Source of the DNA: Candidatus Bathyarchaeota archaeon
GTDB taxonomy: Archaea; Thermoproteota; Bathyarchaeia; 40CM-2-53-6
NCBI GenBank assembly: GCA_963733055.1
Contig: CAVTBR010000002.1
Location: forward strand, 192,001 to 256,000
Direction of reading: 5' to 3'
DNA: 64,000 bases
Below are positions 1 to 64,000 of the stretch, piece by piece. The notes below the pieces were generated by a model that saw only the letters and a list, made by a program, of their open reading frames with translations, did no database searches and was not told the origin of the DNA. The stretch's first letter is position 1, and every line of letters starts with the position of its first letter. The position numbers and the translations under genes were made by a program.

Positions 1-1
1 G

Positions 2-976
2 GCACGCAGCGTAATGCCCATGTCTTAGTTCCAAGAGCTTCGGCTCTTCGACACTGCACTTTTCTTTTGCGTAAGGGCAGCGAGGGTGAAACCGGCAGCC
101 GGATGGCGGGTCAGCCAAATTCGATGCATAATCAACGTCAAGCTTAGCGGGTGCCATCTGGGAATTTTCAGATTGAGGCACCGATGCCAATAGAAGGTTT
201 GTGTAGTGGTGCAGCGGATGGTTGATCAAGTCGTCGGTTTCGGCGACTTCGACAATCTTGCCGAAGTACATTACTGCGATCCTAGCACTTATGTACCTTG
301 CAACTCCAAGGTCGTGCGTGATGAACAGGTAGGTCAGCCTCAGCTCTTCCTTAAGTGTCTGCAATAGATGCAGAACACCAAGCCTTATCGAAACATCGAG
401 CATTGAAACGGGTTCATCTGCAATCAGCAGGTCCGGTTCCAGAGATAGAGCTCTGGCGATTGCGACCCTCTGCCTCTCTCCTCCGCTAAGTTGGTGAGGG
501 TAGCGGTCCATTTTTGTTGCCGGGTCTAGCCCGACTAGCTTGAGCATTCTTTCCACGATGGCTGTACGGTCTTTCTTGGTTCGTGTGACGAGGCCGTGGA
601 TCACACTTGGTTCAACGATGCTGTCGAATACAGTTGAGTGTGGATTGAGGGATTCGTACGGGTCTTGAAATATCATTTGAACTCGTCGTCGTAATTGTTT
701 AGTTTCTTTTCTTGTCTGTTTGAAGATGTCTTGCCCGTGGTAGAGGATTTGTCCGCTTGTCGGTTGGGTCAGTTTGACGATTGTTCGGGCTAAGGTGGAT
801 TTGCCGCTTCCGCTTTCACCTACAAGTGAAAGAATTTCGCCTGGGGCGATGGATATGGTAACGTCGTCGACGGCGTGGATTATGATCTTTCGCCCAATGA
901 TTCCTTGTCTCTTTTGGAAGTACACCTTGAGGGCGCGAACCTCTAGAATCGGCGACGCTCCGGATCCGCCTGCCAT
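2..976 (-). CDS. oppF: Oligopeptide/dipeptide ABC transporter ATP-binding subunit (OppF/DppF), 3' end runs off the window edge
   Basis: Manual translation from ATG at 976 gives Walker A GESGSGKST, LSGGERQR, ADEPVSMLD and C-terminal GCRFHPRCPY...HYAAC; frame open to position 2. Confidence 0.92.
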   Translation of the reverse strand, partial: MAGGSGASPILEVRALKVYFQKRQGIIGRKIIIHAVDDVTISIAPGEILSLVGESGSGKSTLARTIVKLTQPTSGQILYHGQDIFKQTRKETKQLRRRVQMIFQDPYESLNPHSTVFDSIVEPSVIHGLVTRTKKDRTAIVERMLKLVGLDPATKMDRYPHQLSGGERQRVAIARALSLEPDLLIADEPVSMLDVSIRLGVLHLLQTLKEELRLTYLFITHDLGVARYISARIAVMYFGKIVEVAETDDLINHPLHHYTNLLLASVPQSENSQMAPAKLDVDYASNLADPPSGCRFHPRCPYAKEKCSVEEPKLLELRHGHYAAC

Positions 977-1051
977 TTCTTCGCGCTGTTGATTGGACAA
1001 ATGACTCGGGCTCAGAGATAGTTAGCGTTCCCTAGCGTGTGCTGAGAAGCA

Positions 1052-2053
1052 TTAAGCGTTTTCCGAGATGAGATGACAAGCCGCTTGTGATCCCGTCTTT
1101 GATCTCAGTAATTGAGGTTCTTTTTCCTTACACAAGTCGAAAGCATACTTACACCGAGGATGGAATCTGCAGCCGGTAGGCCATACTCCACTGGGCGGGT
1201 TCCCGGGGATGGAGGTGAGAGTCTGGCGGTCTCCGAATACTCTCGGGACTGAGTTTACAAGAGCTTCTGTGTAGGGATGCGACGGATGCTTCAGGACATC
1301 GTCTTTCTTGCCAATCTCAACAATTCTACCGGCATACATTATCGCGATTCTATCTGCAATCTCGGCGATCACCGATAGGTCGTGAGTTACGAATAGGAAA
1401 GAGACGCCGAGTTTCGCCTGTAGCCCTTTCAGAAGGATGAGGAGTTGCTTCTGAACTACGACATCTAATGCCGTGGTGGGTTCGTCTGCGATAACGAGAA
1501 GCGGGTTAAGCGCGAGAGCCATAGCAATTACGGTTCGCTGTTTCATACCTCCACTGAATTCGTGCGGGTAATTTCTTGCCCGAGAGGGGTGAATGGCTAC
1601 TGACGATAACAGTTGGGTTGTCATTTCCCAAGCTTGCCTTCTCGGAACTCGACCGTGTGCGGAAATCGCCTCGATTATTTGGTTTCCAATTTGCATCACG
1701 GGATCGAGCGAATTCATTGAGCCTTGGGGGATCAAGGACACCTGCTTCCATCGTAGGTTCCGAAGCTGTTCTTGGCTCATCGTTAGGATGTCTTCGCCGT
1801 TTATCAGAACCTGGCCTTCAGTTTGGGCGTTGGAGCTGAGTAGTCGAATGAGCGAGAGCGCTGTCGTGGTTTTTCCGCATGCTGACTCTCCGGCAAGCCC
1901 TAGCACCTCGCCTTTGTTTATCGTGAAGGAGATATCGTCGACGGCTTTCGTGAGACCGGCACGGGTCTTGTATGTTACGGAGAGATTCTTCACCTCAATT
2001 AATGCGGATTGGGTCAGTGGACTCTCGTTGCCTGGGGCCGTTTGAGGTGTCAA
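1052..2053 (-). CDS. oppD: Oligopeptide/dipeptide ABC transporter ATP-binding subunit (OppD/DppD)
   Basis: GESACGKTT, FSGGMKQR, ADEPTTALD, GCRFHPRC; probable TTG start overlapping the oppC stop. Confidence 0.92.
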   Translation of the reverse strand: MTPQTAPGNESPLTQSALIEVKNLSVTYKTRAGLTKAVDDISFTINKGEVLGLAGESACGKTTTALSLIRLLSSNAQTEGQVLINGEDILTMSQEQLRNLRWKQVSLIPQGSMNSLDPVMQIGNQIIEAISAHGRVPRRQAWEMTTQLLSSVAIHPSRARNYPHEFSGGMKQRTVIAMALALNPLLVIADEPTTALDVVVQKQLLILLKGLQAKLGVSFLFVTHDLSVIAEIADRIAIMYAGRIVEIGKKDDVLKHPSHPYTEALVNSVPRVFGDRQTLTSIPGNPPSGVWPTGCRFHPRCKYAFDLCKEKEPQLLRSKTGSQAACHLISENA

Positions 2054-2937
2054 AGGCTTCTCAACCTCGGGTTGAAGACGTCTTCGATTGATACGCTGAT
2101 AAGGACGAACGCGAGCCCGACTAAGATTATGCATAGACCTGGAGCGATAACCCACCACCAAGCGCCGTTGAAGAGAGCGTAAGCCTGCGCCCAGTACAGC
2201 ATCGTTCCCCAGCTCACAACGGTAATGTCCCCTAAACCTATGAAATCAAGCGCGGCCTCACCTACTATGGCTGTAGTTATCATGAGAACTGCATTCGCTG
2301 CTATGATGCTTGCCAAGTTTGGGAGCATCAGCTTGGTAATTATTCTGAAGTCACTGGCACCGACGACTCTCGCAGAGTCCGTGAATGGCCGCTCGCGAAG
2401 GGATAATGTCTGGGAGCGGACTACCCGTGCCACGGCAGGCCAGGAAGTAACGGTCAAAACTAGGATTACAGTTCGAAGGCTGGGACCGAGATAAGCTGCA
2501 AGTATGATCATGAGTGGTAGCGAGGGCAAAATAAGGACGATATCGGTTCCTCTCATTAGGATCTCGTCGATTGTACGCTTGTAATAGCCCGCCAAAACAC
2601 CCACAATGGTTCCGACTACTGAGGAAAGAGCGGCGACGATTAGACCAACCGCGATAGATACTCTCCCTCCGTAAATAATTTCGCTCAATATGTCCTCGCC
2701 TACGTAATCGGTGCCGAGTGGGAACCGCTGACTGGGGGGCGCGTAGGCTGGCCCTGGAGCGGGGAAGGCGTATGGAGAATATGGGGCTATGAGTGGAGCA
2801 GCTACAGCTAGGATCGCGAAGAATGCAATTATTCCGAACCCAACTTGGGCTCGCCGATGACGTAATACTTCAGAAAACATTGAGGGCCAATGGGACGCTA
2901 AACCTCGCAACCTTTTCTGCATCGTGGCTTGCTGCAA
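2050..2937 (-). CDS. oppC: Peptide ABC transporter permease (OppC/DppC)
   Basis: PLGTDYVGEDI motif, EAA-like loop (DSARVVGAS), multiple TM helices. Confidence 0.92.
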   Translation of the reverse strand: MQQATMQKRLRGLASHWPSMFSEVLRHRRAQVGFGIIAFFAILAVAAPLIAPYSPYAFPAPGPAYAPPSQRFPLGTDYVGEDILSEIIYGGRVSIAVGLIVAALSSVVGTIVGVLAGYYKRTIDEILMRGTDIVLILPSLPLMIILAAYLGPSLRTVILVLTVTSWPAVARVVRSQTLSLRERPFTDSARVVGASDFRIITKLMLPNLASIIAANAVLMITTAIVGEAALDFIGLGDITVVSWGTMLYWAQAYALFNGAWWWVIAPGLCIILVGLAFVLISVSIEDVFNPRLRSL

Positions 2938-2951
2938 GGTTTCAGATCACG

Positions 2952-3944
2952 TTAGTACTTTATCCGCGGATCGAGGAATGCGTAGAAAAGGTCGGCGAGA
3001 TAGTTCGCGGCGACTACCGTGAAAGATAAAATGAAGAAAAGGCCTTGCAGCAACGGATAGTCGTGAGCCAATACTGCTCTGTAGGTCAAGTACCCCACCC
3101 CAGGATAGGAGAAGACTATTTCGACCAGCAGTGCACCGCTGACGACGTAACCAAGGTTCAGTCCAATCAGGGTTATCATGGGAAGCATGGCGTTTCTGGC
3201 CGCGTGCCCAAAAAGGACGGCCCTTTCTCGCAGACCCTTTGCTCGAGCCATGAGAATGTAGTCCTGTGACAGTTCACCGACCATTGTGTTTCGCATAATC
3301 AGCGAGTAACCCGCGTACGATGCAATGACCAATGTCATCATAGGCAAGGACGCATGCCACAGAATATCACTCGCATCAGTGAGAACCAACGGGTTGCTGG
3401 CGGTTATGCCACCTGAGGCGGCTCCGGAAACCGGAAACCAATGAAGTGTGATTGCGAAGATCCATAAGAGAATGATTCCGAGCCAGAAGAAAGGCATCGT
3501 CCAGAATAGCATGGAAATTGACATGGTGGCGGTGTCAAACTTGCTTCCGGGACGAGAGCCACTCCAGACCCCCAACAAGATGCCTAGAATGGCGGTAATA
3601 ACCGTAGAGACTCCGACCAGGAAAAGCGTCCAAGGCAAGTATTGCATTATTGTCGTGAACACTGGCGATGGATAGAAAAGATATGAGACTCCAAAGTTTG
3701 GCGGCCATGAGAGAGTATTTGTTAGATATAGCGTGAATTGAATCCACACTGGTTTGTCCAGTCCGAATCTTCGCGTGAGGGCCGCCATGGCTTGAGGCGA
3801 TGAAATTATGTGTGGATTAGCGAAGTAAATTAACGGACTTCCAGGCATCATGCGAGGTATTAGAAAGTTGATGCAGACGACCGCGAAAAGTGTGAGCGCG
3901 GCGTAGATCGTACGCCGTAGCACATACTGGCCGCTGACTCGCAA
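2952..3944 (-). CDS. oppB: Peptide ABC transporter permease (OppB/DppB)
   Basis: FGLDKP, YILMARAKGL EAA loop, DYPLLQG, LDPRI C-terminus. Confidence 0.92.
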   Translation of the reverse strand: MRVSGQYVLRRTIYAALTLFAVVCINFLIPRMMPGSPLIYFANPHIISSPQAMAALTRRFGLDKPVWIQFTLYLTNTLSWPPNFGVSYLFYPSPVFTTIMQYLPWTLFLVGVSTVITAILGILLGVWSGSRPGSKFDTATMSISMLFWTMPFFWLGIILLWIFAITLHWFPVSGAASGGITASNPLVLTDASDILWHASLPMMTLVIASYAGYSLIMRNTMVGELSQDYILMARAKGLRERAVLFGHAARNAMLPMITLIGLNLGYVVSGALLVEIVFSYPGVGYLTYRAVLAHDYPLLQGLFFILSFTVVAANYLADLFYAFLDPRIKY

Positions 3945-3954
3945 CTAGTTTCGC

Positions 3955-5790
3955 TTAGGCGCTTTTTCTCTTTCGCGCATATAGCCCTACGGCGATCAGT
4001 GCGATCACAACGACCAATCCGCCGACGATATAGGGCGTCATGTCAGCGCCGCCTGAGGGAGTGATACTTGAAGTGGAACTCATGCTGGTTGGCTGGGCGC
4101 TTAGGCTGTATATGCTTGCAAGCGCAGTCATGTTGAACATTCCCCCAGGCCAATCCATCGTGCTCGGGGGTGATGGCCATCCGCCGAAGCTCGCGGTGTT
4201 GTACACCCAGACTGAGTCAACGTAGAAGAGTGTCAATGATGGCAGGGTCTCGGCGACGATGCTCTGCAGCTTTTGCATGAGTTGTGCTCGTCCGGTAGCG
4301 GTTCCTTCGGAGACCAATTGCTTCAATGTAGCGTTGTATTCAGTTCCTACACTGGTGGGCCAGAAGACCGGTTGCGTTAAAGGCGGTCCTGTCCCGAACC
4401 CGTCGAACGAGTAGTCGAAGAGTAACTCCGAATTCGGGTAGCCGTAATTCTGTTCGTGGAAGTACATGTTCGTCCCCTTAGCCCAAATCGTCGACATGGA
4501 GGTAGTCGCTATCGATTGAACCTGGGCGTCGATCCCTACCGCTCTGAAGTACTGAACAAGCCTGTTGCCGGCTGTGACGATTGGCTGGGCTTCCGCGGGA
4601 GCGTAGACCGTCGGTGTGAACGTTGTTCCGTCTGGCAACTTCCAGAATCCGTCACTACCCTTGGTCCACCCGGGTAGAGAACCTAGAAGTTGTTGCGCCA
4701 TCTGGGGGTTATAGTCGTACTGAGGAACGCTTGAGTTGAATTCAGGTGAGTTCTCCCAGGGGATGTAACCCGAGTTCCCGGGTGAGCCGTAACCTGCCAA
4801 GGCGGTCTGGACGAGGTCCGTCTTGTTAATAGAATATGCCATTGCCTTCCGGAAGTCACTCATGTTATACGGATAATTCCACACAGGGTATTCGAGGTTC
4901 CACGTGTCTGGCGTTGGGCCGTATGTGGCTTTGAAGTTGGGATTGGACGTTAGGCCCGCAACGTCAGAGGGTGATACGGGTGCCGCATCAATTTGACCGC
5001 CCTTCAACATGAGCGACAGGTCCGCGGTGGTGGGGACGAGTAGAACTACCACTTTGTCCAAATATGGGACGCCTTTCTCGTCGCCTCCGAACGGTGATCC
5101 GTATGTGTTTGGAAGAAGAACGACTTGGGAATCACCTTGTGTGTAATTCGAGACGTAATATGCACCCGCGCTGACGAGGGTTCCGAAGTTAGGGCCCGGC
5201 GCAGTACCGTTCATGATATAGGTGTTCCAAACATGGTAGGGCACAAGGTTTGGAGTGTTCTCAGCTCCAACGATGTCGCCAAGCGTACCGAACGGCTGGT
5301 TGAGGTCCACCTCTACGACGGTCGCGTTTACGGGTTTGATTGAACTATCAATGCTGCCCGCCAGATAGCTTGAGTAAAGCGATAAGCTACCGGCACCCCA
5401 AGTGAAGGTCGAAAACATGAGTTTGAGCGAGTAGGCTAAGTCTGTGGAGTTTACCGGGACACCGTCAGACCATGTCATACCCGAACGTAGCATGAAGAAC
5501 CATGTAGTAGCCTGTGCGTTGGACCAATAATTCGACACAGCAACGTGCATGAGTCCCGTACTCACGGGGACGCCGAGGTCCGGGTAAACCATCTGGTTGA
5601 AGTACCAAGCCTGGTAGGACGACGTCAGAAACTGGGAGAAATTATCAATCGTGTTCGGCAGCGCGAGGTGAAGGGTCCCGCCGTGTTGAATCATCTGCGC
5701 ATAGGCAGGCATGAAGGTGGCTGACAGCAATATCGAATTTACAAGAACAGCTACAATCAATAACCGAACTCTGGAGCCCAACAGTCTCAA
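3955..5790 (-). CDS. oppA: ABC transporter substrate-binding protein, family 5, with C-terminal membrane anchor
   Basis: Signal peptide, LRSGMTWSDG, FRKAMAYSINK, Ser/Thr linker then TM helix and basic tail. Confidence 0.9.
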   Translation of the reverse strand: MRLLGSRVRLLIVAVLVNSILLSATFMPAYAQMIQHGGTLHLALPNTIDNFSQFLTSSYQAWYFNQMVYPDLGVPVSTGLMHVAVSNYWSNAQATTWFFMLRSGMTWSDGVPVNSTDLAYSLKLMFSTFTWGAGSLSLYSSYLAGSIDSSIKPVNATVVEVDLNQPFGTLGDIVGAENTPNLVPYHVWNTYIMNGTAPGPNFGTLVSAGAYYVSNYTQGDSQVVLLPNTYGSPFGGDEKGVPYLDKVVVLLVPTTADLSLMLKGGQIDAAPVSPSDVAGLTSNPNFKATYGPTPDTWNLEYPVWNYPYNMSDFRKAMAYSINKTDLVQTALAGYGSPGNSGYIPWENSPEFNSSVPQYDYNPQMAQQLLGSLPGWTKGSDGFWKLPDGTTFTPTVYAPAEAQPIVTAGNRLVQYFRAVGIDAQVQSIATTSMSTIWAKGTNMYFHEQNYGYPNSELLFDYSFDGFGTGPPLTQPVFWPTSVGTEYNATLKQLVSEGTATGRAQLMQKLQSIVAETLPSLTLFYVDSVWVYNTASFGGWPSPPSTMDWPGGMFNMTALASIYSLSAQPTSMSSTSSITPSGGADMTPYIVGGLVVVIALIAVGLYARKRKSA

Positions 5791-5985
5791 CCTGTACGAA
5801 AGGTCAGGTGGCTTTCTGGATGTATTTAAGACTAAGCGTTGTGAGCCCGGAGGGCATTTACCAGTTCAAACCTACCAAGGAGACTAGTTCGTCAATCAGA
5901 AATTGTATCAGCCAATTCCAAATGGTGAAATTCCTAACGAACCCTTATTTCCGAAAGGCGTTAGGGAATCAGGAAGTTGGTTTGA

Positions 5986-6810
5986 ATGGATTCGGATTCT
6001 CTAATTAGACTAGGGCTTGAGAGTAAGGTTGTAATTGTCACAGGCGCGGCACGTGGGATCGGAGAAGCGATCGCCAGGGCTTTTGGACATTCACAATGTA
6101 ACGTGGTCATTGCCGATAGAATGAGACGCACTGACGGACGCAAGAGATGCGAAGCACTCGCCGATGACATCACAAAAGCAGGCGGCTACGCGTTCGTCTT
6201 CCAGCTCGACATAAGCGATCGAGCCCAAATAGAGAAGATGCTTGAGATCACACTCCAGAAATTCGGAAGGGTCGACGTGCTAGTGTGTAACGCCTCGATA
6301 ATGAAGGGAGGATCCCTGATTGATATGGATGAAAAGAATCTTCAAGAACATTTTGAAGTTAACGTAAAGGGCTGTTTCAACTGCAGCCAACTCATTGCAA
6401 AACAGATGATCAAGCAAGGTGGTGGTGGGAGGATCATCATAATCTCATCTATCGACGGAATGGGGGCGGAAGAAGGCGTCCTCGCATACTCTTCCAGCAA
6501 AGCCTCATTGATCATGATGACCAAATGCATGGCCGTGGAACTCGCGAGTCACAAAATAACCGTCAACACGATCGCGCCAGGATGGGTCGAAACTGATATG
6601 ACCGTCCCTTATCTCAACGAAGCGTTGATCAAGGAACTCAGGAACCGAATACCTTTGGGATACATGGCTAAACCCGGACAAATCGCCGGAGGCGCACTCT
6701 TCTTGGCCTCACCGTTAGCAGACTACGTTACTGGGCAGGTCTTGGTTATTGACGGCGGCCTGACGTCTAACTTGACGATCAAGGCGGGGCAAGGGACGGT
6801 TCAATACTAA
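5986..6810 (+). CDS. SDR family NAD(P)-dependent oxidoreductase (FabG-like)
   Basis: TGAARGIG, YSSSK catalytic motif, VNTIAPG, IDGG. Confidence 0.93.
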   Translation: MDSDSLIRLGLESKVVIVTGAARGIGEAIARAFGHSQCNVVIADRMRRTDGRKRCEALADDITKAGGYAFVFQLDISDRAQIEKMLEITLQKFGRVDVLVCNASIMKGGSLIDMDEKNLQEHFEVNVKGCFNCSQLIAKQMIKQGGGGRIIIISSIDGMGAEEGVLAYSSSKASLIMMTKCMAVELASHKITVNTIAPGWVETDMTVPYLNEALIKELRNRIPLGYMAKPGQIAGGALFLASPLADYVTGQVLVIDGGLTSNLTIKAGQGTVQY

Positions 6811-6924
6811 GGCGACCCCCTCTCCCCTCGTAACACTCGGCGGTTTCAATCGCTTAGCCGCTCACCTACAGGGCGGGATTATGGACATGATCCCGCGGGA
6901 ACAGGTACATATCCTGGGATAAGG

Positions 6925-7049
6925 TTAGTTGGGTAGTACAGGATCCCTCAAATTCAGAACGAGCAGGGTAATCGCGAAGGCGAACACACCATCACTGAAT
7001 GCTTCGAGCCGCACACAGTCTCCTTCTCTCTTAGGTTTTCAATACTCAT
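6925..7049 (-). pseudogene. Truncated TMEM175/DUF1211 potassium-channel remnant
   Basis: Encodes RLEAFSDGVFAFAITLLVL (TMEM175 first-helix signature), frameshifted near 7012-7016 and stopping after ~40 codons. Confidence 0.7.
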
Positions 7050-7146
7050 GGACGATCACTGATTAATTGAATTCCGAATTATCGCCTTCGAGATATTCGT
7101 TTTGCAAGCTATGCAGATACCGTGAATCATCGAAAAGCGGAGTGGG

Positions 7147-8355
7147 TTAAATGAGAAACTTAACGACACCGATGACAGTGCCGATCAAAATTACCCACAT
7201 GGAGTTCACATGGAAACGAATTAGCAGAATCGAACTCACAATGAGTATGCCAATCGTTAACACGTCGACCAGAGCAGACACAGCAAGTTCGTAAGTTACA
7301 AAAACCATCAACGCCAAAGATGCAACAATCACGCCATCAAGGAATGCTCCTGCGACCGGAGAACTCCGAATGCGTGGAATGAGCGGACCGCTAATCGCTA
7401 CGGCAACAAACGCCGGAAGAAAAATACCTACCGTAGCGACTAGTCCACCTACTGGGCCTGCTAGGATAAAGCCGATGAACGTTGCCGTTGTGAAGACGGG
7501 CCCAGGAGTCACTTGACCAACAATAATCGCATCCAGAAGCTGAGAGACGGTTATCCAATGCAAGTGTGTAACCAGTTCTGCTTGTAGAAATGCTAACAGT
7601 ACGTAGCCGCTTCCGAATACTACCGATCCCATTTTCAAGAAAACCAGGAACAACGACCATAAGCCGAACTTGGTAGAGGACGGTTCAATAATTGCCGCCC
7701 CGCTCGCTAACGCATAAGCTAGAACTGGAATCGAAAACAGAAGGCAAAGCGAGAGAATACTCGCCCTCTTCTTCCTTGCATTCGCAAACCATCGGCCAAG
7801 GCCGGTGACGCTTCCTAATCCGAAAATAGTTAGGATTGGGTTTACGCCTAGAGCGCTCAGAGCTAAACCTCCAGCGCCAATTATTAGCAGGTATTTCGTT
7901 TTGACCGCTGAACGCCCTAGGTTCCACAGCGCCTGCAGAATGATTGCGATGACAACCGGTTTGACGCCGTAAAGGATACTGACGACCTGCGGTAGTGAAC
8001 CGTACTGAACGTAGATCCATGCGAGGGCGGTTACGATGAGTGAAGCGGGAAGAATGAAACAGACTCCCGCGAGGACAAGGCCAACCCATCCCGCCTGAAC
8101 ATAGCCAATATAGATTGCCAACTCTGTAGAGCTTGGACCGGGAATTAGGTTAGCTGCACCTAACAGATCTAGGAACTTCTCCCTCGACAGCCAGTGTCGG
8201 CGACGAACCGTCTCCTCCTCCATCATGGCTATGTGTGCGGCCGGTCCGCCGAAGGCTATGAATCCAAGCTTAAGAAAATAGACGGCAATGTCCCTTAGAG
8301 ATGCTGACCCCTCCGCCACTTTACGCAACCCGCCTCCTTTGAAGTCCATATTCAT
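7147..8355 (-). CDS. chrA: Chromate efflux transporter
   Basis: FLKLGFIAFGGPAAH, IPGPSS, second half FGSGY and VTPGP motifs. Confidence 0.93.
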   Translation of the reverse strand: MNMDFKGGGLRKVAEGSASLRDIAVYFLKLGFIAFGGPAAHIAMMEEETVRRRHWLSREKFLDLLGAANLIPGPSSTELAIYIGYVQAGWVGLVLAGVCFILPASLIVTALAWIYVQYGSLPQVVSILYGVKPVVIAIILQALWNLGRSAVKTKYLLIIGAGGLALSALGVNPILTIFGLGSVTGLGRWFANARKKRASILSLCLLFSIPVLAYALASGAAIIEPSSTKFGLWSLFLVFLKMGSVVFGSGYVLLAFLQAELVTHLHWITVSQLLDAIIVGQVTPGPVFTTATFIGFILAGPVGGLVATVGIFLPAFVAVAISGPLIPRIRSSPVAGAFLDGVIVASLALMVFVTYELAVSALVDVLTIGILIVSSILLIRFHVNSMWVILIGTVIGVVKFLI

Positions 8356-8577
8356 CCTAAATTATTGACTGGTGTGAGAAGGCAGAATCCCATACTCGGA
8401 GGAGAGTGACGAACTCTGGAACTGCGGTTGACAAAGGTGAGTTTTCTGAACGAGAGAATACTGTGCTTCAGTGGCTTACCCTTGCACGGTCCACGCCGCT
8501 CGCTGGGCTGTGCTTATAGAGAGGTGGAAATTGTCGAAATATCTCTAACAGATAGTTTGGCAAAGTGCATACTGTGA

Positions 8578-8781
8578 TTGAATATGAGCACAGCCACCGT
8601 TCTTGAATCGGAAGAAGCGCAAAATCAGCGCAACAAAATGACCGAAGATCAGTTGAGACTTATGTCCGCCGGTCATGCTGACTCCGGTGAATGCAGCTGT
8701 AGTAGATGTAATTGCCCCCATGCCGCTGAACAGAATCACTGGGTCATAGGTGAGCAAGTATTCTGTTCCGCAGTGCGATGA
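8578..8781 (+). CDS. Small Cys/His-rich putative metal-binding protein (metallothionein-like), possibly frameshifted at its 3' end
   Basis: CSCSRCNC...FC motif; an alternative frame continues QCDDLCLAHPLD. Confidence 0.45.
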   Translation: MNMSTATVLESEEAQNQRNKMTEDQLRLMSAGHADSGECSCSRCNCPHAAEQNHWVIGEQVFCSAVR

Positions 8782-8879
8782 CTTGTGCCTAGCACACCCA
8801 CTAGACTGAAGTATCTTCGTAGCCCTCGACTAAGACTCGTCCAAACGTGCTTCGCAGCGCAAAAGAGCTAATCCGGATA

Positions 8880-8906
8880 GAATGGCGCCGGGAGAGGGAT
8901 TTGAAC
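8880..8906 (-). repeat. 27-bp direct repeat of the tRNA-Ser 3' end (att-like)
   Basis: GAATGGCGCCGGGAGAGGGATTTGAAC is identical to 9858-9884. Confidence 0.85.
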
Positions 8907-9066
8907 TAAAGGTTCAAGCTCCCTACACTCTCGGACTGTTCAACATCCATACAAAGAGACCTGCACGACGCGCTCGACCAGTCTAAATCCGGTTTTCCGC
9001 ATCATTAGACCCACACACACGAAAACCCTAAACCATGAAACCACATCTAATAGCCCGTGTCTTGCT

Positions 9067-9768
9067 GTGCCAAGGATTCCGCTCATTGACGATCTCACCG
9101 ACAGTCAAATCCCGCTTGGCTCTAACATTCTAGTTGAGTTCGATCCTACGTCGCAATGGTACAATACAGCCCTCACCATAGCAGCCGGCTGGATGAAAGA
9201 GGGTGGCACCGTGTACTATCACGATTACAGCCAACCGCCAGACAAGATTCGCCTGAAGCTTCAACGATCAGGACTTCAGGTAGAAGCCCTCGAAAAGCAG
9301 GAGAAACTTCGAATATACGATTGGTACACCGGCCAACTAGGACAGAAATCCAAAGAGAAGTTCGCTGTCCCTTCAATGAAGATAGCCGACTTGAGCATAT
9401 GGATCTTGAAAGACTGGATGCCTAGCACTCCAAAATCTGAAGTTCTGGAAGTCTCTGATAATACTTCGGCTGTGGCAAGGTTCAACGATGAGAAGGTTTG
9501 GGTTGAATACGTGCTCACCCGTATTCTTCCAACATCCTCCCTGACAAAGACCATTGACCTTCGCGGCATGATGAAGGGGGTTCACAGCGATTGGGCATAC
9601 AAACAGCTTGAAGGCGCGCACGATGGTGTAATCGATTTCAAAGTTGAAGAAGTGTCTGGGCAATGGAGGAACTTTATCTCTGTTAGGATTTTGCGCGATG
9701 TAGGTTTCGATGGACAACGGCGTCAGCTAAGAACTCTGGAAAACCTCGAAGTCACCTTTGAGAAATAA
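9067..9768 (+). CDS. RAD55/KaiC-like RecA-fold protein with degenerate Walker A
   Basis: IPLIDDL...IPLGSNILVEFDP N-terminus, IYDWY, DGVIDF; lacks GxxGxGKT. Confidence 0.7.
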   Translation: MPRIPLIDDLTDSQIPLGSNILVEFDPTSQWYNTALTIAAGWMKEGGTVYYHDYSQPPDKIRLKLQRSGLQVEALEKQEKLRIYDWYTGQLGQKSKEKFAVPSMKIADLSIWILKDWMPSTPKSEVLEVSDNTSAVARFNDEKVWVEYVLTRILPTSSLTKTIDLRGMMKGVHSDWAYKQLEGAHDGVIDFKVEEVSGQWRNFISVRILRDVGFDGQRRQLRTLENLEVTFEK

Positions 9769-9860
9769 TAACGGGGCCTGCGTTCTTCGTTTAGTGTGGG
9801 CGCACCAGCCGACCCGCACACACACGAAAAATCTGTGGATACTGAAAAAATGATTGCGAA

Positions 9861-9977
9861 TGGCGCCGGGAGAGGGATTTGAACCCTCGAGGCCCCAAAG
9901 GACCACAGGCTTACGGTTCCATGATTCCAGGCTTAGGTTTCGAGAATCTGCCCCTTACCAGGCTAGGGAACCCCGGC
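9861..9977 (-). tRNA. tRNA-Ser(GGA) with two predicted introns (9933-9947 at 29/30; 9912-9924 at 37/38)
   Basis: GCCGGGG/TCCCGGC acceptor, G discriminator, encoded CCA, long variable arm, TTCAAAT loop; stem CAGGC/GCCTG is restored only after removing both inserts. Confidence 0.8.
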
Positions 9978-10068
9978 TCTTGAGATTTAAAAACCCCAAG
10001 CCGAATTTAAGCCTGCTCGCGCAGCTACGGAAAACTGCGCACTCCATTCCGCGACGAAGATATGGGAT

Positions 10069-11086
10069 CTAACGTTTCCACATGGCAGGGTATGTGCCCC
10101 GGTCCATGATAACACGTTCAATCTTTACCGCCTCTCCCTTCTCTTGATCAAGCATTTCCCTGGAAGTGAGCAGCGCCCGTCCCAGGCCTACTGCCTCTCC
10201 CTTCAGAGTGAAGATGGCAACGAGTCTGTTTCGCTCGATCGCCGAATCCAATTGCAAGAGTCCTGGCAGTGCTAAGTCAGCACCATGGCAGACAGAGTCG
10301 ACTGCCGAGTCGCGGATGACAACCTTAGGAAGTGAGGTTAGCGCGACTTCCATTGGTTGGATAATCTTCATCGATGCACGGTCGTCACCGGACTCAAAGT
10401 CGCTCTGGGCCGCGCTGAGCTGGTGTAAGGTGACGAGCGTCGTGTCTTCCGTAAAGGGTCCCGCACGTGTTCTCCTAAGCTCTCGCATGTGCGCTCCGCA
10501 CCCCAGGACCTCGCCTACGTCCGAGCACAGTTTGCGCATGTATGTCCCCGCTTGGCATGAACATTTGAAGAGGACCTTCCGCCCATCGATCTCACACACA
10601 TCGAGTTGATAGATGAAACGTCTCCTAGTATCTCTCTTCACCGACACGCACACCGGGGGTTTCTGATACATCTCGCCAACGAACTCGCTCAGGAGATCGC
10701 GAATAGTGTTTTCTGGAGTGTCGGCGTGAACCTGCATTAGGCATACGTACTCCTTGCCTGAGAAGAGGAAACCTTGAACGACTTTGGTGGCTTCCTCCAG
10801 AGCAACTGGTAGGATGCCGGTTACCTTTGGATTGCCCCGACTATGAGGTCTCTAGGGTTCCGCCGTGACCGGCGTGTGAAAGTTTCATCATGCGCTTTAT
10901 CCAAGCCACCACTTCATGGCTGGATGGGCCTGGAGGTTTGTCCAGGTTAATGAGCCCGTACTTTATTCTCAGCTGTATCGGCCTGTCTTCGGGCCGACAA
11001 CCGTAGGTTGGGTTCGTCGTCTCCTCAACCTTCGTAATCAACTCCCTGTTCACTGCCCAAGGCGTGACAACCTGCAAACAATTCAC
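10069..11086 (-). CDS. cbf5: H/ACA RNA-guided pseudouridine synthase Cbf5 (TruB family) with a 19-nt BHB intron at 10833-10851
   Basis: NLDKPPGPSSHEV; GHGGTL-D-PKVTG restored by splicing; GTYMRKLC; C-terminal PUA domain. Confidence 0.93.
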
Positions 11087-11170
11087 CTCGCAGTAGGAGG
11101 TACTGGTTTGACGCTATTAAGGAAAGGATACGGTTTGACAATCCTATGCTTGCAAGCTGATTTCGTTTCT

Positions 11171-11467
11171 CTAGCTTGCGGCCTGGGGCCTCGTAGGCAT
11201 GGCGTCTTCTTTCATGTACTTCGTCTTCTTGCCCTTCGTAATCGCCTTCTCCACGTCGTCGTCTGCGGCGCCTTTCTTGAGTTCGACTAGTTCAGCTGTG
11301 GGTTCGAGATGGTCGACGTTCGTTCTCCTGCGTCTTACGCCCGTGACTGACTTTGGTCCAGTAACGAGCACGAAGTTCTTGTCGACAACGTCTACGACTA
11401 CGCATTTCTTGCCTGTTTCACGGCCTGAGAGTTTGACGCAGACTCTTCCTACTTCCATGCTGGGCAT
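11171..11467 (-). CDS. rpl14e: 50S ribosomal protein L14e
   Basis: EVGRVCVKLSGRETGKKCVVVDVVD, VTGPK, RRRTNVDHLEPT. Confidence 0.95.
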   Translation of the reverse strand: MPSMEVGRVCVKLSGRETGKKCVVVDVVDKNFVLVTGPKSVTGVRRRRTNVDHLEPTAELVELKKGAADDDVEKAITKGKKTKYMKEDAMPTRPQAAS

Positions 11468-11525
11468 AGATGATCACTTGGAACGATTTGTCGAAGTACT
11501 CGATGTTGGAATAAATAAGTGTACC

Positions 11526-12092
11526 CTAACTCGCCGACTCTTTCAGTTTCCCTCTTTCCAAGAGGAAATTGCGTACCGCGTCAATGATGTCCGTTTTCAT
11601 CTTTTCGATGGAGTATTGGCTCGTGTCGATCTTAAGGTCGTAAATGGACAGATCGGTTACGTCAATTCCGTAATATTTCTTGTACCGGCTTTGTTGGATG
11701 GATTCTCGGTTCTCAGTCTCTCTCTTCGCATCTGCCACGCTGCTGCCGTCGCGTTCTGCGATCCGCTTGAATCTCACATCATCAGGTGCAGTTAGCAGTA
11801 CCTTCGCGTCCGCAAGATCCCGCACCATCCACGCCCCGAGCTGCGCATCAACAACAACTCCTCCCTTCTTCGCCTCAGCTTTCGTTCGTTCATCTAGCAT
11901 CCGATCTATGGTCGGGTCCTCGGCCGCACGGTGGCTGAAGGCTTCTAGAGACATCTTATGCTGTTTCGCAAGTTCCCTGAACAATTCTCCAGCAGATACA
12001 TACCGGAGGTTTAGGGCTCTAGCCAGAGCTTTTGCGTAAGTCGACTTTCCCGTTCCATGGGGGCCACTCACGGTGACGACCGGCCCCGGCAA
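11526..12092 (-). CDS. cmk: Cytidylate kinase
   Basis: VTVSGPHGTGKST, SAGELFRELA, RYKKYYGID; canonical position between rpl34e and rpl14e. Confidence 0.92.
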   Translation of the reverse strand: MPGPVVTVSGPHGTGKSTYAKALARALNLRYVSAGELFRELAKQHKMSLEAFSHRAAEDPTIDRMLDERTKAEAKKGGVVVDAQLGAWMVRDLADAKVLLTAPDDVRFKRIAERDGSSVADAKRETENRESIQQSRYKKYYGIDVTDLSIYDLKIDTSQYSIEKMKTDIIDAVRNFLLERGKLKESAS

Positions 12093-12097
12093 GCTAC

Positions 12098-12358
12098 TTA
12101 CCCGACTCTTGCTCCTTGTCGAACCATCTCGCGGACACAGGCGTGACAAAGTGTCCCGCCGAAAGGTCTTGATGGCCGCTTGGAGGATTTAGCTCCCCCT
12201 CTAAGGGACTTGGGTTCAACGCCGCGTAGGGGCAAGCCGCACGAAGCGCATACGCCGCGGCCGCCGCCCACTCTATGATAATGAATTGCGGTCCCTCCAC
12301 CCGGGAGTCTTACATTCTTTCGTTTTATGTTTCGGTTACGAAGGGCTCGTCTTGGCAA
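12098..12358 (-). CDS. rpl34e: 50S ribosomal protein L34e
   Basis: VRLPGG, CASCG.PLRGV, KRPSRPFGGTLC..C. Confidence 0.93.
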   Translation of the reverse strand: MPRRALRNRNIKRKNVRLPGGGTAIHYHRVGGGRGVCASCGLPLRGVEPKSLRGGAKSSKRPSRPFGGTLCHACVREMVRQGARVG

Positions 12359-13066
12359 CTAACTATCACTCATCCCGATTCCGAAAACTCTCATCAGTGG
12401 AAGGTTTACCGAGAAGGAACAGAGGAGGTACCAGTAAAAGAACCTGAGAGAAGTGCCCATCATTGGAAGCGGAAACGGCGCAAATGCCACCGTGTTGGAT
12501 CCTAGGACAGCGTTCAACAGGTACCATATGAGAAGAAATGGAACGAACGTCACGGCGGTAACTTTCATTTGTTCCATGCTCGCTCGAGATTGTTGCTTCA
12601 TCATGCCTTGGCTTTTCTTCATGAGCTTCGCAGTTGTCTGCTCGTCCTTCGCCTTCTTTGCAGCATTCAACTCCTTCTGCCACGCTTGCACTTCTTTCAT
12701 GGTTGACCTAACCATATCGTAGTCCACCAACACTTTGGCTGCTGTGGACGAAATCAGCGCCATCATCGCGGCGATTCCGATCGTAAACAGGGTGGAGAGC
12801 GGGATCTGGGGTGGGTTACCGATATAGGGGGACAGGGCTTGTTTGACCCAAGCGACAATTGGAGTAGTAATGGCTCCTAAACCGAAGGGGGCGCTTGAGT
12901 TCGTGTTTGTTGTAGTAGTACTATTTGTCGTCGCGCTCTGATAAACGTGAATTGCGCCGGGAGTTTGGACTGAGGTTTGCTGAGCCGCGGAAGGTTGCAC
13001 TAGAAAGAACGTAGTTACTACCGCGATGAGACAAACGAGGATGATAATTGCTGGTCTTGGTTTCAT
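12359..13066 (-). CDS. EMC3/TMCO1 (DUF106) family membrane insertase-like protein
   Basis: TM, coiled coil, TM layout with FYWYLLCSF; canonical position after adk. Confidence 0.85.
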   Translation of the reverse strand: MKPRPAIIILVCLIAVVTTFFLVQPSAAQQTSVQTPGAIHVYQSATTNSTTTTNTNSSAPFGLGAITTPIVAWVKQALSPYIGNPPQIPLSTLFTIGIAAMMALISSTAAKVLVDYDMVRSTMKEVQAWQKELNAAKKAKDEQTTAKLMKKSQGMMKQQSRASMEQMKVTAVTFVPFLLIWYLLNAVLGSNTVAFAPFPLPMMGTSLRFFYWYLLCSFSVNLPLMRVFGIGMSDS

Positions 13067-13068
13067 GT

Positions 13069-13659
13069 TTATGCCCCGGCTAACTTGCGGACGGCTTCGA
13101 ACAACTCCTGCGCTGCTTGCTTCTGCTTACCTGCATCATTTCTTATAACCTTAACAGGAGCACCGGTGGCAACCGCGGAGGCTGCCGCAGTAGCCCTCGA
13201 CCACTGCAGGTCGAACGAAATATCCTCAACTAAAGCCTGTTCCCGCTTCCGATCCGAGTCAACCTTTCTCCGCCCCGCAATCTGCTCAGGATCCGCTTCG
13301 ATGAGCACGAACAGTCGTGGGTTAAGTCTCTGAAGCACGTTTTGGGGGAGGCCTGCCCACATGCCCACGTTAGTCCTAACGAACATGTGCGTGTCGACGA
13401 CAATTGTCCCTTGTCCCGCTCGGTTAGAGATTTCGTTGGCGGCGAGCTCCTGAACTTTCCGCTGAGTTTCGATGCCCTGCTCTCTCATCTCGTCCCTGTT
13501 CATCTCTTTCCCTAACTCGCGCATTATCTCATTCATGATCGTTCCGAAGTTCAAGACCGCTAAGTTAACCCGGTTTTGCTTCGCTAAGTCCTGCAGTTCA
13601 TTGAGAACGGTGGTTTTCCCTACGCCGGGAATTCCGGTCACTACGACCGTCCTTGACAG
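13069..13659 (-). CDS. adkA: Archaeal adenylate kinase
   Basis: VVVTGIPGVGKTTV, NFGTIM, RDEMR, VDTH; follows secY. Confidence 0.93.
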   Translation of the reverse strand: MSRTVVVTGIPGVGKTTVLNELQDLAKQNRVNLAVLNFGTIMNEIMRELGKEMNRDEMREQGIETQRKVQELAANEISNRAGQGTIVVDTHMFVRTNVGMWAGLPQNVLQRLNPRLFVLIEADPEQIAGRRKVDSDRKREQALVEDISFDLQWSRATAAASAVATGAPVKVIRNDAGKQKQAAQELFEAVRKLAGA

Positions 13660-13662
13660 CGC

Positions 13663-15078
13663 CTATTCACCCAAGAACCCTCTGGCGGCTGGGTAGAGTT
13701 CTGTAATCCGCTCTTGCACGAAGATCTGATAGTATTGCTCGATAATGCCCACTGTCAGGAGGATACCCGTCCCAGATCCAAATGCTCCAAGGAAATTCGC
13801 AACTCCAGCTATGAGGCCGATCAAGATAGCTCCTAGAATTGTAACAACCGGTATGTACCTGTCGAGAACCTGCCTTATTGGGACTTCAGATCGCCTGAAT
13901 CCCTCGATCTGCATACCAGAATCCAATAACTGCCTTGCAACCGTGCGAGAATCCATGCCTCCGACCTCAACCCATGTTACTGCGAAAAACACACAGCCCA
14001 TGATTAGCAGGCCCGCGTACACTACGGCTCTCAACGGGTCTGCAATCGTCAGGGTTAGGCTCTGGGGTGGGACCACGTAATAGACGAGCCCTCCGGAGGG
14101 TTGGTATTGAGTTCCTTGAACGGTGAATGTGCCGAGGAGGTTTAGCCAGAAGTTGGCGTTGAGGTTGTTGTACCTCTGCCAGATCAGCTGCGAGATGAAG
14201 TAAATGTTACCGAAGAGCGCTGCGGCAAAGATTACCGGAATGTTTGACACATAGAATAGCTTCAAGGGGAATTTCCCACGAAAACCACGGTACCTCGCAT
14301 ACGACACGGGGATTTCCACACGCATGCCGTTGAAGTAGATGATGATCGCGAAAACCCCTAGCGTAGTGAGAAAAGCCACCATATCGGGGAGCCCGCCGGC
14401 ACGCGCGAGGACACTTCGTACAGTGCCAGTACCGACTCCCTGAGCGAAGGCGATTACTGCGCCTAAGTATTTGCCGTCTGACATTGGTCCCATTGGCGCT
14501 ACTGAATCCCACCAGATTGTGGAAGCAACACCAGCGGCGATGAAGAGGCTGATTCCGCTTCCCAGTCCCCAGCCTTTCTGTAGAAGCTCGTCCAGTAAGA
14601 GTACGATGAGTCCTGCCGCGACTAGTTGAAGCATGATTACGATTTCTGTAGTCACCGGAATGGAGCCGTAGGTCCCACCGAGTATGTAGGCTGAGGCTTC
14701 GAAGACTGTCATGACGACTGAGAGGATTTTGCTCGCGCTTGTGAATAGTGACCGGTCCTCGGGATTGCTCATGTCAATGTTTACCATCTTTGACCCAGCC
14801 AACACTTGGAGAATCAGGCCTGCGGTGACTATGGGGCCGATGCCAAGTTCCATCAGCGTACCGCGGTTTGAAGCGAAGATTACTCTGAGCGAGCCTAGAG
14901 GATCGTTCAGCCCAGCGTTGCCGATTCCGTAGAGTGGGGTTTGTGACATTACGAAATAGATTATGAGTGCGATAGCGGTCCAGAAGATCTTCTCGTTGAA
15001 CGCAACTTTCCTGTCGGGCGATTTAATGTCGGGGAAGAACCTAGCAATTGGTTTGAAAAGTTCGATGAAACGGACCAT
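13663..15078 (-). CDS. secY: Protein translocase subunit SecY
   Basis: GTLMELGIGPIVTAG, GWGLGSGISLFIA, FYVSNIPVI, GSGTGILL. Confidence 0.97.
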   Translation of the reverse strand: MVRFIELFKPIARFFPDIKSPDRKVAFNEKIFWTAIALIIYFVMSQTPLYGIGNAGLNDPLGSLRVIFASNRGTLMELGIGPIVTAGLILQVLAGSKMVNIDMSNPEDRSLFTSASKILSVVMTVFEASAYILGGTYGSIPVTTEIVIMLQLVAAGLIVLLLDELLQKGWGLGSGISLFIAAGVASTIWWDSVAPMGPMSDGKYLGAVIAFAQGVGTGTVRSVLARAGGLPDMVAFLTTLGVFAIIIYFNGMRVEIPVSYARYRGFRGKFPLKLFYVSNIPVIFAAALFGNIYFISQLIWQRYNNLNANFWLNLLGTFTVQGTQYQPSGGLVYYVVPPQSLTLTIADPLRAVVYAGLLIMGCVFFAVTWVEVGGMDSRTVARQLLDSGMQIEGFRRSEVPIRQVLDRYIPVVTILGAILIGLIAGVANFLGAFGSGTGILLTVGIIEQYYQIFVQERITELYPAARGFLGE

Positions 15079-15084
15079 TCAATT

Positions 15085-15561
15085 TCACTTGTCGGCGGTA
15101 GCGGTAACTAATTCCCCGCCCGCATCCTTCAGCTTCTTCGCGGCGCCTTCGGAACACTCGTCTACCTTTACCTGAACGGGTCGCGATACAGAACCTGATC
15201 CTAGTAGTTTCCTGAAGCCAAGCTCCGTCAAATTCACTACCACTCTCTCTCCCGCTAACTGGGCTTTCTTCTCGGCTACAAGTCTGTCAACTAATCCCGA
15301 TAATTGCCACAGGTTCATTGTCCGTCCGGGATCTTTGCTCGCGGAAACTGGCGTGAAGCCTTTCTTTCCCTTGTAGTGCATATGCGCAAATTCCCCGGTT
15401 CTGATCAGTCTCGACCGCTTGTGTCTGTATCTTCCAGATATACCGGCCCCTCCCTGCATTCCGGTGCCCCTGTGTTGGCCAGAGGTACCCCAACCGTGAG
15501 TACGCGAAGCCCTGAGACGACGACCTTTTCTCAATCTTGTGGCCAATTGGGTAACCTTCAC
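15085..15561 (-). CDS. rpl15: 50S ribosomal protein uL15
   Basis: RASRTHGWG, GKKGF, KLLGSG, KLKDAGG. Confidence 0.93.
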   Translation of the reverse strand: MKVTQLATRLRKGRRLRASRTHGWGTSGQHRGTGMQGGAGISGRYRHKRSRLIRTGEFAHMHYKGKKGFTPVSASKDPGRTMNLWQLSGLVDRLVAEKKAQLAGERVVVNLTELGFRKLLGSGSVSRPVQVKVDECSEGAAKKLKDAGGELVTATADK

Positions 15562-15619
15562 TTAATCGTCGATCGAATGACGCGAGCTTCAGAAGTGCCT
15601 AAGATAAATGTTTCCGGCA

Positions 15620-16648
15620 TCAGGGAGTGAGCACGATCTTGCCACAATCCCCTGAGCCAACTAGTTTCATTGCATCGTCAAGTTGGTTGAGCGACATACG
15701 ATGAGTTATCAAAGGTCGCAGGTCAACTTTTCCCGATTTGAGGAGGGCCTCGAGTTTGTACCAGGTCTTGAAGATTTCGCGGCCCACAATTCCCTGAACA
15801 TGTGCCTCCTTGAAGATCAGATCGTCGCCAACGTTCAGCTTCACTTCCTTCGATGGGAGTCCAAACAAAATTACGGTCCCGCCATTACGCACCGACCGAA
15901 ATGCATTGCCAATGGCCGTCTCGTTTCCCGACATCTCGAGAACGACTCCTGCGCCGCGCCCTTCTGTATCCGCATGTATCTCAGCCACTGGATCTCGCTC
16001 TCTGGAGTTGATCGTCTTCGTGGCGCCCATTCGGGAAGCAAGTTTCAACCTGTAATCGTTAATGTCAACGGCGGTTACCGAAAGAGCACCAGAAACATTT
16101 GTTAAAGCTACTGCTGAGAGGCCTACTGGGCCGCAGCCGAAAATTGTGACGTCGTTTCCCGCGATGTCAGCCGCAAAGGCCGCGTGGACTGCGTTTCCCA
16201 AGGGTTCGAGGATCGAGGCGGTTTCGGTTGGTATTTCCGTTGGAATTGGCCATGCATTTTGCTCGGGGATCTTGACGTATTCGGCAAACGACCCATCCAC
16301 ATCGACCCCTATGATTCGCAGCCTTTCGCATATGTGCGAGTTACCGGTTCGACACTGGTAACAGGTGCCGCAAGCGATGTGGCTTTCCGCAGCGACCATG
16401 TCTCCTACTTTTCTCGTGGTCACGTCGGGTCCGGCTTCCACGACTTCGCCGGCGAATTCATGCCCGATAATGCGTGGAGGCTTAATGTGGGCTTGCGCCC
16501 ATTCATCCCACTTGTAGATATGATAGTCTGTCCCACAAACTGAGGTCACTTTCACTTTGACGAGAACTTCACGGTAACCCGGCTGGGGCCGGTCGGCTTC
16601 GATTTGCTTTAGCCCAGGTTCGGGGTGAATCTTCGCGAATGCCTTCAC
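15620..16648 (-). CDS. tdh: L-threonine 3-dehydrogenase
   Basis: CGTDYHIYKWDEWA, GHEFAG, structural Zn CxxCxxC, GCGPVG; adjacent to kbl. Confidence 0.93.
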   Translation of the reverse strand: MKAFAKIHPEPGLKQIEADRPQPGYREVLVKVKVTSVCGTDYHIYKWDEWAQAHIKPPRIIGHEFAGEVVEAGPDVTTRKVGDMVAAESHIACGTCYQCRTGNSHICERLRIIGVDVDGSFAEYVKIPEQNAWPIPTEIPTETASILEPLGNAVHAAFAADIAGNDVTIFGCGPVGLSAVALTNVSGALSVTAVDINDYRLKLASRMGATKTINSRERDPVAEIHADTEGRGAGVVLEMSGNETAIGNAFRSVRNGGTVILFGLPSKEVKLNVGDDLIFKEAHVQGIVGREIFKTWYKLEALLKSGKVDLRPLITHRMSLNQLDDAMKLVGSGDCGKIVLTP

Positions 16649-16759
16649 AATCGGTTCGTCGTCTTAACGACCCGCTCGACCTTTATGTTTTGCCTGCAGA
16701 TTCCAAGTGCAAACGTATTTTGGCAACTTCTTTGGATTCAAGCAACAGATGAGATTCGT

Positions 16760-17962
16760 ATGGTGCAATCAAGTTTCAAGAGAGACGCCCGTTCTTTCCT
16801 GCGCCGGGAATATGATAGGCTGGTTTCGGAGGACCTTGATTGGAGAATCAGAATCTTAGCAAGCAGTAGCGGACCTTGGACCACGGTATCGGACAGAAAG
16901 GTCCTGATGCTCTGCTCGAATAATTATCTCAACCTAACTAACCATCCCAAAGTCAAGAAAGCAGCTCTGGAGGCAATAGAGAAGTTTGGAGCCGGTTCCG
17001 GCTCTGTTCGACCGATTGCTGGCACCATGCAAGCGCATGTTGAACTTGAGAAAGCTCTAGCCAAGTACAAACATACTGAATCATCCCTTGCGTATTCGAC
17101 CGGTTTTGCCGCGAATGCGGGATTAATTCCACAACTCGCGGGTGAAGGGGATTTGATCATTAGTGACGAACTCAATCATGGGAGCATAATCGACGGCGTG
17201 CGTCTCAGTCGTGCTGAGAGAACCGTCTTCAAGCACCGAGACGCTGAGGATCTAAAGCGCGTGTTAGACGAGGCTGAACTGAAGAGTTACAAGCAAATCT
17301 TAATCGTTACCGACGGCGTCTTCAGTATGGATGGAGATATCGCACCTGCCGGCGAGATTGCTAAACTAGCAGCACAGCACGGTGCTATGACCTACATTGA
17401 CGACGCCCATGGGGATGGTGTCCTTGGGGACGCGGGACGAGGAATAACTTCCCACTTCCATATCGAAGGCAAAATCGACGTGGAGATGGGAACTTTCTCG
17501 AAAGCATTCGGCGTCGTGGGCGGCTACATTGCTGGCTCGGCGGACTTGGTAAATTATGCGTTGAACAAGTCGAGAACTTGGCTTCTGAGCGGCTCTCACC
17601 CCGCGAGCGTTGTTGCGTCATGCAAAGCGGCCATCGATGTAGTTGAGCACGAGCCTGAGCATTTGAAGGCTCTCTGGGAAAATACGCGCTACTTCAAAGC
17701 TGGGCTTGCCAAACTGGGCTTTGATACGGGTGCCAGCGAGACGCCCATTACGCCAGTGATCGTTGGCCAGAGTTCTACGGCAAGGAAGATGAGTGAAATG
17801 CTATTCGAAGAAAACGTATTCGCCCTTCCAATCGTGTTCCCTATGGTCGCCTGCGATAAAGCGAGGATACGGACGATTATGAACGCTGGGCATTCGAAAG
17901 TGGACTTAGACTTCGCACTTCAGGCGTTTGCGAAGATAGGTAACGCGCTTGGGGTAATCTAG
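16760..17962 (+). CDS. kbl: Glycine C-acetyltransferase (2-amino-3-ketobutyrate CoA ligase)
   Basis: CSNNYL, SDELNHGSIIDG, DGVFSMDGD, DDAHG, GTFSKA (PLP lysine); divergent from tdh. Confidence 0.88.
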   Translation: MVQSSFKRDARSFLRREYDRLVSEDLDWRIRILASSSGPWTTVSDRKVLMLCSNNYLNLTNHPKVKKAALEAIEKFGAGSGSVRPIAGTMQAHVELEKALAKYKHTESSLAYSTGFAANAGLIPQLAGEGDLIISDELNHGSIIDGVRLSRAERTVFKHRDAEDLKRVLDEAELKSYKQILIVTDGVFSMDGDIAPAGEIAKLAAQHGAMTYIDDAHGDGVLGDAGRGITSHFHIEGKIDVEMGTFSKAFGVVGGYIAGSADLVNYALNKSRTWLLSGSHPASVVASCKAAIDVVEHEPEHLKALWENTRYFKAGLAKLGFDTGASETPITPVIVGQSSTARKMSEMLFEENVFALPIVFPMVACDKARIRTIMNAGHSKVDLDFALQAFAKIGNALGVI

Positions 17963-17967
17963 TTCAG

Positions 17968-18606
17968 CTATGCGACCCAGTCTTTCGGAGTGACCATTCC
18001 GTAGGTACTTCGGAGTGCCTCGTACACCGCGAAAGACATTGAGCCCAGCGTGCTCGTCGATCCGAAACTTCTAGTCCAACAGTCCTTAACACCGGCTAGT
18101 GTGAGAATGATTTTTGGTGTTTCCCCTCCGACGAGGCCTAGTCCCCTAGGTCCGGGTAGAATTTCGAGTGCCACGCTACCAGTCTTGCCTCTGACTTTGA
18201 ATGGGATTGAATGTGCTTGGCCGCAGCGGCACTCCCAGCTGCCGCATCCGCGTCGAATTGGGACGACGCCTAGCTTTGCCGCTAGCGTTGCTTTGTCAAT
18301 TGCACTCCGTACCTGTCTAGCCTTACCTTGGCCGACGCCGAGAAAGCCGGTACCGTTTCCAACTGCGACCACCGCTTTGAATCTTGATTTCTCGCCTGCG
18401 TCGGTTTGCTTCTGCACAAAGCCTATTCCAAGAACTTCCTGTCTCAAGCCTGGCAGAAGTACGTCGACTATCTCAGGTTCTTTTATCCTCAGTCCTTGGG
18501 TGAAGATGTCCTCGAGTGAGACGATTTCTCCGCTCTGGACCATTCTGCCGACTTTTGTCTTGGGGATCCAGCCTGCTTCGGCTCTTTGGGTTTGCGCGGT
18601 CTGCAT
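17968..18606 (-). CDS. rps5: 30S ribosomal protein uS5
   Basis: WIPKTKVG, VQKQTDAGEKSRF, RRGCGSWEC. Confidence 0.96.
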   Translation of the reverse strand: MQTAQTQRAEAGWIPKTKVGRMVQSGEIVSLEDIFTQGLRIKEPEIVDVLLPGLRQEVLGIGFVQKQTDAGEKSRFKAVVAVGNGTGFLGVGQGKARQVRSAIDKATLAAKLGVVPIRRGCGSWECRCGQAHSIPFKVRGKTGSVALEILPGPRGLGLVGGETPKIILTLAGVKDCWTRSFGSTSTLGSMSFAVYEALRSTYGMVTPKDWVA

Positions 18607-18607
18607 C

Positions 18608-19051
18608 TTAGCGTCTCCTGGATAACTTGTGCGTGTCTATGTATTCATCCAAATGTGCTCCGCTCCGAAACGTTCCGCCTTTAGCCATGAGCGTTAGCTT
18701 CCTGTAAACCTGTGTGGTTATGAATCGTTTGTCACGCAATGTTCGAAGCCTTACCCGAATGGATCTTATTCGAACCACCCATCTTCTCTTCCGGTGGGTG
18801 GTGCTTCCCTTAATGCTCCCTGGGCCTTTGTGGCGCCCAGCCAACAATTCTTTTCGGCGGGCTCGTTTTCTTCCTCGACTGATTCCGATTTGGGGGGTTT
18901 TCTTGATGCTGCCTTCGTGAATGAGTTTGCGGATTTCTTCTCGGGTAATCGCCGATGACACCCTATCAGTGTCCTCAGGGTCAACCCAGACTCTGCTGAG
19001 GCCAACCCCTAGGATTTCGGCGGCCAACCGTCTCTGGCTTACAACGCTCAT
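18608..19051 (-). CDS. rpl19e: 50S ribosomal protein L19e
   Basis: QRRLAAEILGVG..RVWVDP, AITREEIRKLI. Confidence 0.96.
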   Translation of the reverse strand: MSVVSQRRLAAEILGVGLSRVWVDPEDTDRVSSAITREEIRKLIHEGSIKKTPQIGISRGRKRARRKELLAGRHKGPGSIKGSTTHRKRRWVVRIRSIRVRLRTLRDKRFITTQVYRKLTLMAKGGTFRSGAHLDEYIDTHKLSRRR

Positions 19052-19596
19052 TTCTTACTCCTCTTTTTGCCACCCTTTCCGGAGCGGCGTTTCTTAGATC
19101 CTTTCTTTGCGGGTTTTTCTGTTTCCTTCGTCTCTGATCCAGTCGTGGGTTCTTCTGTAGTTTCGGTTACTGTTTCGGTGGCTGGTTCGGTCGGCGTCTC
19201 AATGGTGCCTTCGGTAGGTTCCGCGGGTATTTCGGGGACGGTTTCGGCTGGTTTCTTGAGTCCGGGGTTTAGGATTCTGATGTTGGCTTTCTTTGCTTCA
19301 TCCACAATCTGTACTCGTTTGTTCTCTCCAACCGTATGAGCTATTCTTGCGGCTTGAGTCTTGGAGTCGATTCCCTCTAGGTCTTTTGGTCGCCATATCA
19401 TGACTTCCTTGAGGCCTGAGGGGTGACTGCCGCGTGTTGCCTTTGGTCTAGAGTAGCCTATCTTTACTACGGGCGGCCATCCTTCTTTGCTTCTTCTGAC
19501 TCGACTTGTCTTTCCATGGGGAGCGCGCCATGCTTCCTTTACTCTCTTGTAACGCCAGCTTTCCTCGCGGACGAAGCGGGGTCTCTTGTATGACAT
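19048..19596 (-). CDS. rpl32e: 50S ribosomal protein L32e with acidic/basic C-terminal extension
   Basis: RPRFVREESWRYKR, WRAPHG, HPSGL, IAHTVG. Confidence 0.93.
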   Translation of the reverse strand: MSYKRPRFVREESWRYKRVKEAWRAPHGKTSRVRRSKEGWPPVVKIGYSRPKATRGSHPSGLKEVMIWRPKDLEGIDSKTQAARIAHTVGENKRVQIVDEAKKANIRILNPGLKKPAETVPEIPAEPTEGTIETPTEPATETVTETTEEPTTGSETKETEKPAKKGSKKRRSGKGGKKRSKK

Positions 19597-20157
19597 TTAC
19601 ATGCCCTCCTTCTTTTCGAAGATGTATATCCCGTCCAAGAACACTCGCTGATCTTTGTCAGGTATCCTTGTTCCGTCTTGAATGTTCGCGGCGGTTTGAC
19701 TCACATCGCCGAGGCTGTTTCCTTGGACGTGAAGTTCGTCGCCTACGACTTTCACTTTGGCGTTTCCAACGATTCTGATGACTCGTGAGGTTTTCTCGCC
19801 CGTGAAGTTGTCTATTGTGAGTCTCTTCTCCTTCTCGTTTACCTTTACCGTCACGGGGAAGTGTGCGTAAACAATCTTGAGTTTGTAAGTATAGCCCGAT
19901 GTTACGCCGCGGATCATGTTTCGAACATGCGCCAGTGCGGTACCGACGAGTGCGACTTCACGTTTTCTAGCCCATGGCGCAAAGACTGTTAGCGTCTGAT
20001 CTTTCAGGGCAAATTGGACTGGTAGGTGTGCGAAGTCTTCTTCCAGAGCTCCCTTCGGGCCTGTGGCTTTGATTCTTCTTCCCTCGATACTTAGTTGAAC
20101 CCCTTCGGGGATCGGAAGTGTCCTTTCTGCTAATTCTGTGAGAACCAAGGTTACCAT
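19597..20157 (-). CDS. rpl6: 50S ribosomal protein uL6
   Basis: GPKG, NMIRGVT.GY.YKLKIVYAHFP, DQRVFLDGIYI. Confidence 0.96.
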   Translation of the reverse strand: MVTLVLTELAERTLPIPEGVQLSIEGRRIKATGPKGALEEDFAHLPVQFALKDQTLTVFAPWARKREVALVGTALAHVRNMIRGVTSGYTYKLKIVYAHFPVTVKVNEKEKRLTIDNFTGEKTSRVIRIVGNAKVKVVGDELHVQGNSLGDVSQTAANIQDGTRIPDKDQRVFLDGIYIFEKKEGM

Positions 20158-20158
20158 C

Positions 20159-20323
20159 CTACATGTATTTCTTGAATCCTAGGCTTGGCGCGAGCTCTCG
20201 GAAACACTGTCGGCAGAGGAGGAGGTCGTACTTGCGTATGACGGGGCCGTATTGGCCGCATCGCCTGCATGGCCTGCTGCCTTTTCCGTACTTGTGGACT
20301 TTCTTTGGTTTTATCTTCGCCAT
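20159..20323 (-). CDS. rps14: 30S ribosomal protein uS14 (54 aa, below the ORF-track cutoff)
   Basis: Manual translation [54 protein letters not shown]. Confidence 0.95.
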
Positions 20324-20328
20324 TCCGC

Positions 20329-20868
20329 TTATGCCTCCTTAATTTGGACCCCGAAGGTCTCTGTGACGAATTTGATTGCGTCCTCGCGGGTTACTCTCTG
20401 AGATTTGCCAATCCGGGACGGCCTGATTCTCCTTCTTTTGACTCGGAAACCGGGGCGCTCTAGAGATGCCACGACGTCCATTCCGAAGATGCCTAGTTCG
20501 GGCTGGTATTTCGTGCCCGGAATCTCGATGTGCTCCTTGATTCCAAATGCGAAGTTTCCGTTCTCGTCGAAGCTAGATCGCTTGATTGAATTGCTGACGG
20601 CTTCAAGGCCGCGCTTCAAGAACGCGCTGGCCTTCTCACCCCGTAGGGTCGTTAGGCAGGAGACCGGTTCTCCTTCTCGTATACTGAACTCCTTGATCGT
20701 CATCTTGGCCTGTTTAGTGCAGGGTTTTTGGCCGGTGATGTCGGTGATTATTTTCTTTGCTTTTTCGAGCATCTCCCCCGATGACCCTACTCCAATATGG
20801 ACTGTAACCTTCGCGAGTTTGATGGTCCGCATCGGGTTCTCTGGAACGGTTTCTGTGACGGTCTGCAC
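20329..20868 (-). CDS. rpl5: 50S ribosomal protein uL5
   Basis: [35 protein letters not shown]. Confidence 0.96.
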
Positions 20869-20871
20869 GGC

Positions 20872-21615
20872 TTAGGCGGCCTCCAGCTTAATGGCGGGTT
20901 TGTCGGTACCAACGACGAAGGTGTAGTCCAGCACCGTATCGAACTTGTTTCCTGTGTCGTCTTCTATCCTCACCATAGCAGGGCGAGTGGCAGTGCCAGG
21001 TTGCGTTTCTACAATCTTGCCGCTCTTCCCGAGGTTTCGGCCAGCTGTGACCAAGGCATAGTTGCCCTTCTCGAATTTTATGTGGTTCAGTATTCGTTGG
21101 GTTGGAATGCTAATTCGTAGTGTGTCATTGGTTGAGTACCCAGTCGCTTGCGCGTCCGTTGGCTGAAAACTTAGGCTTCGCCCGTCGTGTGTTCCGTACT
21201 GTATGAGCCCTTTGGGGGCTGTTCTCTTTCGTAGTATCTTACAGAGTTTGAATTTGGCCTCCTCTTTTGAGATCTTAATGAGGCCAAGACCCTTGCCCTT
21301 GACTGGTAACATGCGGAATGTTAGGTTCGCCTCCGCGAATTCGACTACGTCCATCAGGCCGGTGGGGTGATTTTTTTCAAGCCTAGACCTTCCGTCAACC
21401 TTTACCTTTCCGTTCGCAAGCACCTTCGATACTTCTCGTCGATTCTTTGCGAGTTTTAATTCGTCTCTGACGATAAGTTCGAGCGGTAGGCAGAGTGCAG
21501 ATTGGTGCGCTCCGGGGTTTGGTTTGGGCGCCCAAGGTGATTCCTTTCTATGAATGGGCCAGTAGGCCGGAGAGGCTAGTCTCTTTAGGTGCCTGAGTCC
21601 GCCTTTTCGTGCCAT
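20872..21615 (-). CDS. rps4e: 30S ribosomal protein S4e
   Basis: HLKRLASP..WPI.RK, GLMDVV, THDGR. Confidence 0.96.
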   Translation of the reverse strand: MARKGGLRHLKRLASPAYWPIHRKESPWAPKPNPGAHQSALCLPLELIVRDELKLAKNRREVSKVLANGKVKVDGRSRLEKNHPTGLMDVVEFAEANLTFRMLPVKGKGLGLIKISKEEAKFKLCKILRKRTAPKGLIQYGTHDGRSLSFQPTDAQATGYSTNDTLRISIPTQRILNHIKFEKGNYALVTAGRNLGKSGKIVETQPGTATRPAMVRIEDDTGNKFDTVLDYTFVVGTDKPAIKLEAA

Positions 21616-21998
21616 TACTCAGCACCTTCCTTACCCGGTTTTTCCTGGGTTAGTTTGATGGATTCCGACCGCCATTTGTCGTCAAGGTTTAGCTTGGTAA
21701 TCATGACTTTCGAACTGTGAACCGATACGTTGGTTGACGTCCCCGAGGTCATCTCACGTGTGACCCCTTCGACGAACAAGCGTTGGCCGCGGGCGTCGAT
21801 GTCATTTACCTTTCCTTCAACCCCCGCGTAGTCCCCTCGTACAATCTTCACGGTGTCCCCTTTCCGAACGGGATAGGATCTCCTCCCTTGGGCGGTCTGC
21901 AATTCTTCGGAGAGAGGGGCCGCGAGCAGTTTTCTGAGGCCTTGGCCCTTGGCCTTGTAGATCTTCAGTCGCTGCTTTGAGGGTCGGCGTACGCTCAT
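21615..21998 (-). CDS. rpl24: 50S ribosomal protein uL24
   Basis: PVRKGDTVKIVRGD KOW motif, VHSSKVMITKL. Confidence 0.95.
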   Translation of the reverse strand: MSVRRPSKQRLKIYKAKGQGLRKLLAAPLSEELQTAQGRRSYPVRKGDTVKIVRGDYAGVEGKVNDIDARGQRLFVEGVTREMTSGTSTNVSVHSSKVMITKLNLDDKWRSESIKLTQEKPGKEGAE

Positions 21999-22008
21999 CC
22001 ATGTTCCC

Positions 22009-22446
22009 TCAAATGATTATGCTTGCAAGGTTCGCGACTCTCGGCCAACGTTCCGCGGCTTCCTTGGCTACCGGTCCACGAATTTCAGTTCCCTTCAACT
22101 CGCCTTCTGGCGTCATGATAACGCCGGCATTGTCGTGGAAGGAAAGCCTTGTTCCGTCAGGGCGCTTGAAAATTCGAACTTGGCGAACGACGACCGCCGG
22201 AAACATTTGCCTCCTCAGGTCTGGCGTTCCCTTTGATACCGAGACCATGATCATGTCCCCAACGCAGGCGGATGGGACGCGTCTAAGACGAGTGTGAGTT
22301 CCGAGGACTTGGATAACTTTGAGTTCCTTGGCGCCGGTATTATCGGCGCAGTTGATCCTGCTTCCGTTAGGCAACCCCCGTGCAATGCGCGGCCGATACT
22401 CTACCATTCCCTTAGCGCTTACAGCACGAGTCTTGGGGGCTGGCAA
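22009..22446 (-). CDS. rpl14: 50S ribosomal protein uL14
   Basis: [29 protein letters not shown]. Confidence 0.97.
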
Positions 22447-22521
22447 TTTTCTTTCACGTAAGGCGCTGCTGAACGTACCTGCAACAAATTAAGCTTATGT
22501 TGGGGAGATTGTGCCGTTGAC

Positions 22522-22857
22522 TCAAGAAATTGCCGCTATTTTCTCTACAACTACAAAGGCGACTTCTTTGCTGATTGGTCTACACTCAGCGACCTTAACC
22601 CTGTCTCCCTCATGGACTTCCAAGCAGGGCGGGCTGTGGGCCAAAATTCGACTTCGGCGTTTTTCATACCGCATATATTTCGGATCGTATTGCTGGTAGT
22701 CTCTCTCCACCGTTACCGTTTTCATCATCTTTGCACTTACTACTTTGCCGTCCAAGAATTTTCTTCGTACCGAGAGGCCTCCGTGGAACGGGCAGTTGCG
22801 GTCCTCGCAAGCTTTCTTTGGTGCATTTGCACCTATTCCGAGGTCTGACATTACCAT
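22522..22857 (-). CDS. rps17: 30S ribosomal protein uS17
   Basis: CEDRNCPFHG, YMRYEKRRS, ECRPISK. Confidence 0.96.
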   Translation of the reverse strand: MVMSDLGIGANAPKKACEDRNCPFHGGLSVRRKFLDGKVVSAKMMKTVTVERDYQQYDPKYMRYEKRRSRILAHSPPCLEVHEGDRVKVAECRPISKEVAFVVVEKIAAIS

Positions 22858-23141
22858 CGCTTCACTCTGGTCTTGAGTCTGGTCTCTGGTCGAGCCACTA
22901 ACCGTTCTCCGTCAACATCAACTCGAATGCCGCTTGGGAGGTTAAATCTGAAAGTTGCGATCTCCTTCGGGATCATAAGGGTCTTCTCCGACGATAATAT
23001 CTTGAGCATATTCTTTGTCTCGTCCACAACCGTTCCTCGAATTCCAACGACGGAAGGGTCGGTTGCTTGGGTTACACGGACTGTCAACCCAATTAACTCG
23101 TGCCTAAGAATGTTCTGTGGGGTAATGGGGAACATGGTCAA
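22851..23141 (-). CDS. rnp1: Ribonuclease P protein component 1 (Rpp29/POP4)
   Basis: NILRHELIGL, GTVVDETKNML, RPETR. Confidence 0.93.
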   Translation of the reverse strand: MTMFPITPQNILRHELIGLTVRVTQATDPSVVGIRGTVVDETKNMLKILSSEKTLMIPKEIATFRFNLPSGIRVDVDGERLVARPETRLKTRVKRW

Positions 23142-23350
23142 GTTGCCTTCTGTAGCGGTTTTTCGTGTTCGATTGTTAGTAAGCGTGCGACGGTCCGTTT
23201 GAGTTGGCGAATCCTTCCAACATTTTCAATGTTGCCGCCGGACTTCACGGTCGTACGTAATTTCACTAGCTCCGTCCTGAACTCCGCCAGCCTCTTCTCG
23301 CGCTCCTCAGGAAGAAGCTGCCTGATCTCACGTTTTCGTAGTATCGGCAT
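23138..23350 (-). CDS. rpl29: 50S ribosomal protein uL29
   Basis: MPILRKREIR, ENVGRIRQLKRTVARLLT. Confidence 0.93.
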   Translation of the reverse strand: MPILRKREIRQLLPEEREKRLAEFRTELVKLRTTVKSGGNIENVGRIRQLKRTVARLLTIEHEKPLQKAT

Positions 23351-24026
23351 CTGCCGCAACCTCTTCTACTACTGCACCTTCCGCAACGACCTGGGCGACC
23401 ACTGCCTTAGCTGGCTGAGCGGCCGCTGGTGCGACGTCTCGAACGACCGGTCTGTCGGGCAAACTAATGTTCGGTGGCATAAGGCGAACCCTAATCCCGA
23501 AAAGCCCCTGCTTCAATTGAGTATCAACTACCGCAGAGCGAACAATTCTGTCAATTGCTTCTCCGACAGAGGGCAGGTAACCTGCTTTGTACTTTTCGTA
23601 ACGGGCTCTGTCCGTTGTTAGCTTCCCGCGAATGGAGATCTCGACGCCTAAAGCTCCGGCTTCTATCGTTCTCTGCAGAGCCCAATAGCACGCACGCCTA
23701 AAATGAATTCCACGTTGAAGCGCCATTGCAATTTGCGAAGCAACAACCTTTGGGTCAAGTTCTGGTGCTTCCAGTGTCGCCACCGAAATCTGTGGGTTCT
23801 GGACGCCGAACTTTTGCTCAAGTACCGCGGTTAAGTCCCGAATACTCTGACCTCGCCTACCTATCACTAGACCCGGTTTCGCCACGTACACTACAACCCG
23901 TGTTCCCAGCGGGGTCTTGTTCATCTCCACCTTGCTGTAACCTGCCCGTTTCAATTCCTGAGACAGAAATTCGTCGATCTCAGCCCTACGGGCGTTTTCC
24001 TTTACGAAATAACTGTGAAGTGGCAA
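23328..24026 (-). CDS. rps3: 30S ribosomal protein uS3
   Basis: KTPLGTRV, KPGLVIGRRG, GALGVEI. Confidence 0.96.
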   Translation of the reverse strand: MPLHSYFVKENARRAEIDEFLSQELKRAGYSKVEMNKTPLGTRVVVYVAKPGLVIGRRGQSIRDLTAVLEQKFGVQNPQISVATLEAPELDPKVVASQIAMALQRGIHFRRACYWALQRTIEAGALGVEISIRGKLTTDRARYEKYKAGYLPSVGEAIDRIVRSAVVDTQLKQGLFGIRVRLMPPNISLPDRPVVRDVAPAAAQPAKAVVAQVVAEGAVVEEVAADADTTKT

Positions 24027-24027
24027 G

Positions 24028-24495
24028 TCACTCAGCTACCTCATAGCCCATTAACTCAATGTGAACGAGTGTGTTTCGGTACGGCGAAGCTCTGCCATAC
24101 GCTCTAGAAATGACCCTTTGAGTCTTCATTCCCCTCTGAGAGGCCGCGTGCACGATTCTTAACCGGTCAACATCCAGACCTTTGTACTCTGCGTTGGCTT
24201 CGAGTTCCTCTAGTAGGAAGAGGAACGCCTTCGCAGCCTTTACTGGGTAACGGCCAGCATACCAACCTTCATCTAAACTTCTATGTGGTACTTCCTTATG
24301 GTAGCGTCTGAATGCTATAGCGCGTTTCTTGACTACTACTCCTTCCAGAAGATCTTTCGCGGAGTCTAACCTCATTCCTCGAAGCTTTCGACAAATTTCG
24401 GTTGAGTGCTTGGGGGATATCTTCAACTCTCGCCCTGAGCATTTGACAGCTCGGTCTGGGTCGAATTCCTTGACCGAGTATCCCCACTTTGGCAT
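24028..24495 (-). CDS. rpl22: 50S ribosomal protein uL22
   Basis: MPKWGYS, ISPKHSTEIC, GRYPVKAA, RAYGRASP. Confidence 0.96.
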   Translation of the reverse strand: MPKWGYSVKEFDPDRAVKCSGRELKISPKHSTEICRKLRGMRLDSAKDLLEGVVVKKRAIAFRRYHKEVPHRSLDEGWYAGRYPVKAAKAFLFLLEELEANAEYKGLDVDRLRIVHAASQRGMKTQRVISRAYGRASPYRNTLVHIELMGYEVAE

Positions 24496-24736
24496 TCTAA
24501 TCGCACCGTGCGCAGCCGCATGTGCGCAGTACCCCTAAAAAACGTTGAGTTCACAAGACTGTGTAAACAAATAGCGAAAATCGTCTCTCAGCCCCCGCCC
24601 CCGCAGTTATTGCGATGTTGGGATCTCATTGTTGAGTTTGTTTACAAAATACTCCCTCAGGAAGCGGGAGTGCCTGTGTGAGGGTAGTTGATGAGTATGT
24701 AGATGTTCCTTATTTTCGGAACGTTCCGGTGCTCGT

Positions 24737-24870
24737 TACGAATGTTCTGATGAATAACTGCTTCTTACTGGACCAAGCAAAACTAGAGCGGCAACTAATG
24801 TCAAAGCCGTTGTGAGAATTGGACCTTATGTTGATGGGAATTCAGGCACTGTCACCATATTGACATTATT
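24737..24870 (-). pseudogene. Remnant 3' end of a PEF-CTERM-type surface protein gene
   Basis: Manual translation NNVNMVTVPEFPST*GPILTTALTLVAALVLL; in-frame stop inside the sorting signal. Confidence 0.5.
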
Positions 24871-24926
24871 CTGGGTAACGCGTCGTTTGGTCTGAGAGGC
24901 TGTCTACTTTCGGTTGGTAACTAGGC

Positions 24927-25466
24927 TTAGTTTCGGGTTCTACGTCTGATTGTAGCGTACATGATTATGGCGAGTATGGCGAGTATTGGTAAGCCGTATG
25001 GATACTCTACTACCGCACTAGTAAATACGGTAACAGTGGTGGCTGCTGTAACAGTATTCGTAATTGTATTTGTGACGGTATTCGTGACCGTTGTTGTAGG
25101 GAGGGGGAGGATGGTGAAGGGCACGCAACCAATGGGATTGCCAATGTTCAAGTCACCATCGACTTGCATGGAGTAGGAGCCAGCAGGATAACCGCCAAAC
25201 AGAATAACATACACCTGGAAACCATGGAAAACCGATGGGGTAGAAGTAATCAAGTTTCCCGCAACACAACCGGAACCACTATACAAATGCCCGTACGGGA
25301 TAGAGACGGAGGATATCCCAAATACATCGAAGAACGTATTTGCGTAGATTAGGGAACCACTCCCAAATGCAACTGCCGACACCGACCCCACACTACTCAG
25401 AAGCGCTACTATGATTATTGTTAGGGTTAACGCTGAGGTGACCCACGCCTTCCGCATAACTTCCAC
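24927..25466 (-). CDS. Secreted/cell-surface protein with Thr-rich linker and PEF-CTERM-like C-terminal anchor
   Basis: Signal peptide, TTTVTNTVT linker, VVEYP then TM helix then RRR. Confidence 0.75.
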   Translation of the reverse strand: MEVMRKAWVTSALTLTIIIVALLSSVGSVSAVAFGSGSLIYANTFFDVFGISSVSIPYGHLYSGSGCVAGNLITSTPSVFHGFQVYVILFGGYPAGSYSMQVDGDLNIGNPIGCVPFTILPLPTTTVTNTVTNTITNTVTAATTVTVFTSAVVEYPYGLPILAILAIIMYATIRRRTRN

Positions 25467-25573
25467 TCTAACATTCCAGATAAATTTCGTTGAATATTAT
25501 TCTTATTCGGGTAACCAACCTTCACGTTTGGAAGCGTTCTGAATCAGCGTCAACCGCTTGTTCTCACGCTATC

Positions 25574-25768
25574 CTAGTTTAGTTCCGGATGTTTCTTCGT
25601 GTATCGGCAACCGCAGACTGCACAGCGCTGAAATCTTGAGTGAAATTGCAGCAAGTGATGACAAACATCACAGCACGATTCTCGATGAGCCGTCCAATGA
25701 TGCTCATGCAGCTGACCGTTTGATGAAAATATCTTAGCGGGTTCACACAGCTTACAATAGTGACTCAT
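25574..25768 (-). CDS. Small zinc-finger protein (C2H2-like finger plus CxxC pairs)
   Basis: YCKLC...F....QLHEHHWTAH followed by CDVC and CAVC. Confidence 0.55.
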   Translation of the reverse strand: MSHYCKLCEPAKIFSSNGQLHEHHWTAHRESCCDVCHHLLQFHSRFQRCAVCGCRYTKKHPELN

Positions 25769-26145
25769 AGAGCGAAACCAAACCTCAATCCTAACTCAAC
25801 CCGCCGCTTGCCCGAAACCATAGTAGACTTAGATTTCTTAGCTTCGGGTTTTGCATCCGATTTCGCCGTACTGGATTACTGCAAGAATTGCGAGTATCTT
25901 GCGGTTCCCTTTATTGTCTAACACCCGTTAGTTTTGGCTCTCAAGCCAGTCAAAAGCCGCATTTCTACTCCTTTTCAGTTCATTAGTTTGACCGTTTAGA
26001 CGAAATAAAACCGTTGTTTACCCATCCGGCCACCACAAAAGTCGATTTACCATCGACTTGACGTGGCTTCGGATCAAGTAGCGCTCTACTCGCACCTCAA
26101 GCAAGTCCTATCTAGGTTCAAACATGATTCCTTTACGACCTAACA

Positions 26146-26592
26146 TTGGAATCTACCAAGTCCCCATCATCCAAAGAGAGCGAGATTCATGGTACAACGC
26201 TTCGGGTTTACTGGTACCTGTTCAAGAGTTCCGGAGCCGTAGGCGTTCGCGAAACGCAGAGAGCGCTTTCTATGTCGAGTCCCAGCATCGCACTTTACCA
26301 CCTTGAGAAGCTTCGCGAGCTAGGAATAGTCGACAAAGATTCGGGCGGCAATTACGTTCTAAAGCAGCAAGTTCAGATCGGATCCTTGAAGTCCTTTCTT
26401 AAAGTTGGCCATCTTATACTACCCCGATACCTGTTCTACACGATCTTCCTGACAACAGCCGTGCTGGTGTATTCTGTAGAAGCGGTTCTTCAAACTGGTA
26501 CTGTCGAACCGGCCGGCATTGTGCTTGGAGCTGCTGGTGCGGGTATCTCTTGGTACGAATGCCTGCGTATGTGGAAGGACCGCGTCCTATAG
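26146..26592 (+). CDS. Membrane-anchored winged-helix transcriptional regulator
   Basis: GVRETQRALSMSSPSIALYHLEKLRELG wHTH followed by two TM helices. Confidence 0.8.
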   Translation: MESTKSPSSKESEIHGTTLRVYWYLFKSSGAVGVRETQRALSMSSPSIALYHLEKLRELGIVDKDSGGNYVLKQQVQIGSLKSFLKVGHLILPRYLFYTIFLTTAVLVYSVEAVLQTGTVEPAGIVLGAAGAGISWYECLRMWKDRVL

Positions 26593-26648
26593 AGGGAATT
26601 TGGTTGTTCGAAAACGTAGAGTTAACCAAATTGAAGGCTGAAGTCTAA

Positions 26649-26906
26649 TTGGAGCAAATGAAGAAGGGAATCTGGCTAGCCGTTCTGCTAGGCATTCTTA
26701 TCGGCGTAACACTAGGGTACACCCCATATGTTTCACCAACTGCAGCCCCGCGAACAATGTTTTTGATGCAACAGGCGGGCCAGCCGAACGTTGCGCAGGG
26801 TACCCCTCAGGCCTCCAGTGATCCTCTGTCAATTCTCATCGCCCTGGCGGCGGGCCTAGTAATCGCTATCCCCGCTTTCGCATACGCGAAAAGGCGAAGC
26901 AAGTGA
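26649..26906 (+). CDS. Small two-TM hypothetical membrane protein
   Basis: Hydrophobic N- and C-terminal helices, basic tail. Confidence 0.65.
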   Translation: MEQMKKGIWLAVLLGILIGVTLGYTPYVSPTAAPRTMFLMQQAGQPNVAQGTPQASSDPLSILIALAAGLVIAIPAFAYAKRRSK

Positions 26907-26946
26907 AGCCTACAAGGCTCACTTAACTCGAAGGGAGTAGGCCGGG

Positions 26947-27348
26947 CTACTTGAGCGGGACATACATACTTGATCGGGATGCGCCAATACCCGGTGTCCC
27001 ATGCTGGACTTTCTTGTTCGTGATTACGAATTCTCCGACATAGTGGCCTAACATTTCGGGTTTAATGTCGAGTGAGGTGAACTCCTTCCCACTGTGAATC
27101 AGCAGGTTCAAACCTACCATTTCTGGGATGACCACCATGTCTCTGCAGTGCGTTTTGATGGGTTTGGCATCCTTCGTCTTGGCTCTGCGGTAATTTCGGA
27201 TGAGCTCCATCAGTGTTCTTTGGTCAGTGGTTAATCCTCTTGTAAGCGAACGTCTTTGCCTCGAAGGTAGAATTCTTATGAATTCGTCCATGGACATCTG
27301 TTGCAACGCTTCGAAAGTATGTCCCCTGTACAGGAATTCACGAGGCAA
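26947..27348 (-). CDS. rps19: 30S ribosomal protein uS19
   Basis: FLYRG, RQRRSLTRG, KTHCRDM, HGTPGIGASRSSMYVPLK. Confidence 0.97.
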   Translation of the reverse strand: MPREFLYRGHTFEALQQMSMDEFIRILPSRQRRSLTRGLTTDQRTLMELIRNYRRAKTKDAKPIKTHCRDMVVIPEMVGLNLLIHSGKEFTSLDIKPEMLGHYVGEFVITNKKVQHGTPGIGASRSSMYVPLK

Positions 27349-27420
27349 TGCTTAGCACATCAGCGTTGGTTTGGTTCTGTTCTAATTAATGTTGCCGTAA
27401 GTCTTGTTTGATGATCGTCC

Positions 27421-27690
27421 CTATAGTATGCCCAACCTGACGGCTAGGTCAGATGCTTTGAAATCCTGCGTAAGTTTGACAAATGCTTTCTTGTCCCCCT
27501 CTGGGGTGATCAGAGTCTTTACGTCTCGAACCCTAACCTCATAGAGTTCTTGGATGGCCCGTTTGATGTCATGCTTGTCGGAGAGTACGTCAACGATGAA
27601 AGTTATTTTATTCTCAGCCTCGAGTAGAGTGACGGCATCTTCTGAAAGTAGCGGGTACCTAACCACATCCCTAGTCGCGATCTTCGTCAA
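27421..27690 (-). CDS. rpl23: 50S ribosomal protein uL23
   Basis: YPLLSE, ENKITFIVD, KKAFVKL. Confidence 0.95.
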   Translation of the reverse strand: MTKIATRDVVRYPLLSEDAVTLLEAENKITFIVDVLSDKHDIKRAIQELYEVRVRDVKTLITPEGDKKAFVKLTQDFKASDLAVRLGIL

Positions 27691-28482
27691 CTTGATGCTC
27701 CTCCGACGCGGGTCTCAAGCCCTTTGATAGCTGACTCGGTCCAAATGGTCAACCGGCCCGGCTGAGTCCCTGGAGCCAAATCACTGACGTTCAAGCTAGA
27801 TACCTCAACTACTCGGACACCGCTAAAATTGCCGAAAGCCATTTCCGCACCCTGGCGTTTCGAAACTACAATCAACGCACTGACTCGGTTCTTGTGAGGA
27901 CGGCCGCGCACACTGCCCTTGCCGCTTCTAATCTTTCGATCGGAAGCCCGTTCAACATCCTCCCACAAACCCATGTTCTTGAGGACTTTCTCTGCTTCAG
28001 AGCTCTTCGTTAGTTTCTCGGCATCATCCGAAACGACGAGTGGTAATTCTAAGTCGGCTGCGATCCTGTGTCCGCGGGCTTGAACCATTGGTCTAGATGA
28101 GGTAGCAGCGACAGCTGAGATCATTGCAAGCCTGAGCTCCTTTTTGTTAATCTTCTTACCGGACTGCTTCGCTGACGTTGGTGGAAAAGTCAACCGCCCC
28201 TTAACTGTGGAGGGCGCAAACCCGGCCAACCCACCCCTAGCGTACCTTTCTCCTTTCACGCGTGGGATTCTAGACATTCCGCAGTCCAACTCCCAAAGAT
28301 TGGGCGGTTGTTCTCTTGCCCGCCATCGGATTCCGCCCTTGAGGTTGGAAGGAGTGACTTTGAATGGCTACTACGGCGCGTCGTATGAGGTCGCCCCGGA
28401 CTGGGGCGTCAAAGAATCGAGGAAGAGGAACCTGGCCAGCAGATTTTCCCTCCGCGTCATAAAGTGGAACAGATTTTGGCAA
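27687..28482 (-). CDS. rpl4: 50S ribosomal protein uL4 (one extra base near 28283 splits the frame; probably a sequencing error)
   Basis: N-part RGDLIRRAV..QPQGRNPMAG; C-part GMSRIPRVKG, KKINKKE, LAPGTQPGRLTIWT. Confidence 0.9.
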
Positions 28483-28488
28483 TACTGA

Positions 28489-29355
28489 TCACTTTAGTTT
28501 CATTTCGTTTAGCATGCTCAACGTGATGAATAAAGCCTCTTCTGTTCGAACGGTCGCTACTTGCTGAGCAGGGACGGTGTTTACGAAGTAATGAAAGAGA
28601 TCCATTGGTTTCTTGTCTTCTTCTCTGAGAATTTCCGGTAAACCCCGTCGAGGGGAGCCAAAAACGATCAGAACCGATTCAACATTATTCAGCAACTTGC
28701 TGATCTCTAACCAAACCTCCTGTGCAGGAGTCCCAAATCGGGATGTACCGATTCTTAGGTTGAATTGCTCCCGTTGAAGCATACTTGCAAGCTTGAGCTT
28801 TGATCGAGTCACTCGGTAACCCCAATACATGCCCGTCGTGGAGGCTTCGACGATTTCCCCACGCAAGCCCTTCCTTAGTTCAGTGAGTCGAAGAGTGATT
28901 CTGTCGCCGATCGGATAGCTGCCTTGACATTCGACGGTTTCTTTCAGCCCAGAATCCACCCGCACAGATGTACCGTCACGCGCCACAACGACGCCTTCCC
29001 TAAAATCCCCCGCTTTGACTTCCGACAAAGAACTCGGAACATTGTGAGGAGGAGTTTGCAGCGGGGGCAATATGCCCGTGAACTCGAACGTTGGGCTCAG
29101 CTTGAACAGTCGTCTGCGCAAATATTGCGGCGTCTCAATAAAGGTCAGAATGTCGAAGCAGAACTGAAGGTCGACCCTCTGATCGCGGTTAGGGTCGTCG
29201 GGGTAGAGGATGATCTCTGTGACGCCGAAAATTGAGCATGCACGCGCAATTGCTCCAAGTTTTGCAGTTTTCTCACGCAAATGCGGCGTGTCCGAAGCAA
29301 CCGAGCCAGGAATAGCGACAGAGAACCTTTTCCACACACGCGCCTCACCTGCCAA
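28489..29355 (-). CDS. SPOUT-class RNA methyltransferase (DUF171/C9orf114 family)
   Basis: IARACSIFGV, ETPQYLR, GILPPL, YWGY, FGSP..GL, TVRTEEA. Confidence 0.9.
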   Translation of the reverse strand: MAGEARVWKRFSVAIPGSVASDTPHLREKTAKLGAIARACSIFGVTEIILYPDDPNRDQRVDLQFCFDILTFIETPQYLRRRLFKLSPTFEFTGILPPLQTPPHNVPSSLSEVKAGDFREGVVVARDGTSVRVDSGLKETVECQGSYPIGDRITLRLTELRKGLRGEIVEASTTGMYWGYRVTRSKLKLASMLQREQFNLRIGTSRFGTPAQEVWLEISKLLNNVESVLIVFGSPRRGLPEILREEDKKPMDLFHYFVNTVPAQQVATVRTEEALFITLSMLNEMKLK

Positions 29356-29596
29356 CGAGCAACACTCCCGCCAAATGTCGGTTCCCAGAAGATGAATCTA
29401 ACTCATCAGAGGTCCATAGTTGAGGGACAGAAAAGCCTAGTTTTGCGCCGAAGGCGACATAGGCATGTGATCTACTAGTCGACGAACACTCTGAGAACCC
29501 TCCCATATTGAACTCTTGATGTTACCGAAGTGTCGTTTTGGTGGTGACAGTATACGTATGACCACGGATTCCATGTTTCCATGCAGGCGTGATTCC

Positions 29597-29758
29597 ATGG
29601 AAGTCGTTGGTAAGTCAACGATTACGGGAAAATATCAATTGACGCTCCCGAAAAGTGTGAGAGAATTCCTCAGAGCCGACAACGGCGACCTAATTGTGTT
29701 CATCAGAGACCACGATAAGATTCTGGTAAAGCGAGGCACAGTGAAGATCGAGGAATGA
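29597..29758 (+). CDS. AbrB/MazE/SpoVT family DNA-binding protein
   Basis: STITGKYQLTLPKSVREFL...GD.IVF. Confidence 0.85.
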   Translation: MEVVGKSTITGKYQLTLPKSVREFLRADNGDLIVFIRDHDKILVKRGTVKIEE

Positions 29759-29798
29759 ATTTCTCGGAGCCTATGAACGCCTCCAAGACTGAATTGAA

Positions 29799-30134
29799 TT
29801 GCGGCAACCACATCTCGAGTTCAACGATGCCCTGCTAGAATCCGTAGACGAAACCATTACGAGTCTACTTAGTCGAGGCGTGGCTGACGCGCTCTATGCT
29901 CATATCAAAACCTTTCACTCTATTTCGAGGGATGAGCTACCTTACCGACTTGACACTCTACTGACTGCGTTAGAGAAGATATTTGGCGTTCGCGGTTCAC
30001 AGACCATAACAAAAGTCATCGCCAGGACGTTTTATCTCAAATTGGGGCTCGAGTTTGCAGGCAATCCGAACCGGACTTTAGCCGAGTATGTTGATGAAGC
30101 GAAAATGAAGCTGAATGTTTCACATCAGAGGTAG
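29799..30134 (+). CDS. Hypothetical helical protein of the type found beside archaeal two-component systems
   Basis: LLESVDETITSL...ALEKIFG pattern; lies directly upstream of the kinase. Confidence 0.65.
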   Translation: MRQPHLEFNDALLESVDETITSLLSRGVADALYAHIKTFHSISRDELPYRLDTLLTALEKIFGVRGSQTITKVIARTFYLKLGLEFAGNPNRTLAEYVDEAKMKLNVSHQR

Positions 30135-30144
30135 TTGAGTAAGT

Positions 30145-31326
30145 GTGTTGATAATGAAAAAGATGGAAAGAACGAGGAAACGAAACGTAACTGAGGGCAG
30201 GTCGATGAAGGTGAAACGACTGCAGCAGAACACTAAGCGGAAGTTCAAGACTGGACCCACTAAGTACGAAACGATGCTGCACGCATTACACATGCACGCG
30301 TCGCAACTCAGCGTAGCGAAGAATATCGAAACGATAATCGATCGGACTCTTGACGCGATGGAGGCTTCACTTGGATTCAAACACAACGAATTCCTGCTGG
30401 CGGAAAAGGGCGCTCTGCAAATAAAGGGAAACAGAGGCCAACCCACAGCATTCTCAGCCTACCCGCTCGACGGACGTGGGCTAGTAGTCAAAGCTGCGAA
30501 TACGAGAACGACACTCATGATTCACGATACGCGAAAAGAACCCGACTATGTGGATAATAAAGGATACGACTGGACCGGACCTCACACTTACCTTTCGGAA
30601 CTGATTGTACCAGTACTTGTGGGCGCTGAGACGGTTGCAGTCCTATCCGTGGACAGCGCTCAACTACACAAGTTCACTGACGATGATCAGAGACTCCTCG
30701 AAACACTAGCCGTACACGTAGGATCAGCACTCGACCGCTCGAAACAAGAAGAGCAACGTGCCAAGTATGCGACTGGGCTGTTGGCGTTACACAGGCACGC
30801 ATCTCAACTTAGCATGGCGAAGAGCATAGACACTCTCGTCAAGCAAACTTTAGAGGCAATAGAGCTTACACTCGGATTCCAGTACGCCGACTTCATGTTA
30901 GTAGAAAACCGTTCTCTAGTAACCAAAAGGAGCATAGGTCAAATCCCAACCCTCCTAGTGCTACCATTGGATGGCCGTGGGTTGGCGGTTAGGGTTGCGA
31001 AGACCAAGCTGACGCTCAGAATATCAGACACCCGGAAAGAACCCGACTATGTCGACCTAAAGGGGTACGATTGGAACGGCGCGCCCAGCATGCTCTCAGA
31101 GCTGATTGTGCCCGTCCTTGTCGACGCTGAAGTACTCGCAGTCTTAGCCGTGAGCAGCATACGCCTTGACGCCTTTACCGATGACGACCAGAAACTCTTG
31201 GAGACTTTGGCCATTCATGTAGGCACGATGCTTGCGCGCCTGAGAAACGAAGAGGAACTTCAGAAAAGCGAGCAACGTTACCACTCTCTATTTCAAAATA
31301 TGTTGGAGGGGTACTGCGTACTGTGA
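30145..31326 (+). CDS. Tandem GAF domains; N-terminal part of the downstream histidine kinase, split by a +1 base at ~31315
   Basis: Two GAF repeats (SELIVPVLV, FTDDDQ.LLETLA.HV); ends at a PAS start SEQRYHSLFQNMLEGY. Confidence 0.85.
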   Translation: MLIMKKMERTRKRNVTEGRSMKVKRLQQNTKRKFKTGPTKYETMLHALHMHASQLSVAKNIETIIDRTLDAMEASLGFKHNEFLLAEKGALQIKGNRGQPTAFSAYPLDGRGLVVKAANTRTTLMIHDTRKEPDYVDNKGYDWTGPHTYLSELIVPVLVGAETVAVLSVDSAQLHKFTDDDQRLLETLAVHVGSALDRSKQEEQRAKYATGLLALHRHASQLSMAKSIDTLVKQTLEAIELTLGFQYADFMLVENRSLVTKRSIGQIPTLLVLPLDGRGLAVRVAKTKLTLRISDTRKEPDYVDLKGYDWNGAPSMLSELIVPVLVDAEVLAVLAVSSIRLDAFTDDDQKLLETLAIHVGTMLARLRNEEELQKSEQRYHSLFQNMLEGYCVL

Positions 31327-31327
31327 G

Positions 31328-34300
31328 ATGATTTTCGATGCCAATAGGCGTCCGCTAGATTTTGTCTATCTTGACGTTAACAGCGCCTTTGGCAGGCTGA
31401 CTGGTTTGGAAGACGTGGTCGGAAGGAGAGTAACTGAAGTGATTCCGGGGATAAGGGAAGAATATCCTGAGCTCTTTGAGAGATATGGACGAGTTGCCTT
31501 GACGGGCAAGCCCGAGAAGTTCGAAATCGATCTAAAATCGTTGGGGATTAGTCTGGCCATTTCAGTTTCTAGTTCAACGAAAGGAAAGTTCATTGCCGTT
31601 TTCGAGAACGTTACTGAAAGCAAACGTATGGACAGAGCGCTACGGGAGAGTGAGGATAAGTATCGGGCAATTGTTGAGCATTCGCCCAATATCATCGGCA
31701 TCTTCCAGGACGGAGTGCTGAAGTACGTCAACACCGTCGTACTCCCTAGATTAGGTTGGACTTACCAAGAGCTTGTATCACCTTCTTTTGACGTAATAGA
31801 AAACGTTGTGGCGCCGAAATCTAGGGGTTTGCTCAAGGAAAACCTTGGCAAGAGGCTGCGTGGCGAAGAGATCGTTCCCTACGAGATCAACCTGACGAAG
31901 AAGGATGGTTCGGAGATTCCCGTCTTGGTTAGAGCAACGAGAATCATTTACAATCAGAAACCGGCAATTGAGTTCGTCTTCGACGATATTACCGAACGCA
32001 AGCGCACAGATGCGAAGCTTCGTGAATCGGAAGAGCGGTACCATTCCCTCTTTGACCTCATGCTGGACGGAGTATATCTCAGCACGCACGAGGGTCGATT
32101 TGTCGACGTTAACCCTACTTTTGTCAGAATGTTTGGGTACTCAAGCAAGGAGGAAGTATTGTCGATCAGGGACATCAAGAAGGAACTGTACTTCGCACCC
32201 GAAGAACGTGGAAGTCACATTCTAGATACAAGCAAAGACGAAGTGGAGGTGTACCAGATGCGCCGAAAGGATGGTTCCGAGATCTGGGTAGAAGACCACG
32301 GGCGTTACGTTCACGACGAACAGGGAAACATCATCTACCATGAAGGAATACTCCGCGACGTTACCGAAAGGAGGCGGTTGGAGGAGAAACTGAAGACGCA
32401 ATCACTCCATTTGCAGAGTTTGGTAGAAGAGAGAACGAAGGAGTTGAGTTCAATTAATGAACGGTTGGAGTTTGTGATTCAGTCTAATCCTGCCGTAATC
32501 TTCTCGGGGAAGCCTTTGGCGGATCTCTCAGATTGGGTGTTGACCTTCGTTAGTAATAGGATAGATACAATGCTAGGCTATGAGCCAGGAGAGCTTGTTG
32601 ATCATCTAGAGTTCTTCACAAGTCGCATTCACCCTGATGATCTACAAGCGGACTTGGATGGGATTCAAGCGCTCTGGAAGGATGGGCGTCGCACGTTCGA
32701 ATACAGGTTTAAGCACAAAGACGGATCCTACCGATTGCTGCATGAAGAAGAATTCGTGACTCGAGACTCTGCGGGAAAGCCTATCGAGGTTAATGGGTAC
32801 TGGGTGGACATCACCGAGCAGAAGCATGTGGAGGAGGCGCTGCGCGCGAGCGAGAGTAAATATCGCGAATTGTTCGACGCCTCACCCGTATCGCTATGGG
32901 AGGACGACCTCTCTGAAGTGAAACAGTTCCTAGATGCATTACGGCAGAGAGGTGTTTCAGATTTTGACGATTATTTTGCCAAAAATCCAAAAGACCTCGA
33001 CAAATGCGCTGCACTCGTTAGAGTCGTTAACGTGAACAAAGCTACATTGGATCTCTACGGCGCAAAATCCGTCGATGAGATTATTGGAGGCAAACGTGAA
33101 AGCCACGTCTTCGCGTCAGAATCAAATCATGAATTCTTTGGCGATATCATTGCGTTGGCTCAAGGCAAGCTGCATTATGAAGCGGAAATCGAAATCAGAA
33201 CTATGCTTGGCGAAACGAAGCACTGCAATTTAATTTGTGTCGTAGTTCCCGGTTACGAGCAATCAATCGCGAAGGTATTGTTCTGCTTAGTCGATTTGAC
33301 TCCCCAAAAGCGGGCGGAAGAGGGGTTGCGGGAGAGTGAGAGTAAGTACCGCGAACTGTTCGATGCCTCCCCAGTAGCACTCTGGGAGGAAGATTTCTCT
33401 GCGGCCAAACAATTCTTCGATGAATTGCGCCAAAAAGGCTTCTCTAACGTTCGCGACTACTTCAACGAGCACCCTGAGGACATAAGTAAGTGCGCGTCAA
33501 GGGTGAAAGTGCTCAATGTGAACAGAGCCACATTGAATCTCTACGGCGCGAAATCTGTGAATGAGATTATCGGGGGTTTAGGTGGGGTCTTAACGGAAAA
33601 AGCGAACCGTCGTTCATTTTCAGGCGAACTCATAGCGTTTGCGGAGGGCAAGAAGTACTATGAAGCGGAAATGGAAAACAGGACTCTCCGCGGCGAGACC
33701 AAGCGAGTCAAAGTGATATGTGCGGTAGTCCCTGGCTACGAGAAATCGCTGGCCAAAGTTCTTGTCTGCACAGTCGATTTGACTCCCCAGAAGAAATTGG
33801 AGAGAGAGTTAGTCCGGTCGCAGCGGCTCGCCGCAATTGGCGAAACTGCGGGAATGGTTGGCCATGACCTACGTAACCCTCTTCAAGGAATAGCCGGAGC
33901 CTCATACAACATACGAAAGCACCTCCGAAACACGATCGACCCCTCTACGGAAGATATGCTAGAGGTCATAGACAATGGCGTTCAATATGCAAACGGAATC
34001 GTCAACTCCCTCTTGGAGTTTTCAAGGGAAATGCAACTCCAACTCCTACCCACCACACCAAAGTCAATCGTAAGGCAGACACTGACTGATATTAAGGTCC
34101 CAAGCAACATCACCCTAGAGGATACGACAACCAGCGAACCGGAGATTCAGGTCGATCAATCCAAGCTTAAACGTGTACTTATCAACCTCATTCAAAACGC
34201 CATAGATGCGCTGCCGGACGGCGGAAAATTAACGATCAACAGCACAAACGCACAAAAAGAGGTGACTATATCCATCAGTGACACAGGGGTTGGAATTCCC

Positions 34301-34498
34301 CAAGACGAGATGGAGAAAATTTGGACACCGTTATACACGACAAAGGCGAAGGGAATCGGGCTAGGAATGGCGATTTGCAAACGCATTGTGGAAGCTCATG
34401 GTGGCTCCATATCCGTTGATAGCACAGTTGGAAAGGGGACAACATTCACGCTGAAACTTCCAACACAAAACGTCCAGTCCGGAGGTGAACCAGTATGA
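31328..34498 (+). CDS. Multi-PAS sensor histidine kinase
   Basis: Several PAS/PAC units (DITE motifs), H-box VGHDLRNPL, NLIQNA, DTGVG, GIGLG. Confidence 0.95.
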   Translation: MIFDANRRPLDFVYLDVNSAFGRLTGLEDVVGRRVTEVIPGIREEYPELFERYGRVALTGKPEKFEIDLKSLGISLAISVSSSTKGKFIAVFENVTESKRMDRALRESEDKYRAIVEHSPNIIGIFQDGVLKYVNTVVLPRLGWTYQELVSPSFDVIENVVAPKSRGLLKENLGKRLRGEEIVPYEINLTKKDGSEIPVLVRATRIIYNQKPAIEFVFDDITERKRTDAKLRESEERYHSLFDLMLDGVYLSTHEGRFVDVNPTFVRMFGYSSKEEVLSIRDIKKELYFAPEERGSHILDTSKDEVEVYQMRRKDGSEIWVEDHGRYVHDEQGNIIYHEGILRDVTERRRLEEKLKTQSLHLQSLVEERTKELSSINERLEFVIQSNPAVIFSGKPLADLSDWVLTFVSNRIDTMLGYEPGELVDHLEFFTSRIHPDDLQADLDGIQALWKDGRRTFEYRFKHKDGSYRLLHEEEFVTRDSAGKPIEVNGYWVDITEQKHVEEALRASESKYRELFDASPVSLWEDDLSEVKQFLDALRQRGVSDFDDYFAKNPKDLDKCAALVRVVNVNKATLDLYGAKSVDEIIGGKRESHVFASESNHEFFGDIIALAQGKLHYEAEIEIRTMLGETKHCNLICVVVPGYEQSIAKVLFCLVDLTPQKRAEEGLRESESKYRELFDASPVALWEEDFSAAKQFFDELRQKGFSNVRDYFNEHPEDISKCASRVKVLNVNRATLNLYGAKSVNEIIGGLGGVLTEKANRRSFSGELIAFAEGKKYYEAEMENRTLRGETKRVKVICAVVPGYEKSLAKVLVCTVDLTPQKKLERELVRSQRLAAIGETAGMVGHDLRNPLQGIAGASYNIRKHLRNTIDPSTEDMLEVIDNGVQYANGIVNSLLEFSREMQLQLLPTTPKSIVRQTLTDIKVPSNITLEDTTTSEPEIQVDQSKLKRVLINLIQNAIDALPDGGKLTINSTNAQKEVTISISDTGVGIPQDEMEKIWTPLYTTKAKGIGLGMAICKRIVEAHGGSISVDSTVGKGTTFTLKLPTQNVQSGGEPV

Positions 34499-34980
34499 GT
34501 GAAAGCAAGGGGGGTAGAATACTCGTCGTAGACGACGATGAGGGAATACGCAAAGTTGTCGCCGAAGCGTTACGAAGCGAAGGTTACTCAGTGGACACCG
34601 CGAGCAACGGCAAAGAAGCAATCGAGAAATCCCAAGCCAACTTCTACAACCTAGCGCTCGTAGACATACGCCTACCAGACATGGAGGGAACAAAACTCCT
34701 GACCTCCATGAAAGAAACAACTCCAGAGATGGTCAAGATCATCCTGACCGGCTACCCCGCTTTACAAAATGCCATCGACGCAGTAAACAAAGGCGCTCAT
34801 GGCTACTTGGTCAAGCCGATCAAAATGGATGAACTCCTTCGAACAGTCGAACAGAGCCTGAAGAAACAGCGCGAATCGAAGAAATACGGTCAAGAGAAAG
34901 TAGCTGAATTCGTGGAAACACGTTTCAAGGAACTGCAGTCCGAAGAACAAGATAACTCAACGACGACAAAGAAGAAATGA
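34495..34980 (+). CDS. Response regulator receiver protein
   Basis: ILVVDDD, LVDIRLPDMEG, ILTGY, YLVKP. Confidence 0.95.
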   Translation: MSESKGGRILVVDDDEGIRKVVAEALRSEGYSVDTASNGKEAIEKSQANFYNLALVDIRLPDMEGTKLLTSMKETTPEMVKIILTGYPALQNAIDAVNKGAHGYLVKPIKMDELLRTVEQSLKKQRESKKYGQEKVAEFVETRFKELQSEEQDNSTTTKKK

Positions 34981-35002
34981 ATCCTGCTGCGGAAGGACAA
35001 CC

Positions 35003-36055
35003 ATGAACCTGGACAACCCGACCGAGATTCGAAGGGTCGACCAATCAGATATGCTGGCGGCGATGGAGAGGACCCCAGACCGTCTAGTTCCACCACCGGA
35101 CGCTGATTCCACCTGCCAAGTTCGGTCTCAAAACCCTACGAATATCGTCTTTGGGGGCGTAGGAGGTTCCGGAATTGCTGGGGATATCCTCACAGACTAC
35201 TTACGCAGCGAAGTCGATATTCCTGTTGCGGTTTGCAGATCTGTTGGAATGCCGCGTTATGTGGGAAAGAATACCCTATTCATTGCGATAAGTTACTCCG
35301 GAGAAACCGCAGAAACACTTGGATTGTTCGAACAAGCAAAACGTAACGGAGCAAAGGTCGCTGTGATTTGCTCCGGGGGTAAGCTTCTCGCCGCTTCACA
35401 ATCCCAAGGAATTCCTTACGTGAAGGTCGATGGAGGCATGCCTCCAAGATTGGCATTACCCGAACTCGTAGCCGCACTGGCCTACGTCTTGGGTCGAGCG
35501 GGCATTTACAAGGACCGTCACAAATCGCTTGAAACGGCTTCGCGGTCGGTGGGGCAAATAATCAGTTCCGTAAAGCCATCAGCCTCGTTGGCGAAGAATC
35601 AGGCGAAGCAACTGGCTGTCGCACTCAAGGATCATCTGCCCCTCCTGTTAGGGAGCGAGAACAGCAGTAGCGTTCTACGCCGATTCAAGAACGAGCTTAA
35701 CGAAAACAGCAAAGTTCCAGCATTCTACTTCACCCTCCCCGAAGCATATCACAATGACATTGAAGGGCTGAAGACGCTCAGGGAGCTCTCTCGACCCCAA
35801 CCGGTTCTACTTCGTAGCCAGAACCAAACGAAGGCGGACGAGAAGACCGAAAAAAGTTTGGTTGAATTGCTTTCGCAGCTTGGATTTGCGCCAACTCTTA
35901 GTTTCGAAGGTGTGGGCGAAGATCGATTGGGGTGGTTACTTAGCGCTGTAACTTTCGGTGACTATGTTTCGACTTACCTTTCAGTGTTGAGGAATGTCGA
36001 TCCTACGAAACTTTTCCTAATACCGAGCTTCAAGACGGTTAGAGGTCAAGTATGA
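35003..36055 (+). CDS. Bifunctional phosphoglucose/phosphomannose isomerase
   Basis: GVGGSGIAG, SYSGETAE, PPRLAL, ELNENSK, PEAYHN. Confidence 0.9.
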   Translation: MNLDNPTEIRRVDQSDMLAAMERTPDRLVPPPDADSTCQVRSQNPTNIVFGGVGGSGIAGDILTDYLRSEVDIPVAVCRSVGMPRYVGKNTLFIAISYSGETAETLGLFEQAKRNGAKVAVICSGGKLLAASQSQGIPYVKVDGGMPPRLALPELVAALAYVLGRAGIYKDRHKSLETASRSVGQIISSVKPSASLAKNQAKQLAVALKDHLPLLLGSENSSSVLRRFKNELNENSKVPAFYFTLPEAYHNDIEGLKTLRELSRPQPVLLRSQNQTKADEKTEKSLVELLSQLGFAPTLSFEGVGEDRLGWLLSAVTFGDYVSTYLSVLRNVDPTKLFLIPSFKTVRGQV

Positions 36056-36473
36056 ACCTCAGAATGACAGAGTTTCCCTCTCTGACGACTTCCATCTTGT
36101 GAAGTGTCACCCCCTTCACCTCAACTTTAGAGCCATGAAGCTGTCGATTGTAACTCTCGCCGTAAGCCTTCGCGATCAGATGTAGAGTATTGGAAGCAGT
36201 CTTCAAGAGGGTGACATGAAATTTCGAGTACACCTTACCGTCGAGCTCGAATTTCAGCAGCAACGTGTCTAGCCAATCATAGAGAAGCTCTACTTCGTCA
36301 CCACCGTCGGCCTCAACATCATGGACCACTTTGTGCGAAATCGACGCCAAGTTACACATCGTATCGAACAGCGCTAGTCCCGCATTTTCAAGCGCCTCTT
36401 CGAAAGTGGGACCAACGGATTGAATGTATGCGTCTGTTGTGTGTGGAAGAAACTCGTAACGCGGGACTGTCAA
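36039..36473 (-). CDS. Archease
   Basis: YEFLPHTTD, ELLYDWL, EVKGVTLH, FILDL. Confidence 0.93.
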   Translation of the reverse strand: MTVPRYEFLPHTTDAYIQSVGPTFEEALENAGLALFDTMCNLASISHKVVHDVEADGGDEVELLYDWLDTLLLKFELDGKVYSKFHVTLLKTASNTLHLIAKAYGESYNRQLHGSKVEVKGVTLHKMEVVREGNSVILRFILDL

Positions 36474-36549
36474 AGCGAACTCATCTCTGAATTTTCGAGC
36501 TCGCAAGCCAACGGGAACTTAAATAGGAATCGGCTTCAGGGATACTTTA

Positions 36550-36675
36550 GCCGGGATGGCCGAGTGGATTAACATCATGAAAAATGGTCCAGAGGCGCGG
36601 GCCTTGAGTGTCAAGTTCAATGCAAGCCCGTGGCCCTTATGGGCCTCGGGGGTTCGAATCCCTCTCCCGGCGCCA
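36550..36675 (+). tRNA. tRNA-Ser(TGA) with two predicted introns (36572-36592 in the D-loop; 36609-36624 at 37/38)
   Basis: GCCGGGA/TCCCGGC acceptor, GCCA end, long variable arm, CGGGC/GCCCG stem with CT-TGA-G; D-loop insert forms helix GGAT/GTCC with TAA and AGA bulges. Confidence 0.85.
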
Positions 36676-36725
36676 AATGACACCGTACTGGCCTTGAAAA
36701 AGTGAAAGCGAAAGGAAAGAACAAA

Positions 36726-38171
36726 ATGAAACGAACCAAGATCATGCTTCTTGTTCTCGCAATCGTTCTGCTCTCGCTTCCTCTTCCGGCTAAAGCGGCA
36801 CCCTCGCTCAGCACAGACAACTTCCTCTACACAACCAGAGACAAGCAAGTAACCTTAGTTGGCTCCGGACTGACTCCGGCTCAGCAATACTACCTCTGGG
36901 TGAAAGGACCGACGTCCACCAAGACACGATATGCCGGAATGTCCTTTACGCCAATCTCAGGAGGGCTCATTCCTCCAGATGTGACGTACCCGTTATCGGC
37001 CAACGCTTCATTGGGCACATACCTCATCAGCCTTTCAACTTCATCAACATCAGATAACGCGCAAGCGACGGCACATTTCGGTGTTTGGGGTTCAGCGGCA
37101 CCCGTATACCAACGAACCCAATCTGTGAATATTCTTGGCGGCGGTATTTTCCCGGGCACCAGCCTGAGTTTGACGATTCAAGACCCTGCAGGCAATATCG
37201 TACACGCTACATTAGCTTCGACCACTGAGGGAGACTTCAATCACACTTGGAGAATCCCACCAGACGCGATTACGGATGTTTTTACAGCCGTGATCTATGG
37301 CACAGGCACTTTCGATAACCCGCAACAGGACTTTTCGTCCACTGCGAAATTTACCGTGACCCAGGCACTATTATCCGCAAGAATCGTAGACCAACCAAAC
37401 TCAACGTATCAGCGGACACAAGTTGCTAATGTTACTATGGCACTTCAGTACCCAGACGGAAGCCCCGTACTGAGCACGAAGGCAAATGCAGGATCCGTCA
37501 TACTCATGCGAGACCAGACTACACTTGGCCCTGCAAATATGACTCTTGTCGACCCCGCAAACGGAATATGGGTTGCTGGAACCAAACTCTTCACAAATGC
37601 GACGCCAGGCACGAGATATCGATTCGAGATGCCAGCCAATTCCTTTGACGATGGCTACGGAAACAGAGGTGCTGCGGTCGACACTTCGTCTAACTATTTT
37701 ACGGTTACAAACGCTAGTTTGTTGATCTTTAGTCAAGTGAACGGGACACGAATCCAAATTCCCTTCGGACAGGTAAGCATCATATCGAAGGTAACATACC
37801 CCGACGGAACACCGTTGACGGCTGGGTCCGTGAACGTCGTCGTCTCTACCGGCTCATCGGTCACACCTGTAACCTCAACCTACGACCCATCCACAGGAGA
37901 ATGGCGTGCGTCGTACTCGAGCACGCTCTTTGATTTGATTCGGGGTGGGAATTGGACCTTGAAGGTGAGCGCAAGTGACACGTTGGGGAACTCGGGAAAG
38001 GCTACTTACGAAGTTGTGGCTCAGCCATATCTGTTCGTCACTCTGATTGTGGGGATTGTTGCGGTCGCGTTTGTTGTTCGTTGGTCCGTGGCGCGTTATG
38101 GAAGGAAGGTTTACTTCCGGTTGCGGAGAATCCTCAAACGTCCTAGATACCGCAAATTCTCTCAGGGTTGA
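36726..38171 (+). CDS. Secreted beta-sandwich (Ig-like) repeat surface protein with C-terminal TM anchor
   Basis: Signal peptide, repeated YQRTQ and YPDG units, C-terminal TM helix and basic tail. Confidence 0.75.
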   Translation: MKRTKIMLLVLAIVLLSLPLPAKAAPSLSTDNFLYTTRDKQVTLVGSGLTPAQQYYLWVKGPTSTKTRYAGMSFTPISGGLIPPDVTYPLSANASLGTYLISLSTSSTSDNAQATAHFGVWGSAAPVYQRTQSVNILGGGIFPGTSLSLTIQDPAGNIVHATLASTTEGDFNHTWRIPPDAITDVFTAVIYGTGTFDNPQQDFSSTAKFTVTQALLSARIVDQPNSTYQRTQVANVTMALQYPDGSPVLSTKANAGSVILMRDQTTLGPANMTLVDPANGIWVAGTKLFTNATPGTRYRFEMPANSFDDGYGNRGAAVDTSSNYFTVTNASLLIFSQVNGTRIQIPFGQVSIISKVTYPDGTPLTAGSVNVVVSTGSSVTPVTSTYDPSTGEWRASYSSTLFDLIRGGNWTLKVSASDTLGNSGKATYEVVAQPYLFVTLIVGIVAVAFVVRWSVARYGRKVYFRLRRILKRPRYRKFSQG

Positions 38172-39046
38172 AAGATTCCACCAGTGAACCCATGCACCGA
38201 CAGCGCTTTCTTCTGATCGTGCCATTCAAAGATGAAAGAATAGACCGGCATTAGGTATTGGGCTAGCTGAGTCACCTGAAATCGGTTACTGAGTATCTTT
38301 GAGAATGCAACCGGGGGCTTCACGACCATGGCATGAAGCTTCTGTACCAATTCCTCTTTGGTCATTGAATTTGAGTCGAATTCTACGCCGGGGTATTGTG
38401 AGAGAAGTTCTTCGTAAGTGGTTTTCTTCAGCGGTAATTTACGGTCGAAGAATGCTTCCGCCTCGAGGTCTTCCCGTCCCTGCGCGTTGAGAAAGAGAGA
38501 GTTCTCGTCATACATGTGGGCTAACTCCGTGATTTCGCTGAGCCTGAACGATTTCGCTTCCGATCCCTCCCTCCTTCCGAGCAATCGCTTGGCTAAATTC
38601 GATATCCCCTGCCCTTCGGCGGAGCCTAATTCTACCAGATCTCTAATCTTTCCTTCAACCTCGACAGCGACGACATCTGGGGGAAGATCGATTTTGTAGG
38701 TGTTTCCCCTGAAGTAGAAACATTCATGGTATCCTCGAATTCTCCAGAAGGGGATCAGTTTCAGTTTAGGATTCTCCACGGTGTGAACGTCTTGGTCCTT
38801 AGGTTTGAGCAGGGAGAGAACCCGGTTCTTGAACAGCGATGCCCTGCGGCTCTCCGCCGTCTTGAAAAGTTCCGGTAGGGGTTTGGGTTGGAGGAAGTAA
38901 ATGTCAGACGTTAACTTTTCAGGAGCCCAACCGTTTCCGACCCTTGAATCCTCGAACCCGCCCGCGGATTCAAAGAGTGTTTGAAACTCGTTTATCGTTG
39001 AGTCAAGTAGATGTTTGATTTCTTCGAAGCGATCGTCTGCGCTCAA
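38162..39046 (-). CDS. Hypothetical protein
   Basis: 294-aa open frame with globular composition, co-oriented with ssb. Confidence 0.65.
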   Translation of the reverse strand: MSADDRFEEIKHLLDSTINEFQTLFESAGGFEDSRVGNGWAPEKLTSDIYFLQPKPLPELFKTAESRRASLFKNRVLSLLKPKDQDVHTVENPKLKLIPFWRIRGYHECFYFRGNTYKIDLPPDVVAVEVEGKIRDLVELGSAEGQGISNLAKRLLGRREGSEAKSFRLSEITELAHMYDENSLFLNAQGREDLEAEAFFDRKLPLKKTTYEELLSQYPGVEFDSNSMTKEELVQKLHAMVVKPPVAFSKILSNRFQVTQLAQYLMPVYSFIFEWHDQKKALSVHGFTGGIFQP

Positions 39047-39086
39047 ATTTTGGGCCTTAACCGGCGAAAGGAATCGAGGAATTTAG

Positions 39087-39350
39087 TTATGGCTGCACTG
39101 TGAGCTTTCCGTATCGGCCCACGTTCATCTGGGTCTCGCCCCGAAAACTATCCACGTATCCATTCTCGATTGTCACAGTATCGTTGGCCTTTACTTGGTC
39201 GATCTGTTCGTTCCAGAGGTTAAGTTTGACAGTACCAGAATCGTCGACGACAACCGCAGTAGCAACCCTGGATTGGTCACCCCTTCTCGTCGTTACCTCC
39301 CTTGCTGCCGAGATTTCTTGAATCTTAGCGGTTATGTCCACACGCCTCAT
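39087..39350 (-). CDS. ssb: Single OB-fold ssDNA-binding protein (crenarchaeal SSB/RPA type); true start probably ~10 codons further upstream
   Basis: (ELKPG)MRRVD, DDSGTVKLNLW, IENGYV, NVGRYG. Confidence 0.88.
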   Translation of the reverse strand: MRRVDITAKIQEISAAREVTTRRGDQSRVATAVVVDDSGTVKLNLWNEQIDQVKANDTVTIENGYVDSFRGETQMNVGRYGKLTVQP

Positions 39351-39434
39351 TCCAGGCTTGAGTTCGGATACATCGAAATCAATCCGCTAGAGCAATGTTT
39401 GCGATATTAAACTATTTCACTTCAATTAGGTCAA

Positions 39435-41798
39435 TTAGGGCTTCGTGATCAACGAGTGCATCCTAACCAAGTCGCCCTTGAACGGCGCAAGAGCTTTCGG
39501 GACCTTTACCTCGACCGGGTCTCTCAGGGCTAAGTTCTTTTCTTTCTTGATTTTCCAGACTTCCCGGTTGAACTCGAACATCTTCTGAGTGTAGCGTTTC
39601 GACGCCTTCGACCATGCGGGCTTTGGGAATTGCTCGGTGTGGATGCTTCGCTTCGAGTACAATTGCCTCCATACATGTTCTGGTATGAATGGAGTTATGG
39701 GCGCGAGTAAGAGGAGCACGCTCTTCAAGACTGTGTGAAGCGTGTACCACGCGGCCTTCTGTTGAGCTTTTGTGAATCCCTCGCCATAGGCGCGAGGCTT
39801 CACCATCTCTAGGTAGTGGGATGCAAATGTTTCCCAGACGAAATCTCGAATCGCCGTTGAGGGGAGAAAGAAATTGTATTCACGATAGCCATCCACGGAT
39901 TTTTGTACTAATAGTGTAAGTTCGGAGAGAATCCACTTGTCGCTGGGCTGGAGTTGGGCAGTCTTGACTTGGGGAAAGGATGAGATGAAACGGGAGAGAT
40001 TCCAGAGCTTCGTCATGAACTTGTGAGCTGCGGCTATTCTCATTTCTGAGCAGCGGAAATCAGATCCTAGAGTGGCTTCGGAAGCGTTCCAGAACCTAAA
40101 GGCGTCTGCTCCGAACTTTTCGAGTACCGGTTCAGGCTCCACGACGTTCCCCTTGCTCTTGTGCATCGCCTGTCCTTGCTCATCCATTCCAAGCCCGTTG
40201 ATCCAAGCATCTGTAAATGGCGCCCGCCCAGTTAGTTGGTAGCACCTGAGAACCGAGTAATTGAGCCAGGTTCTTACAATGTCCTTGCCCTGTGGCCTTA
40301 TGCTCACAGGGTATGCTCGCTTGAAGAACTTGGGGTCGAGCCAGTATTTGGAAATGTAGAGAGCGGAAATGCTCGAATCCATCCATGTATCGAAAGTGCG
40401 CGTGTCGCCCTCGAATTCTGAGTGACCGCATTTGGAACATGTCGCGGAGGGTGGTTGATCTCTCCACGGCCTATAATACTCGCCCGGAGGAGGGAGAAGC
40501 GGGGTGCTGCAGTTCTTACAGTACCAAACAGGAATCTCGGTTGCGTATACCCGGCGTCTGGATATCGGCCAATCGATTGCGATGGAGTTTATCCAATTGA
40601 GCAGTATCTGCCTGGACGCCTTGGGATGAAACTTGATCTGATTAGCAAGCCGATTGATTTTCGGAATGAAGTCTATTTGCTTTAGATAATATTCCTTCAT
40701 GGGTACGATTTCGATCGGGGTGTTGCTGCGTGAGCAGACTGGCGTGCGATGCCTGATGTTCTCGGTCTTAACGAGAAGACCATGAGAGCGTAGGTCCTCA
40801 AGGATTCGTGAGCGTCCTTCCATCATTCTTAGACCTTGGTATGCTCCCGCGGCAGCGGTAAGTCGGCCATCCGGCGCCACTGCTAAGACCTCTTTGAGGC
40901 CGAGTTCCCTGAAGAGTAGAACGTCCGTGTAGTCTCCATAGCTACATATCATTACGGCCCCCGTGCCGAATTCGGGTTGGGCACTTGGATGGGGCTTAAT
41001 CTCGACTGTGCGACCGTAGATGGGCAAAGTTGCGTGCATTCCGTGAAGTTTGGTGTATCTTTCGTCCATGGGGTTTACGATTACTAGTTGACATGCGCAG
41101 ATGAGCTCGGGTCTTGTTGTTGCGATAACCAGCGTCTCTCCGGTTTCTTCAATTTTGAAGTTCACGTAAGCCAGGTTCGAGGGGCGATCTTCGTACTCTA
41201 CTTCTGCATCGGCGATTGTTGTGCCGCATTCATGGCAGTAGTTGTTAGGGCGTGTTGTTTCGTAGATGAGTCCTCTTTTCCAGAGTTCGATAAATGTAGC
41301 CTGTGTCCGTTTTCGGTAATCTTCGCTATCAGTATGATATTTGCCATCGTAGTCCCCACTCAACCCTACACGCTTCATCATGTTCGTCATCTGCGCTTCA
41401 AGGTCGTCGAGTGCGCGGGAGCATAGGTCGATGAATTGTTGCCTTGGGGTGTCCCGCATCTTCACTTTGGAGTGCTTCTCCACGTAGATCTCGACGTTGA
41501 TTCCGTTTCGGTCGAACCCGATTGGGAAGAGTACCGATCTTCCCAACATGCGTTGCGATCGAGCGATCATGTCGATCTGTGAGTAAGATGCTACTGCCCC
41601 TATGTGCCAAGTTCCTGAGGTAGTTGGCGGAGGGGTGTCGATGACGAAGGGCTTACCTACCTTTCCCGCTCTAAACCTAAACGTCCCTTCTTGCTGCCAT
41701 TTATCGAAGATCGTTCTCTCAAGGTTATGGTCCCACCTTTTCTCGACGATTCGTGGAAGGAATTTCTTCGCCGTTTCAGTTTTCTCCGGAGTTGCCAT
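39435..41798 (-). CDS. valS: Valine--tRNA ligase
   Basis: IDTPPP, HIGA (HIGH-like), ATTRPE, DWPISR, FDTWMDSS, MHKSKGN. Confidence 0.95.
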   Translation of the reverse strand: MATPEKTETAKKFLPRIVEKRWDHNLERTIFDKWQQEGTFRFRAGKVGKPFVIDTPPPTTSGTWHIGAVASYSQIDMIARSQRMLGRSVLFPIGFDRNGINVEIYVEKHSKVKMRDTPRQQFIDLCSRALDDLEAQMTNMMKRVGLSGDYDGKYHTDSEDYRKRTQATFIELWKRGLIYETTRPNNYCHECGTTIADAEVEYEDRPSNLAYVNFKIEETGETLVIATTRPELICACQLVIVNPMDERYTKLHGMHATLPIYGRTVEIKPHPSAQPEFGTGAVMICSYGDYTDVLLFRELGLKEVLAVAPDGRLTAAAGAYQGLRMMEGRSRILEDLRSHGLLVKTENIRHRTPVCSRSNTPIEIVPMKEYYLKQIDFIPKINRLANQIKFHPKASRQILLNWINSIAIDWPISRRRVYATEIPVWYCKNCSTPLLPPPGEYYRPWRDQPPSATCSKCGHSEFEGDTRTFDTWMDSSISALYISKYWLDPKFFKRAYPVSIRPQGKDIVRTWLNYSVLRCYQLTGRAPFTDAWINGLGMDEQGQAMHKSKGNVVEPEPVLEKFGADAFRFWNASEATLGSDFRCSEMRIAAAHKFMTKLWNLSRFISSFPQVKTAQLQPSDKWILSELTLLVQKSVDGYREYNFFLPSTAIRDFVWETFASHYLEMVKPRAYGEGFTKAQQKAAWYTLHTVLKSVLLLLAPITPFIPEHVWRQLYSKRSIHTEQFPKPAWSKASKRYTQKMFEFNREVWKIKKEKNLALRDPVEVKVPKALAPFKGDLVRMHSLITKP

Positions 41799-41932
41799 CT
41801 GTTCTCACTTGCCTAGGAATCGTGTTGGGGCAGGAAAATGTTCGTTTGAGAGTTTTAGCGGACTTGAAGGTGATACGGGCCTCTGCACCAACCGGAATTG
41901 AGTTGTTTTGCCGTATAAGATTGTCGAATAAC

Positions 41933-43033
41933 TCAGGTGGTTTTTGCTTGATATCCTACGGCCTTGGACGAAAGATAGTCGCCTAGCCTCGCTGCGGAAA
42001 TCAGCAGAAAGAATACCAATACAATCCCGCCTGCCACGTAGAGGTTGATAACTTCGACAAGGTTTGCGAGAACGGTGAATGCTGTGCCATACGTTGTGCT
42101 TGCCATGTCGAGGATTGTGAAGTAGTAGTTGAAGAACCAGTGTAGGAGGATGTCGGCGTAGGCGCCGTAGCTTACGTACATGATTGCGAATACAAGGCCT
42201 GCCAGGGCAGCGGTGGAAACTTTACCGATCTCCCAACCTCCCCCGCTAATGTAGTGGGCCAGCCCGAACACTGCTGAGGTTACTAGGATAAGCGCCCACT
42301 CGAGTGGACTAATGCCATGAATGAAACCGTTTGCGGCGACGGTTTTGTAACCTAGTTTCGCCTTCGCCATTTCAGGGCTGAAAAGAACGAGGAGAAATAA
42401 ACCCGCGCGCTTCTTCAGACCAGTCAATCGTGGATCGGATCGGTAAACGATGAGGAGGAATACGGCGAGAGGGATTCCGATCGTGGTTATCCTGAAAGCG
42501 AATTCTTCGTTTATTGGAGCGTAGGCAAGATTAAGGAGAATCAAATAGGGGCTCGTCTGGGCGGGGAAATTCAAGCTTCCCGTCTGAATGCCCTGCGTCG
42601 TTTGGAATTCTGAAATAATAATCGTTGCCGTAAGCAGACCAGTACCGACCAAGGGCATCAAGTATAGGAAATTCGTTTTCCCGACTGAAATCGGCTTAGA
42701 GAGTGCACCCTTAACCGATTTTAGAAAGCCTCCGGCGCTAAGAAATGCAGCCGCTACGCAGGCTACGAAAATGATCCAAATTGCCGCGAATAGAGCTCCG
42801 TGGCTCATTCCGCCGGGAAGGGGGACCGTGTACAGCATGAAGATGTCCAACGGCAGCTGATGGATTATGTGCCCAGCGTCTTTCAGGCCGTCGGAAGTTG
42901 AGAAGTATAGTACTGGGCCTAAGACTAGTGTAATTATGTAGGTGATGGCTGAGAAAACCGCCAGGATTAGGGCAAGGGCTCTACCAAGAGCAACTACGCT
43001 CTGTAGTGACTTTGTATCCACTGACAATCGCAC
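41933..43033 (-). CDS. CPBP family intramembrane glutamic endopeptidase (CAAX protease-like)
   Basis: APINEEFAFR, FGLAHY, ILLHWFFN motifs; multiple TM helices. Confidence 0.88.
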   Translation of the reverse strand: MRLSVDTKSLQSVVALGRALALILAVFSAITYIITLVLGPVLYFSTSDGLKDAGHIIHQLPLDIFMLYTVPLPGGMSHGALFAAIWIIFVACVAAAFLSAGGFLKSVKGALSKPISVGKTNFLYLMPLVGTGLLTATIIISEFQTTQGIQTGSLNFPAQTSPYLILLNLAYAPINEEFAFRITTIGIPLAVFLLIVYRSDPRLTGLKKRAGLFLLVLFSPEMAKAKLGYKTVAANGFIHGISPLEWALILVTSAVFGLAHYISGGGWEIGKVSTAALAGLVFAIMYVSYGAYADILLHWFFNYYFTILDMASTTYGTAFTVLANLVEVINLYVAGGIVLVFFLLISAARLGDYLSSKAVGYQAKTT

Positions 43034-43163
43034 CGTTTTAACTACGAATCCGAACTAACGGGCCTAATCAATATACTGGTGCTAATCTTCGGAACGGGCC
43101 TGAATTGGATGGATCGGGATGAATATTCTATAGCTGACTATCTGATCCCCGACAAGACCAGTC

Positions 43164-44360
43164 CTAAGTGTATTTTTTGAGTTCGTCCACCTTGTCGGTC
43201 CGTTCCCATGTGAAGTCGGGATCGTCTCGCCCGAAATGTCCGTAGGTTGCGGTTTTTCTGTAGATGGGCCGTCGAAGGTTTAGGTGCTCGATTATTCCCT
43301 TTGGGGTCATATCGAAAACCGTTTTCACCGCCTCCGTAATCTTCTCGTCCGGCACTCTACCTGTTCCGTAGGTGTTGACCATGACCGAGACTGGCTTCGA
43401 TACCCCAATCGCATACGCGATCTGTACGTCGCATTTGTCAGCCAATCCGGCTGCTACTATATTCTTTGCGATGTACCGTGCCATGTAACTTCCGGACCGA
43501 TCCACCTTCGTCGGATCCTTTCCCGAATAGCAACCACCGCCGTGGCTTCCGATTCCGCCGTACGTGTCGACGATTATCTTCCGTCCAGTGAGGCCGGAGT
43601 CGGCGAGCGTGCCGCCTATAGTGAAGCGGCCGGTTTCGTTTATGAAGAATTTGGTGTTCTTGTCGAGCATGTTCTTGGGAATGACGTGTTCGATCACTTT
43701 CTCGATTATGTCCTTCCTCATTGGTTCCCTCGGCACGTCTTCATTGTGTTGCGCCGCGATGACGACGGCGTCTATTCGTTTGGGCCTACCGTTTGAATAT
43801 TCAACGGTGACTTGCGACTTTCCGTCGGGACGTAGGTAGGGCAGAATTCCCTGTTTCCTCACCTCGGCGAGGCGTTTGACTAGCTTGTGGGCTAAGACGA
43901 TGGGTAGGGGCATGAGTTCGGGAGTTTCATTCGTAGCATACCCGAACACCATTCCCTGATCGCCCGCGCCAATATCCTCCTTATCGACGCCCATGGCTAT
44001 GTCCGGGGACTGCTCTTCTACTGAAACAAGAACTCCGCAGGCTTCCCAATCCAAACCAACTTTCGCATTGTCGAAGCCGATATCGCGAAGGACATTACGG
44101 ACAATATGGTTCATGGCCACATAGCTGGTGGTGGAGATTTGGCCAGTAATAATTATCGTTCCTTTCATTATGAGAGTCTCTATGTCGACGCGCGATTTGG
44201 GATCCTTCTGAATGATTGCATCGAGAATTGCGTCTGAGATTTGGTCCGCTACCTTGTCGGGGTGGCCTTCGGTGACGCTCTCGGAAGTGAACATGTAAGA
44301 ACGAGGCTTTTGGCTCACAGCCACCGCAACGCTTGATGACCCGGTGGAAAGTTTGCTCAA
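43164..44360 (-). CDS. metK: S-adenosylmethionine synthetase, bacterial/eukaryotic type
   Basis: [53 protein letters not shown]. Confidence 0.96.
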
Positions 44361-44423
44361 GTGGTTTCACTGAAACTTGGCGGAACTCCGATATTCCTAT
44401 AATATAACTTTACGATACGGAAG

Positions 44424-44439
44424 TATTCCAACAAGAATT
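44424..44439. promoter_or_regulatory. Putative operator TATTC-N6-GAAT(T) near the metK promoter
   Basis: Matches the perfect TATTC-N6-GAATA copy at 45003-45018. Confidence 0.35.
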
Positions 44440-44482
44440 ATTGCGAATATGGTTATTCGTTGAATGCCTTGGCAAGTTCGAG

Positions 44483-44822
44483 GGTGTAGCACACCGTGTG
44501 CTACGCCGTGATTTTCGCCTGGGAAACGCCCTGAAAACAGGGGTGTAAGTCACTGTGACTTACACCATGATTTCGGCAGGAGGGGTGGCTTCTGAATGCT
44601 CAGAGGTCTAGGCAGTCAGGGAACGAACTGGGATACAGTTCGGCGGAACTGTGGCGCAGTTGAACCGTCATGTGATAGAGTACGAGGAAAAACGAGGGTG
44701 AAGGTCACCCCTGTTTTTCCGGCCGTGAGGAGCCAATCGTGGCATTTCGGCATGACCAGGTCATACCCTTATCCGCAGTTCATGCCCCTACCGGGGTCTA
44801 CCTGGGCTACCAGTGTAGAACC
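44483..44822. repeat. Cluster of palindromes/hairpins in the metK-HTH/CBS intergenic region
   Basis: Two 25-nt palindromes (44483-44507, 44542-44566) and at least five more inverted repeats. Confidence 0.7.
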
Positions 44823-45002
44823 GGCATCGGTCACTGCGAAGATTGCGTCGTCGAACATGGAATGCTTCTGCCTTTTCACCTGCATGGCCTTGGAGAGCGA
44901 CATACTTGATACTAACACGCGACGGACACGTGAAACCTCAACCCTCTGCATAAAACGCCTCAAAACCGCAGATGCGTATGAGAATAATAACGCCTCCGTG
45001 AA

Positions 45003-45018
45003 TATTCCCATAAGAATA
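45003..45018. promoter_or_regulatory. Putative operator TATTC-N6-GAATA upstream of the HTH-CBS regulator
   Basis: Perfect inverted repeat 16 nt upstream of the start codon. Confidence 0.4.
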
Positions 45019-45034
45019 GCCTTCGAAAACAGGT

Positions 45035-45604
45035 TTGAATCCCATGCTACCAGGGTTGGAGGAGATTGGAAGGCGACGCCGGCTCCTAGCGATGAGTCAG
45101 AAGAAGCTGGCCAACCTCGCAGGTATCAGCCAGTCTATGATTGCGAAAATCGAGAGTAAGAACATCAGCCCGTCATACTTGAAGACTAAGGCCATCTTTG
45201 ACACGCTCGAGAGTTTGGAGCGGAGGAACGAGCTAAAGGCTAAGGAAATCTGTCACGGAAAGGTTGTGAGTGTGCAGGCGCATGAGCCAATCTCGAGGGG
45301 GGTGCATTTAATGCGGGAGACGGGTTTCTCCCAGCTACCCGTCTTCAATGGAACCCAAGTCGTGGGAAGCCTTACGGAGAAGACGATTCTTCAGAAGTTA
45401 GTGTCGTCCCCCAAACCCGAGCTAACCGCGAAAGGGGAGATTGAGACGATAATGGACGAGGCCTTCCCGCTTGTGAATGAGGTTGCACCGGTGTCGATGG
45501 TTTCTGCGCTGCTCCAGTATGAGCCTGCGGTGCTCGTTGTTCGGCGTGGACACGTGTTGGGCATAATCACGAAAGCGGATTTGCTGAAGGTAATTGGATC
45601 CTAA
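45035..45604 (+). CDS. XRE-family HTH plus tandem CBS-domain transcriptional regulator
   Basis: MSQKKLANLAGISQSMIAKIES HTH; FSQLPV and GIITKADLL CBS motifs. Confidence 0.93.
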   Translation: MNPMLPGLEEIGRRRRLLAMSQKKLANLAGISQSMIAKIESKNISPSYLKTKAIFDTLESLERRNELKAKEICHGKVVSVQAHEPISRGVHLMRETGFSQLPVFNGTQVVGSLTEKTILQKLVSSPKPELTAKGEIETIMDEAFPLVNEVAPVSMVSALLQYEPAVLVVRRGHVLGIITKADLLKVIGS

Positions 45605-46821
45605 CTTGATGTCTTTCCCTTTGCGGCCGCGACGATATTGACGACATCTCGGTCTTTCAACTTGTAATCTTTCGGAAGACGAATCTTTGTTCGTGCATCA
45701 ACCGCGTAAATCATCGTCCTTGCTAACTCACTGTGAATCTGGGCGGCGAGGTCTGTTATGGAGGCGTTGTAAGGGACCAAGAAGGCGTCCGGAAGCACGG
45801 CTCCTTTTCGATCCGATAACTTCTCAGCGTCCTCAACGGGATAAACCGCGTTCATCCCGAGCAGTTTGAAGACGCATGTGTTTAGAGCGAACTGTACACC
45901 AGTCCGTATCCATTGCGAGAAAACGCGTTGCTCAACGTAGGTTAGCGCGTTTTGTTGTTCGAGCGTAAGTTTACTCTTATCTTTGACCTTGAAGGCTTCC
46001 TCACCGGGAACGTACTCAATATACCCCTGCTGTTCCGCCCTCCGAAGGGCGAGTTCAGCGTCGCTTGACGCGGGAATCACGAATGCCTGACCAAACTCTT
46101 TGATCAGCTTCTCATAGTTCTTCTCACCTAACGCGATGTCCATCTTGTTTGCCACGATCAGTGTTGGCTTTGAGATTTCGCGCACGCTCTTGGCGAAATT
46201 CCAAACATCTTGCCGGGTCCACTTCCCCAAGTCCTTGTCGGTGAGGTTCGTTGCGTTGAGTGCTTGCGTTATGTGAGTTGGAGTGATCTTCATTCCGGCT
46301 AAGTCTTGCGCGAAGAGGTGGTCTACGGTTGACCCTTTCTTTGAATGGTTCTTCACTTTTCCGAGTGTCTTCTCGACCGATTTTGAATACCAGCGTACAA
46401 TTTCTTCCTCAATGTCGTAAACGTCGGCGACAGGGTTGCCCATGCCGGGCTTGGTGAGTTTTCCATCAGCGTCTAAGCTGGCTGAGGCGTCTGCGATGTG
46501 TATGAGAGCGTCCGCCTGGGATGCGACGCTTAGGAATTGCGTTCCTAAGCCCTTTCCCTCCCACGAGCCTTTGATCAGGCCGGGGAGGTCAATTAGTTGG
46601 ATTGGGATGAAACGGGAGCCGTCGATGCAGGTTGAGTTTCGCGGATTGTCCTTGACGCCCAGTTCTTTGCATACGCAGATTGTCTTTGCATTGGATTGGC
46701 CGATGTTGGGTTTCTTCGTGGTGAAGGGGTATGTGGAGACTTCTGCGGTTAGGAGGGTTGCTGCGTTGAAGAACGTTGTTTTGCCGGCGTTTGTCTTACC
46801 GATGAGTCCTATCTTGAGCAA
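45601..46821 (-). CDS. ychF: Redox-regulated ATPase YchF (Obg-family GTPase) with TGS domain
   Basis: GKTNAGKTT, YPFTT, DLPG, NKMD, IHSEL. Confidence 0.93.
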   Translation of the reverse strand: MLKIGLIGKTNAGKTTFFNAATLLTAEVSTYPFTTKKPNIGQSNAKTICVCKELGVKDNPRNSTCIDGSRFIPIQLIDLPGLIKGSWEGKGLGTQFLSVASQADALIHIADASASLDADGKLTKPGMGNPVADVYDIEEEIVRWYSKSVEKTLGKVKNHSKKGSTVDHLFAQDLAGMKITPTHITQALNATNLTDKDLGKWTRQDVWNFAKSVREISKPTLIVANKMDIALGEKNYEKLIKEFGQAFVIPASSDAELALRRAEQQGYIEYVPGEEAFKVKDKSKLTLEQQNALTYVEQRVFSQWIRTGVQFALNTCVFKLLGMNAVYPVEDAEKLSDRKGAVLPDAFLVPYNASITDLAAQIHSELARTMIYAVDARTKIRLPKDYKLKDRDVVNIVAAAKGKTSS

Positions 46822-46941
46822 GGACCTTCAGGAGAAATTCATCTTTGGGGAGTATTATACGCGTTCCCTCATATTCAGCCATAACCGTTATAGCAACTCG
46901 TTGAGGGTCAGGTGCTGGGGCCGACCCTGTCCAACCGATGT

Positions 46942-47164
46942 GGGGCCGTAGTCACTCCGAGGGAGTGGCGGTGTCTAGCCAGGGATGACGACAGGGATAC
47001 GTACCCGCCAAGGGCTCCAGAAGACCAAACCTTAACGGGTTTGCGGACCTGAACGGAATGACGAACTTCAGGAGCGAAGAAACCCGTAGACATGACGGTA
47101 TGGCGGAAGTCGAGGGTTCAAAATGGTTCACGGCCGAACCATGAGAGTCCCTTCGGCCCCACCA
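46942..47164 (+). tRNA. tRNA-Trp(CCA) with five predicted introns (46952-46973, 46993-47011, 47021-47081, 47090-47108, 47123-47147)
   Basis: The spliced product GGGGCCGTAGTCTAGCCAGGGATGACGACGGGCTCCAGACCCGTAGGTCGAGGGTTCAAATCCCTTCGGCCCCACCA folds as a normal cloverleaf; each insert is bounded by BHB-like bulges. Confidence 0.85.
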
Positions 47165-47223
47165 CATGCATCAAACGAGTCCTTATATTCATATTAGAGC
47201 ACAGGCTGTAGAGGCGTCATGAG

Positions 47224-48732
47224 TTGCCTCGCCTCCCCAAATACGAGAAATTGAAAGAAGATCCAAACCTCAAACTTTGGTTCGATAATCACAGCAAGCA
47301 AATCACAGCAAAAGGGGACTTGCGACGTCTCGGGCTGTTTTGTGAACTGTTCAACGTTACCCCTCAAGACATCGTCGAGTTAGCCCAACCGCCAGCTTCG
47401 CCCCTTGATGCCAAGAAGTGGATCATTGGGAAAGTAGCGATACTACAGGACGAAAAACACGGTTTTAAGGGAAATTATGTTGCGAATTTTGTTAAATCTT
47501 TGGTAAGTTGGCTTGGGCATAACGGAATCACTCTACCTGAGAAACCAGAGATTCACATTAAAGGACGAGGCAAAAACAGGAAGTTTCGAGGAGAAGAACC
47601 GCCCTCACCTGATGAGCTTCAACAACTCTTAGATGTCATTTCTGACCTGCGACAAAAGGTGACAATCAGCCTAATCGCATTCAGCGGTCTCAGACCTCGC
47701 ACGCTCGGCAACCATGACGGTAGCGACGGATTAAGAATTAGAGATTTGCCTGAACTGCACATCGACTACAAGGAACGAAAAGTAACCTTCTACAGAATGG
47801 ACGAAAGAAAGAAGAAATTTCCTGCCATACCCACACGAATTGTCGTTAGAGAAGAAATTAACAAGGGCGAAGATAGAGAATACCAAACTTTCTTGAACCA
47901 ACAGGGTTGCCAGTTTCTCGAGTTTTACCTCAAAGACCGCATGACACCTAAACCACACAGAGTTTATGACAAGAAAGGCAGACCTGTCCTAGACAAAAAT
48001 GGCAAGCAGAAGGAGGAGCTTAGAGCCGAGAAGCTAACAGACGACAGCCCCATAATAGCCCATAACCACCCTTACCGTTTGCAGTATGAGAAGGTGGGCA
48101 AAATCAACTATTACACTGAAAGCTTTGTTCCCGCCCAGAACATCTCCTACGCCATAATCAGTCCGGTTTTCAAGAAGCTTGGATTGAAACAACCGAGCGG
48201 AGACGACAATCGACCTTACGTTTTGAGGTCGTACTTTGACAATCGGCTCATGAGTGCGGAATCAGACAAGAAAATAGGCGTAATCTACTCGTGGAGGCAA
48301 TATTGGATGGGGCATGTTGAAGGAATTGAAGCCGTTTACACCACAAACAAAGGAATTCCGAAAGACGTCATTGAACAAATGAGAAAGGCATATGCTCAAG
48401 CATCAGACCAATACCTCACCCCACCAAAAACAGCGCTAGTCAGTGCGGACGAAGCAATTGCTAAACTACGAAGAGACATCTTATCCGGGATAATGAGTGA
48501 AGAGGAAATCGGCAATCTCGGCGACTTATCTCAATACACAATGAAGCAGATACTGGATATGACGGGCAACAAGCTTCAACCAAAACAAACCGTCCCATCA
48601 AAGCCTTCTGGAGAAATCATAGAAGTCCCACGTGAACAAGTTGTCAAGAAAATGAACGAAGGCTACAAAATAGTCCAGAAACTGGATGACCACACCTTCG
48701 CCATGGAACCCAAAATCAACGTGACCTCTTGA
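47224..48732 (+). CDS. Tyrosine recombinase/integrase
   Basis: AFSGLRP (R), RPYVLRSYF, YWMGH, VYTTNK (catalytic Tyr). Confidence 0.9.
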   Translation: MPRLPKYEKLKEDPNLKLWFDNHSKQITAKGDLRRLGLFCELFNVTPQDIVELAQPPASPLDAKKWIIGKVAILQDEKHGFKGNYVANFVKSLVSWLGHNGITLPEKPEIHIKGRGKNRKFRGEEPPSPDELQQLLDVISDLRQKVTISLIAFSGLRPRTLGNHDGSDGLRIRDLPELHIDYKERKVTFYRMDERKKKFPAIPTRIVVREEINKGEDREYQTFLNQQGCQFLEFYLKDRMTPKPHRVYDKKGRPVLDKNGKQKEELRAEKLTDDSPIIAHNHPYRLQYEKVGKINYYTESFVPAQNISYAIISPVFKKLGLKQPSGDDNRPYVLRSYFDNRLMSAESDKKIGVIYSWRQYWMGHVEGIEAVYTTNKGIPKDVIEQMRKAYAQASDQYLTPPKTALVSADEAIAKLRRDILSGIMSEEEIGNLGDLSQYTMKQILDMTGNKLQPKQTVPSKPSGEIIEVPREQVVKKMNEGYKIVQKLDDHTFAMEPKINVTS

Positions 48733-49021
48733 CCTCTTTCTCAGCAAGCTCAATCAATACTTGCAACTTAATTCTTGCAATCTCCCAAGGTAAGGTGTCA
48801 AGTTCATTATCGAGAATCTGCGCCCTCACATCGCTATCCTCAGCCAGAAACTGCTTTCCCCAATTTCTTATAGCGACCAGAATCTTCTTTCGATTCTCTC
48901 CCGTGTCAATCATCCGTCGAATCTTAGCCAGATCATTGGAGGGAGCAATGACCCTCCGCACTCGCTCTCGGATAACGCTCTTACTTCGTGTCTTAGACTT
49001 CAAAACAAGACCAACAAACAA
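48716..49021 (-). CDS. Hypothetical protein
   Basis: 101-aa helical, basic ORF convergent with the integrase. Confidence 0.4.
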   Translation of the reverse strand: MFVGLVLKSKTRSKSVIRERVRRVIAPSNDLAKIRRMIDTGENRKKILVAIRNWGKQFLAEDSDVRAQILDNELDTLPWEIARIKLQVLIELAEKEVKRSR

Positions 49022-49068
49022 GTCTTGCTTTCAACCATATATCAACAATAAATAAGTCTCCCGAAAAG

Positions 49069-49803
49069 GTGTGGGAGGTAACGCCAGCGGTCTCTGACTT
49101 GAGTTACTGCCACTGGAGAGATTTTAGAAGTTACGTTGAACACTGTTTCAAAAATCAGAATAATCCGCTCTCTAAGGCTTTATGCGCACTTTTTGCTTTC
49201 TCAGGTCTGAAACTCCAAGAAACCCGGCTAACTTTAGGAGACCTCACGGAATTCACCGTCACGAATAGTCAGGTTGGTACCAGCGCAACGCCTGCCAAGA
49301 TTGTCATCAGAGACAGGTCAAATATCCCAACACATTGTAGTTTCCTCAGCAGCGAAGGATGCGCCTATCTGGCAGAATATCTTCGCTACACGTGCATCGA
49401 TACGCCGAAATACCATGACCTATACCTCGGTGCTCCGCACACGGGAAGGTTGGTCTTCAATCAGAAACTCATCGCGCGTCAAAAGCTATCGCATATTGCG
49501 AAGATTTCAAGAACATATTTTCTTATGTCACTCCTTAAAGCGCAGAGTGAAAGGAGGACTGACCTGACAATCGATGCAATCAAGTTCCTAGCCGGTTATC
49601 CGGAAGAATCCACCGTCCGCCTCTTCAACGAACCAGAAATTGACCAGATCAGGAACCAATACGCTTCAATCGAAGACGAATACTTCGCAACAAGACCCAG
49701 GGAAACGAGTGAGAAATTACCAGATTTGAGCTGGGCAATGCGTATAGCAGAAGAAGAACATGAAAGACGGACTGGCGCGCATAAGCGCTCGCTTTGTTGT
49801 TGA
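49069..49803 (+). CDS. Degenerate tyrosine-recombinase-like protein
   Basis: AFSGLKL, FLSSEGC.YL..YL, SRTYF..L..A..E and FLAGY parallel the integrase motifs but lack R, H and Y. Confidence 0.65.
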   Translation: MWEVTPAVSDLSYCHWRDFRSYVEHCFKNQNNPLSKALCALFAFSGLKLQETRLTLGDLTEFTVTNSQVGTSATPAKIVIRDRSNIPTHCSFLSSEGCAYLAEYLRYTCIDTPKYHDLYLGAPHTGRLVFNQKLIARQKLSHIAKISRTYFLMSLLKAQSERRTDLTIDAIKFLAGYPEESTVRLFNEPEIDQIRNQYASIEDEYFATRPRETSEKLPDLSWAMRIAEEEHERRTGAHKRSLCC

Positions 49804-50288
49804 AGAATTCACTTGAAAGTAGAGAGGCGAGGAGACGCAAACATACACACCGCCCCAAGAAGCACGAATGCAAGTACCCAAACCGCAGACCATATTCTAT
49901 CTGTCACCATTGGTAATACTCCGACAAGCAAGATTAGCAGGTTGAACGAATCCGCCCATGAGGGTTATCCAGAGGGTCGGTCTTTACTCTGCAATATTCA
50001 GACCTTATCTGGCTTTAATTTCGACTCATAGCATGAGTTGAAAGAGGAGTCTTTCGTTGCGCACCACGTCCTTGAAGAAATTGCTCTCCTCTCAATGTCC
50101 TCATCTTCTACAACGTGGGTGCCGACTTTCAATAGCGGTTGTGTTAATCGCTGATTATGTTCTGTTAGGTTCTCGACCTCACGGATTTGGCGTTTGGCGA
50201 TAGGAATTAGAACTCGGTCTGTGCTTTCCGAGAAATCTCCCTTCGCCGCTTTTTATACCCTCACGGGAGTAATGGTAGGTGAAAATGC

Positions 50289-51698
50289 GTGGAATTCTGG
50301 GCGACATTACCAATCTTGATAGTGGCTGTCCTTCTCATCCCTCGCTATGTGTACGGTGAATGGTACGACAAAAGAGGACTTGCTCTCGCTGCCGTAACAT
50401 GGCTCTCTCATCTTTTAATCGTCTTCACGCTGGCTGACCAATTTCCATCGGGATCGCTATGGGACTTGGCTTTCTCGCTTTCTGTTTACTCACTGATCCT
50501 TCTTACCGCTCTATTGGTTGTTTGGGTTGCCTCCAAGTTTGGTTCAATTATGCCAGCACCAGAGACCATGCGACGATACGCTCACCAAGAAGCCGCCGAA
50601 CTTTCCAAAGATATATCTGCGTCGGTCGAAAGGAATGATGAAAAGCTGAACTCGAAGCTAGACTCGCTCGTTTCACGAGTCAAAAATTGTGAACGCAACT
50701 CAGCAGATCTTATCGCAAAAATTACTTCTCTGCAATTAGCATTCAACGAACACAACAATCGGTTATCAGCGCTTGAGGAAATATCTCTTTCGAAGCCAAT
50801 TGGAGGATCTGCCATCATTTCTCCTTCAATTGCACAGCCAGAGATGGACTACACTTTGGAAGAGCGGGGGTTGTTAAAGGAGGCTGAAGTTGGTCTGAGT
50901 AAAGCATTCGTCTTTGATGCAAGCCTACTACCTGACCAGATTTTTCTCAGTGTCTCACCAGAAGAGGAGGCGTTCATGAGGATGATCCGGCAGAGTGAGA
51001 TCAATGCTCCAAACGATCTGGTTCGGCGAACTGCGGGCGGGTTGACTGGTCGTTTTTCAGGGCAAGACGTAAGAGAGATAGCGCAAGCCCTAGAGAACAG
51101 AGGACTAATCGGTTCACGTCAAACACACTTAGAACCGGGGCGAGGAGGTCGGATGGCAACGGTCTATTCTGTCAGTCCTCGTGGTCGTAGCCTCTTCGCT
51201 CTAAACTGGAAGTTTTCGAGGGACGGAGGCGAGGAACATGGAGTGATCTTCAGGGCTGGAAGAGAGAAGGCATGGGAGATCGGACATAGAGTTATCCCCC
51301 TTCTTGACTCGCCGGCTCGAGAAAACCAACCAGATGCGCTGGAAGTCGCTCCAGACACTCTACTTCAGTGGAAATGGAGTGAGGTTGCAGCTATCGAGGT
51401 TCTGTCTTCACGGAAAATAAGGAACGAACCGAGGGGAGTCTTCGTTGATGCAGCAAAAAACTTCCAATACTCCTTCAGGTTTGTGGCATTGTGGTTTCCC
51501 GCCGAACTCACCCAGAACGTCGAAAGGCAATGGTCACGACTTCCCGCATGGCTAAAACAGAGAGTAATTCTCGTTCCGTTAGAAGTAACTGCGCCTAATG
51601 ACGATGAAGATGAATTCGAGGACGCCTATCTCAATGACCAGGGCTTTCCGAATTGGTATCGTCAGCAGCTTTCGGATAACCCACGTTTGCTAACGTAG
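50289..51698 (+). CDS. Membrane protein with coiled coil, winged helix and possible PD-(D/E)xK-like C-terminus
   Basis: Three N-terminal TM helices, coiled coil, ALENRGLI...YSVSPRG wHTH, GGEEH, QPD...AIEV. Confidence 0.65.
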   Translation: MEFWATLPILIVAVLLIPRYVYGEWYDKRGLALAAVTWLSHLLIVFTLADQFPSGSLWDLAFSLSVYSLILLTALLVVWVASKFGSIMPAPETMRRYAHQEAAELSKDISASVERNDEKLNSKLDSLVSRVKNCERNSADLIAKITSLQLAFNEHNNRLSALEEISLSKPIGGSAIISPSIAQPEMDYTLEERGLLKEAEVGLSKAFVFDASLLPDQIFLSVSPEEEAFMRMIRQSEINAPNDLVRRTAGGLTGRFSGQDVREIAQALENRGLIGSRQTHLEPGRGGRMATVYSVSPRGRSLFALNWKFSRDGGEEHGVIFRAGREKAWEIGHRVIPLLDSPARENQPDALEVAPDTLLQWKWSEVAAIEVLSSRKIRNEPRGVFVDAAKNFQYSFRFVALWFPAELTQNVERQWSRLPAWLKQRVILVPLEVTAPNDDEDEFEDAYLNDQGFPNWYRQQLSDNPRLLT

Positions 51699-52324
51699 CT
51701 CCGAACATGCGAAGCGATGTTCGGAGCATGAAAATTGACCTTCAACCAACAACCGCCAACGCACCCAACATAATCAAGGTCATAAATGATATAGTCAATA
51801 ATGGAATTGAGTGTCGGTTGAGCTAATCTCGCCGCTCGTCTTACTTGAGAGGGCATCATTCGAATTCTGCCCTTGCGAAAATTACTTCATTTTATGAAGT
51901 TGCACTTTTTTTCCGCTCACAACGAAGTGACACGTTTCGGTTGCGCATACGGTAAAAAAGCCTAAGAGGAGTCCCGACAGATCCTCTAAGTGAGAGAATC
52001 ATTACCTTTCGAAATGATTCTGACCGTGGACGCTGACACCAAAGGGAATACCAGGGGGTTCATGGTATCAATTACCTCATCCCTACTCATCAGGTTGAAG
52101 CTATGGTAGATTTCTGATATGCACTGTTCGATATGATACCGTTTGACTGTTTTTGTATTGGTTGTTTCTTGTTGTACCGCCTTGATCGGTACGTATCAAC
52201 GACTGACATGCGACTTATTGCCTCCCCCGATCTTCGAGATTCTGTTGAAATTGAAATGGGAATTATGTGTGTGTCCAGGGGGAGACGAATGGCTTACTGT
52301 AAACATTGGCTATTCCTAACGCTC

Positions 52325-52774
52325 TCAGGCGCTTCCGATGACAACCTGCCCATACGGTGTAGTGATAACGGCTTGGACGCTGTGTCCTGCCCCGTTAGCA
52401 GGAAAGTTGACAGAAATCTCAGTTGTGACGGAGTTGCCTGCTGTGATAACCGCTTGAGAAGATAGAGTATTGCCGGAAACTTGCGCTCCTGTGTTATCGA
52501 CCACGCTGATTGTCAGTTGAGTCAATGTAACGTCGAAACTGTTACCGTTCGTAATCTTTACTTCGTACAAGGCTTCCAAGGTTCCCACGTTATAACTCGC
52601 CTGCCAGTGGACAATCTTGATAGCGGCTCCCGCATTTGCGAGGTTTTGTAGAGAGGACGCCTGATAGTAGAAATATCCCAAACCTCCAAGTGACACCGCA
52701 AGAAGGATAATCAAGACCAAGACAATCGGCGTCACGACAATCCTAGATTTACCACGCATGTTCCGGTTTGTCAT
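52325..52774 (-). CDS. Membrane-anchored LEA-2/FxLYD-like beta-sandwich protein
   Basis: N-terminal TM helix, ITNGNSFDVTL, ITAGNS. Confidence 0.65.
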   Translation of the reverse strand: MTNRNMRGKSRIVVTPIVLVLIILLAVSLGGLGYFYYQASSLQNLANAGAAIKIVHWQASYNVGTLEALYEVKITNGNSFDVTLTQLTISVVDNTGAQVSGNTLSSQAVITAGNSVTTEISVNFPANGAGHSVQAVITTPYGQVVIGSA

Positions 52775-52882
52775 GATTTTCTCATGAGAAATTCCTCGTA
52801 TTTAACACCTAATGCATCAAAGAGCATGAAAAATACAAAGTCTTAAGCACCGTGAAACCGTCCTCCTAGTTCGGCTTTTGGC

Positions 52883-53545
52883 TTGAAAACCGCAATCATT
52901 AGTTCGATTATCGTTTTCGTCATCGCATTAGTTCTTCTAACTGCACCTTGGTACCCAGCCGTGACGAGTCGGAATGTGGCTGAGTCTTTCACGTACACAT
53001 ACCAAGTCCCAACCGTGACTTACCAATCCCAGAATGTTTACACGCTGGCGCAACCGATAACTCTCCAAGGATTCTTTCAAAGCGGGGCGACTGCCAGTCA
53101 AGTTTACCAAGACTTAGGAGATGTTGCGCTTCAAGCTAACTCGTCAGTGGCAGTAGAGGTTAATCAATGCCAAAACTGCGACCTAGGTATATCGAAGGAT
53201 TTCGGCGATAAGGCAACTGTTTACTCTGTCTCGGGCTCTTCTTCCTTTGGAGACTTCATAGTTCCAGTCTCAGGTCAATACAGAATAGAGGTAGATAACC
53301 TTGGAACTACACCAGATGTAGTAAGCTCGATTGTGATAACCGAGAAGGTAGCGCAAGCTAGTATGCAGACGGAATTGGGTTACAACACCATAACGGTTGC
53401 TCGATACTCGGTGGTTGCGCTCGCTCCCAATCTAGTTCTTGGGCTCCTACCCTCTCTGATTATTCTCGGTGCGATCGTTCTTGTTGTGGCGATCTTGGTT
53501 CTCTTCGACAGAGGAATAATTATCATGGATTCCCGTCGCCGGTAA
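52883..53545 (+). CDS. Hypothetical membrane protein with extracellular beta domain
   Basis: N- and C-terminal TM helices, FIVPVSGQYRIEVDN. Confidence 0.7.
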   Translation: MKTAIISSIIVFVIALVLLTAPWYPAVTSRNVAESFTYTYQVPTVTYQSQNVYTLAQPITLQGFFQSGATASQVYQDLGDVALQANSSVAVEVNQCQNCDLGISKDFGDKATVYSVSGSSSFGDFIVPVSGQYRIEVDNLGTTPDVVSSIVITEKVAQASMQTELGYNTITVARYSVVALAPNLVLGLLPSLIILGAIVLVVAILVLFDRGIIIMDSRRR

Positions 53546-53555
53546 GGAGTTCTCT

Positions 53556-54158
53556 TTGTCCGGTCCGACAGAAATCAAGTCAAGAGGAAGAACCCATCCA
53601 TTCAAGGTTCGCCAGGCAAAGGTTCAAGATGCCAACAAGTATTTCGTTAGACTTCGCAGCAAAGATTTCAACGTCATTCTAAAGGGGGAAGGCGTGCAAA
53701 ATGTCGAAAACGTCCGGGATGCACCAGTTTGCATTCAATCGAAGGAATACCAACGATCACGTGTAGTATTGGCTAAGCGACCTCTTCACACGAAAAGTCA
53801 AGACGATCTGGACCCTGGGCAAATACGCCTCAATTGGGATCTTAGAAAAGACTTGGGGAACTTGGCGCTTGGTTCAAAGGTAGAAGTTAAGTCGCTCCTC
53901 TCCTCTTGCTCTCTCCTCTCATGTTACGGAAAATGCAGGCTCGCATGGAACCACCTCAGGCACTGCCCCATCGCCGCACACAGGTTGTTTCCGACGTTGC
54001 TCTGGGTAGTTGTGCCAACGATGCTGACATATCTCACTGTATCTGTCTTTGTGCCTTGCCTCAAGTCGCTGATGGTAGCGTTAGCGTTAGTATTCACGGT
54101 AATTGCTGTTCCTTACTCTAGCTATACTACCGTCACATCAGAATCGGGGGCAGTTTGA
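53556..54158 (+). CDS. Hypothetical protein with two C-terminal TM helices
   Basis: 200-aa ORF co-oriented with the previous gene. Confidence 0.55.
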   Translation: MSGPTEIKSRGRTHPFKVRQAKVQDANKYFVRLRSKDFNVILKGEGVQNVENVRDAPVCIQSKEYQRSRVVLAKRPLHTKSQDDLDPGQIRLNWDLRKDLGNLALGSKVEVKSLLSSCSLLSCYGKCRLAWNHLRHCPIAAHRLFPTLLWVVVPTMLTYLTVSVFVPCLKSLMVALALVFTVIAVPYSSYTTVTSESGAV

Positions 54159-54271
54159 CTTGTCTAGCCCAGACACGAAAGAAATGGGGTTCACATTACC
54201 AGACGGCTTGCGATTTACAAAACAGGCGTAGCAAAAATAGACTTGAGCTGAGCGCATTCTAGCATAAGCAG

Positions 54272-54586
54272 CTAAGCCGTGGTTTGCCCAACTGGTGGTG
54301 GGTGAAATATGTTACACGTGGTACAAAGCCACGCAACGCCTTGAGCTCTTTCAGGGTGATTCTTATTGTCGAGTTTGCCTTCCGGTCCCCGGAAGTCATG
54401 GTATAACTCACATTCCTTTCTGAAGGCATCTTCAGGAGAAGATGCGTATTCGAACTTAAACCGACCATATCCGCCAATGTGTTCCTTCAGTCGAGTCCTC
54501 ACATCAACATCAGCCCGACCGACACAGCGAACGTAGAAAGTCTTGCCCTCCTTGCGTCCGAGAACATATACTCCAGGAATTCGTAT
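54272..54586 (-). pseudogene. Small GIY-YIG nuclease family gene, 5' end disrupted
   Basis: Frame extends upstream of the listed ORF as PGVYVLG...FYVRCVGRAD..VRTRLKEH...AFRKECELYH...LDNKNHP; in-frame TGA just upstream. Confidence 0.6.
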
Positions 54587-54822
54587 TCAGTTTGGGGACC
54601 CACGGTTCCTTTGTGGATTTCCAAGACTCCTTTTGAATTAATCAAATTCAGTGTAACGTCACATCCCGATTGCAGGGAAGGGGATTCACAACATCGTGTG
54701 CGAATGCCTTGAATGTCATAGTGAAATTCATTGGTACCCGCTCAGTAATGGGGCAATAGTCAACACTTTTCGGTTTTGCGTTTTGAATCGAAAGCCAATG
54801 TTAAGGCAGAAATATCCCTTCA

Positions 54823-55233
54823 TTGCACAATCAAGAAATAATGAAGCCCAGATTACCAAAGAAGCGTCCTTCGAAAACTTTCAGAGAAATACTTCGGAAG
54901 TGGAAAATTGTTTGGGAGTTGCTTACAATCATTACCACTTTGGAAGGAGTAGCCAGCTTTGTTGACAGTGTGTTAGCATGGTTAAGCCCAGTTCATACTT
55001 CAATTATTCCTCCGACATCGACTCCGATTTCTTCACCAACAACTATCTTTACTACCATATTTGCAAACACTAGTACTACGTTTGCCCAAACTACACCGGT
55101 AACATACTTCTTCCCATACTACCCAAACTACCCAGTACACTACGTACACGCAGTAGCGGTAATTCCATACGAATTGAGCTTCCCCCTAGCACTGCTTTTC
55201 GGCATTCTGTGGTTCAAATCCCGGAGGGCTTGA
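54823..55233 (+). CDS. Hypothetical two-TM protein with Thr/Pro-rich linker
   Basis: Basic N-terminus, TM helix, T/P-rich segment, TM helix. Confidence 0.5.
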   Translation: MHNQEIMKPRLPKKRPSKTFREILRKWKIVWELLTIITTLEGVASFVDSVLAWLSPVHTSIIPPTSTPISSPTTIFTTIFANTSTTFAQTTPVTYFFPYYPNYPVHYVHAVAVIPYELSFPLALLFGILWFKSRRA

Positions 55234-55275
55234 AAGGAGCAGATTAGTCCGATGCCCCACCATAAGTAGCTCTGC

Positions 55276-55995
55276 CTAACCTTTGTTGAAGCACAACTGA
55301 CTTTCAATCTTGCATAGGTCTTCGAGGAAGGGCGTAATGTCATTCCCGAAACATATAGCTCCATTCATTGCAGTTAGCACATAACAGACTAGCTTTTCAT
55401 AATTACGCTCAATCTGACATGGGATGCTCTGTTCAGGTACGGTATAGCGTCCCAGCAGAGTGAAACAATTCGCATACCCGAAACAGACCGTAGGTTCTTC
55501 TTTTGAATAGACTATGACTGGTACTCTCCTGATATTGTACCTCCTTTTTCGTTTCGGCTTTTTCTCTGTCTCTCCTTCTTCCTTGTCAGCCTTGATCACT
55601 CTGTACGATTCATCTAGAACTCCTTCGAATCGAAGAAAAGCAGGTAGGTCGGCTACTGGCACACTATGTATGATTCCTTCCACAGGTTCAGGGGATTCAG
55701 AGCCATTTGTCTGTTTAAGCTCATGAAGAGCATAAGCAAGTCCTCTCCTGCTTGATTTATTGTCCAGCCTTCTTTCGTAACCGCTTAGAGTACTTCTCAG
55801 GGCACAAAGCAAAGACAGGTTAGAACCATATTCCTTAATCTTGGATTCGAAATCTGGGCGGTAGAGATTGCTCCCATAACTGAACCAAGTTGAAATTGGG
55901 TTGACTTCCTCAGCTCGAATATTTTCTTCTTTAAACTCCCTTTGCAAGCATTCCAAAAAGGGACGAAATTCTACCATATCCATCGGGAAATTCAA
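55276..55995 (-). CDS. Gamma-glutamylcyclotransferase (GGCT)-like protein
   Basis: WFSYGSNL, VEGIIH, FLRFEGV....Y. Confidence 0.65.
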   Translation of the reverse strand: MNFPMDMVEFRPFLECLQREFKEENIRAEEVNPISTWFSYGSNLYRPDFESKIKEYGSNLSLLCALRSTLSGYERRLDNKSSRRGLAYALHELKQTNGSESPEPVEGIIHSVPVADLPAFLRFEGVLDESYRVIKADKEEGETEKKPKRKRRYNIRRVPVIVYSKEEPTVCFGYANCFTLLGRYTVPEQSIPCQIERNYEKLVCYVLTAMNGAICFGNDITPFLEDLCKIESQLCFNKG

Positions 55996-56062
55996 CGACT
56001 CTTTATGAAACTATGCTAATAGATCAAATATTCAATAAACGAAACTCTTATCGGCGATACAT

Positions 56063-57397
56063 CTATTTTTGCGGTTTGTGCTCTTGGCAGTAGAAAGTCT
56101 TTGAAATAATGCCCTTTGAAGTCGCACAGCTAGTGCATAAGGGCTTTGAACAAATCGAGCAAGTCCTCGTATGAGACTCACATGCAATAGCCCCACAGTT
56201 TTCACAGACCACCACAGGTCTATCAGAACACAACTGGCACTTACTGGTCTGATCAAGCATTAACTCACCAGTCGAAGCCAAGCAAGTTCTAGTGTATGCA
56301 AAGTTTCGGAACTTGTACGTCCCTGTCAGAAGAGGAATCTTGACCGGTTCAACATTGAGGATTTCGACATCCTTCTTCTTGGGATTGAGGAGTTTTGAAC
56401 GTGTTGTTGGGATCGGTATTCTCGCTATACGTACTCCTGAGGACACATGGTAGGAATATTCGCTTGAAAGACCCTTAACGAGTTCAACCTTGGCGATGGC
56501 TTTGGCACGCCCCGAGTCTATCCGAGCTCGGCTCGTTGAAACTGGCAGGTCATGTGGCAAACTCGCCGCTGTGACGGTCTGAGTTTGCATCCCTCTACAC
56601 CCAGCGTAGGCCCCGTGACTAGGCAAATCAGCTTCCTGTCCGGCTGATGTTGCTGAATCAACGACTCGTCCGTCAACAGCATCTATTGTCAGGGTTCCTT
56701 TGCTTTCCATTATCGTCGAATCACCTCTGACTGTGAACTGAGAGAAGCAATGGTAATCAAGGAAATAATAGGGTCTGAAGTCGAGTTCCTTCGATTCGGA
56801 GAAGACACTATAGTTTTTCAGATGTTTTGGAGCAATCATATCAATTGAGTCGGGATTGACCGGAAGAGCATCATGGATTATGTCTCTTTCCGGTGTCTCC
56901 TGTCTTGAAATCTTTTCCTCTAACGCCTTCTCGTCCCAAAGCTCAATATTTACTGAAGCGGCATCTGCCTCCGCATCTGTCGTGAATCCCCCAGTTGAAA
57001 CAAAGATGCCTTTGGTTATTCCTAGAGCCGACAGCTTGTCGTTGAAGTTCCTGATCTCTTTGATGTCTATCCGAGACCGAACATTCTTGCATTCAACAGC
57101 GATCTGTATTATTCCAAAATCCTCTCTCTTCGCTGCCAAGACATCTATTTCGTGATAAACATCTCTGCGGTCTCTCATTTTGGTTCTTATCTGAACGTCG
57201 TAACCCTTGCTCCGAAAGTAGCCTGCAACAGAATCTTCGAGTTCTCCGCCTTTCTCCTTCATGGAAATCTGTTTGGTAGCTGGAGAGGGATCCCTAGCTG
57301 CCTTCAGTTTAGTTCCACAGCTAGGGCAAAAGAATAAGCTGGAATCGACCTTTGCTCCACAGCTAGAACAAAAAGGCAAGTGCACCCTTCCAGCCAT
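56063..57397 (-). CDS. Mrr-type restriction-endonuclease domain protein with N-terminal zinc ribbon and C-terminal Cys-rich fingers
   Basis: FCSSCG..FCPSCG, EIDVLA...AVECKN, GIFVSTGGFT, C-terminal CxxC clusters. Confidence 0.85.
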   Translation of the reverse strand: MAGRVHLPFCSSCGAKVDSSLFFCPSCGTKLKAARDPSPATKQISMKEKGGELEDSVAGYFRSKGYDVQIRTKMRDRRDVYHEIDVLAAKREDFGIIQIAVECKNVRSRIDIKEIRNFNDKLSALGITKGIFVSTGGFTTDAEADAASVNIELWDEKALEEKISRQETPERDIIHDALPVNPDSIDMIAPKHLKNYSVFSESKELDFRPYYFLDYHCFSQFTVRGDSTIMESKGTLTIDAVDGRVVDSATSAGQEADLPSHGAYAGCRGMQTQTVTAASLPHDLPVSTSRARIDSGRAKAIAKVELVKGLSSEYSYHVSSGVRIARIPIPTTRSKLLNPKKKDVEILNVEPVKIPLLTGTYKFRNFAYTRTCLASTGELMLDQTSKCQLCSDRPVVVCENCGAIACESHTRTCSICSKPLCTSCATSKGIISKTFYCQEHKPQK

Positions 57398-57467
57398 TAC
57401 AGGAGATAGGTAATGTTAGAACTGCTAGGCTTTTCGACCACTACTCTCCTTGAGACAGTTTTCATAC

Positions 57468-59039
57468 TTATCGCCATTCGGGACGCTCTTTCATGATCTT
57501 TTCGTACGCCTTCTGAATTGCGTCAAATACGTGGGCTGAGTTAGGGTTTCTGCTCATGTCTGGATGGTATATGGTTGCGAGTCTAAGTTTCGCCTTTTTC
57601 ACTTCATCGTAGCTGGCTGTTGGCGAAACTCCGAGTAAGACATAAGCGTCCATGCCTTCGAGCGATTCCTTACTCAACTCTGTCAGACGCTGCTCATATG
57701 TCAGCCTTAAGCGATCGGTGCGCTCCTCCGCTTCTTGTACCCGGTGTTCCATTTCCCTAATCCTTCGAACAGTGTCATCAGTCTTCTTCAACCCTCTCAA
57801 GTTTCTCAGACGCTGCTCATTCAGCCTTACCCGTTCCGTACTCTCTTTTACCCTGCGTTCAAATCCTTCTAGCTGGCTTTGCATTTTCTTAATCCTTCGA
57901 GTGGTGTCATCAAAGTTCAAACTCTTCATATATTTGAGTACGATCCGCTTATGGTTACGATAATCCGGATCGTTAGGGTTAAGCTGAATTGCGGCATCTA
58001 ACTCCTTTAGCGCCTCCTCAAACCTGTTCAACCCACCGAGTGCAGCCCCCTTACTGTCATGGAACTTTGGTTCGTCGGGGTCAAGTCGGATTGCTATACT
58101 CAACTCCTTGACAGCTTCAGCAAATCTCTCCAACCCAATGAGTTCCCCCGCCTTATTGTGATGATGAATTGGTTCGTCGGGGTCAAGTCGTATCGCTATG
58201 TCGAACTCTTTGAGAGCCTCCTCAGATCGATTCAACCCACCAAGTGCAGTCCCCTTCTTGCTATGGGGCGTTGGATTGTCCGTGTCAAGTCGAATGGCTA
58301 TATCGTACTCCTTAACAGCTTTAGCGAACTTTCCAAGCTCATTGAGCGTGTGCCCCTTATTGATGTGATGAGCCGGATCGTCGGGGTCAAGTCGTATCGC
58401 TATGTCGAACTCTTTGAGAGCCTCCTCCAACCTGTTCAACCCGACAAGTGTAGCGCCCTTGTTGTTATGATAAACCGGATCGTTAGGGCTAAGTCGGATT
58501 GCTTTATCGTACTCCTTCACAGCCTCCTCTAGCTTGCCCGACTCACGGAGTGTATTCCCCTTAGCACTATGCCGGATTGGATTGTGGGGGTCGAGTTTGA
58601 TTGCCATATCGTACTCCTTGACAGCTTTGGCAGTCTTTCCCAGCTCATCGAGTGCATCCCCCTTACTGTGATGATAATCCGGATCCGGATTGTTGCGATC
58701 AAGTTTGAGTGCGATATCGTATTCCGTAGTAGCCTCACCGAACCTCTTCAACCCATCGAGTGCAATCCCTTTATTGTAATGATAATCCGGTTTGTTGGGG
58801 TTAAGTCGGATAGCAGCATCATACTCCCTGACTGCGTAGTCAAGTCTGTTCAATTTACGGAGTGCGTCCCCCTTGTCCTTATGATAGATTGGATTGTGTA
58901 GGTCGAGTCGGATTGCGATATCGTATTCCGTGATAGCTTCCTCAAACTTTTCCCGATAGAAGAGGTCGTCCCCCTTGTTCTTGTGATAGCCCGGATCGTC
59001 TACATCTTTCGAAAGTGCATCTTTCAAACTGATCCACAT
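57468..59039 (-). CDS. Tetratricopeptide-repeat protein with C-terminal DnaJ domain
   Basis: About 10 TPR units (EA.KEYD.AIRL.P), coiled coil, YVLLGV...YHPD J-domain. Confidence 0.9.
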   Translation of the reverse strand: MWISLKDALSKDVDDPGYHKNKGDDLFYREKFEEAITEYDIAIRLDLHNPIYHKDKGDALRKLNRLDYAVREYDAAIRLNPNKPDYHYNKGIALDGLKRFGEATTEYDIALKLDRNNPDPDYHHSKGDALDELGKTAKAVKEYDMAIKLDPHNPIRHSAKGNTLRESGKLEEAVKEYDKAIRLSPNDPVYHNNKGATLVGLNRLEEALKEFDIAIRLDPDDPAHHINKGHTLNELGKFAKAVKEYDIAIRLDTDNPTPHSKKGTALGGLNRSEEALKEFDIAIRLDPDEPIHHHNKAGELIGLERFAEAVKELSIAIRLDPDEPKFHDSKGAALGGLNRFEEALKELDAAIQLNPNDPDYRNHKRIVLKYMKSLNFDDTTRRIKKMQSQLEGFERRVKESTERVRLNEQRLRNLRGLKKTDDTVRRIREMEHRVQEAEERTDRLRLTYEQRLTELSKESLEGMDAYVLLGVSPTASYDEVKKAKLRLATIYHPDMSRNPNSAHVFDAIQKAYEKIMKERPEWR

Positions 59040-59385
59040 GCCTTCGAGTCAGATATATTGTACTTGGCTATCCCTTGGAATTCTTTGTGGTCGCTGAGTG
59101 ACCAGTCTATGAGCCAAGTTCTTTCGTTTTCTTTGTGTGGTTTTCGACACGGTCTCACGATGTGCCAAAAGGTTCGTAAGCCGAAATCCAAAATTAGCCG
59201 ATCAGCCAAAGCCAACGTAAGAATGATGAATCCTTTAATGTTCAACACCTCAGCCAGCAGGTAGCCGCAATCAGTGATTCGTTTTCTGTCATTTACTGTT
59301 GAAGTTTCCAGTGAGGCTGGAGGATTGAGACACGAACGCCTCGAAATAACACGATATGGAAGCAACTCACTTGATGCAACAAGCT

Positions 59386-59404
59386 AGTCCCTTCGGCCCC
59401 ACCA
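59386..59404 (+). repeat. attR: duplicate of the tRNA-Trp 3' end
   Basis: AGTCCCTTCGGCCCCACCA is identical to 47146-47164. Confidence 0.88.
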
Positions 59405-59480
59405 TCATACTCTTTTTCCCTGTCCGCTGGATGACGCGCTTCTAGAGTCCGCTCCCCCTCACAAGCTCTCTGTCAGGAAT

Positions 59481-60235
59481 TCATTTCGAGAGCGAGAGGG
59501 TCAAGCCTTCCTCGGCTATCAGAAGCTCGCCTCTGAATTCGCGAGCCGCTTCGGATCGAGAGACCTCGCGGTCGTCTCCAGGCCAGAAGTGAGTCAGCAT
59601 CAAGCGCGCCGCGCCCGCCTCCCGAGCGTAGCGTCCCGCCTCACCCGCGGTTAGGAGGAAACGAACCGGGCCTTCGTGCGGCACCGCCTGGTGAGTCGCC
59701 TCGCACACGAACAAGTCAGCTCCACGTGAGAGTTCCACGATCTGTTCAGTCGGTCCGGTGTCTCCGGTATAGGCGATCACGAGTCCCTCCACTTCAACTC
59801 GGAAGCCGAGACTTGGGACGAAGTGGGGTAGTGCCACCGTCCGGACGCAAAGGGTCCGACCTCAACCGTCTGGTCGGGGCCGATCGCATGGAAATCACAC
59901 CCCCGCCGCAGCCGCGCCGGCCCCTCGGCACCGTCGAGACTCCCTACCCGGTCCATCACGTCTGGGAACGCGTAGACGGAGAGGGGCGGGAACGGAGGCT
60001 CCGGAAGGGCGCGCGCCCGGTAGAGTCCGTAGAGGTCGACGCAGTGGTCTGCGTGCGCGTGAGTGACGAAGACCGCATCAACGTCCTGAGCGGGGCAGTG
60101 ATCAAGGAGGCGTGGCAGCGCACCGAATCCGAGGTCGAGGACCACGCGCTGGCCGGCCGATTCGAGCAGGTAGCCGCTGCACGCACGCCCTCGTTCAGGC
60201 CAAGCGCCACTGCTGCCGAGTACGGTGAATTGCAC
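59481..60235 (-). CDS. MBL-fold metallo-hydrolase (RNase Z/cAMP phosphodiesterase-like), split by a 1-nt deletion near 59848
   Basis: TVLGSSG, VLDLG, THAHADH in one frame; YTGDTG, CEAT and LTHFWP in the next. Confidence 0.85.
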
Positions 60236-60273
60236 TATCCGTCACACTCCTAGTGTGAGGTAGTATGCTGTTG

Positions 60274-61586
60274 TTACTGGTATTTGTTTTGGACTTCAAG
60301 GCTGTCCGGCCCAAAATCGCTTCGCTCCGGATCTGTGAAGTCTACTTTGGGCATCTCTCTCAAACCAATTACTTCACTGAAAAGAATCCATATCGCCGCT
60401 GCTCCGGATAACGCGCCGCCGATGAGTATCGTGGGTACGATTCCAATATAGAGCCCGAGGATACCCCCGATGAATGATCCCGCAGGTAAAGTTCCCCAGT
60501 TTATTGTTCGCACGGTTGCGTTCATCCGTCCTTGAAGTTTATCGGAAACTAGGGATTGTCGGAGACTGACGGTGTTGATGTTGTAAATAGGCAGCATGAG
60601 GCCCGAGACGAAGCCGACGGCGCCCATTATTGGATACGCGTAACCGTACAGTGCGAGCGGTTGCAACATCGCGACGATCGGGACGAAGATCGATATAGCA
60701 ATCGACGGCCCCAATCCAACTTTCTTTGTGAAGTTCGGCGCGAGTAAAGCCCCTAGCAAGAATCCGACTGCGGTAATTGTTCCAAGAACGCCAATAGTAG
60801 CTGGCGTGAAGTGGAGCATTTTGAGTAGGAAGATGGTAAGTATAGCTTGGAATATCGAGCTGCCCAGGTTTGCTGTGGCCGTGGAAAACATCATCTTCTG
60901 ATTATGTCACTATCAAATACGATGTGGATTCCTTCTTTCATTTCAGCAAAGAAATTCCTACCCCCTGACATCGGGTGGTCGGACGAAGGGGTTGGTTCAG
61001 GCTTTTGTATGGAGAGGAGCGCGAGAGCGGAAGCTAAGTAACCTATCGCGTCTACCGCTATCGTGAATGCTCCGCCTATGATTTCGTAGATGAAGCCCGC
61101 GATAGTTGGCCCCACGACCTGAGCTCCTGACCAGCTCGTCTGAAGCTTCGCGTTTCCTTCGACCAAATCTGCACGGTCTACCAATACCGGGAGATAGGAT
61201 TGGTAGGATATTTCGAAGAAAACCGTGAAGATGCCATTGATCACGGCCACAGCGTAGAGTTGGTAGATTGTCAAGGCGGAAAGGGAGTAAGCGACGGGAA
61301 TTGACGCGAGGGTAATCATTCGGCCAAAGTTGCATGCAATCATTATTGGCCGCTTTCGCGAACGGTCTGCGATCACGCCCACAAAGAGCCCTAGTATGGG
61401 AAAGGAGATTGTCTGCAGAGCTATTAGCAGGCCGAGTTGAAACGCGTTCACAGTGAGACTCAGAACCGCAAGAATAGGGAGAGCTAGGGACGTGAACTGG
61501 TTGCCAAATTGACTGACCGTGTCACTTAGCCACAACCGTCTGAAATCTCGATGAGACCACAGGTGACCTCTCGACGGAAATTTCAA
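60274..61586 (-). CDS. MFS transporter, split by a frameshift near 60893
   Basis: FRRLWLSDTVSQFG, GVIADRSRKR, LQGRMNAT; two consecutive ORFs supply the two halves. Confidence 0.85.
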
Positions 61587-61791
61587 CGAAGCACCTCCCT
61601 CAATTTTGAGGGCCGTACTGCGACCGCGGTCATAAAAAGGGCGAGCCACTTGCGATGAACACAATCAGTTCTCACATAATGTTAGCACAATTAACGAAGT
61701 TATCCTCAGAGCTCAGCTATTCTCAAGCGCGAATAGCATGACGCAGATTCGCGTTCTAAGCAGGACGTGGAATGGAAATGCCATTGTCGGA

Positions 61792-62088
61792 CTACTTTGT
61801 ATTGGTGATCCCCAATTTTGCCGCAATTTCAGTTTCCGTCATCCCTACAATGAAGATTACTTTCGTGTCTGAATGAAAACCTGACACTATTTGCAACATG
61901 GACGATGGCGTTCGAAGCTTGTGTGCAAGCCATTTTGTGATTTCGCGGTTGGCTTTACCCTTAACCGGCGGGGCGGCTACATGCATCACTAATGTTCCAT
62001 CGGGTTCGGATGTGAGCCTGGTTTCTCTGCTCGGAGCCTTTACGCGGATTTTCAGTTTTACTCCCGCAGAACTTGACTGCATTTGCAC
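61792..62088 (-). CDS. DUF167 (YggU) family protein
   Basis: VAAPPVKGKANRE, IVSGFHSDTK. Confidence 0.88.
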   Translation of the reverse strand: MQMQSSSAGVKLKIRVKAPSRETRLTSEPDGTLVMHVAAPPVKGKANREITKWLAHKLRTPSSMLQIVSGFHSDTKVIFIVGMTETEIAAKLGITNTK

Positions 62089-62113
62089 CCTCAGCGACCC
62101 TGAGGGCTGAAGA

Positions 62114-62827
62114 TCATGCGGCTATTTTCTCTTCCCTTAGTTCTTCGAGCATCTTTCCGTGACGTTTCTCATCTGCAGCGATCTTTCTGAAGTTCTCGCG
62201 TATTGAACCCAGGACTTCTATGTGGCCTTTGGAATCCTCGATGAGTTTAGTGAGCGTGGATTTTACTTCGCTTCTCTCCGTCTCGCGGGCCATTCTCGTG
62301 TAGCTTTCGACGACGTCTTCCTCGACGGCTAACCAATAGGAAATGTTCTCTTCGATTACACGTTGGTATGCTGAGAGGACATCGTTTTCGATTTTGATCG
62401 CTTGATCTAGGTTCTCGATATTGGCCACGATCCGTTCGTGAAGGGGCTCCCACGCTTTCACTGTCCGCTGCTGCAATTTCAGGGCGTAATCTTTGCCTAG
62501 CTCATTCATGGCTTGAATTATTAGGTGGTCTTCGACGTTTCGCAGTTCACACTTAATCCGCGAGGCAACATTCTGGCCGCAGCAACCGACACAGAATCCC
62601 AAGTACGAGTCAATCTCTCGTGATGTCAGTTCATCAGGGTTAGGGTGAGTTTGGCATTGTGTGATCAGGATTTTTGTGCTTCTAAGCGATGTATAAATTT
62701 CCGGTGCGACGTTTACTCCCCGATTCTTGAGATCTGCACTAATCTCGTTCATTGCATCCCATGTTTTTTCTAGTAGGAAGCATTGTTCTTTTGTCTCTTC
62801 TCTCTTCTTCAATAGCGCTTGCGTCAT
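62114..62827 (-). CDS. DUF2096-like N-terminal domain fused to a ferritin/rubrerythrin-like helical domain
   Basis: W...ADLK.RG..V, CVGCC, LRNVEDHL; C-terminal EDSKGH and DEKRH motifs. Confidence 0.55.
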   Translation of the reverse strand: MTQALLKKREETKEQCFLLEKTWDAMNEISADLKNRGVNVAPEIYTSLRSTKILITQCQTHPNPDELTSREIDSYLGFCVGCCGQNVASRIKCELRNVEDHLIIQAMNELGKDYALKLQQRTVKAWEPLHERIVANIENLDQAIKIENDVLSAYQRVIEENISYWLAVEEDVVESYTRMARETERSEVKSTLTKLIEDSKGHIEVLGSIRENFRKIAADEKRHGKMLEELREEKIAA

Positions 62828-63128
62828 TTCAGCATCAACCCTTTTCCTCTGAGACTAAGCTTCCATTCGAACGTCTGCCTGAGTATGCAATGTTGAGTTT
62901 TGATAACGCGATCTGACATAGTCTATACTCGGTTCACTTGGGAGTGGTGAAAATAAATGGATACGCCATAGACTTACCATAATAGAACATAGAGCATATA
63001 GTGTCTTAGTTCGTCATGGTGATTGCTTTGAAGGTACCCATCGCTGACACATACATACGCGTTTAATTCCAGACGGGGACTGAATAGTCGTCCGAGTCTA
63101 CCTAAGTTAAAGACAGCAGACTTCAATC

Positions 63129-63606
63129 TTACGCCCGCTTGATATGCTGAGTAATCATTTCAACTAGATTTGCGGCAGCTTCCTGAATGGTTGGGCTTAA
63201 TCCTTCGCGAAAGGTGAAGTCTGGGTCAATATCGATCGTGAAGATTCTAATGGTACCCGGAATCCTACTTGGTTCCAGTTTCTTGTATAGTTCCAAAGCG
63301 GTGGCGAAATTCAGGACGTGAGGCGACGGAGATGATTGTTCTGTTGCTTTGAACTGCTCCGGCGAGAACTCACGGATACGACCAACCTGTCGATTCTCCG
63401 TATCAACCGAGTCGATTATGAACACTTTCTCGTAACCCAGAATCTCCTCAACCAGTTTCAGGCCTCCGACACTCAGTTCTTTGAACTCCAAATCATCTCT
63501 CGCTGGAATCCCTTTCTTCAGCATTCTTACTACGTGAACTCCCAGTCCGTCGTCGCCCATGATTGAATTTCCAATACCCAGCAGTAGAATTGTCGTACTA
63601 CCCAGC
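63129..63606 (-). CDS. Hydrogenase maturation protease
   Basis: ILLLGIGNSIMGDDGLG (frame extends upstream of the listed ORF), IIDS, SPH. Confidence 0.9.
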
Positions 63607-63632
63607 CCGCACTGAACTATTCTGAATCTCCT

Positions 63633-64000
63633 CTACGGTCTTCTTAGGTGGTGGGTAACAATCTGCTGCTTGTTGTAGATCTTGATGTCAAGAGGCATTT
63701 GTCCCGGAAGGGTGTGTGTAGCACAACCGTAGCAGGGGTCATAGGCTCTGAAGGCCATCTCTACCATGTTGAGAATACCGTCTGACACGTCGCCGTTCTT
63801 GATCAAGCCTTCAGCAGCTTGCTTTATCGACATGCTTATGGCAGCATGATTGTTGGTAGTCCCGACTATCAGGTTCACGTTCCTAACGAGGCCTTTTTCA
63901 TCAGTCTTGTAATGATGCGTCAACGTCCCACGAGGTGCTTCCACGCAGCCAACTCCTTCATCTGGAGTAGCGGTTGGAAGTGTGCGAACGTTCGGGTTTG
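63633..64000 (-). CDS. mvhA: [NiFe]-hydrogenase large subunit, C-terminal part (MvhA-like, group 3); 5' end lies outside the window
   Basis: EGVGCVEAPRGTL.HHY, L2 motif RAYDPCYGCATH followed by a cleavable extension. Confidence 0.85.
   Translation of the reverse strand, partial: NPNVRTLPTATPDEGVGCVEAPRGTLTHHYKTDEKGLVRNVNLIVGTTNNHAAISMSIKQAAEGLIKNGDVSDGILNMVEMAFRAYDPCYGCATHTLPGQMPLDIKIYNKQQIVTHHLRRP

Follow-up and report, generated by a model that had tools for sequence, protein, structure and literature searches.

Reviews and the tRNAscan-SE 2.0 paper set the maximum at three introns per archaeal tRNA gene and the maximum per genome, found in the Thermoproteales, at 71 introns in 46 genes (PMC8450103, PMC4033280). 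A recent preprint on Asgard archaea (bioRxiv 10.64898/2026.10.13.758758, 15 Oct 2026) reports as many as five intervening sequences in a single tRNA gene and a mean of ca. 2.2, and this and an earlier article (Nat Commun 2024) place many of them in the D-arm, where they are missed by the standard annotator. For tRNA-Trp, previous work describes an intron at position 37/38 of the precursor in Haloferax volcanii and other Euryarchaeota that guides the 2'-O-methylation of positions 34 and 39 (C34 and U39 in Haloferax; PMC4090602). Outside the archaea, a three-intron tRNA of Cyanidioschyzon merolae was found by RT-PCR to lose its outer introns before the one at 37/38 (PMC3728597). Apart from the Asgard preprint, our full-text search of the literature found no archaeal tRNA gene with more than three introns, its sole pertinent hit being the C. 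merolae study, in which higher numbers refer to intron positions instead of to the introns of one gene, and a search for Bathyarchaeota or Bathyarchaeia together with tRNA introns found no case of more than three per gene.

The window analysed here, a stretch of 64,000 nucleotides from a Candidatus Bathyarchaeota archaeon (assembly GCA_963733055.1, contig CAVTBR010000002.1, positions 192,001 to 256,000), contains at 46942-47164 on its plus strand what we consider, with a probability of about 90%, to be a single functional tRNA-Trp(CCA) gene with five BHB introns that is spliced by the pathway proposed below (Table 1). Its six exons join into a 77-nt tRNA-Trp(cca) with an encoded CCA that ARAGORN accepts over its entire length (1-77), with an acceptor stem of 7 bp, an anticodon stem of 5 bp, a T-stem of 5 bp including one G-U, and A73. 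The product has the U8, A14, GG, U33, R37, G53, TTCRA and C61 of the tRNA template, and the only non-pair in any stem is the usual one at 13:22 of the D-stem. At all five introns, a four-position helix is flanked by two 3-nt bulges, each with the splice junction behind its second base, and every intron has at least one flanking helix of at least 2 bp. This agrees in all coordinates with the five intervals of a preliminary description made from the DNA letters, whose helix and bulge strings are likewise all exact, but the fully paired 4-bp helix that it drew for every intron is found in three of the five only (introns 1, 4 and 5). The helix strings CCGT/GCGG are common to introns 1 and 4, and the flanking helix of intron 2 is weak.

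Table 1. Features of the tRNA-Trp locus and its leader. Positions are those of the window; H, central helix; h, exon helix; h', the other flanking helix.
Feature	Position	Strand	Remarks
TATA-like hexamer, putative archaeal promoter	46888..46893	+	ca. 24-29 nt upstream of the leader copy; read from the sequence
Leader copy of the acceptor 5' strand	46917..46923	+	7/7 identical to positions 1-7; putative transcript start
Leader spacer	46924..46941	+	between copy and mature 5' end; sequence and length vary in orthologues
Exon 1, 10 nt	46942..46951	+	tRNA positions 1-10
Intron 1 (10/11), 22 nt, HBh' type	46952..46973	+	H 4/4, h' 6 bp, h 2 bp
Exon 2, 19 nt	46974..46992	+	positions 11-28
Intron 2 (28/29), 19 nt, relaxed BHB	46993..47011	+	H 3/4 (A.C non-pair), h' 2 bp, h 1 bp
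Exon 3, 9 nt, with anticodon CCA	47012..47020	+	positions 29-37
Intron 3 (37/38, canonical), 61 nt	47021..47081	+	h 3 bp (anticodon stem), H 3/4 (C.A non-pair), no h'; box C/D-like element inside
D' guide and C-N-G-A D'-like box	47035..47047	+	complementary to 38-43; C39 is paired to the fifth base 5' of the box
C'-like box A-T-G-A-N-G-A	47058..47064	+	kept in all Bathyarchaeia orthologues shown
D guide and degenerate D-like box	47066..47080	+	10 nt; fifth base upstream pairs with C34
Exon 4, 8 nt	47082..47089	+	positions 38-45
Intron 4 (45/46), 19 nt, HBh' type	47090..47108	+	H 4/4, h' 4 bp, no exon helix
Exon 5, 14 nt	47109..47122	+	positions 46-59
Intron 5 (59/60), 25 nt, full hBHBh'	47123..47147	+	h = T-stem 5 bp, H 4/4, h' 6 bp
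Exon 6, 17 nt	47148..47164	+	positions 60-73 and encoded CCA

Upstream of the locus, an Obg-like GTPase gene (Pfam YGR210-like, MMR_HSR1 and TGS) lies on the minus strand at 45601-46821, and downstream follows an open reading frame of 502 aa without a Pfam match; small open reading frames that overlap the tRNA locus, also without a Pfam match, were taken as spurious.

As the preliminary description had anticipated, the gene is missed by standard tRNA finders, as we confirmed for ARAGORN and the Rfam tRNA covariance model. On the unspliced locus, ARAGORN made no call with its intron option on or off, and the Rfam tRNA model stayed silent both at its gathering score and at E values of up to 10 genome-wide; across the 301 bases of 46900-47200, Rfam at E up to 10 returned neither a partial tRNA nor a C/D family. 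We used a custom BHB-aware finder that threads a cloverleaf template through the DNA and allows jumps over intervals with a relaxed BHB. Given the acceptor anchors alone, it produced 14 solutions, the top-ranked of which consists of the same five intervals. For a genome-wide run, all 93,281 CCA sites were taken as input, of which a T-arm filter retained 199 sites with 94 acceptor anchors.

The locus is matched in 36 of the 41 genomes searched, its own genome counted, and identity among the matches listed amounts to 84-100% within the genus and 69-79% in other families of the order. Alignments of the orthologues show blocks of invariant exon sequence between variable introns. When one genome for each prokaryote species was scanned with a pattern, 116 loci came up, the close ones titled Candidatus Bathyarchaeia or Bathyarchaeota; those whose spliced alignment showed at most four mismatches to the 74-nt mature sequence, 71 genes in total, represent 53 distinct precursors. 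Five introns are found in 38 and four introns in the other 15 of these, which lends strong backing to the isotype, the intron number and the junctions as they had been described. If introns are denoted by the number of mature nucleotides that precede them, the set 10, 29, 38, 46, 60 of this gene (10/11, 28/29, 37/38, 45/46 and 59/60) is shared by 30 distinct precursors. Six others have a D-loop intron that replaces the one at 10/11, two have five introns with an ambiguous last boundary, seven are devoid of a D-arm intron (six plus one with an ambiguous last boundary), five lack the 45/46 intron, and three lack the 59/60 intron. Intron presence hence differs between lineages at 10/11, 45/46 and 59/60; intron 2 is present in all 53, and CCA is encoded in 51 of 53.

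Beyond mere presence, the pairing of the introns is conserved. There are 39, 41, 44, 31 and 40 distinct sequences of introns 1 to 5, respectively, and the central helices persist throughout, with h' helices in introns 1, 2, 4 and 5 that are far longer than expected from shuffled introns. The central helix is fully paired in 40/40 orthologues for intron 1, where all six h' pairs show changes on both sides, and in all 48 orthologues that have intron 4, where three h' pairs co-vary. For intron 5, an h' of at least 3 bp is formed by 40/40 distinct sequences, as compared to 5.9% of shuffles, and four h' pairs co-vary. In intron 2, one h' pair co-varies (10 of 30 sequences), and the A.C non-pair is replaced by A-U in 17 genes that have a fully paired central helix; the C.A of intron 3 is retained in 48 of 53 orthologues. 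Across the 30 five-intron precursors, 14 pairs of the BHB structure have changed on both sides, with a covariation score of 0.167. Partners slid by 1-3 columns stay at or below 0.062, and none of 500 shuffles attains the observed score; the slid control is the safer of the two, because relatedness inflates the shuffle test. RNAalifold did not reproduce the BHBs on the same 30 precursors, with exception of the h' of intron 5, and pairs were therefore counted on our own BHB structure. Other Thermoproteota in the scan (with titles such as Desulfurococcales, Sulfolobales, Ignicoccus and Thermogladius) have the canonical intron only and loci titled Nitrosocaldus have two introns (28/29 and 37/38), though we left all of these loci uncounted since their higher mismatch counts make artefacts at the ends likely. 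The Rfam tRNA model gives 54.8-56.4 bits to single-intron homologues with the same exon pattern in other Thermoproteota.

The genome encodes two proteins with both EndA domains, one of 185 aa, whose nearest match is chain B of the Aeropyrum pernix endonuclease entry 3p1z (E 3.6e-39), and a second, of 188 aa, that is divergent. This two-paralogue layout is like that of (alpha-beta)2 enzymes, with putative subunit roles based on similarity. PMC5829648 names (alpha-beta)2 and epsilon2 as the sole EndA types that cut non-canonical introns. RtcB, fibrillarin and Nop5 are also found, as is the RNase P RNA (176 bits).

Fragmentation is by no means limited to tRNA-Trp in this genome. In 2.88 Mb (completeness 96%), Rfam places only 13 tRNAs above its cut-off, while our finder survey with an explicit filter gave 30 CCA-bearing tRNA genes that passed as credible, with 70 introns in total (two genes with none, six with one, eleven with two, four with three, five with four and two with five); the load of ca. 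2.3 introns per gene should be read as a rough minimum, because the finder was unsuccessful at 13 of the 19 seed loci, among them five above the Rfam cut-off as well as the other tRNA in the window. Four introns were found in the genes for Glu(TTC), Gln(CTG), Pro(GGG) and Cys(GCA), and one four-intron call labelled Thr(tgt) is also doubted. The second five-intron call, Arg(acg), was judged spurious and lies inside a frame of 464 codons. The gene for tRNA-Trp is the only credible five-intron gene of the survey. Another three tRNA genes, which lack CCA, carry two or three introns each, and one of these is the only other Trp call of ARAGORN (contig 3, position 707572), which resolves to a mislabelled Asn(GTT) with three introns.

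How such a gene might be processed can be read in part from the nucleotides that its motifs use. The central helix of intron 1 engages positions 5-8 of the acceptor stem, that of intron 2 positions 23-26 in the 3' strand of the D-stem, and that of intron 4 positions 40-43 in the 3' strand of the anticodon stem, with positions 40-41 shared between the latter and the exon helix of intron 3 (39-41). Arms as in the mature tRNA are compatible with introns 3 and 5 only. Because the BHBs of introns 1, 2 and 4 occupy bases of the acceptor, D- and anticodon stems, the precursor would first have to fold as local hairpins, and since these hairpins precede the cloverleaf, intron 3 would be late to leave. 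We therefore infer an ordered splicing pathway of the kind that the preliminary description had thought probable, with an order that follows from motif usage. Whether the naked precursor is taken in full or in any of the partly spliced forms tried, ViennaRNA gives the central helices of introns 2-5 probabilities close to zero; these values are uninformative on splicing order, since nearest-neighbour energies penalise bulges.

We propose that transcription probably begins at the copy of the acceptor 5' strand that lies upstream (46917; see below) and that the precursor first exists as a string of local hairpins, during which phase the leader copy would hold the 3' acceptor strand, and refolds into the cloverleaf later. 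A heterotetramer-type EndA composed of the two paralogues would cut at both ends of each intron, two bases into the 3-nt bulge, the exons would be joined by RtcB, and the leader would be removed by RNase P. A late exit of intron 3 would also suit an intron that acts as a guide first.

Intron 3 aligns with the canonical Trp introns of other Thermoproteota in the scan and is the ancestral canonical Trp intron. Its D guide is complementary to positions 31-37 and the first three bases of the intron, with one A.A, and RNAalifold predicts precisely this helix (columns 105-114 with 162-171, nine pairs with the A.A unpaired), which is invariant among the orthologues except for one pair with a compensatory change. 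The D'-like box reads CTGA in many of the aligned orthologues and is separated from the C'-like box by a co-varying hairpin, the D-like box is a degenerate G-A box, and we recognised no terminal C box in the intron and no match to any Rfam family at E up to 10. With guide pairs and fifth-base positions counted by hand on spliced-gene coordinates, the fifth-base rule points to C39 and, in this gene, to C34, though families in which 4 nt are inserted ahead of the D-like box do not fit the count for C34. The predicted role of this box C/D-like guide would be to direct 2'-O-methylation of C34 and C39, be it before or after excision.

The leader of the gene carries a second copy of the acceptor 5' strand that begins 25 nt upstream of the gene, and the same arrangement recurs wherever an intron interrupts position 10/11. 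In the Trp orthologues, the distance from the first base of the copy to the mature 5' end is 11-26 nt. As GGGG[CT][CT], the copy is found in 40/40 of those with the 10/11 intron (29 exact in the first six bases and 11 with C-to-T changes only, which still pair with G) and in none of the seven without any D-arm intron, while those with a D-loop intron have a GGGGT(C/T) copy further upstream in four and a GGAG(C/T)CG variant in two of six cases; kin are not independent in any of these leader-copy counts. In the same genome, the other genes with a 10/11 intron have their own copies (Cys exact at -12, Glu-CTC exact at -15 and Glu-TTC with 6/7 at -16), as compared to no 7/7 match among 16 genes without a D-arm intron. 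An exact copy is further found in 19 of 20 sensibly aligned Cys orthologues, after ten further loci with nonsense alignments had been dropped, and in 17 of 18 Glu-CTC orthologues that have the 10/11 intron, with a C-to-T variant in the remaining one, but in only one of 11 Glu-CTC orthologues that lack it. That three different acceptors are each matched by a copy of their own is covariation of a kind. An A/T-rich box stands at a similar distance from the copy in the Trp orthologues and in the Cys and Glu genes, and its location ca. 25-30 nt upstream suggests that the transcript starts at the copy.

When partition functions are calculated without the leader, the acceptor stem forms with probabilities of 0.95-1.0 and the central helix of intron 1 with 0-0.12. 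Once the native leader is included, its copy pairs with the 3' strand (positions 66-72 in Trp) with probabilities of 0.82-1.0, and the central helix of intron 1 reaches 0.99 for Glu-CTC, 0.93 for Glu-TTC and 0.48 for Trp but 0.00 for Cys; shuffled leaders give intermediate values (0-0.46). On the basis of this modelling we tentatively suggest, at somewhat less than even odds, that the leader copy is a decoy that lets BHB helices borrow positions 5-8 and thus represents a new class of cis-acting folding switch in pre-tRNAs. Such a decoy would capture the 3' acceptor strand, free the true 5' strand as endonuclease substrate and tether the 10-nt first exon until ligation, after which it would be discarded by RNase P. 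A thin search of full-text literature, as far as the texts were accessible, brought up no mention of a leader copy of this kind.

The intron pattern taken alone does not go beyond chance. The relaxed BHB rule is satisfied 3.8-3.9 times per base genome-wide, and among the 44 loci at which ARAGORN accepted a spliced solution of our finder there are 14 with five or six introns, 13 of them other than this one, so that the locus could be an artefact of a permissive motif or a dead relic in a genome that decodes Trp with an undetected gene. Metatranscriptome contigs from four runs across 46900-47200 show unspliced stretches (e.g., 46915-47083, 46963-47130 and 47054-47165) and no exon joints, which amounts to no verdict because the method cannot place exons of 8-19 nt and the contigs show neither transcript ends nor levels. 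Several of these RNA contigs end at 47083-47086, one with a depth of 1106, from which we draw nothing. It is the relatives that establish the five-intron gene: exons that are invariant or nearly so in 71 genes, next to introns that diverge and co-vary, speak against a chance match or a relic. Moreover, 11 of the 13 other solutions lie inside open frames of 172-1127 codons and all 13 have acceptors rich in A/U, mismatched stems or motifs that score close to the threshold. Neither ARAGORN nor Rfam nor the finder survey, for which the locus is the sole Trp(CCA) call, reveals a second Trp(CCA) gene in a genome of three contigs and 96% completeness, though the survey depends on a seed or an encoded CCA and would overlook a second gene that is split or permuted. 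Altogether, we give the chance or relic explanation hardly any credence.

Accepting a genuine gene with five introns, some of the weaker ones (intron 2 or the 5' site of intron 3) might be cut otherwise than via the BHB drawn here, either in another register, through a structure formed after earlier splicing or under guidance by a box C/D ribonucleoprotein. Introns 2 and 3 indeed have the lowest score (9 on the finder scale) and a central helix with only three of four pairs, the helix of the intron 3 guide with the anticodon loop (10 positions, nine pairs and the A.A) competes with the BHB helix, and the tRNAscan-SE authors note that some introns form a BHB only once a neighbour has been removed. 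Yet the boundaries are set by invariant exons, so that only intron 3 can be shifted, by a single base, with an unchanged product, and the non-pair of intron 2 is A-U in other families; we thus regard such alternative cutting as very unlikely. Similarly low odds apply to a reading with six intervening sequences in which the upstream copy is the true 5' end and the spacer and second copy are spliced out at ca. position 7/8. The copy is exact and placed where the A/T-rich box predicts the start site, folding suggests a pairing with the 3' strand like that in a real acceptor stem, and removal of 25 nt at any of eight registers yields the same mature sequence. However, of the nine registers tested, none that preserves the product has a BHB (the best of these has three of four central pairs and almost no flanking helix), the sole register with all four pairs would place an A at position 8, and the presence of the RNase P RNA means that a leader could be removed in the usual way.

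If the decoy is functional, it would offer a simple rule for where introns near the acceptor stem persist, a question that the Asgard census leaves open for D-arm insertions, and could explain how Bathyarchaeia tolerate four or five introns per tRNA gene in tRNA sets that rank among the most interrupted known. The gene itself is a compact natural test bed in which one endonuclease faces five sites that cannot all coexist with the cloverleaf. As standard tools see just 13 tRNA genes in a genome of 2.9 Mb, estimates of Bathyarchaeia genome quality from tRNA counts as well as inferences on codon usage and decoding are unreliable.

With regard to the known systems, the gene resembles those of Thermoproteales such as Pyrobaculum, Thermofilum and Caldivirga in its non-canonical endonuclease-type introns with strict or relaxed BHBs, in the heterotetramer-type EndA and in the recurrence of similar helix strings between introns (here introns 1 and 4). 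Unlike these organisms, for which the literature gives no more than three introns per gene, it has five, and it belongs to the Bathyarchaeia, with 70 introns in 30 genes in a partial survey of its own genome. The documented limit of tRNA fragmentation in Thermoproteota consequently moves from three to five introns, and the state with five or four introns is no isolated case but stably kept throughout a class of soil and sediment archaea. The preliminary description had judged five introns to be at or beyond the known maximum, which is right with regard to the three of the reviews, whereas the number merely equals the five of the Asgard preprint as far as its text is available. Compared with that report, we deal with a different phylum, and the accessible preprint text does not contain "Bathyarchae-", "leader" or "tRNA-Trp"; what is new is the occurrence of five introns in another phylum, their class-wide conservation and the leader copy as a new element. 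Intron 3 parallels the pre-tRNA-Trp intron of Haloferax in that both guide complementarities together with the fifth-base rule point to positions 34 and 39 (C34 and C39 here) but differs from it by its length of just 61 nt, its unrecognisable terminal C box and its degenerate D and D' boxes. Finally, the three-intron tRNA of C. merolae likewise has a gene interrupted in its D-arm, at 37/38 and in its T-loop, and shows the same order of removal that we propose here, though it belongs to a eukaryotic nucleus with three introns at most and its order has experimental support where ours is deduced from the motifs.

Just 13 tRNA genes in the 2.88 Mb of the genome that carries the window reach the Rfam cut-off, and our survey by cloverleaf threading, which allows relaxed bulge-helix-bulge (BHB) introns, found 70 introns in 30 credible genes, with Glu(TTC), Gln(CTG), Pro(GGG) and Cys(GCA) among those with four. 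The sole Rfam tRNA match within the window is necessarily interrupted by introns; its tentative label from ARAGORN is Ser(cga), with one intron of 26 nt, and the BHB-aware finder returned no solution at this locus. A Pro-like locus on contig 3 is probably a further heavily interrupted Pro gene, and the bases that it has in common with the Pro(GGG) gene comprise the T-arm, the acceptor 3' strand and CCA. The finder's own solution for this locus was judged not credible.

Every tRNA gene with an intron at 10/11 repeats its own acceptor 5' strand (positions 1-7) exactly or near-exactly 11-26 nt upstream, as seen for Trp, Cys, Glu-CTC, Glu-TTC and the orthologues of each. Variants of this acceptor copy show only C-to-T changes, and its predicted pairing partner is tRNA positions 66-72. 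Genes without a 10/11 intron lack the copy. One Glu-CTC orthologue (L202) in a relative's genome (G022) has kept the copy but shows no 10/11 intron in the alignment, for which recent loss of the intron or else an alignment slip are possible explanations.

Features of the tRNA genes and their surroundings
Feature	Location	Strand	Details
Acceptor copy of the Trp gene	window 46917-46923		
Further acceptor copy	contig 3, near 162650		
Further acceptor copy	contig 3, near 664907		
Further acceptor copy	contig 1, near 1437919		
Sole Rfam tRNA match in the window	window 9864-9977	-	32.1 bits, 114 nt
Pro-like locus	contig 3, 527886-528141	-	final 31 bases identical to Pro(GGG) gene, contig 3, 546744-546926
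Box C/D-like arrangement	window 47035-47080		within intron 3

The five-intron Trp gene recurs with 0 mismatches on two contigs titled as bacteria (L054 and L058; Methylomirabilota and Acidoferrum), which are probably mis-binned archaeal contigs. Seven loci titled Nitrosocaldus or Nitrosopumilales (L037, L042, L046, L057, L071, L144 and L147) have a two-intron Trp gene, interrupted at 28/29 (20-23 nt) and 37/38. Because it is found in these loci, the 28/29 intron may be older than Bathyarchaeia or may have originated twice at one site.

In one metatranscriptome run (X17), a single 109-letter RNA contig with a depth figure of 1106 spans window 47001-47086, covering exon 3 and intron 3 together with the last bases of intron 2 and the first of exon 4, and continues into adapter sequence. 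RNA contigs on the 5' part of the gene have depth figures of 4-65. Contig depth is no basis for ranking the parts of a gene.

Intron 3, the canonical 37/38 intron of the Trp gene, holds a conserved box C/D-like arrangement with two guides whose predicted targets, C39 and C34, lie in the tRNA itself. Desulfurococcales, Sulfolobales and Nitrosocaldus loci share this box C/D-like architecture in their canonical Trp intron.
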